The notes beneath the pieces were generated by a model, which was given only the letters and a program-made list of their open reading frames with translations, searched no databases and was not told the DNA's origin. 64,000 bases of DNA from Paramecium tetraurelia. Taxonomy: Eukaryota. This document shows positions 1-64,000 of this stretch, in pieces (the stretch's first letter is position 1; each line of letters opens with the position of its first letter). Made by a program: the position numbers and the translations under genes. The stretch is taken from the NCBI GenBank assembly GCA_000165425.1, contig CT868108.1, positions 310,001-374,000 on the forward strand, given 5' to 3'.

Positions 1-447
1 TTCTCTCCCAACTGTTACAGGACCAGTCACAGCTCAATTGAGAAATGGATAACTCTAAACCTACACTTATTAGGACTTAGCGAAATTGAGTGACAAAGTG
101 CAGGGATCTAAACATGTCATTGTCTCTGGAGATCCATAAACTGTAACCAACTTCAGCATTGGTAAGTTCAAGGATTTCTAATATCGTAGTTGTCGGAGGA
201 TTGGAAAGAGGTTACAATACAGTTTTGACAGGCGCAGACAAATTAACCAAGGTCTAAAAGATTCTACAATATTATGACAATTATAGTTTGGTAGTAGATG
301 ATTCAGTTCTCAGTGAATAATAATAAGTATGATGAACTTTTAATATCCTTGTAGTCTGTTGATGTTGGCAACCTTTAAAATTTATTCACAGTTGGCGATG
401 TCACAAAGGCTCAAAATGTATTCCAAAAATAAGCCATCTAAATTTGA
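1..447 (+). CDS. 3' part of a protein of unknown function (truncated at window start)
   Basis: Open in ciliate code from nt 2 (SLPTVTGPVTAQLRNGQLQTYTYQDLAKL...QKQAIQI*), with GT..AG introns at 162-189 and ~327-354 and TGA at 445-447. No family confidently recognised. Confidence 0.7.
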
Positions 448-482
448 TATAATAATACCAAAAAAACACAATTATATAAATA

Positions 483-1811
483 ATGGATTAATCTTCATCA
501 ATTCTGAGTATTAAGAGAGAGAAATTTAGAACCGTGATCAGAAAAGAGTTCATTGAATAACAACTCAAAAAAAAGAGAATCATTATACCTGAATAGGAAG
601 ATCACGATTTGAATGATAAACTCAAAATTATTAAAAAATAGATGATAGCCATTCATGAAAATATTGAAAACGATTTTAAAAAAGCCATGATTAAATATTA
701 TGATTATTTAGTAGACTAAGATCTCATGAATGAATTGCTTCTCTAATTTGAATTGAATTGGCAATAAAATTATAGGATAAATATCTATTGGATACTTTGC
801 AATCTAACTCTAGGAGATAATATTGGAGCTAAATTTCTATTCGATACAAATTTCGACTTTTTAAAAATACTCTACACTGATATTAAGAATCCTGCTTATA
901 ATGAATTTGTTCTTGAAATCATACAAAATTTGTTAGCAGATGATGACATTGATGTTTTCGAATATCTGATGAGAGATGATGAATTACTTCAAATGCTTAA
1001 TAAAAATGTCAATATCATATCAGAAGAAAACTATAAAAAATTATTAGTGCATATTTGTGTTAAAATTGTTGAATTTAAATCATTGTTGAGTAATTATTTA
1101 GTTGAAACATTGTGTTAATTGATGCCTTAGTATATAGCATTTTAATGCACTTACATTCTGACTTCAAGAATGGAATTTAGTAATCATCATCTGGTCCTTC
1201 ATGCCATTCGATATTTACTAAACAATGATGACAATCTCACGTCTATAATCTTAAGGATTTTACAAGAAATAACAGATTCTTATTTACTCTATTAAATATT
1301 GCAATAAAAAGAAATACATAGCTTTATCTGTAATTTGTTTTTAACAACAAACAATTCAAATTGTATTAAATCTCTACTAACTATATTTTATAATGTAGTC
1401 GAATCAGAAGAGATATAATTTTATATCTGTCAGAAGGAAGTCTTAAACTTAATAATAAAATATTCATTAAACTTAGAATACACTGAAAAATCATTAAATG
1501 TATTAGAATATCTAATGCAAGATGATAATTTTTTATTTGAATATCCTGAACTTGTAGATGAAAAGTATTATTGTTCATAACTTCATAATTTAAATGATGA
1601 AGATCCAAATACTTCAATTGCTATTTTAAATTACATTAAAAGAGTACTAGAATTTTGGGATACAAGGAATGATGACAAGTATTTAAATATATTTTCTAAA
1701 TACAAAAATAAGGTAAAATATAGATTTTATTATCAGATAGAAAATTTGCATATGTCTTAAAATAAAAGTCTATCAAATTTAGCAAATTAGTTACTTTTAT
1801 GCTATGATTGA
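483..1811 (+). CDS. divergent importin-alpha-like / ARM-repeat protein
   Basis: ATG 483. The basic N-terminus KREKFRTVIRKEFIEQQLKKKR resembles an IBB domain. The body is helical and Leu/Ile-rich, and the C-terminal IENLHMSQNKSLSNLANQLL resembles the importin-alpha final ARM. One short intron near 1712-1736. TGA 1809-1811. Confidence 0.6.
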
Positions 1812-1848
1812 ATTATTATTATTTTTATTAATATATAAATATTTTGGA

Positions 1849-2694
1849 ATGTTTAGAACTTTAGATGATTTAAAGAAAGGTGAAAAAGATGAAAAACAAA
1901 AGAAAACAAGCAATTCTTATGCTGGAGGAGAAAAGAGGTAAGAATTTTGATTAAATATCGTAGTGGTCTTTCTGTTGAAAATCCTGATGATATGGATTAA
2001 ATAATTAATAATGCGTAAAAATCTATTAAAATCCATATAGAAAATAAGGAGGCACCAGGCCTGATTAAGATGAGGATCCAAAAGAATGGTGCAAAATTAC
2101 TTTATGGAGTAATGGATTTTAAATTAATGATGGTGAATTCAAAGATATCAACGATCCAGAAAACAAGAAATTTCTAGCTGAATTAAGATAAAAGTAATAT
2201 AAGTCTTTATTCTAAAGTTAAGTGCCTACATCCCTGCGATCTAAATATCCAAAAGGATTGAGCGTCAAATTGGAAGATAAAAAAACAGAGAAATATGTAC
2301 CACCACCTCCTCCAAAATATGTGGAATTTAGTGGATCAGGAGTCAGTTTGGGATAATAATAATTTGTTTAATAATAACAACAAGTTAAAGTAGATTTGAG
2401 CAAATAAGGATAAATACAAATTGATCCTAATCAACCCACAACTAACATTATGGTGAGACTCTCCACTGGTAACACAATTACATTGACAGTTAATACTACA
2501 ACAAGAGTGTCAGCCATTCAATAACATCTTTTAAGGTATTTAAAATATTTAAAGTGTTAAGAATGATGAACTTGCCTCCTCAAAAATAAATCTAGTTAAT
2601 TTCTGGCTTCCCTCCAAGACCAATTTAGAATCTCAACTAAACTGTTGAAGAAGCTGATTTATGCGATTCCTAAATCACTTAAACTGTTGTTTGA
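1849..2694 (+). CDS. p47/Shp1-like Cdc48(p97) cofactor, SEP + UBX domains
   Basis: MFRTLDDL...SYAGGEKSGLSVENP, ITLWSNGFQINDGEF (SEP), FSGSGVSLG (SHP box), TTNIMVRLSTG...LISGFPPRPI (UBX FPP loop). Several ~23-27 nt introns. Confidence 0.92.
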
Positions 2695-2784
2695 GTTATT
2701 AGAACAAAAATATCTATAGTATAATTTATTTCGTATTGTTTATGAGTTTTTATCCCCTAAAATTGATTATTATTAGTTCTAAAA

Positions 2785-4269
2785 ATGGGGAATAGAAGTT
2801 CAAATAATTCGAATTAAAAAATCGGATCAGAAGCAAAATGCCCTAATTGCGATCGTAAGTTTGGACCTTCTACTACTTACAACTCGCTTAATACACATAT
2901 AGATCTATGTCTATAAAATTAATTACAGATAAATAATGTAGGGTTTCAAATGCCTCAGCCATAAGTTTAATTGGGAGATAATTATATTTGGGTGAAATAA
3001 AACAATCAATGGAAAAGAATTTAATCATAAGTTAATGGTGGATAGATCTAGGTAACATTTGTAATAAATTTTAAAGAATTTAAGTGTTCAAGATATTAAG
3101 AACAGATCCTTTCCTGAAAAATAAATGTGGTTCAATCTTTAACTTGAAAAATTTCGTATTCCTTGGTAACTGGGATCTGATAAATTGAATGTCAATTATA
3201 ATGATTTATTATAATCGTCATTGACTTCAGCTAGAAATGTTAATGTGTACAAAGAAGTCAAGGTGGTATTTTAGAACGACAAAGTGTAAGATGCAGGTGG
3301 TTTATTGAGAGAATGGTTAACTTTGATTTTTAAAGAGATGTGCAAAGATATCTTTACATTGACAGAAACAAATGATGTCACATATAAAATCGCTAAACAG
3401 AGCCAATATTTTGATTTAGTTGGTTTAGCAATTGCAAAAGCACTCTTTGAAAGAATGACAATCTGTGTTGAATTCGATAGACCCTTAGTAAAAAAATTAT
3501 TAGGTTAAGAAAATTGAATTTTAAGACATGCAGTTTTATGATAAAAGCCTTTTTATGAGTTGGAAATATTTACTTGAAAATCAATTTGACGAAAACGAAT
3601 TATAATAATATTTTATCATTTGTAAGGATGATGAAATAATTGAATTAAAATAAAATGGAGCTGATATTTTAGTAAACAACTAAAACAAATAAGAATTTGT
3701 TGATTTATGGTAATCTATTAATTATAATATTAGTATCTAATACTATAGTGAAAAAATGATATCAAAATAGCTTGGATAAATCTAAACAGCTTTATATAAA
3801 TATATTCCAAAGGATTATTTAAATATTTTTACAGCTGAAGAATTTGAAATGATTCTTTATGGTGTATCTGTTGTAGATTTAGCTGAGTGGAAATAGCATA
3901 CAACGTACAAAACTCCATATGCTGATACTTCTCAACAAATACAATGGTTTTGGAAGATATTGTCTGAGTTCGATCAGGATTAACTAAAGAAGTTTCTACA
4001 TTACTGCACAGGCTCTTATAGAATCCCAGTTAAGTATTTATAACATAATTAAATTTCATAGTGGTTTTAGTAAACTTGAGTCCAATAGAGGAATGTATTC
4101 AAAATTTTAGATAGTTCCCATTGATTATAAAAATACAAATTCTTTCCCAATAGCTCATACATGTTTCAACAGACTTGAGCTTCCAAAATATACAAGTGAG
4201 GAAATGATGAGAAAATATTTGAGATCTATTGTTCTTAATGATCTTGAAGGAGTTTTTGGAATGGAATGA
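2785..4269 (+). CDS. short HECT-domain E3 ubiquitin ligase with N-terminal C2HC zinc finger (apparent 1-nt frameshift at ~3510)
   Basis: VQDAGGLLREW, IQWFWKIL, KFLHYCTGSYRIP, catalytic FPIAHTCFNRLELPKY, ending GVFGME*. N-terminus MGNRSS...CPNC...H...C. Confidence 0.92.
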
Positions 4270-4369
4270 ATAATTAAAATCATAATTGATGTTAATTTAT
4301 ATTATTGCTCAACAAAAATAAATCTCGTCCAATAATTTAATCTCGATAAGTATATAACTTATCCTTCAA

Positions 4370-6064
4370 ATGTTTTCCAAAAGTGAAAATATTTAGAATC
4401 TGATGCTAAAGGGAAGACATTCATTTTCATAAAAGATGGAACCACTTATTGAGTAGATTATAAAAATCAGAATTTCCGAATTCTAAAATTAGCTAACTCT
4501 AAGTCTGGTTTTATTAATTAAAATAATAAATCAGTTGTTACTTTAACACTATTCTAAACAATATTTGATGTTAAACTGAGCTTGAACATCAAATTTCAGC
4601 AAAATTTTTATTAAAATTATCCTAATGCTTTCAGAAGAATAGATAGAAATAATTAATATTTAAATTCTATATGTTATGATTTAAATCCTCTATGAACTGC
4701 ATTATATTTGGTATTTTACAACTTTTTAATTTAATTCATCTGAAGATTAAGATATGTAGAATCTAATTCTGTTGAATTTGAAGAACCAAATTGGATTATT
4801 AATAAGCCAATACCATAATATCTATTAAGATAGAGAATTGTATGAGATTTTAATATACGTTGTCTAAAAAATAAAAACAAGGAGAATCATTAAAAATTTT
4901 ATTACTTTTTTATTTGATGTTTTCTTAACTGAATTTGAAATTTATATTAATATTAAGCTTTGAAAGAAAAATTTTAAGTAAAAAGATTTATTTATAGAAA
5001 ATAATGGTTATTACATCCTATTTAATGATTTGATGGTATTTGATTTAATTGGAAAACTGGGAGCAAGTAAGAAAGAAAGAATATCCTTTATTTATGTAAT
5101 AATTTGGCGAATAAACATTATTTATTTCAGTTTATTGAATTAACTTAGAAGAAATCTATCATCAAATTAATATAATTGCTTTAATTTAATTAAATTTATA
5201 TATAGAATGATATTATATTTTTGATGAAAACACAATAAATCTTTCGTAAAACTAAACATTTTGAATTTATTCATATCAACAATATTCTTTAGTTTTTTAT
5301 GCTTATTGAACTTTCATTGAAATCAATATTTTTGAGGTCACATTTTTTGATTTTATTTTATGAAGAAAATTAAAAAGTAGAAAAACTATAGATCAAAATA
5401 CAACAGCATAAATTCTAATGAAAGAGCTCTTATTATTTAATATATTGAGTAATACAAATATTCAACCTCTCATGTATAATTAAATAATTTTCAGGTCTCT
5501 TTAATAACAGGACACAACATTTCTACTATTAAAGCCATTTATTCAGTGTATAAAAAGGAAGGCAGGGTTCAAAAAAAGGAAAAAAGAGATAAAATTTTAA
5601 ATATAACCACTTAAGTATTATTGCTAGTGGTTGATGATACGTAAATAATTGATTGTATTTTCAGAAATGGAAAATGTGTTAAATTAGGTGAGGAAATTCA
5701 AAAGTTTGAAGCTATTAAAGAGGAAGACAAAAATATCAGAGATTCCAAAGAGAAAATGATTTAAGAATTACTTTAAAACAAGAAATGTTAAATTTTAAGC
5801 TTGCTGACAAACTAATAGGCTGTTAACAATTTTACTTAAGATGTGAATAATATTGGCTAAGAGAAAGCCTTATCTAATGAGTTTCTTACCACTGAAAACA
5901 ATTTAAACATAAAATGCGGACACAAACAATCTTTAAAATATTTAAGAAATCGATAACAAGAAAATTTTCCTAGTATAAATTAAAATTTGCAAATGTTAGA
6001 TAAAGGTTTTTACTCTGAACTATAAAGCAGGCTTTATGAATAACATAAATTAATGAGAATGTGA
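4370..6064 (+). pseudogene. degenerate coding-like region with an intact 3' ORF (~5590-6064) and a broken 5' part
   Basis: About 155 codons are open up to TGA 6062-6064 (…LLVVDDTQIIDCIFRNGKCVKLGEE…). Upstream sequence looks coding but every frame I tried has several TGAs. No family recognised. Confidence 0.3.
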
Positions 6065-6622
6065 GAATGTATTTTCAAATCTATGACTATCCTAACAGCT
6101 TATTTTATTAAACTTTTTATATCTATTCAATTTATGTCCTCAGATTATAATGTTATCTTATTCTTACAATTAATTATAAATAACAGTATTAATAATAAAT
6201 GTATTATTATTTCTTAATTTTGAAAATATATTAATGCTTTTAAAAAATATAATTAAAATCTTAATATTAATTAATATATAATTTAAAAATAAAAAAAACA
6301 AGATATTAGTAATAAATGTTAATTGCAAAAATTCCTTTTAACCTTATTTACTAGATAATATCTTGAGTCGCAATCTAATCTAAAAAACTGCAAATGAAAA
6401 TTAATATGAGTTAAAATCGAGTAAGGAATAATAACCTTTATTGATATAAATCGTTAATATTAACTATAAAATTTTACATCAGTTATAAAGTTTATCAAAA
6501 AGCAAAAGCGGAGTTTATTAAGATTAATCCCCTCGAAAATTATTGAATTTTAAATTATAAATCTCATGAGATAAAGATTCAACTTAAAATTTATATAAAT
6601 AAGCACACAATATATATAAATA

Positions 6623-9600
6623 TCAATCTTATTTTACCTTATTTTCTAGTGGTTTAATAGAGTCATTCTTTTTTATATTTGATTTATTTTGTTCAGATAG
6701 ATATTCTTCTTTTTTCAAGACTAATTCAACCCACTCTGGTTCATCTGGAATTACTCCTTCTATTACGAACTTGATTCCTATAACTATATGTTCAGCAACA
6801 ATTAATAATAAAAAGTTTCTCAGTCCAAGCTATTATAAGTAAAATAATACATTGGTTTAATCTTGATCAGAATTTTCATTGGCTCCAACTAATTTATTTA
6901 ACTCTTATTAATTTGCCTGATATATGGTTAAACAGTTTGAAACAATACCAATATAGCCAATTAATTATAAGATATCATTCCAAACTCCTATATTCTTTTT
7001 TGGTTCTGCTAAGGGTCTCTTGACGAATTTTCTAAAACCATATAATAATCCTTCTATATTGAGTAGATTAAAAAACAAGGCTATAATTGGTATAATTTGA
7101 GACCCTGCACTAAACATAGTAACCATACAAAATTATGTCATCTAACTATTGATATAATATTTACAAAATAAGTGAATTATTCGACATGATCAGGTGGGTC
7201 TATCATTCTTTTATTTAATTCAATTTACTGAAGAAAATATTAAGTAGATATTCCCTTATCAAATGATTTATTCATCCCACTAGTTTCAGTGTCTCCAATT
7301 TTTTATTGAGTATTGATTTATTTATTATTGTTTAATTGTTTTTATTTGTTGAAGTCCCAATTGAATTTTAATTTAATGAAACTAAAGGATATCCATGGAT
7401 ATATGGTATACCGAATAAGATGAATAAGAGACCAAGTGATGGTAAATGAGATACTGAAGAGTTTCAACTCAACTTCATCAGGTTTTATTATACTTCGATA
7501 AAAAAGTCGACCAAAAGAGTTAAGAAAGGTGAAAGCAAACACCTTTAAGATATAAACATTCTCTCTTTCATCCTGGAATTGATGATTCTCATAAATTAGG
7601 GTATGTTTAGAGAAGAAATTGAAAATTTCATTAGTAATTAAAACAGTTAAGGCCAAAAGACAAGCCCATAGAGTTTAATAAAAATCATCATCCTCATAGA
7701 CTTGCTTAAGATAATAATACCCGGTCTATTAGCCAGCAATAAAAACTAAGGCTAAAAGTACCAAGGGAGTATTAGATTTAAAGTATTTCCATTGTACATT
7801 CCTTGTGTCCATGATTTCTATTGTATGTGTTACATCCTCAATAATGAAGGACCCTTTATATTAGGGGATGGTTCTTCTTTGTTCCTTTGCCACATGCATA
7901 TCGAAATTATACATGGTTTCACTTTATTTTCTCTTCCAGAATTCAAAAAAGATGGTTGCCCAAACTGCCATACATAAAGTATAAATTGGAGCAATGGCTT
8001 AGATAGCTTCTTCATCAAAATATGAAATGATCCCTAAGATTAGTCCTGGAATAGCTGGTAAAAATAGCCAGGTTGAGAAAAAACATAAAAAAACAAAAAA
8101 CATTCCAACTTCTGGTCCAAAATAGGTTGATAAGGCACTGAAGGTACGACTGGTTGATTTTCTTAATTGAAATGGTTCGAATAAGATATTAATCCTTTCA
8201 TTTTTCCAGAATTTAATGATTAACTCTTTTTCTTCTTCGTCATGCAAGGGGAATTATTCTAAAAGTAATCCATCGCTTATAAATTATTCAATGTCAAATT
8301 CATCATATAATAAAGTCAAAAGGATCTATTAATTATGAATATGATGAAAGTTTTCAAATTATTCTTAGATGTTTAAATTAAATGGAGACAAATACCCTTC
8401 CCTTGAATTATAAATCATCATCTTATTCTAATCAGCAACCACATTCTTAAGTCTTTCATCAACTTTTAAACAATAATAAGTATATTGTTTATCAATAGAT
8501 TCGTAAGAGATGTATTTGAACTATCCTTTTTCAATATTCTTTTTGATTTAAATATTATTAAATTGTTATTCCAATAACTAATTTTTGCTCTTTTGCCAAC
8601 CAACCAATATGTGATTGTAACCTGATCTTAGATAGTTTTTTTCGTCATTATGTAAGAGTTCTCTCTTAAGTTATTTTATTTCATTCAATCGAGATTAATC
8701 AAAGGCTCTGTGATTTCGAAAGTTATAATAATTTGGATCAGCTCCTTTCTTGATTAATATCTTAGCAATTTCAATGTGACCTCTCTCAACTGCAATGTGT
8801 AAGGCAGTCTGAGGTTTATCTTTAGTCATAAGATTGATTACATTTTCTTTTCGAAATATTCTGGATTCATCAGATTCCAAGTAAAATTAAACTAATTCTA
8901 ATCTATTGTGATAGACTGCAGCGTGAAGAGCATTCCTTCCCCTATAAGATGGTTCGAATGGTGAATACTTACATTTCAATAGAGGTCTTACGAGATCTAA
9001 TCTACCTTAGGTGCTTGCCCAAAACAAATATCTAAGACCCACCTAAGTTAATTATTAAGTGGACTTAAGATTTAGGTTATGTTTGTGTAAATTTTTAAAT
9101 GCTTCATATTCTTCATCAAAAACATCCAATTTTTTCCTGTGCTCTTCATTATCTAGATATTGAGCCAAGAACTTCATTATCATATATTCCAGGACTCTTT
9201 CATCCTCTTCCCTGTCATCCAACTCTTTACCTGTCATTAGCGATAAATCAATCGGGAACTAATCCCTGTCATTAGTAAACAACACTAGAAACTCATTAAT
9301 ACGATTACTTAAACTCGGCTCTATGTACATTAATAATTTAGCGGTCTTTAAGTCTCCAAAGAAGCAAGCCCAATGCAATGGATTATTTATTCCTAATTTC
9401 TTATATTGTTCAACCGATGCTCCTCTCTCAATCAATAAAGAACAGATAGCGAATTTCTAGCCCTCTTTCAGAGTGTTGATATCTGTGTTGTACCCACGAA
9501 CACAGGTAAGCATCAAAGCTGTATTGCCTCAATAATAGTTTATGAAAATTTACCCTTATTATCTTAGGAATTAATGTTTATACATTATAAATCAAGAAAA

Positions 9601-9910
9601 TATTCTACAACTTTGTAATGTCCACGATAGGCAGCCTATTATAGTAGTTCATGTACATAATGCAATGCATTTCTGCCATAATAGTCTGTTTTCTTACAAG
9701 CTTATTATAAATGTCGAGATGTCAATGATGTTAACTGATTGTTAATGAACTCTAACTTTCCATCTTATGCGGCCTAGCAATCCTCTATTTGGATACCTCC
9801 AATAAATTAATTTCATCATGGCTGAACAAATTCATGTAAAAATCAATTCTGATATATTAAAATAAATAACCTGTTTTTTATAAATTAATTGCATTTAATG
9901 CCAACTCCAT
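6623..9910 (-). CDS. ankyrin-repeat + anoctamin (TMEM16)-family membrane protein
   Basis: N-terminal ankyrin motifs (GRNALH, NTALMLTC, NNPLHWACFFG, GRNALHAAV, QTALHIAVERGHIEIAKILIKKGADPN). Anoctamin signatures: YFGPEVGMFFVFL, ENHQFQDERENVYILKVFAFTFLNSF, KRP...IGVW, IIVAEHIV...VIPDEPEWV. Confidence 0.9.
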
Positions 9911-10223
9911 TTTAGTAATTATCTCTATTTTTTCAAATCTTTGATTTAATTAAAAACATTTTAAAATTTCAAATCTCTAAGTTAAAATTCATTTTATTGA
10001 TTAATTTGTCTTTAAAGATTTTCCTTCAAAATGAATATAATTTAGTCTGAATAATTGAATTAATTTATATACAATATTCGATTAATTAATAAGTCTTAGT
10101 AGAGTGAGTAATTAAATTTTCATATATTTATTATTTACAAAAATTGAGTATTTTTTAAAGAACCATGATTTTTACATTAATTTAAAAAAGAATGATAACA
10201 ATATAATGCATCATAATATAATA

Positions 10224-11621
10224 TCAATTGCTGTTTTGACTGTCATTTTCACTTTGACTGCCTGCATTTTATCTGTTCATTCTTTGATTGATCTTATAAA
10301 TCTGTTCTGCATCCATTAATTAATAGTCGTTACTAGACTATTCTTCCTCCTCTTCTAGTTATTAATTAAATATAATTGTATCTTGACCTGGAAATCTTTC
10401 CTTGTTGAGTCTAATTCTTCCCTTTTTAGTCTTTATTCTTTATTTTCCCTCCCCTTCAATTTGAATCTTCTTTTTCTTTCTCTTGAATTTTTCAATCTGT
10501 TTCTACACTTTAGTTTCAGGCTTTTATTTTCTAACATACTTTCTCTTAGGCTAAGCAGGATCATAATTGAGTAATTTCTTACCACCTTCCAATTCCATAA
10601 TATCCACAGTCAAGTCCTGAGGGAATGGCATTCTTCTAAGTCTTTGCTTCATTGTACCAATTATAAAAGGCCTTGTTCTAGTCTGTATTACAATATTTAT
10701 AAATGAAGCTCTCTTTGATTTCTTCAATATCCTTTTTTGTGAATTGAGTTTATGGTCCCATTCTACTCAATCTGACTGATGTTGTTAAAATCTCATCTTC
10801 TTCTGTATGTTCTGGACTGGATTCCTCTTCAAGAGCATCATTCCAAAACCGTATTTTAGTTGGTTTGATATATTTCCCCTTTCTGAAATCATCGGCATCA
10901 ATTAGATCGGATGTATCATCAATCGCCTTCAATTCATTACATGAAATGAGCACAATGGTATCCATGATGAAAATATTGAATAAAACTTTCTAAAATTTGG
11001 CAGGGGAGATCATTTTCTTGACTTCAGCCCACATTAATTCAGTCTACAGATGCGAGTTATCAACCAAATAGGTCATTACTTTGACTAATGACTTACAACT
11101 AACTATGATTTCTCTTGCAGATTGATCTTGAACACTCAATGGATCTCTGCTATTAAATTCTATCACTCTCTTTTTTGTGGTCTCTCTCATAGTATCTATT
11201 TTCTATTAATTATATGATGCTATCTTTCCTATCTCTCTATTTAAATCTGAAATTATCTAAGTAAAGTGGATAGAAAATCTTTAGGATAAATAAGTCTTAT
11301 CTCTCTGTTGACCAATCAATTCGTATTAATCTCTGATTGCATCCCAATGACATTTGAATCTCACACAATGATGCCAATGTTGAACCATTTCCTCCGGTGT
11401 AAAGGGTTCCCTGTTTATTTTAGGATCAATTGCTCTCCATCTGGCTTAAACCATTGGTTTCTGAGGTACATTTATACCATACAAATTCTTCATTTATCTT
11501 GTGATTTCTGCCCACTTTGCTTCTCCTACTTTGGAGACCAACATTTCCAAGACTTGATCAAACTAAAAAAATCAGTAGCAATTCTTACTCTTTCAGTGTA
11601 GACTTAAACATGTTTAGGCAT
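10224..11621 (-). CDS. divergent Myb/SANT-domain protein
   Basis: After a ~26-nt first intron: FDQVLEMLVSKVGEAKWAEITRQM...VQARWRAIDPKINREPFTPEEMVQHW...HWDAI (R2R3-like spacing). The C-terminus is low complexity and charged. TGA 10224-10226. Confidence 0.7.
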
Positions 11622-11768
11622 TATTTTAAAATCAAATTAAATTTATAAGCACTGTAGGATTTGAATATCCAAACTAAATTATAAAATGATTTTAAAAAAG
11701 ACTTTAAAATTTTTACTTATAAATATAACATAATATTAATATATATAAATATACATATACATATAGAA

Positions 11769-24423: not shown

Positions 24424-25530
24424 ATGTAGGTTTCAATCGAGATTGCAACATGGACTCACAACAATCATGGATTATTCGATTATGAATCAAAAGAATTGAA
24501 GACTTCTAAAATAAATGTGAGAAACACAACTAACTTAATATTGAATGGTAAGCTATTGCATTGATATTAAACAGAGGAAAATACTGACACCATTGTATAA
24601 TCTGATAATGTTGGTGGCGATTGCATTGGCTCAATAAGTTTTGAAGGCAATTCAATATGTAAATTGATAATGCATTCGTAGATTTTAAAAGTAATCCAGA
24701 CTTTTAAGATGCATATGTGAAATTAGACCCAAAATAAAAATAATAGTTATAAGCTGGAGACCTCTTTAAATTTGGAAGAATGTAAAATTTACTCTAAAGA
24801 TAAGGGAATATTTTGTTTCAGAGTTAAACAACGGAGACAAAGTATGGATGGCCGAAGACCATTACAATTTAGAAAGACATATTAAAATACAAAAGAAGAA
24901 AGATCCAAGACAGTGTAGGTTTTGTCTAATGGATGATTAAGAGTAAACAGAGGACCCAAAAAATCCATTTCTCTAAGATTTGTGTAGTTGCAAAGGATTA
25001 ATGGCATATGTTCATTTTGAATGTCTGAAGTCATGGGTTAATTTTCAAAATAGAATTTCATGCAAATAAACCTAGAAACACAGTTCAATATCATTGGAAT
25101 AAAGTCTTGGAATGTGATGTATGATATTTAAATTCAGGTAGGTATGTAAAGACCCCCTTCCAGCTCGAGTCTATATTGAGAATCAACCTGAACCCTCCTT
25201 TAGATGATTTAAATGGAGAAATTAGATGGTCCCTACATCATACTTGAGTAGATCACTCGACAGGAGAGTCTATCAAAAAGTCTGACATTTATGCATGCTT
25301 TTGGAACATGTTCTGTATCGATAGGCAGAGGACACAACAGTGAGATTAGATGTCAAGATATATCAGTCTCAAGAAATCATGCAAATATCTCATATGAAAA
25401 ATTCTGGTACATCTAAGATCAAGGCAGCAAGTTTGGTACTTTGAGGATCATTCAAAACAAACTACAATTACTAAAGGAAGTTTAAGAAATATAAATTGGA
25501 AGAGTCTTGCTCAAGATAAAAATAATTTGA
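24424..25530 (+). CDS. FHA + RING-CH (RINGv) domain protein, with apparent small indels at ~25077 and ~25195
   Basis: TWTHNNHGLFDYES N-terminus, AGDLFKFGR, RINGv CRFCL...CSCKGLMAYVHFECLKSW...CDVCK, and FHA IGRGHNSEIRCQDISVSRNHA...DQGSKFGT. Confidence 0.88.
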
Positions 25531-25628
25531 AAATCATTTATATATATTAATATATTATAGTTAAAAATGAACAAAATTCTAAGATATATTTACAATTGTA
25601 GATATAATAGAGAAGTAAACTCTGAATA

Positions 25629-26467
25629 TCATTTCAGTTTGTAGGCCTTCATTATTAGATAGTCATGAGATGGTTTCCGAATGACACATTATTTTTGTTG
25701 TTTGCCAGCAATGTAAATTTATTTTAAAATGGTTAAAGGGACAATATTTTTGATTGAGGGGAGTGATTAAATGAAATGTTGAGTACTTTTCAGGAGAGAT
25801 CTCTGAGTGTCAAGCTAATCAACTTAAAAGCTTTCTCTTTGAGTCGATGGTAAATTAATCATCAATTAAGTATTCATAGAGGAGTATTGGGCTTTAATTT
25901 TTTTTTCATTTATTTATTTTATTTTAAATTCCTTAATTATTGTTTATTTCTTCTTTTATCCTTATCTTGTGAATGAGAGTAACTTTATATCAGAAGATAT
26001 TGCTTGTTGAGTACGAACTTCAAAATCATCATGTTTCCTTTCGAATTTAGTTTTTATACCACATCCTCCACAATTACAACTCTTCCTTCTGCACATCTCT
26101 TTAACTCTTTTAATGATTTTATGATGATATAATTCCATGCTATCTGTAAATAATATTGTTTTTTCTCTCTCCCTTCTACTTGGTCTAATCCTTACATTCT
26201 TATCATTCGACAATAAACACATATGATAAAGTATGCTTTTGGATCTGTACCCTTAAAAATACAACTTCAAATTTAAATGTTACCTTCCTCAATCAGTGAT
26301 TTAGGGATGCTTTTAGTGTGTAAGTAAGGACGATTATATAGGCTTAAACTAGTAGATGCTAGTGTTGTCGAAGGTCTATAAGACCTTGCATCACAGGTTT
26401 CTTGATTGTCTGATTCTTCATTTAGTGTAGTAAATCTTGATGAATGATGGGAGTGCTTATAGAACAT
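25629..26467 (-). CDS. hypothetical basic low-complexity protein
   Basis: Two ORF-track fragments joined by a short intron, continuing through Gln-coding TAA/TAG to TGA 25629-25631. Contains CNCGGCG. Confidence 0.6.
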
Positions 26468-26694
26468 TTATTAATTAGCTCTATGACAAAATTATTGAAT
26501 ATAAATTTATTAAGATTTCCAGTATACTTTACTCTGCTTTTAAGAAGACATTTATTCATTCGATTGATCACAGGAATATTCTTATACATAGCAATGAGTA
26601 CAAAATAGATAATTAGATTTTCACATAATTATTTTAAATATGAAATTAAAATTAGTAAGACACCGAAGGGCCAATCTCAAAATTAAATCAATTA

Positions 26695-29600
26695 ATGTTA
26701 ACAGATGAACCCATAGGTGAAATTTAAGATTTTCTCAATTATTCATTATCCGATGGATGCTTCTCAATCCAAGGTTCAAAAGTCAACACCAATAACAACA
26801 TTCCTAGTTAAAGTTCTAAACACAAAGGGCATGAATCAAAAAGAGTTACGTTTGACTCCTCTATTAACAGTCCAACAACTTAATTTTTGATGATTCGAAA
26901 AAGCTAAAAATCTTCAGATCCTCAATAATTATAACATCAACAACAACAAATATTCAGCGTAATCTAATTTTGTTTTATCAAACGATTCATTAACAGAATC
27001 AGCTGGAAAAAGAAAATCAACTCATAATTCAACCTTTATTAATATAACATCATTCGAGATTTAGGGTCTTCTTTTAATTTAAAACTCTTTCGTGATAGTG
27101 CATTAAATTTGAAGCCCATGATCAGCTAATTTAGTCAGTCTTCTGATGGGTTGCAGTAGATTATCAAAAAAAAGTATGAATTGTCTTACTATATTTTATA
27201 GGGAATTGTCCAAAAAAATAAAAAAGTAAATTACACATTTAAGGACATGCAAAGATAATTTAATTAAAAAAATTGAATAGGAAATAGAAAAGATTCCACT
27301 GATTACACCTGAATCTCGTTTGAAAATAGTGTGGGATTGTGTAGTAATGTTAAGTAGACTCTATTTTCTATTTACAATACCAATCGATTTGGCATGGAAT
27401 AAATATAAAATTATATACGGAGAGCTCTATCTTCCAACAATTTTAATGATTCTCCTATTGGTTTTTGATTTCATTTTGAGTTTTAATAGTTCATTTTATT
27501 AATTTGGATAAATAGTAAGTAATAGAGCAACAATTGCTAAGAATGTAATAAGTAAAAGTTATGGATTGGAAGCGATATCAATATTAATTTTAATTATTTA
27601 CGCCATCATTTCTAATTCCTCTTAAGAAGAAGAATTCAATCTGTTGACAGAATGGTGGGATTTATTAATGCTATTGTTTTATGTACAATGTAGGAATATT
27701 CCTAAACTGATTAGTCAAGTCGAGGAAACCCTAAATTTGTCAAAGCCAAGTAGTTCTCTATTGGAATTATTTAAATTATTGTTAGTGTTGTTCTTTGTTT
27801 TACATTGCTACTCATGTCTTTGGTATTTTGTAATTTATTCCATTTAATTTTTGATTAGGTTGGTTATTACAGTTACTTGTATTCAGAAAAAGGGAGCTGG
27901 TTAGAATTCTACCACGTAGAACATGAAACTTGGCAAGTGCAATATTTGTATTCATTTTACTTCTCGACTGTTACAATGTTTACAATTGGTTACGGAGATG
28001 TTGTACCTATCAGTTATTTAGAAAGAGTAATTGCCATTCTGTATATGATGATCTGCAGTATTCAACTAAGTTACAGTGTCAGTACTGTTGGTGCAATAAT
28101 TGATACCATATCCGCTTATGGACAGGAGAAGATGCGAAAAATGAGAAAGATAAATTCTTATATGCAAAATAGAAAGATTGAGTATTAATTGCAGTATCAG
28201 ATTAGAGAATACTTGAATTATTACTGGGAATCATAAAATCAAGTTGAGAATGATGAACTCAATGAAATCATTAATTAATTATCAGAGAATCTCAAAGAGA
28301 AATTGATGAATTAATCAAATTCTTTGATTTTAAATGAATGTCCTTTATTTCAACATAATTTTAGTGATGCGTTGAAATCAAAATTAGTAAACAAAATAAA
28401 ATAAGCAGTAATTTAACCTGAAAATATTATAAACTTTGATTCACTCTTTCCTCAATCACCACCAGGTTAATTGTTTGTTTGTTTTGTTGAATTTGGAGAC
28501 ATTCAAATCTTTATTCAAAATGATTCAATTGATCAAGTACTCGATAACCCATAGATTGCTGAAGTTTTTAAGGTAGGCAAAGGTTCTAGCTTGGGTATCA
28601 TCAGTTTCATAAGTGGTAAGCAATCTTAGGAAAGATTCAGGAGTGTCGGGTTTTCAAAATTGCTATTGCTATCAAGAGATGACTTTTTAAAAGTTATACA
28701 GGATTTTCCAGAAGATTACGAGAGATTTAGGAATCTTTATGATAGTCTATAATTTGATGACATAAGTGTGTTACAAATGAAATGTTTTAGTTGCAATTCA
28801 AAAAATCATAGAGTTATTTAATGTCCATTATTACATTACATACCTGACAGAGAGCTGATTCTAAAAAGATATTGTTACAGTAAGCCTTAAAATAGAAATT
28901 CTAAATATGAACGAAATCCTTTTAGATAGAGAGGTTACTTTGCAGCTCGCTTTGACTAAGAAGTCATAGAATAAGAAGCAAATTCATTTAATAATAATAA
29001 TTGGAAGTGGGCAGAATTTTATGAAGAACCAGAAGAGGATCCTTTAAAGAAAAGTGAAATTCAATAATAATAAATTGCACCAATCTTAGAATAAAGTAAT
29101 TCAAACTTATAGGCTTAATAATAATAATTATAATAATCGCAAAGTCTGGTTCTTCCCATCTAACAAGTAACAGATTAAACCTCTAAAGTCAATTTAGAAC
29201 CACCATCAATTAAGAAAAAGGCCACTTTATTCAAATAGAGAACAAAAACAATTGAATTATTAGACATTGATGATAAATAATTGAAAGCATCGCTTATGAG
29301 TAAAGCTAGAAACTAGAATATTTTCAATAATAATCTTATGATAATAACGGAAGAGGAGAATCAAGAGAATTCTCCAAAGGGAAAACACACTTAAAGCAGG
29401 GCATCATTTAGTTTAGATATGTATAGGAAGAAACCTAAGGAGGGTATTCAGAAAATGAAGAAAGTAGTTTAAATGATTACTAATATGAATAGAATGAAGA
29501 AAAGACCAAAATAAAAAAAGGAAACTAAATCTATTTTCAATCAATTCCTTGGAGTACTTCAATCTTAGCAATTTCTCAAGGGAATCTAATAGAAAGTGAG

Positions 29601-30087
29601 AATTAGAATAAAACAAATATAAGATGGGAAGAAATAAATATTATAAGAGAAAGATATTTAAGATACGATGTTGTTAGAGATTAAGATAAAGATGTAAATA
29701 GAGCAATTAAATGAATATTAAAAGAAGGATTAAGAAATAGTAATGGAGTCGTATAAAAAATATAAATAATATTAGATTTAAAATAATTTAGATTAAATTT
29801 TAGAAAAGATATACTTTTATAAACAATAACATACGTTGAATAATGAATTAAAGAGTTACTAATCTAAACTATTAAAATATATGATTTATCCAGAAATATT
29901 TTTTGAAAAATACAGATATTAATAGGTGATAATTCCAAAATTTGAAATTGAAGAATCAAGAAGAGGATCAGATTAAGATATTGAACAGACTTTGAAGAGG
30001 AGTCGCATGCTTAAAAAGAGTTTTAGAAACTTAAAATTGTCTCAAATCAGGCCAATGTCTGATGGTACTGGAAAGTTTTAGATGTGA
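26695..30087 (+). CDS. 6TM potassium channel with cyclic-nucleotide-binding-like domain (EAG/CNBD family)
   Basis: Pore YFSTVTMFTIGYGDVVP, S1 KIVWD, S5 FFVLHCYSCLW, C-linker LQYQIREYLNYYW, CNBD-like region, post-CNBD zinc knuckle CFSCNSKNHRVIQCP. Confidence 0.95.
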
Positions 30088-30183
30088 TTCATCATAATAA
30101 TAGTATTCATTTATATCGATAAAAATATATTAATACTCTGCGTTTATTTTTGATGTAAAGATAGAAAGCTAAATAATTAAATT

Positions 30184-32148
30184 ATGAATAATTAATAGAG
30201 TAGGAACTTCGTTGGAAAGAAGATTGATGATTATATACTTGTAGATGTATTAGGCACAGGAGCCTTCGGATAAGTAATACATTAATGTAAATTAATTAAG
30301 GTTTTCTCGGCTTAGAATATCATTACTAAGGATTCTGTGGCCATCAAGTCAGTGTCTAAAGCTAAATTGTAATCGATTTGATATGATAGTTATTTAGAAA
30401 AGAACATAATGGCTTAGTTGGATAATTACTAAAGACAGAAGTTTAAGTACTTGCTTAATGCAGCAATATTAATGTGGTTAAGATGAATAAGTATCTGGAA
30501 AGCGAGAATAATTGCTATTTAGTAATGGAATATTGCAATTGTAATCTAATTTATTAATGCCAATTTAGAAGGAGATCTTGAATAATTGTGGAAGAAAAAG
30601 AATAGAATAATCCCAGAGGTAGAGGCTATCTAATACATCAAATAGATATTAAATGGCATGAGAGGGTAAAACAAATAAAAGATTATAGATTGCACGAAAT
30701 GAATGTTATTCATAGAGATTTAAAATTGCCAAATATACTAATCTCTAATAATGTTCTAAAAATAGGAGATTTGGGTTTTGCTAAAAGAATGGAGAGTTTA
30801 GACGGAGTAGTCAAAGAAGCATTAGGTACATTAGGCACCATGGCACCTGAAATCATTGAGTTCAAACCATATGGAATTCTTGCTGATATGTTTTCCATTG
30901 GAGCCATTTACTATCAAATGCTCTTTGGAGTTCTCCCATTCAGTATCAAAAGCTACAATGATTTCTTGAAAGATGTCAAATCAAGTATCTTCTATAGTAT
31001 TATTCTTTAAGATTAGCCTAACTTTTCAAGAAATAACATAAAAATATCTAAGGAATCATAGGAATTATTAATTCGAATGCTAAATCCAGAACCTAAATTA
31101 AGATTGTAATGGAATTAACTATATGAGTCTCCATTATTTTCCAATTAAGTTGTAAATCCAGGTACTAATATAAATTAATTTTATCTAGCCTTATGTTAGT
31201 TAACAGTAGAATAGGTAGTAGCTAAATAAGTAGATTTGAAAATGAATAAGCAAGTCTATTAGCAAAACTAATAAAAATTTGACAACATCAATAATTAGGA
31301 TATGATAAAGAAGCTATAATTTGATGTTCCAAATTTAGAGCACAAATAAGTTTAGGATAATTCTAATGATGAGAAACTATTATAGGAGGCTCTTAAATAA
31401 AAGCAAATGTAGCAGTAGAAGACGAATGATCTAAACAATGTGTTTGAGAAATATCTTAATGAAAGAAATACTCTTGTATTTTTAGGCACTGTTCTTCATG
31501 AAATTCATTAGAGGAAACATACCCAAAACACTAATGTAATTACTTTGAATATTTTAGGTGTTTCTTCCTGCCTTCATTATTTCAAAGAAATTAATTATTG
31601 AAATGAATCGCTTCTTGGAAGTACTAAGATAATAGAGAAATATCTATCAATGTGCATATTTCTTTGAACTTTACACTTTCCCTTAATTTAATGCCTTTAT
31701 TAAGTTATGTGAAGAGGATTTCTAAATTCAGATGGCTCATTATAATGTGATACAATAACAATTACAGTATCCTCTATTTTATATTTAGAACTATCCTATT
31801 TCAAATGTAAAACTAAGCTAATGAAAAATATATATCAGAATTATCACCTGCACCTTCAGGATAATTTGAAGAGAATTATCGAGATATCTTGATTAATTAT
31901 TATATGTAATTATAGGATGAAAAGGGTTTAAATGACGATTAAGACAATGCTATAAATAATTTGTCTATTTATATTTTAGATACAATATTATTTGATAAGG
32001 AAGTTAAAAGATAAGTAATGCATTCCTTTTATTATTTTAGTTATTAAACCAGAAAGTTGAGGACTATCTCGATAAGTTCAATTTCTTGACTTGCAAGGAG
32101 AAGGATGAAATGATCGCTTAAAAATTTTAGCAAATATATTCATTTTGA
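30184..32148 (+). CDS. Ser/Thr protein kinase (ULK/Atg1-like ciliate expansion)
   Basis: LGTGAFGQV, VAIK, IHRDLKLPNIL, KIGDLGFAK, GTLGTMAPE, DMFSIGAI. Many short introns and a helical C-terminal extension. Confidence 0.93.
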
Positions 32149-32460
32149 AATTTATATCAAATTAGTTCAAATCCCAATCTTAAGGAGATCTTGATAATAT
32201 CTAGGATCTCTCTGAATATGGAGGATTTTTATATTCGTCATTATAAAATTAAATTTAATTATTTGAATATTAAATTGGTTTCTTTTCCCACAGATTTCTT
32301 AAATCCCATAACCACAATGGGGGACCTAATTAATGTAAGGAGAGGCACTTTTAGTTGTATTAAATTTTCTTAGTTAATACAAAATCATTTATGATTATAT
32401 TATAGGATTTTAATAACCTTTAGGATTGAATTATATTTAATTAATTACCCACTTATAATT

Positions 32461-35400
32461 ATGAATAAAATTGTTCTTTAGACAAAGGCATTTTACATTC
32501 AAGATTTCCTGAATGTTAAGGAAACATGGAGAAAAAGTTATTTAATTGCTATTGTCTTGCTATTGATTGAAAATATACAACTGGTCTCAATATACACAAG
32601 CGATATAATTCAATTTGAATATGACTAATTTTTGATACATATCAGAGGTGTTATTGACTTCTGTAGGTGAACTTATATTAAATATTCCTTAGATTCTATA
32701 CTATTTTTGGAAATTCGAACCTCATCAAATCAATTTTTGTAATTTTTGGTTTTGTTTTGCAAAGCATATTTCTTATATTGATATTGTATCCTCTGTTGAA
32801 CATCAGAATATTTATACAAAAGAAACAATAACTCAAATTTTTAACTTTAGAATAGGTATTATAATAATTGAGTTATTAGTCAGGTGAATCTAACAATTCC
32901 AGCAGACATTTGTTGAATTGGATCGTTTCAATTTACTTTTAAGTTAACCTAAAAGTGCTGCACACCCCATTTCTGTTTTGTGGTATTAGTTTACTAACAG
33001 ATATTTTTGAATCTTGTATTAATTTGTAATTATTCAGAAAGTTTAAATTCTTTAGAATCTGTAGGTTTAATATTCAGTATATTATTGATAACATAATAAA
33101 TATTAATTGGATTATTCATTCACTTACATTAATTTGAGTACAGAATGAAGTCCTATGACTTTTTGGGGAAATTTTAAGATCAGAAAATGAATTTCCTGCA
33201 GGGATTTTAATTATTGTACATATTTTAGATAGATAGAATATTAGAATAATACTATTATCTGGAATACAGCTACAATCATTAGTAGTTTAAATATTTGGAG
33301 TCATTTGTTAAATAATAAGGATAATATATAGTTACGATCAATAAATTTTTGTAGATTATAGAATATCTAGATTCAATTTCTAAATTACTATCTTCTGTTT
33401 GATCTACTAATTGATTTTGATTTTGTGCCAATATGGATAGCCATAATTAAAAATAAGTGTCGTTTTGTTATTGTTAATCTTCTATCCTTTAATATTTTTT
33501 ATTGCAAATGAACTAATAATGAAGCAGGATCTTAAGAATGCCAACTTTAAACACACTCATCTTGAGAAACAAATAAGAAGATTGTATATAATATTCAAAG
33601 AGCAGGTGGACTTAAAAAAGCAATAAAGATTGTTGGATCCAAAACAATCCTTATAAATATATACATTTATTTCAAGTCATCTAAGAGAATGTAAATTGTA
33701 GAGGGATAGAAAAGCTTAAAAAAATATTAAGTTAAAATATAAATGTTTTTGTACAGATTTTTTTAAAGATGATGATACATTTTAAAGTTTAGAGTAGATG
33801 AAGCAATTTGCTAAGGAATTAATTGGGTAGACATTAGAAGATGAAATAATTGAAAACTAAGACATCGATTTAATCTTAATATATATTTATTTCTTGGTTT
33901 AAATTAAGAAGGTTCCAACATAAGCAATATATGAAGTGATTAGATTGTCTATGATGTAAAAAGTAAAGAATTATTATGATTAAATTAGGAATAAACATTA
34001 AAGTAATAAGCAATAATAAGAAAATTGAAACATGATGCACTTGATAAATTTTCTGAATTAGTTAGAAAGAATGATCTAGTAAATTAGAAATTTGTATTTA
34101 AAAAAGTATATCTATATGAAGAATCTTTGAATGTGTTAAAAAGCAATCTTTAGACTATTGTTAAATAAGAAAAAGTATGTATTCAATATAATTTAGGACT
34201 TTTATGCTTGTATTCTCACATAAGTGATTGATATAGATTTAATAGTAAATATTGGTTTTAAACTTCTTGAGAATATTAAGGTACTCGAAAAGTAATTGCA
34301 ATTATTATACAAAACGAACCCATAAAATAATGAGTGTGATACAATCTACAATATATTTCACAAATACATTCATTACAATAAGTTGAGACCCAAATTATAT
34401 AGGAGAGATGGCTAAATGATGTTGCAATTCTTATAATCGAGTGAAAGAATAATCTATGATCCAGGTAGCTGTGTAATATAAATTACATTGCTCCAACCTA
34501 GGGGAAATGTTATCAGATACACCAGGACTTTTCAAAAGGCTATAGGTTACAAAGATGAAGAAATTTAAGATCAAAATATCAATAGATTTATGCCCTAAAT
34601 TATTGCCAACGATCATGATTTATATTTAGATAATTTTGTAGAGAGAGGCAGAATCAACGTTGTTCGAAATGCAGTTAGAGTGATTTTAGGGAAAACCAAA
34701 TCGCAGTTTGTTGTTCCAATCAATACAAGATTAAGACTAGAAGCCAGCACTACTGAATTTGGTGCAACTGCTCTAATAACACCAGTCAATTTCACATACG
34801 GATATATGATGTTAAATGAACAGGGCTAAATTGAAGAATTGACAAAGAACTTATTTGATGATGTATTCGAGAAATATTTAGGAGTTGAACTTGAATCTGT
34901 TAGAGGATTAGACTGTTTAATTTTTATTCCAGAATTAGCCAAAATTTGGGAGAGTCTTTTTAATGAACACTTTGAAAAACTAGACAAACGATTAGAATGC
35001 CATTTAATACTTCCTTAGTTATTTAGATAGAACTCTAAAAGTTTACAAAGTTCAAGGACTACTGTAGTAAGCAAATCATTATTACAATAAAATATCATTA
35101 GATCATTAGAAAATTATCCATAAGATAATGTCATATACTAAATATCATTACATCTCACGAGTCTGACCACAATTAATCTAAGGTTATATTGTTATTTATC
35201 ATAGATTAGTCATTTTAGAAATGCCAGAATACAAGCAGATATAAAACTAAAAAGTAACTAGTCGATAACTAATTTAATTAAGACACAGATCATCATAATT
35301 ATTAAACTATTCAACTTAAAATGATGTATATACATAGAAGGCTGACCTGTTGACTTCAGCAAAAGATATATTATTTAATAGAGATATAGATGAGTGTGAC

Positions 35401-37435
35401 TTAGAATATGAGAATGCTATTGAAGAAATAAAAATGGTTGAGGATTTAAGAAATCAATTGGCATAAATTAATATGATTAATACTGCTCATAATCAAAACT
35501 CGAGTAAAAGACTGCTTTAGAGTAGTGATAATTTTTTTGAAGAAAGGGTTATTGAACTTAGACAGAATATAAATATATCAGAGAAAAGCAATGATTTGAG
35601 TGATAGTGAGTCTGAATTCAAATAGAGGATTTAAGAATAGAATCTATAATATAATTCTGGGTCAGTTGGGAGTAGATCGTCCTAAAATAATACTACAGCT
35701 TTGAAAAGATAAATGAAGGATTGTTTATCAGATAATAGAGGTTTGAATGTTCAAACCAAATTATTTTTATTATCTACATACATTTTAGTTATTGTAGGAT
35801 ATTTTGTGAATTATTTGATATTATATTTCTAGTTTGAAAGTATCAATTAAGACTAGAATTATGAATAACTTCCATTTTAATTTTCTTATTTTTATAATGA
35901 ATTCGTTATAGCTTAGTCATATATAAATGCTGACGATTTCCAATTTGGAAAACTAAGTGAGGTAACCTTAGAGTTTTTTGTGGATAACATCAAAGATATT
36001 GATTAAACAATAGCAAGATTGCCACATATTAATACGATTAACAATTTAACAATGAAAAGCAGGATGATAATTATTTTATCACAACTATCGAAAGTGTAAA
36101 GAATGAAGGAAGAGATACTTTATTCAGATTTTGTGAATAACACAGATTAGTTTAATACTCAATTCGAGATCATATAGAGTGTCCAGTCTATCAATTATTC
36201 AAATGATCTAGGAATATAGTAAATCTTAATGATTATATATTTAGTGTTCTGATTGAAGAGCTAGTGTTAATAATATTTCTAACTAGATATATTTATCTAT
36301 GTGTTAAAATAATTTAGATGAAAACTAAGATATTTAAATTGTTTTGCACTTTCTCTAAGGAAGTCATATAGGAATAGTTTCTACAATTTAGTTCCTTATA
36401 CAATTAGTTAAACAATACAAAGTTTAAGAATCACGAAACTGATGAAGAGCAATTTGAAACAACAATGATGCGTTAATACCAAAAAACAGTCACTTCCAAC
36501 ATGTTAGATAAGCATAATAAAGTTGGAAAGCAGATTTCATATAAATGTACGTAATATTTTAATATACTTAAATAGAAACAAATTCTGCTTAGATTTTCTT
36601 CTTTTTATTTATCTTTATTTATGCGTTTATGTGTTCCTTTTACTTCATTGGCAGTTATATATTATAAAAAGAGACTTTATCGACAGTCTCTGCAAGATAC
36701 AACGAAAAAACCCAATTTGAGATAACCAACAATTACCTAGCGTTGTCTTATGCTGAATAGGCTATTATATTGAATTAGACCATTTAATAGGATGGTATAG
36801 ATAGATAAAATAAGACTGTTGAAGTCTTGAAATCACTTACAACGAATCTAGCTCAATATTAGGAAAGTTCGAATACTGAAATTTATGATATTCTGTCTAA
36901 TAGCATTTGTCAATTACTCTTCAAATCCTAGTACGATATCATATTCTAATTTATTAGCCAGTACAGTTATGAGGAGTATTCCAATCTATTTAGTTTTGAA
37001 TAGTGTCAATCTTATTCCAATCTCGAGAAAGGCTTAACTTTTGTTGTTTAAGAATTATATTCCTATCAATTCGAGTTTTTGCAATTACTTTAAATTAATA
37101 ATTAATCAATCTATTCTTATTAAGAGTTCCTAAAGAATTCTTAAACATAAGTCTAGAGAGTATATGCTTAGTATGCATTTCTAGTGATAATTGAAATGTT
37201 GAAAAATAAAATTAAGACATTGGTCACTTCAACCCTTGTAATAAATTCGATAATGCTTGGATTTGCAAGTATTATCATGAGTGGTGCGTTATTGATAACA
37301 ATGAAGACGATTGAAAAAGTAAAGGAACAATACAAACAAAGTAAGTAATTGCTCACCCTATTTCCATTTGACAGACTGATGGAAAATGCATATGTTGTAA
37401 GTTTCATTAGTTAAGACTTACATTTTTCGGTTTGA
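32461..37435 (+). CDS. large multipass membrane protein with PAS-like domain (TmcB/TmcC-like ciliate family)
   Basis: About 1600 aa. N-terminal TM bundle, helical region, PAS-like INRFMPQIIANDHDLYLDNFVERGR, GSVGSRSS linker, further TM segments, and C-terminal LLTLFPFDRLMENAYV. Confidence 0.8.
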
Positions 37436-37527
37436 TATTATTTTATAATAATTTTAATTCTTTTATCAAATGATTTCTTTATAAAAGATGTGTGATTATG
37501 TGATGAAATGAACTTAGATAAAAACAA

Positions 37528-38784
37528 TCAATTTTTCATTGCATTATTAATCCTGCGTTCTATGAAATTTTCCTTTTTCTTCTCAACTTTTTATGCCAAT
37601 TTCTTTCTAAATATTTTCTGAAATTGTTTAGCAGGACAATAATCATCCTATTATTGAGTAAAGTCCTTCATTCCTGTAGATGTGAATTATCCATCAAAAG
37701 ATGGAGTGGTTTCATATTTCTAATTATAGGTATTATGTATATAGTACATGATGTGTTGGCTTTTGAGGACTTCTTGCTACTTTGAAAGGCTAAAAGTTTT
37801 ATTGACTTGTAGTCATTCCCACAAAAGGACCAGTTGGCATAGGAGAACTTTGATAATGAGGTATTGTTTACAGTTCACTTTTAAAGTAATTTTGACTTTC
37901 CACCTTCCAGCTATTTGGGGGAACAAAGGAATCCTAATATTAAGTTTTACCAATGAATTTGATGTCGGTGCTTGTACTTATATGAGGATATCTACTAAAT
38001 CTCTAATAGTTGTTGCCCCAATTACTATAATTAGACTAAATATAGAGTAAGATCATACTCTGTAGCTAGTCAAGTTGGACATGGATCCCAATTACGGTCT
38101 GTAGGGAGGTTTGAAACTCTCAGTGGATTGAATTGGCATTTCCTTATAGTCTTGTTGATGAGATGTAGTAAAATCAATTGTCTTTTAATCGAGAAACTTT
38201 GTAGCATATGTCTTAGAATTCAAGGGTGTTAGATTATTATAGCTTGATTTATGGGGAATGAAATCCTTATCATAAACAGTTAGAAAAGATCCATTTATCT
38301 TTAATTTAACTTAATTCGAGACATCACATCTGCATCTACCACATTTGCATCGATAGCATGCACAAAATCCAAGATGATGATAAAAATAATCTGGGTTATC
38401 CTCCAATAATCTCTCTAAAGTTTACTCATCTAATGGCATATTATCTGGCAATATCTATCTCCAAATGGGATCTTCGGGACTTATCTGATCTAAAACAAAT
38501 GGATCGAATTCATAGCAAAGATCATTTGTTGTCTTAGCTGGTGCTATGCTTGACAATTATTCTATTTTCTTCCCATTCCTACCAATATGAACTATTCGTT
38601 TTGCACCATTGCTTCCCACTTAAGACTACTAAGAAGGAGGGCGTTATTATTATTGGGATATTATATTTTTGTTGCTGCGATTTGATTGTATACTTTTTGG
38701 ACGATATGATCCTACAGAGTCGCTTGATTTAATTAGATTTGATTGTTTTGGCCGTAATAATTCTGCCACAGGATCAGTGTACAT
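37528..38784 (-). CDS. SAXO/STOP-domain microtubule-stabilising protein
   Basis: Cys-rich CACYRCKCGRCRCD followed by repeated T-Y/H-x-x-D-F/Y motifs (TVYDKDF, TSHQQDYK, TSYRVNY-like, TTPSFDG) and a terminal CPAK. Confidence 0.72.
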
Positions 38785-39033
38785 AAAAAAATAATTGAAT
38801 AATGAATGTATTTATTATGTCGATTTATAAGTCATAATAAAATTTATATTATAAACATTTGTGCATATCTTCAACCAAATAAAGAACTAAACATGATGTT
38901 AGAATTGTGTTTCGTCATATCTTCTGGAATGTCTTTCATCTTCTTTCTTTTAATAAGATTTTTATTTTAATATACAAGAATTCATAATTAATTTACATTA
39001 TTGATTAAATCAACCCCAGACTAATTTATATGA

Positions 39034-39540
39034 TCACATTAAAGTGTCTGGTATGAATTTTACATAACATTTATTGAATCTCACCACTTTTTACACTTTT
39101 ATTTTACTTGGGATCTTTCCTGAAAATACTTAATCATCTTTTAAACGTTTTCTTTTCAAAATGCTATTTGGGATTTTCTCTGGAAGTTTGTTATTACTTT
39201 TATAGAGATTTCTCCTTTTGTACACACATATTGATGTTTAAGAGAAGTATTTTGATTACTAAAGTTGGTATAGTTCTTTGACTTCATTTTCATCATTCCT
39301 AAGAATTCTCGTATTTGCAATTACTAATTCCTCTTCCAATTTACAACATTCTTCAAAAAGATTCTCTAAATTGTCATCTTCATCACACCACTTCAGAGAA
39401 TTACACAAAAAAGTTGATTCTATTGTTTTAGGTTGATATAAGTTTCGTATTGGATTATTAAGTAACAGCATCTAAGAATCTGTGTGAGAAATAGACAAAT
39501 CCAAGTCTTATTAAAGTGAATATCCTGCTGCACATCCCAT
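39034..39540 (-). CDS. small hypothetical protein (168 aa) with N-terminal MGC and C-terminal SILK/KVVRF motifs
   Basis: Intronless 507-nt ORF MGCAAGYSLQ...PNSILKRKR...QKVVRFNKCYVKFIPDTLM*. Confidence 0.75.
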
Positions 39541-40431
39541 TTATGCTATTTTAAATTAATATAGATTATTATGATTTCAATGAAGATATATTACATTGTA
39601 GCAAAAAAAATAATATAATTTAAATTAATTGATTAGAACATTAGAATTAAAGGCTGTTTAATTATGAATAACAAATTGAATTTAATAGTTGTAATCTTAA
39701 ATTCTAATTTAAACTTTCTTCTTATATTCTTAATAAATTCACCTCTTAGTATCTATTACTTATTTAAATATATAAAATCAAGAATTTTTATATGAATCTA
39801 TCTATTCATTTTATAAATGGATTATTTGATACAAACAAGTAATTTCAGTACTTAATATACAAACAAAACAATTATCAATTTAAATCAGAAATAGTAATTA
39901 TCCTATGAGTACCTTATTAGTATAATACATTGAACTATATATAAAATATTAATTATCCTTCAATATGTAGTCTAGATTCAATAGAATATCTTGTTAGATT
40001 TGACATCAAAAGTACTTTCAAATTCATCTAATAAACAGTATTAGCATTTCAAGGTACAGTTCTTATAAGTCTTTATTTTTATCCCCCTAAATTTACTATT
40101 CTTAAGATATCACTTAAAACCCTTTCCAAAAGTCGTTTGTTTTAAACAGAAGCATTTTAAAAATTAGTCATTAATATACAGTCTTAGATGTAGTCTTTTT
40201 TTTGGAAACCTTCTCAATTTTTGCATACCATAATATACTATTCATTTTACCCACCCATATACATCAGATATATCACAAAATATATCTAAGAAGATTGTTT
40301 TCTCAATCTAATCTAATTATGAGATGAGAAATAACTTATTAATTTAAAATTAACAACAAATACAAATTTTAGAATTTAAACTTAATTAAGTTGAATTTGA
40401 GGTTTAAATGTTGATTATATATATTTAATTA

Positions 40432-43400
40432 TCACCTCCCCATTCTCATTTTTTAGTCATAGGAGTATAATTTGCAAGGCGAGGTTTCAAGTTGTTACTT
40501 GAATTTAATTTCTTTGAACTATCAAATTTTTATATAGATGATTCTTATCTTTTAAGATAATTGTTATCAGAGAATTATGAATTAATTTTTTATAATTCTT
40601 TAACTCTTTAAGCCAATTCCTTACTTTCACTATAATAATTTGACATATCATCATTTTAGACTTGTATTTTGAGCAACCTAATTTTCAATATCTATTTTTA
40701 CCTATGTAAATCAGCAATCTCTTAGTTTTAAATAATTTTCTAATCTTCATATTCTCGATTCAATTAATCAAATTACTTTGTTTTCTTTTCTAGTTCTTCT
40801 GCTAATTATTCACATTATATCCTAAGTTATTTGTTCTCTATCTTAAACTAACTAATCTCTGATTCAGCTGAAGCAATTTGTAGTTAAATCTTTTCAATAT
40901 CTCTTTGACCTTTCTATCGAGTGGCTTTTATCTCATCCTCTTCCTTTCTCAATCTAAGAGTAGTTAAATAATGTATATACTTATTCTAAAGATCAGTTAT
41001 TTTTTATTAATCAGAAGCTCTTTCTTGTTCAATGTCTTCAATTAAATTTTACAATTATTTATCTTTTTAATTCACAATTTAATTGACATCATCAAGCGAT
41101 TGATATAATTTATGAATAACCTCTTCATTTTAAGCTACCTAATCCTTAAGATCTGATTATTCCTATCTAAGTTTTATTTGCTCTCTTTAGAATTGATTGA
41201 CCAACAATTGAACTTCTGATTATTGTTACTTTACTAATTTGGCAATTCTACTTTCTGTCTCCTACGTATTGGACCTATTAAGAGTTCTTAATTTTTCTAA
41301 TTCATTTTATAAATTATCAATTTAGCCTTTCAGATCTTATTAATGTTACTGCTTTCTCTCATACTTCTTTAATTGTTTTGTTAATTCTTAAATTTGATCC
41401 TCAAATGAATCTTTCATCTATAATTGAAAATCATAATAAATTACATCATTCATATTTTTCAAAGTACTTGATAATTCATTTTCAATGAGCATTCCATTGC
41501 TTTTCAATGTTTTATTTTCATTCTTCAAATTTGTAATCAAAGCTGATTAATCTTCTAAGATGACTTGTACCTTCTATAATTCATGCAATAACTCTTTATT
41601 TTCATCCTCCATCTTTTCTTTTGCATCTCTTAAATTCTCTATTTACTATTCAAATTATTTTTAAGTCTCATCTAGAGTTTACTCATATGCAGTTCTTAAA
41701 TGTGATGCACTTCCACTATATTAATCAAATATTTCATTCCTTATTTTTAACTTATAATAGAATTGATATTGATACTATTTCATTTTCATGTTATATTTCC
41801 TTTCTGTTCCATAAATCTTTCACTTTAGTGACAATTGATGCGATCAACAAATTGTCTTCATTGTTTTTCATCCTAATGATTTATCTTAAGTATTGTTCTA
41901 AACTGGCATGTTCTTATTTTATTTTTTAGAGTTCACTAACAATTCGTCTTTTAATGTATTTTCTTTATTCCTAATTTATTATTAATAGTTTACTTTGATA
42001 GTTTTCACATACTTTTAATGTCTTTACATGAGTGATTCATTGTTCAAAATCAATTGATTCTTTTATTTTTACTCAGTATCTAATTACTTTTTAATTTCTT
42101 CCTATTTTTATTCTTATAACTCCTATATATTAATTAGTTTGTCTATTTAGATTCTTAATTAATCATTTTCTTCTGATAATTGTTAGGCATTGCGCTTATA
42201 ATTTTGATATTGCATAAGTTCCTCTTCTAATTGTTGGAGTTCCTTACTTTTGTAATTAAGTAATTTTTCGTTTTCTGATGATTCATTCAATAATTTTTCT
42301 AATTATGAGTTTAATAATTGAACTTTATCATTTTTGGTTTTGTTTTCTCCCTCCAACTATCTGTATTATTCCATAAGTTCATCCTTTTATTGCTTTAATT
42401 ATTTTTAGATTTTAAGAACTTCACTTTAACGATTACTTACGTCATTCTTTAATTCTTCAATATATTCTAATTATTATTTGGATCTCTCTTACAATCTTTA
42501 ATAATCAGATTCCAACATCTTAACTTATTAAGTTAATTAAGATATCTATTTATTTTGATTATTAATGGTTTCTTCTCTTGCTAAAAGTTATTCTTAAATT
42601 TCATTTCTATCTTTAACATCCAAATGTAATTTATTTTGTTGTCTGTTCCATAGTTCCTTATAGTTTTCAAATTCATCCTGTTAGTTTTTCATAAGAGCAT
42701 CCTACTCCCTAAGTTTTTAATTCAACTCTGTTATTTTCTTTTATAGTTCTTTGACTTACTATTCATATTGGATTTTAGGAATATAATTGCTTTCAATTTA
42801 TTATTGTTATTATAAAACTACTGATTCAAGTTCACTTTAAACTCTATCCAATTCATTCAATAAATTGATTTTTTACTTATCTGAATCATCACATTATTGT
42901 TTGTTTATTTATTCGAATTAGTTTCTTAAACTATAAATATTTTTATCATGAGATTCTTTCAAATCATCAATTGACTTTTGAGCTTATTGTAATTGTAGTT
43001 GATTCTATTATTACAATTCATTAATCTTTCTTTAAAACTATTGAGTTTCATTTTACAACTATTCAGCATGGTCCCTGATGAGCTAATCTAATCTAATTTA
43101 TAATTATTTGGCATTTTATTTGTGGAATGTCGATTTCTCCTTTTTCCTTTGTAATTTTTAACTTAATTTATTGATTTCATTCTAAAAGGTCTAAGCCTCC
43201 TTTTCCAACCTTTTTTCATAATCTCCTTTTTATTAATTGAATTGTAAAGTTACTGCTTCTAATTGATTTTACAAATTTGAAATAGTAAATTATGTCTTAG
43301 CTTCTGAATCAGTTGACTTTTTTTTATATGAAATCACCTCACCCTCTAATTCTTAATAAATTTTATTCAATTACTATACTTTTAACTACAAATTTTCACT

Positions 43401-44242
43401 TATCTTATGTAATTATTCTATCTCTTAAACTTGCTATTTATTAATTTATTATAATTTTTCATTTGTTTAAACTAATTATTCATATTCTTCCTTTAGAATG
43501 TTATACTCTTTAGCAGTTGTCTAGAGTTGTTAAATCTCCTTGGCAGTTTAACTAGCAGATGACAGTTTTTATTCTAATTGTGAAACCTTGTTATTCCTAA
43601 ACTTAAAATTAAATCATTACAGTTAATCATTATTCTGTTATAAATAAGAAATTTGTTCTTAAGCCTATTGAACCTAATTTTATGCCTAGGCTTCCTTGTC
43701 AGCTTACTCATCCTATAGAACTTATAATTCTATTGCTAACTACATATTTGACCATAATGATACTTTTCTTTTATCTTATTCAATTTTTCCAAATTCCATT
43801 TTGAGATACGCATATTAAGAGGAGAGCTTTTCTATCAGGACTTCTCTTTCACTCAGTATTATCTCCTCGAACATCTCTTTAACTCTTTGATAAACAAACT
43901 CTTGTGAGGTGATGTCTTGTCTCATAGTGTCAATTAATTCATCATTCATGATCTAAATTTGTACATTGAAATATCTACCTTATCGAGTGCTTCCTTGACA
44001 GTTTCGAAGAGTGTTTGATATTTCATATCATAAAAGCTTCGCATTGTTAAAATTCTTTCATTATATTAAGTTTCAAATTCCTATTTCAATTAAACCTCAA
44101 GAGATGATGCATGATGTGGCGATCCAAAGGATGAACTTTGCAGATTCTTTCGAGAAGCCTCGATATTAATATTTGATTTTGCTGGAGAAAATCCTGTAAA
44201 CGATAGAGTCTGTCTATTTTTTAGACTTTTATCGAAATTCAT
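40432..44242 (-). CDS. very long coiled-coil protein (~1200 aa), possibly cytoskeletal or basal body
   Basis: MNFDKSLKNRQTLSF... then continuous Q/E/K/L heptad-rich sequence with many Gln-coding TAA/TAG and a few short introns. TGA 40432-40434. Confidence 0.8.
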
Positions 44243-44347
44243 TTATTTCAAATTTAAATTAATATAACAATAAATTTATATATATTACTACCAAGCCTAG
44301 AACTCTTCCTTTAAGACAAATAATTTTATTAATTTAAACTTGATATT

Positions 44348-46616
44348 TCAACATGACAACAATAATTCAAAATCATTTTTATTCATAAAGTCATCATTAC
44401 CCATTCTTTTAGCTGGAAATAAAGGATCAATGATGAATCTCATAAGATTTTCTAAAAGTCCTGTAATTATCTTAGTCAGAACTGGACATCCAGTCTCTAT
44501 ACAAGGATTAGTATTGAATTCTATGAGTATTGGTTTAAAACTGCTAGAAATCATAAAATCTAAACCATATAATTCGAATCCTAAAATTTGTTCTTCATTT
44601 GTGATTTTATCAATTGCTGATTGCGTGGCCAATTTAGTAAGAGCCTTACTTAATTACTAATTAAATACCTTCATATCAGCATATAATTCATCGAAACTTA
44701 ATGAGGTATTGTTTTACTTGTTATGCTCTATTAAATAAGCTTAGAATTGATCATAAGAAACCTTATTTCCTTTTTCAAATTTCCCATAGCCATTTAATTT
44801 ATTCTATATTGCATCATTGGTTAAGTGTATTTTCTGATTGTCTAAAGACTCCAAAGTAAAGAAACTACTTGATGTTCTCAAATAGCCTTTTTTGTACCAA
44901 TAAACTAATAAACTATTTCTATCAGATTAGGATACCTCTTTTAACTCCATTCATAATAGTGATTAAACAATATCCTCTTATGTCGAATTTTCTCTTTTGA
45001 TATAAAAAAGGATTTTCGATGTATTTTTACAGAATAAATGTATGGCCCTATTGAGAGATGTGTTGGACAATTTCTGACATTTAATTTGAGACTTTAGATT
45101 ATAAGTTTAATTTAAATACCTTTAATTCCATTGCCCCTGTTACTATCCTCTCCTGGTTTTATGATCCATATATTCTTAATATCTTTGTCTAAAGCCAGAT
45201 GTTAGAATGTTTATTAGAAACTAATGAATTCTCGATCGGTTGGACCATGAATATGATAAGTCAATGGAATGTAATTCCATACATCAATACTCTATTCTGA
45301 ACAATATTCAGAGAGATTATGGAATAGCCATTTCTTGTCACCTAATTGATGGCCACCCTTGAGATGGTTATGAATACGAATGTTCGTTGTCTAATGATTT
45401 AATTGGGTTAACTCCTTGTAATTGTGTAACTTTAATTCATATATAAAATATATACATTATTTAAGATTGGTGGACTATCTATATTATATTCATTTAATTT
45501 CTTTTTTGACTTCCCTTCAATCTTATCCCAAGCCTATTTTATCACACTCATTTACTAAGAGTCAATCCAACTATTAATTTCCTCAGATATGATAGTTTGA
45601 GCAATGGGTTTAATTTCTGAAGGTTGTAGATCAATGAATTTTTGAGTCCATACAAAATTGATTTCAGCATCATCATCTATTGAATTTGCAATACTCCATT
45701 ATGGTCTTAAGTTAAATATTCCTTTTATCATCATATGGTTATTGCCTCTGCCTACAAATAACTTATAATATTTTTAATGCAACGCTGGAATTACTTGAAT
45801 TCCATTACAAAAATTAATTAATTGATTGATTTCCTAATAACTTGGATTCTGTATAAATTTAGTAAACCCAATGTCCCAAAATCTAGTGTCATCAATCACT
45901 ATCTTTTTTGCTTTACAAAGAGGAACTTACACTTTCTTTCTCTCATTATCTTTAGAAGGTGGACTTTTAGTTTTTTCTTTTCTAACTAAAAGTGGCATTA
46001 ATTTTTCTTGTTACTTAGGTGTTTGATCCTTTTATATTTGTAGAACTTAGACTTATTTCACTTAAATCAATTGACCTTTTAGTTATTCCAACTCGTATTC
46101 TTTTTGAGCCACTGATTAACATCTCTATGATCTTTTATAGTACTTTTTTCTTTGGAGTATTCTTTGAAACGTTAGATTATCATTTGCTTATTTAGTTTTT
46201 CTCATTAATTCCTCCAATAAAGATTGATTTCTGCTCTTCCTATTTTGTAATTCATAGATCTGAGACAAAATATCATAAGTTGTCTAGTTCTTTGAAGTAT
46301 GTTTTTGTAATGGAGTCAATAATTAGGTGTCTGTGACCTTCAGTTATGACTTATTTGGTGATTCAGTTTCATTTTCTGTGATATTAGGTCTATATTAACT
46401 TTCTATTTATTGGAAACTGCCATTTTTTCTCATTGAAGACAAAAACTATTTTATTCCAGACTCAGCACTTCCCTGAGTATTAGAAATATACCCTTGGCAC
46501 ACTTAATTTGATCCCATCTACTTTTCCCATAATTCTTATCTTCTTTTATGAACTGAGTTGTTGTCCACAGATTTTCCTATTGATTCTTGTTCTTTTGAAG
46601 GACCCCTAGCTCTCAT
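44348..46616 (-). CDS. tubulin-tyrosine-ligase-like (TTLL) polyglycylase/polyglutamylase family protein
   Basis: WIIKPGEDSNRGNGI, QKYIENPFLYQKRKFDIR, GYLR, IHLTNDAIQ, FELYGLDFMI, LIEFNTNPC. Upstream FVGRGNNHMMIK. Confidence 0.93.
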
Positions 46617-47300
46617 TAATAATTTTAATAATATAAAATGATTATATAAAATTTTGTTGAAGAAATAGTTATGACAACAAAAAATAAGAAAAGACTTTTG
46701 AAGACCATTACAATGGCAATCATGCAGAAAAGGAAGCGATATTAGAACGAATTTTTAAAAAATAATAATAATTCTTATTAAAATACTCTAATTTAATTAA
46801 TATAAATATTTTAATGGAGTATTTTAATAAAAATGAATTTCATCGGGTTGGTTAAATTATATTAAGTTATCATGTATCTTAATACAAAATAGGAAAAAAT
46901 GATCTATAGACAAATCTCTCCTGTTATTATGCATCAATATTATTATTTATTAATACTAATATCCATTCTTGTGGATAAATTATGTTGTAATAACTTTAAT
47001 GAGACAATATTTATGGGTTTAGAAAAGTAATAGACAAAATATTAGTTGTAATTATTGTGATTCAATTAAAATTTAACGATGATACTTTAAAATTTAAAGT
47101 TAATTATTATGGATTGATTTTGACAAAATATTTAAGGGAATCTATTGAAAATCAGATTATTAATTTGTAGACACAAGGGAAAAAATTGATTTCTATAATT
47201 TAATACTTTTTAATATATTTATGAATTTACAGTAATTATGCAATCACCAAAATAAGAATGTTAATTAATTAAAGTATTGAAAGCTTTGTAATTTTGAAGT

Positions 47301-49562
47301 ATGCATAAGATTGGTCATTGTAATATCTAAAGATAATTCTAGGGATCTCAAGAATGGATATATTTGGGTAATCAATCACATTAAGAATGAATAAGCAAAG
47401 CTCATATAAAACTGTTTTTGGAGGCTGCTCCTCTTTAATTTTGCTAGTAATTTTAATTCTGATATTCTCATCAAACATAACATCCTTTTTCAACAAAGAA
47501 AGTTTGAGTGCAACTGTTTTAACTGAATTTGAAGAAATTCCATCCTTATCAATTATAGATGATTCATTTTTTTTATTCGCTGTTCAAATAGATTAAGATG
47601 ACTTTTTAAAGAAACCTTTTTACGAAATCAAAATAGATTAGTTCCGTATCCAAAAGTTTTTGAACGGATCTTCAATTTAAACTTAAAAGGAAGTTTAGTT
47701 GATACCTTGCACTTTAGATCGTTTTAACAAAATATTCTCTTAATTTGGAAGAGATATGACAGACTAATTCAACCAGTTTAAATTACATGATTTTTTGTGC
47801 TTTGAGTAAGTGGTTCTAGATATATTTGTAGCTACAACCAATCTTTTTCAATCTAAGGAACGTATTCAAGTATAATAAATAAATAACTCATCTAGATTTG
47901 GAATTTGAATTTTTGAAAATATAAGTGTAAGAATGTAGTAATAAAACTAATTGTGCTTCAAAAGAGGAATTACAATAAGAGGTTGATAAAAATGGAGCAT
48001 TTAAAATTAAATTGTTCCCTATTAATAAAGTAAAAGATTAAATGATATAGACTATAGATATTGAACCCTTACAAACCAGAAGATAATTATTTACAAACAT
48101 TTTTAGATGACTCCTTTTTCTTTAGATTTCTTCCCTCAAACATTTATAAGTCTGTAGATTTATTTATCAAAGAATACGAAGTTACTAATGATCAAAGTCT
48201 CTTGCCATTCAGTTAATTGGAATAATCATAGTTTTACACACTAGATTAATCAGAAATTAAAGAGAGAACTGAATTATAAAACAGTCAATCATCTTTTGTA
48301 CAAATCTAGATAAGGAAAAGTCCTTATAAAATAAAAATATTTAGAAAATATTTGAAAATAGATGAATTATTATCTAATTTAGGAGGCATATAATAAATAT
48401 TTATTTTTTTTGTTGGAACAATTCTAACTATTTACAATAGATTTCAACGTAATTTAATAATAATATTTTATAGTTCTGGTTGAATTAGCAAATAAATTAT
48501 ATGAATTTACTTTGGTATCTTTTCAAAAGGAAAAATATTACTAAGAGAATTTAGATTTGGTGAACCAAATGATTTATAATAAGTAAGAGAAAATGCCTTT
48601 TTAAGAGAAGCCTCGAAATTCAGATGTAGATTTAGAAATATAGCCCTTGCATCAGAGTACCATAAATTAAAAATCAAAAAATGAGCTACTAAAATTCAGT
48701 GAACAAATGAGTCCCTCTTCCTAATAATAGCGTAATCCACTAAAGAAATAAACTGAATTTGCCTTAAAGAAAAATAAGTTCATCTATGAATAAGAAGCTA
48801 TGGCATCAAAATTAAATTGTTAGAATGGATTAGAATATTTCTAATTACAAATTTAACAATTAATTTAAAGGTCTAAACCAATCTTGATGACTTTTCAAAT
48901 GTTAATTAATTTTTTAACTTGTTAAAAAGTATTTAATAATAAGAAACATATCTAATTGATGAATCAAGCAATGTAATTTATTTTATATTTGTTGATTAGC
49001 GATAAAATCACATAATAAATAGATCTATTCAATATCCTTACAAAATTGAATGACCTTGAGAAACTTAAAGAAGTGATATTCTCTCCACAGTAATTATTGA
49101 TGTTCAATTTCACTCCAAAACCATTGATATCCTTGGATAATAAAACCGAAGTATTCAACAGGACAATAGTGGAGGAGAGGACAAGAAGCAATAATACAAA
49201 ATAGTAAAGTATATTATCATTTATAGGGATGAAACCTCTTCAAACTCCGAATTCTAAAATAAAACACATTACAATCTATAAGCTGATGCGAGGATGTATT
49301 CCAAAATATATTCGGTATTCATAGTAACTATTAATAGGCTTATGATGATGTCTTGCAAGAGGCTGAAAATGAACAAGACCCTTCTATTTGCAACAATTTG
49401 AGTAAATAAATAATTCTCAAATTGGGTGCTGAAGTATAAACTATCTTTAAATTATCGAAACTTATAGACTTTCACCAGAATTAAAATAATACTAGGAGGA
49501 GGGGGATGACAGCAGAGACTCTTAGAAGAGTATTATGTTCCAAAACAAATTTATAAGAATGA
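47301..49562 (+). CDS. ciliate-expanded two-transmembrane protein with large extracellular loop
   Basis: MDIFGQSITLRMNKQSSYKTVFGG + TM1, a Cys-containing loop, RKYLKIDELLSNLGG + TM2, and a cytosolic tail with DLFNILTKLNDLEKLKEVIFSPQQLLMFNFTPKP. Confidence 0.8.
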
Positions 49563-49674
49563 TTATATACTTATTCTTAATATGTTCTAAAATAAGAATG
49601 ATGGTAATGTTTAAAGAAAAGCTTAATGTTTTATTTGGTGTATTTATTATATTGTACTAAAATATTAATGCTCA

Positions 49675-50349
49675 TCATTTTTTTGTTGCTTTCTTGGCTC
49701 CACCTCTTTTTGAGTAGAAGACATCGTCTCTTCTGAATTCAAATTCTAATTCTCTTGTTGTTAATAATTTATAGACAGCTTTGATTGCATCGAGTCTTGG
49801 TTCGACTTCATTTTTATCTTATTCATCCAAAAAGCTAATTGTGAATATTGAATAGTACATTCTATAGAATTTAGTGCCATCGACTCTAACTCTTGTTCTT
49901 CTTCCCAAGATGGTAGATGGTGCAACAAGATCATCAAGAAGTCCATCATAGACAGATGTGAGTGTTCTTGAATTTGGTCTTGTTTGAGATCTGTGACTTT
50001 TAACCCACTTGCTTTCAATTGTTCTCTTTGCAACAACCAATATTGTTGCCTTCAATCTCTTCTCTAATTCTGGTAATAATTTTGAGCTAAGCAATTTACA
50101 CATATGGATACCTCACTTTATTGTAGATTGATAAGCATGGATGGGGGATGAATACTAAATAAACTTGGCTTCTTAGCATTGATTTTTGCTGTATAATCAA
50201 CAACTGATGAAACCTTAAGATTCTTGGCTTCTGTGACTGATTGCTCGATTTAGGTCAATGCAACACCAACTTATTATTCCAAATTTGTTAACTCATTATT
50301 GAACATATACTCTTACTTCACTTTTTTTCCAGAACTTATTTGCTGCCAT
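49675..50349 (-). CDS. RPS7: 40S ribosomal protein S7 (eS7)
   Basis: LLPELEKRL...VVAKRTI...RPNSRTLTSVYDGLLDDLVAPSTILGRRTRVRVDG...YKLLTTRELEFEF. Tandem TGA TGA. Confidence 0.96.
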
Positions 50350-51306
50350 TCCTGATAAAAATTTGATTTTTTATTTAAATCTTTTTATTAATTATTTAGG
50401 CACATTTTTATTAGCAATTCATTATCATCTACAATTCATCAATCCCGCATCAGATCTATGACTTGTTCAATTATTCCTAGTCACTCTACATCAAGTCAAC
50501 AAATTATCATTTCAATTTCAATATTATCCCCCTTTGTATTATGGCATACTTATTAAAACTAATTTAACTTGACTTTATTCTCTTAATTAATCAAATTCAA
50601 AATAACATATCATTTTTAATATCCATCATCACTTTTATATATCTCATTTTCAGTCTAACCTAAATAGAGTAGCTAAGTTTAATCATTTTAGAATGTTTTT
50701 CAGAAAAGATACCATCAAAAAAACTCCAAAAATTTTACATCTTTTATTAGCTAGAAATAAGTTTTAGTGTTATGATGAAACAAATTTTCTCTGTTTTATA
50801 TGTTTAACAAGGGATGGCTTTAATAATATTTCAATAATTGTTTATATTTTATAAAGTTTAGTACTATTTGCTAATTTATCTAAAATTCTCAATGGATTTA
50901 CTGTTTTATCGCTTTATCTATGATTGGGGATTATAATTCAAAATATATTTTCTACTTATTTTTAATATCAACCTCTTAGGTTTATTTTGTCTTTAAAACT
51001 CAGGGTAGGAACAACAATAAAGGATTTAATTTAAAATTCTAAACTGAGTAATAAATATTTAATTATTTAATTTCGAAAAACAAACTATAATTTAAGATAT
51101 GATATTTATTAAACCCAAAAAGTTGTTTTGTTTTAATTTCAATATTAAAAATGTTTAAAAATTAAATCCAAAGTCCAAAATACTGTTTTTTTCAAACTAA
51201 ATTTATAAAGATATTTGGTTTTAATTTAAAAATCGTATAATCAATATATTTTGATCGAAAAGCAATTATAATTTTTTATAGAATTCTTTTTAATATAAAT
51301 TTGAAC

Positions 51307-51321
51307 AGAATTTTCTAGAAT
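51307..51321 (+). promoter_or_regulatory. heat-shock element (three contiguous inverted nGAAn units)
   Basis: aGAAt-tTTCt-aGAAt, 60 nt upstream of the Hsp90 ATG. Confidence 0.75.
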
Positions 51322-51381
51322 TAGAATTGGAGTATAAAATCGAGTTCCATCGATGCATATTTTTAAGTTTAAAATTTAGTA

Positions 51382-64000: not shown

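What the first reader, a model, noticed from the sequence alone, without database searches (positions are those of the whole stretch)
6623..9910. Ankyrin-anoctamin fusion that appears to have lost the TMEM16 Ca2+-binding site
Seen in sequence: at least five ankyrin-like repeats precede a full anoctamin membrane domain in one spliced gene. In my manual alignment to the TMEM16 consensus, the acidic Ca2+ ligands are replaced. TM7 'EYMEMIIQF' reads 'QFTYFMTQF', TM8 'NNIIEIRLD' reads 'FNLLNIEGL', and the TM6 Glu position reads Tyr (LIRYTIYPW). Established: animal and fungal TMEM16 proteins lack ankyrin repeats and are gated by those acidic residues, the related OSCA/TMEM63/TMC folds are mechanosensitive, and ankyrin arrays act as tethers in NOMPC. 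Inference: a Ca2+-independent channel or scramblase gated through its ankyrin domain, which would be a candidate ciliate mechanotransducer.
Basis: partly seen in the sequence, partly recalled or inferred. Interest (0 to 1): 0.75.

Follow-up and report, generated by a model that had tools for sequence, protein, structure and literature searches.

The report
Ankyrin–TMEM16 fusion lacking calcium site
This Paramecium gene encodes a membrane protein of the TMEM16 (anoctamin) lipid-scramblase/channel family that carries ankyrin repeats at its front end and has replaced all five residues of the family's main calcium switch, and it belongs to a wider, so far undescribed group of protist proteins built the same way.

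Summary
On the minus strand (ATG 9835, stop ending 6623; 7 exons, 6 introns of 21-26 nt) lies an expressed Paramecium tetraurelia gene. It encodes about seven ankyrin repeats, a TMEM16-type cytosolic domain and a ten-helix anoctamin domain. Ankyrin block 2 and TM1-6 share one 2,120-nt exon, so the fusion is real. Three alignments agree that the five acidic TM6-8 Ca2+ ligands read Y, Q, Y, N, L, and these replacements are conserved in paralogs only 52-55% identical. The pattern is not private: all 20 full-length ankyrin-bearing TMEM16 relatives examined keep 0-2 of the five ligands, while 63 of 89 relatives without a Pfam Ank call keep all five. On the tree, every Ank-bearing protein lies apart from the canonical group. 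Some relatives add cNMP-binding domains or an EF-hand pair in the TM6-7 loop. The separate TM2/TM10 "third" Ca2+ site is intact, so Ca2+ independence is not shown, and nothing supports mechanotransduction. The best reading is an Ist2-like TMEM16 scramblase whose control has moved from the intramembrane Ca2+ site to cytosolic modules. It is a new variant of a known kind, of moderate interest.

The parts
6623..9835 (-). Whole coding region of the Ank-TMEM16 gene (ATG 9835-9833, TGA stop 6625-6623). It gives 1024 aa fully spliced, or 1031 aa as annotated in P0001.
   Evidence: translation identical to P0001 with the 21-nt intron retained. (stranded RNA reads 6617-9892).
9797..9835 (-). Exon 1
   Evidence: The start MNLFSHDEINLLE is shared by orthologue models P0002, P0003 and P0005.
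9774..9796 (-). Intron 1 (23 nt, GT..AG). It must be removed to join the ATG frame to the first ankyrin repeat.
   Evidence: The junction ...INLLE|AAQDG... is conserved in paralogs. One transcript contig of run X3 ends inside this intron, so its splicing is not shown directly.
9657..9773 (-). Exon 2
9636..9656 (-). Intron 2 (21 nt, in frame, no TGA). P0001's annotation and one X3 contig retain it; the orthologue models remove it.
   Evidence: The 7 residues it encodes fall in AF2's low-confidence stretch 54-62. Four X21 reads from a close paralog are spliced exactly here.
9554..9635 (-). Exon 3
9528..9553 (-). Intron 3 (26 nt)
   Evidence: It is left out in an X3 contig (listed at place 9527).
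9309..9527 (-). Exon 4
9285..9308 (-). Intron 4 (24 nt)
   Evidence: It is left out in an X3 contig.
7165..9284 (-). Exon 5 (2120 nt). It holds the end of Ank block 1, the linker, Ank block 2, the cytosolic domain, TM1-TM6 and the start of TM7, so ankyrin and anoctamin parts sit in one exon.
7142..7164 (-). Intron 5 (23 nt), inside TM7 (...QFTYF|MTQF...)
   Evidence: It is left out in an X5 contig.
6851..7141 (-). Exon 6 (TM7-TM9)
6830..6850 (-). Intron 6 (21 nt)
   Evidence: It is left out in an X5 contig.
6623..6829 (-). Exon 7 (TM10, C-terminal helix, stop)
9268..9835 (-). Ankyrin block 1 (residues 1-165 in P0001 numbering; four helix pairs plus a partial one; introns included in this span)
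   Evidence: Pfam Ank hits, AF2 helices, coordinates
9061..9267 (-). Helical, acidic linker between the ankyrin blocks (residues 166-234). It is the least conserved cytosolic part, 31-42% identical to paralogs.
8647..9060 (-). Ankyrin block 2 (residues 235-372; three helix pairs plus a capping helix)
   Evidence: Pfam Ank_2/Ank at E 1e-22 to 1e-24
8158..8646 (-). Alpha-beta cytosolic domain (residues 373-535) of the kind that precedes TM1 in TMEM16 proteins
   Evidence: AF2 strands and helices at 384-532. Foldseek covers about 670-680 alignment columns of TMEM16K chains of 607-629 residues, TM-score 0.81.
6719..8157 (-). Ten-helix TMEM16/anoctamin membrane domain (residues 536-1000; introns 5 and 6 included in this span)
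   Evidence: PF04547, AF2, Foldseek
7408..7410 (-). Y785 on TM6, at the column of the TM6 Glu ligand (E in 71 of 105 relatives)
7177..7179 (-). Q862 on TM7, at the first TM7 acidic ligand column (D 68, E 9 of 105)
7168..7170 (-). Y865 on TM7, at the second TM7 acidic ligand column (E 69 of 105)
7058..7060 (-). N894 on TM8, at the TM8 Glu ligand column (E 75 of 105)
7046..7048 (-). L898 on TM8, at the TM8 Asp ligand column (D 75 of 105)
7933..7944 (-). TM2 E607 and K610 (motif FFEFWKR). They align to TMEM16F E395/K398 and TMEM16K E259/K262 of the third Ca2+ site, which is retained here.
   Evidence: PMC8640346 and PMC7786149 (passages read)
6743..6745 (-). TM10 D992 (motif IPDEP). It aligns to TMEM16K D615 of the third Ca2+ site, which is retained here.
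9908..9910 (-). It is probably outside the transcript.
   Evidence: There is no RNA depth in bin 9893-10000 (low depth). The orthologue models start at the equivalent of 9835.

Best explanation
The locus is an expressed Paramecium tetraurelia gene for a TMEM16-family membrane protein that is presumably dimeric like its relatives. The protein has two N-terminal ankyrin blocks (about seven repeats), then the usual TMEM16 cytosolic domain and a ten-helix membrane domain.

Shown:
- The fold and family.
- The fusion in one exon and one transcript.
- Replacement of all five acidic TM6-8 Ca2+ ligands by Y/Q/Y/N/L, conserved among paralogs.
- Retention of the TM2/TM10 Ca2+ site.
- Membership of a distinct branch of TMEM16 proteins that combine N-terminal ankyrin repeats with a missing TM6-8 site. 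Some of these add cNMP-binding or EF-hand modules.

Inferred:
- Like its nearest solved relatives (TMEM16K, TMEM16F and the fungal scramblases), it moves lipids between leaflets, possibly with a non-selective ion leak.
- Ca2+ binding between TM6 and TM7/8 cannot switch it on.
- Either the neutral or aromatic replacements hold the TM6-8 region in a fixed state, as the Lys substitution does in constitutively active yeast Ist2, or control has passed to cytosolic parts.
- The ankyrin platform would place the protein at a particular membrane or partner and may regulate it. Ca2+ could still modulate it allosterically through TM2/TM10.
For: Family and fold:
- PF04547 hits.
- AF2 mean pLDDT 87.4, pTM 0.84.
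- The best Foldseek matches are TMEM16K chains (TM-score 0.78-0.81 on the target), then TMEM16F, afTMEM16 and nhTMEM16, with TMEM16A lower.
- phmmer ranks TMEM16K first among TMEM16 structures.

Site loss:
- Searches agree.
- The replacement residues are the same or conservative (Y/F, N/T) in six Paramecium proteins down to 52-55% identity. TM7-8 is 58-67% identical, above the whole-protein value. This looks like constraint, not decay.

Clade:
- 15 of the 150 nearest representatives carry Ank + Anoctamin.
- All 16 Ank rows in the 105-row alignment have 0-2 acidic ligands. Of the 89 other rows, 63 have all five.
- Four more full-length Ank proteins have 0-1.
- IQ-TREE on 62 rows gives a core of 18 rows (12 with a Pfam Ank call) at 95% support. 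A 100% branch separates 38 canonical rows from all Ank rows. FastTree on 103 rows agrees.

Outsourced control:
- P0191 has an EF-hand pair at 975-1048, inside its TM6-7 loop (914-1088).
- P0168 and P0237 have cNMP-binding domains after TM10.

Precedent: Ist2 lacks 3 of the 5 acidic residues and scrambles lipids constitutively and Ca2+-independently (PMC12618243 and bioRxiv 10.1101/2025.02.13.638165, passages read).

Expression.
Against: - No functional datum exists for this protein or any clade member. Scrambling, conduction and Ca2+ response are all inferred.
- Ist2's mechanism is a Lys that bridges two retained acidic residues. It has no counterpart here: the equivalent position is Tyr and no ligand is retained.
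- The AF2 model matched 'closed' TMEM16K forms best. Its coordinates could not be inspected, so nothing is known about the state of the groove.
- The intact third Ca2+ site means Ca2+ regulation is not excluded.
- Acidic residues remain next to the old site: E861, and E896 where relatives have Arg/Lys.
- Site loss also occurs sporadically elsewhere in the family (7 of 80 rows on the canonical side), so loss alone is not special.
- P0249 keeps all five ligands and sits unresolved near the Ank groups. It is a 512-aa fragment, so its N-terminus is unknown.
- The tree is unrooted and its deepest branch is weak (89).
Confidence: 0.5

Rival explanations
1. Mechanotransducer. The ankyrin domain tethers the protein to the cortex or cytoskeleton, and force on it opens a TMEM16-fold channel or scramblase that serves ciliate touch responses.
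For: This rests on analogy only. An ankyrin protein was reported as an intracellular tether for TMC channels, which share the superfamily fold (Tang 2020, as cited in PMC10895266, passages read). OSCA/TMEM63 relatives are mechanosensitive and NOMPC uses an ankyrin array (both recalled, not tested here). The main Ca2+ switch is gone, so some other stimulus is needed if the protein is gated.
Against: - There are about seven repeats in two blocks split by a helical linker, far from a long spring.
- pTM 0.84 indicates a compact, fixed arrangement.
- Relatives in the same branch carry cNMP-binding and EF-hand modules, which points to chemical control.
- There are no data on localisation or phenotype.
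- Pfam finds only Anoctamin, not TMC or OSCA families.
Confidence: 0.07
2. Inactive TMEM16 shell. Having lost its activating site, the membrane domain no longer transports anything. It serves as a dimeric membrane anchor or scaffold for the ankyrin platform, or as a regulatory partner of canonical TMEM16 paralogs.
For: All five activating ligands are gone. In other TMEM16 proteins, neutralising these residues severely reduces Ca2+-dependent activation (stated in PMC7786149, passage read). The AF2 model resembles closed forms.
Against: - The membrane domain is as conserved as the rest of the protein or more so: TM7-8 58-67% and TM9-10 65%, against 52-55% overall.
- Family-invariant positions are kept.
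- Ist2 was long thought inactive and turned out to be a constitutive scramblase (PMC12618243).
- Relatives that add ligand sensors to the same site-less domain suggest there is still something to regulate.
Confidence: 0.15
3. Still a Ca2+-controlled TMEM16. Ca2+ acts through the retained TM2/TM10 site, or through a Ca2+-binding partner held by the ankyrin domain, so the physiology remains Ca2+-dependent although the TM6-8 site is lost.
For: - E607, K610 and D992 align to the third-site residues of TMEM16F and TMEM16K (PMC8640346).
- In TMEM16A this site alone confers Ca2+ sensitivity of about 320 nM when the orthosteric sites are destroyed and a gate-loosening mutation is present (PMC7786149).
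- The third-site Glu and Asp are kept in 15 and 16 of the 23 clade rows.
- One relative inserts EF-hands beside TM6.
Against: In TMEM16A the third site only modulates a gate that is otherwise opened by the TM6-8 sites or by a gate-loosening mutation (PMC7786149). These residues may also be kept for structural reasons, since they are equally conserved in canonical members. No Ca2+-binding partner is known.
Confidence: 0.2

Closest known systems
Human TMEM16K / anoctamin-10 (ER lipid scramblase; PDB 5oc9, 6r7x)
   Same: It is the best sequence match among solved TMEM16 structures and the best fold match (TM-score 0.81). Both have the cytosolic alpha-beta domain plus ten helices, and both keep the third Ca2+ site residues (E259/K262/D615 against E607/K610/D992).
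   Different: TMEM16K keeps all five acidic TM6-8 ligands and has no ankyrin repeats. Identity is only about 19%.
Yeast Ist2 (TMEM16 homologue; constitutive ER scramblase and ER-plasma membrane tether)
   Same: Both are TMEM16 members with a degenerate TM6-8 Ca2+ site plus an added cytosolic module for placing the protein. Ist2 shows that such a protein can be an active, Ca2+-insensitive scramblase (PMC12618243; bioRxiv 10.1101/2025.02.13.638165).
   Different: - Ist2 keeps 2 of 5 acidic residues and uses a Lys as a built-in Ca2+ substitute. Here none is kept and the equivalent residue is Tyr.
- Ist2's added module is a long disordered C-terminal tail. Here it is a folded N-terminal ankyrin domain and the C-tail is about 30 residues.
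- No Ist2 chain appeared among the phmmer hits to solved structures or the top 50 fold matches.
- The Ist2 site change is reported for Saccharomycetaceae, so the two losses are presumably independent.
Second Paramecium Ank-TMEM16 paralog family (P0122 cluster; P. tetraurelia member P0272, 1214 aa)
   Same: Both have N-terminal ankyrin repeats plus an Anoctamin domain. P0122 keeps 1 of 5 acidic ligands, lies in the same core clade, and keeps the third site.
   Different: It is only about 24% identical to P0001, has a longer N-terminus, and uses a different set of replacement residues (S,E,S,N,S).
NOMPC (TRP channel with an ankyrin array) and TMC channels with an ankyrin tether
   Same: In both cases an ankyrin module is attached, in cis or in trans, to an ion-conducting membrane protein. 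TMC shares the TMEM16 superfamily fold.
   Different: NOMPC is a TRP channel with a long contiguous ankyrin array (29 repeats, recalled). Here there are about seven repeats in two blocks. The TMC-ankyrin link is in trans and was not seen in native complexes (PMC10895266). No mechanical evidence exists here.
Environmental Ank-TMEM16 proteins with extra sensor domains (P0168, P0237: cNMP-binding; P0191: EF-hand pair)
   Same: They have N-terminal ankyrin repeats, 1-2 of 5 acidic ligands, and lie on the same side of the 100% branch.
   Different: They carry additional ligand-binding modules that the Paramecium protein lacks. Their organisms are unknown.

Membership tests
TMEM16 / anoctamin (Pfam PF04547) | Significant match to the Anoctamin family profile | tested here: met
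   154.6 and 111.5 bits on the two exon pieces against a cut-off of 28. Paralogs P0005 and P0121 give 291.5 and 283.8 bits.
TMEM16 / anoctamin (Pfam PF04547) | Ten-helix membrane fold preceded by an alpha-beta cytosolic domain, as in solved TMEM16 structures | tested here: met
   AF2 mean pLDDT 87.4. Foldseek TM-score 0.78-0.81 to TMEM16K, and the 50 matches listed (ranks 1-50) are all TMEM16 chains.
TMEM16 / anoctamin (Pfam PF04547) | Five acidic Ca2+ ligands on TM6, TM7 and TM8 (the orthosteric site) | tested here: not met
   0 of 5: Y785, Q862, Y865, N894, L898. The columns were identified as the five near-invariant acidic columns of the family alignment. The TMEM16K residue numbers (E448, D497, E500, E529, D533) are recalled; counting in the alignment places acidic residues at those positions, but no call names them as ligands.
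TMEM16 / anoctamin (Pfam PF04547) | Third Ca2+ site: TM2 Glu (+Lys) and TM10 Asp | tested here: met
   E607, K610 and D992 align to TMEM16F E395/K398 and TMEM16K E259/K262/D615 (PMC8640346 passage).
TMEM16 / anoctamin (Pfam PF04547) | Homodimer | not tested
   No complex prediction was run; dimerisation is assumed from the family.
TMEM16 / anoctamin (Pfam PF04547) | Ca2+-activated lipid scrambling and/or ion conduction | not testable with these tools
   This needs reconstitution or electrophysiology.
Ist2-type constitutive scramblase-tether | Degenerate TM6-8 Ca2+ site | tested here: met
   0 of 5 acidic ligands here, against 2 of 5 in Ist2 (bioRxiv 10.1101/2025.02.13.638165 passage).
Ist2-type constitutive scramblase-tether | Lys at the second TM7 ligand position that salt-bridges the retained TM6 Glu and TM8 Asp | tested here: not met
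   The equivalent position is Y865, and the TM6 and TM8 partners are Y785 and L898. The Ist2 feature is from a PMC12618243 passage.
Ist2-type constitutive scramblase-tether | Long disordered C-terminal tail with a lipid-binding end and an Osh6-binding stretch | tested here: not met
   Only about 30 residues, predicted helical, follow TM10. The extra module here is N-terminal ankyrin repeats.
NOMPC-like ankyrin-spring mechanosensitive channel | Long contiguous ankyrin array (29 repeats in NOMPC, recalled) | tested here: not met
   4+3 helix pairs in two blocks separated by a linker of about 70 residues.
NOMPC-like ankyrin-spring mechanosensitive channel | TRP-type channel domain | tested here: not met
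   Pfam finds only Ank families and Anoctamin.
NOMPC-like ankyrin-spring mechanosensitive channel | Force-dependent gating and cytoskeletal attachment | not testable with these tools
   This is an experimental question.
Ank-TMEM16 branch (proposed here) | N-terminal ankyrin repeats, 2 or fewer of the 5 acidic TM6-8 ligands, and placement apart from canonical TMEM16 | tested here: met
   All 20 full-length Ank-bearing proteins examined have 0-2 acidic ligands. P0001 lies in the 18-row core at 95% support.

The most novel reading that the evidence does not exclude
The Paramecium gene represents a protist-wide TMEM16 subfamily in which gating has been moved from the intramembrane Ca2+ site to exchangeable cytosolic sensor modules. 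All members have an ankyrin platform; some add a cyclic-nucleotide-binding domain or an EF-hand pair inserted in the TM6-TM7 loop, next to the gating helix. These would be partner-, cNMP- or EF-hand-gated scramblases or channels, a mode of TMEM16 control not described so far. In Paramecium such a protein could link cortical or ciliary signalling to membrane lipid asymmetry or conductance.
Probability: 0.25. Interest if true: 0.75.

Novelty: new variant of a known kind. Interest (0 to 1): 0.52.

Why it matters
TMEM16 proteins are studied almost entirely as Ca2+-switched channels and scramblases. Ist2 only recently showed that a member without the switch can still be active. This finding adds a whole branch, with two paralog families in Paramecium and at least 20 environmental sequence clusters. 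In that branch the switch is missing, ankyrin repeats are always present, and other sensor domains are sometimes bolted on.

That offers natural experiments on how the TM6 gate can be driven by something other than Ca2+. It also gives a tractable organism (Paramecium: RNAi by feeding, electrophysiology, behaviour) in which to ask what such a protein does. Finally, it corrects an easy over-reading: losing the TM6-8 site does not make a TMEM16 Ca2+-blind, because the TM2/TM10 site remains.

Tried and rejected
- Whole-genome paralog inventory. No genome is held for this window, so I could not count canonical versus site-less TMEM16 genes in P. tetraurelia.
- Word-indexed search with the anoctamin part alone found only 7 Paramecium proteins.
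- ESM Atlas gave only generic anoctamin clusters and no Ank + Anoctamin cluster of 50 or more members. By the tool's own terms this is no evidence of absence.
- Naming the organisms behind the environmental relatives. All clade members outside Paramecium were unnamed. The named nearest canonical relatives were a sponge, Ancoracysta, Muranothrix and Paulinella.
- RNA index. No RNA holder was listed, so I laid raw RNA runs of the same species label instead.
- Model coordinates are not exposed to scripts. Distances at the former site, the state of the groove and the ankyrin docking surface could not be examined. A possible R784-E896 salt bridge remains an untested idea, and helix geometry does not obviously favour it.
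- Literature. I found no paper on an ankyrin-TMEM16 fusion or on Paramecium TMEM16 function. The searches were 'Paramecium'+'anoctamin', 'TMEM16'/'ankyrin repeat'/'ciliate', 'anoctamin superfamily'+'ankyrin', 'TMEM16'+'Tetrahymena'+'scramblase' and 'Paramecium'+'TMEM16'. The superfamily survey PMC5868767 has no 'ankyrin', 'Paramecium', 'ciliate' or 'Alveolata' in its main text; its supplements were not read.
- The TMEM16K ligand numbers could not be confirmed in PMC8640346 and stay marked as recalled.
- I considered and rejected the idea that the fusion is a gene-model artefact. It sits in a single exon, has continuous stranded RNA coverage, and is conserved in five species' models.


Full report
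WHAT IS THERE

The window is AT-rich DNA read with the ciliate code. The finding lies on the minus strand.

The ORF listing under table 6 gives a 796-codon open frame (7138-9528), flanked by frames at 6623-7189 and 9513-9812. Pfam finds ankyrin families and Anoctamin (PF04547) in the long frame, and the rest of the Anoctamin profile in the downstream frame.

Reading the junctions gave a model with ATG at 9835, a stop ending at 6623, seven exons and six GT..AG introns of 23, 21, 26, 24, 23 and 21 nt. Such tiny introns are typical of Paramecium (recalled).

The translation is letter-for-letter the annotated Paramecium tetraurelia protein P0001 (1031 aa), provided the in-frame 21-nt intron at 9636-9656 is left in. 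Fully spliced it is 1024 aa.

Proteins of the same architecture exist in P. pentaurelia (90% identity), P. sonneborni and P. primaurelia (76-79%). Older paralogs exist in P. octaurelia and P. pentaurelia (52-56%).

IS THE FUSION REAL?

Yes. Ankyrin block 2, the cytosolic domain and TM1-TM6 lie in one 2,120-nt exon. That is 706 codons without TGA where one is expected every 46 codons or so, a chance probability near 2e-7.

Two raw oligo-dT RNA-seq runs of the same species label gave 64 and 149 reads, all in one orientation. They cover 6617-9892 with essentially nothing in the flanks. Transcript contigs of two other runs lack introns 3, 4, 5 and 6.

One contig keeps the 21-nt intron and runs into intron 1, so those two splices are not shown directly for this gene. 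Three things argue for them:
- Intron 1 must be removed to reach the conserved N-terminus.
- Four reads from a near-identical paralog are spliced exactly at 9656.
- In the AF2 model, the seven residues encoded by the 21-nt intron fall in a low-confidence stretch (54-62) of an otherwise confident ankyrin repeat.

ANATOMY

AF2 with a 57-sequence alignment gave mean pLDDT 87.4 and pTM 0.84. In P0001 numbering:
- 1-165: four ankyrin helix pairs plus a partial one.
- 166-234: a helical acidic linker.
- 235-372: three more helix pairs and a capping helix.
- 373-535: an alpha-beta cytosolic domain.
- 536-1000: ten membrane helices.
- Then a C-terminal helix.

Foldseek against the PDB returns only TMEM16 chains in the 50 matches listed. 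Human TMEM16K is best (TM-score 0.78-0.81 on the target, about 670-680 alignment columns), followed by TMEM16F, afTMEM16, nhTMEM16 and TMEM16A.

THE CA2+ SITE

phmmer's alignment to TMEM16K puts Y785, Q862, Y865, N894 and L898 opposite E448, D497, E500, E529 and D533. That these five TMEM16K residues are the Ca2+ ligands is recalled; counting in the alignment places acidic residues at those numbers, and could not confirm the names in print.

Independently, I aligned the membrane domains with MAFFT. Of 155 sequences (the top 150 representatives minus the frameshifted P0006, plus six Paramecium proteins), 105 spanned TM1-TM8. In that alignment the same five columns are the family's near-invariant acidic columns: E 71, D 68, E 69, E 75 and D 75 of 105. 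A third alignment agrees.

The replacements are conserved (Y/F, Q, Y, N/T, L) in all six Paramecium proteins. TM7-8 is 58-67% identical where the whole proteins are 52-55% identical. The altered site is maintained, not decaying.

(1) The third Ca2+ site. The TM2 Glu and Lys and the TM10 Asp are intact (E607, K610, D992; motifs FFEFWKR and IPDEP). They align to TMEM16F E395/K398 and TMEM16K E259/K262/D615, which coordinate a third Ca2+ (PMC8640346, passage). In TMEM16A, that site alone gives Ca2+ sensitivity with an apparent KD of about 320 nM once the TM6-8 sites are destroyed and a gate-loosening mutation is present (PMC7786149, passages). 'Ca2+-independent' is therefore not a safe inference.

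(2) Ist2 as a precedent. Ist2 lacks three of the five acidic residues, and two groups have shown it to be a constitutive, Ca2+-insensitive scramblase carrying an added tethering module (PMC12618243; bioRxiv 10.1101/2025.02.13.638165; passages).

IT IS A FAMILY, NOT A ONE-OFF

An exhaustive HMMER search with the window's TM1-6 piece found 2,343 relatives at E <= 0.001.

Pfam scans of all 150 best representatives found Ank + Anoctamin in 15: 6 of 57, 7 of 67 and 2 of 26. One cluster is a second Paramecium paralog family (P. tetraurelia member of 1214 aa). The rest are unnamed environmental assemblies.

In the 105-row alignment, all 16 ankyrin-bearing rows keep 0-2 acidic ligands, and the six Paramecium rows keep none. 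Of the other 89 rows, 63 keep five, 12 keep three or four, and 14 keep two or fewer. A profile search added ten more Ank + Anoctamin clusters. The four full-length ones keep 0-1.

FastTree on 103 rows (two multi-copy gene models left out) puts the 16 Ank rows and 7 of the 14 low-ligand rows on one side of a branch (support 89; inner 18 rows at 98). The other side has 73 of 80 rows with three or more ligands.

IQ-TREE with a mixture model on 62 rows recovers the 18-row core at 95. A 100% branch splits 38 canonical rows from everything carrying ankyrin repeats. Four Ank proteins, P0157 and the fragment P0249 (which keeps all five ligands) are unresolved in between.

Two of the 'no-Ank' clade members show weak N-terminal ankyrin signal, and others are N-terminally short. 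The tree is unrooted, so I cannot say whether fusion and site loss happened once.

ACCESSORY SENSORS

Within this branch, P0168 and P0237 have a cNMP-binding domain after TM10. P0237's cluster has nine members on several contigs. P0191 has an EF-hand pair (975-1048) inside its TM6-TM7 loop (914-1088), next to the helix that the lost site would have controlled. This suggests that the site-less domain is still something worth regulating.

HOW IT MOST LIKELY WORKS

The nearest relatives by sequence and fold are scramblases. Scrambling is regarded as the family's ancestral activity (established knowledge, recalled).

I therefore read this as a TMEM16 scramblase, possibly with a non-selective leak, that cannot be switched by Ca2+ at TM6-8. 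It is either locked by its neutral and aromatic replacements, as Ist2 is by a Lys, or controlled from the cytosol. The ankyrin platform would place it at a membrane or partner, and the TM2/TM10 site could provide residual Ca2+ modulation. My confidence is about 0.5, and every functional step is inferred.

The rivals are:
- Ca2+ control through the third site or a bound partner (0.2).
- An inactive scaffold (0.15).
This rests on analogy to NOMPC and to a reported, and since questioned, ankyrin tether of TMC channels (PMC10895266). Against it stand the short, split and compactly packed ankyrin domain and the ligand-type modules in relatives.

NOVELTY

The protein is in public databases as an uncharacterised 'Anoctamin transmembrane domain-containing protein'. 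I found no paper on an ankyrin-TMEM16 fusion or on Paramecium TMEM16 function. The supplements of PMC5868767 were not read and could list such fusions.

Site loss as such therefore recurs. What is new here is its strict association with an ankyrin fusion across a branch, and the added sensor modules. I rate it a new variant of a known kind, with interest about 0.5.

LIMITS

- There are no functional data.
- The divergent rows are hard to align outside TM7-8.
- The environmental relatives have no taxonomy.
- The model's coordinates could not be inspected.
- RNA depth was low.

Noticed in passing
window 9636-9656 (minus strand): This in-frame 21-nt intron without TGA is retained in the public P0001 model and in one transcript contig, but orthologue models remove it. 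The seven residues it adds fall in AF2's low-confidence stretch 54-62 inside an ankyrin repeat. It is either partial retention of a '3n, stop-free' intron or an annotation slip.
   Followed up: partly
P0006 (P. primaurelia, 571 aa), corresponding to window 7464-8315 read in another frame: The representative of the query's own 50% cluster is a shortened copy. Its middle part matches the window gene translated in a shifted frame (compare the 7464-8315 frame with P0006). It is a frameshifted pseudogene, an assembly error or a bad gene model of an ohnolog.
   Followed up: partly
P0168 and P0237 (C-terminal 1347-1435 and 1446-1527); P0191 (975-1048): Environmental Ank-TMEM16 relatives carry a cyclic-nucleotide-binding domain after TM10, or an EF-hand pair inserted in the TM6-TM7 loop. 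These architectures were not mentioned in the papers I searched.
   Followed up: partly
P0151 (Paulinella micropora, 1118 aa): This canonical-site TMEM16 has an N-terminal C2 domain (C2 match 163-253; Anoctamin 537-971). It is another accessory-domain variant.
   Followed up: no
window 7411-7413 (R784) and 7052-7054 (E896): There is a conserved charge pattern beside the former site. Arg precedes the TM6 ligand column in all six Paramecium proteins. An acidic residue (E/D) sits on TM8 where 76 of 105 relatives have Arg or Lys. A TM6-TM8 salt bridge replacing Ca2+ is conceivable but could not be checked without coordinates.
   Followed up: no
window 9656-9690, run X21: Four of five reads differ at 9669 (A>G) and 9684 (G>A) and continue, spliced at 9656, into letters that differ at four positions from the window's exon 3. 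These are transcripts of a very close paralog or another strain.
   Followed up: no
window 10224-11571 (minus strand); 14504-15667 (minus strand): The upstream neighbours are unrelated. One is a gene with a Myb-like DNA-binding domain and a Lys-rich tail. The other is a class II aminoacyl-tRNA synthetase core. A 712-codon frame at 11769-13907 has no Pfam match.
   Followed up: partly
canonical side of the tree: P0155, P0180, P0182, P0234, P0239, P0261, P0268: Seven otherwise ordinary TMEM16 representatives without ankyrin repeats also keep two or fewer acidic ligands. Loss of the TM6-8 site recurs sporadically across the family.
   Followed up: no
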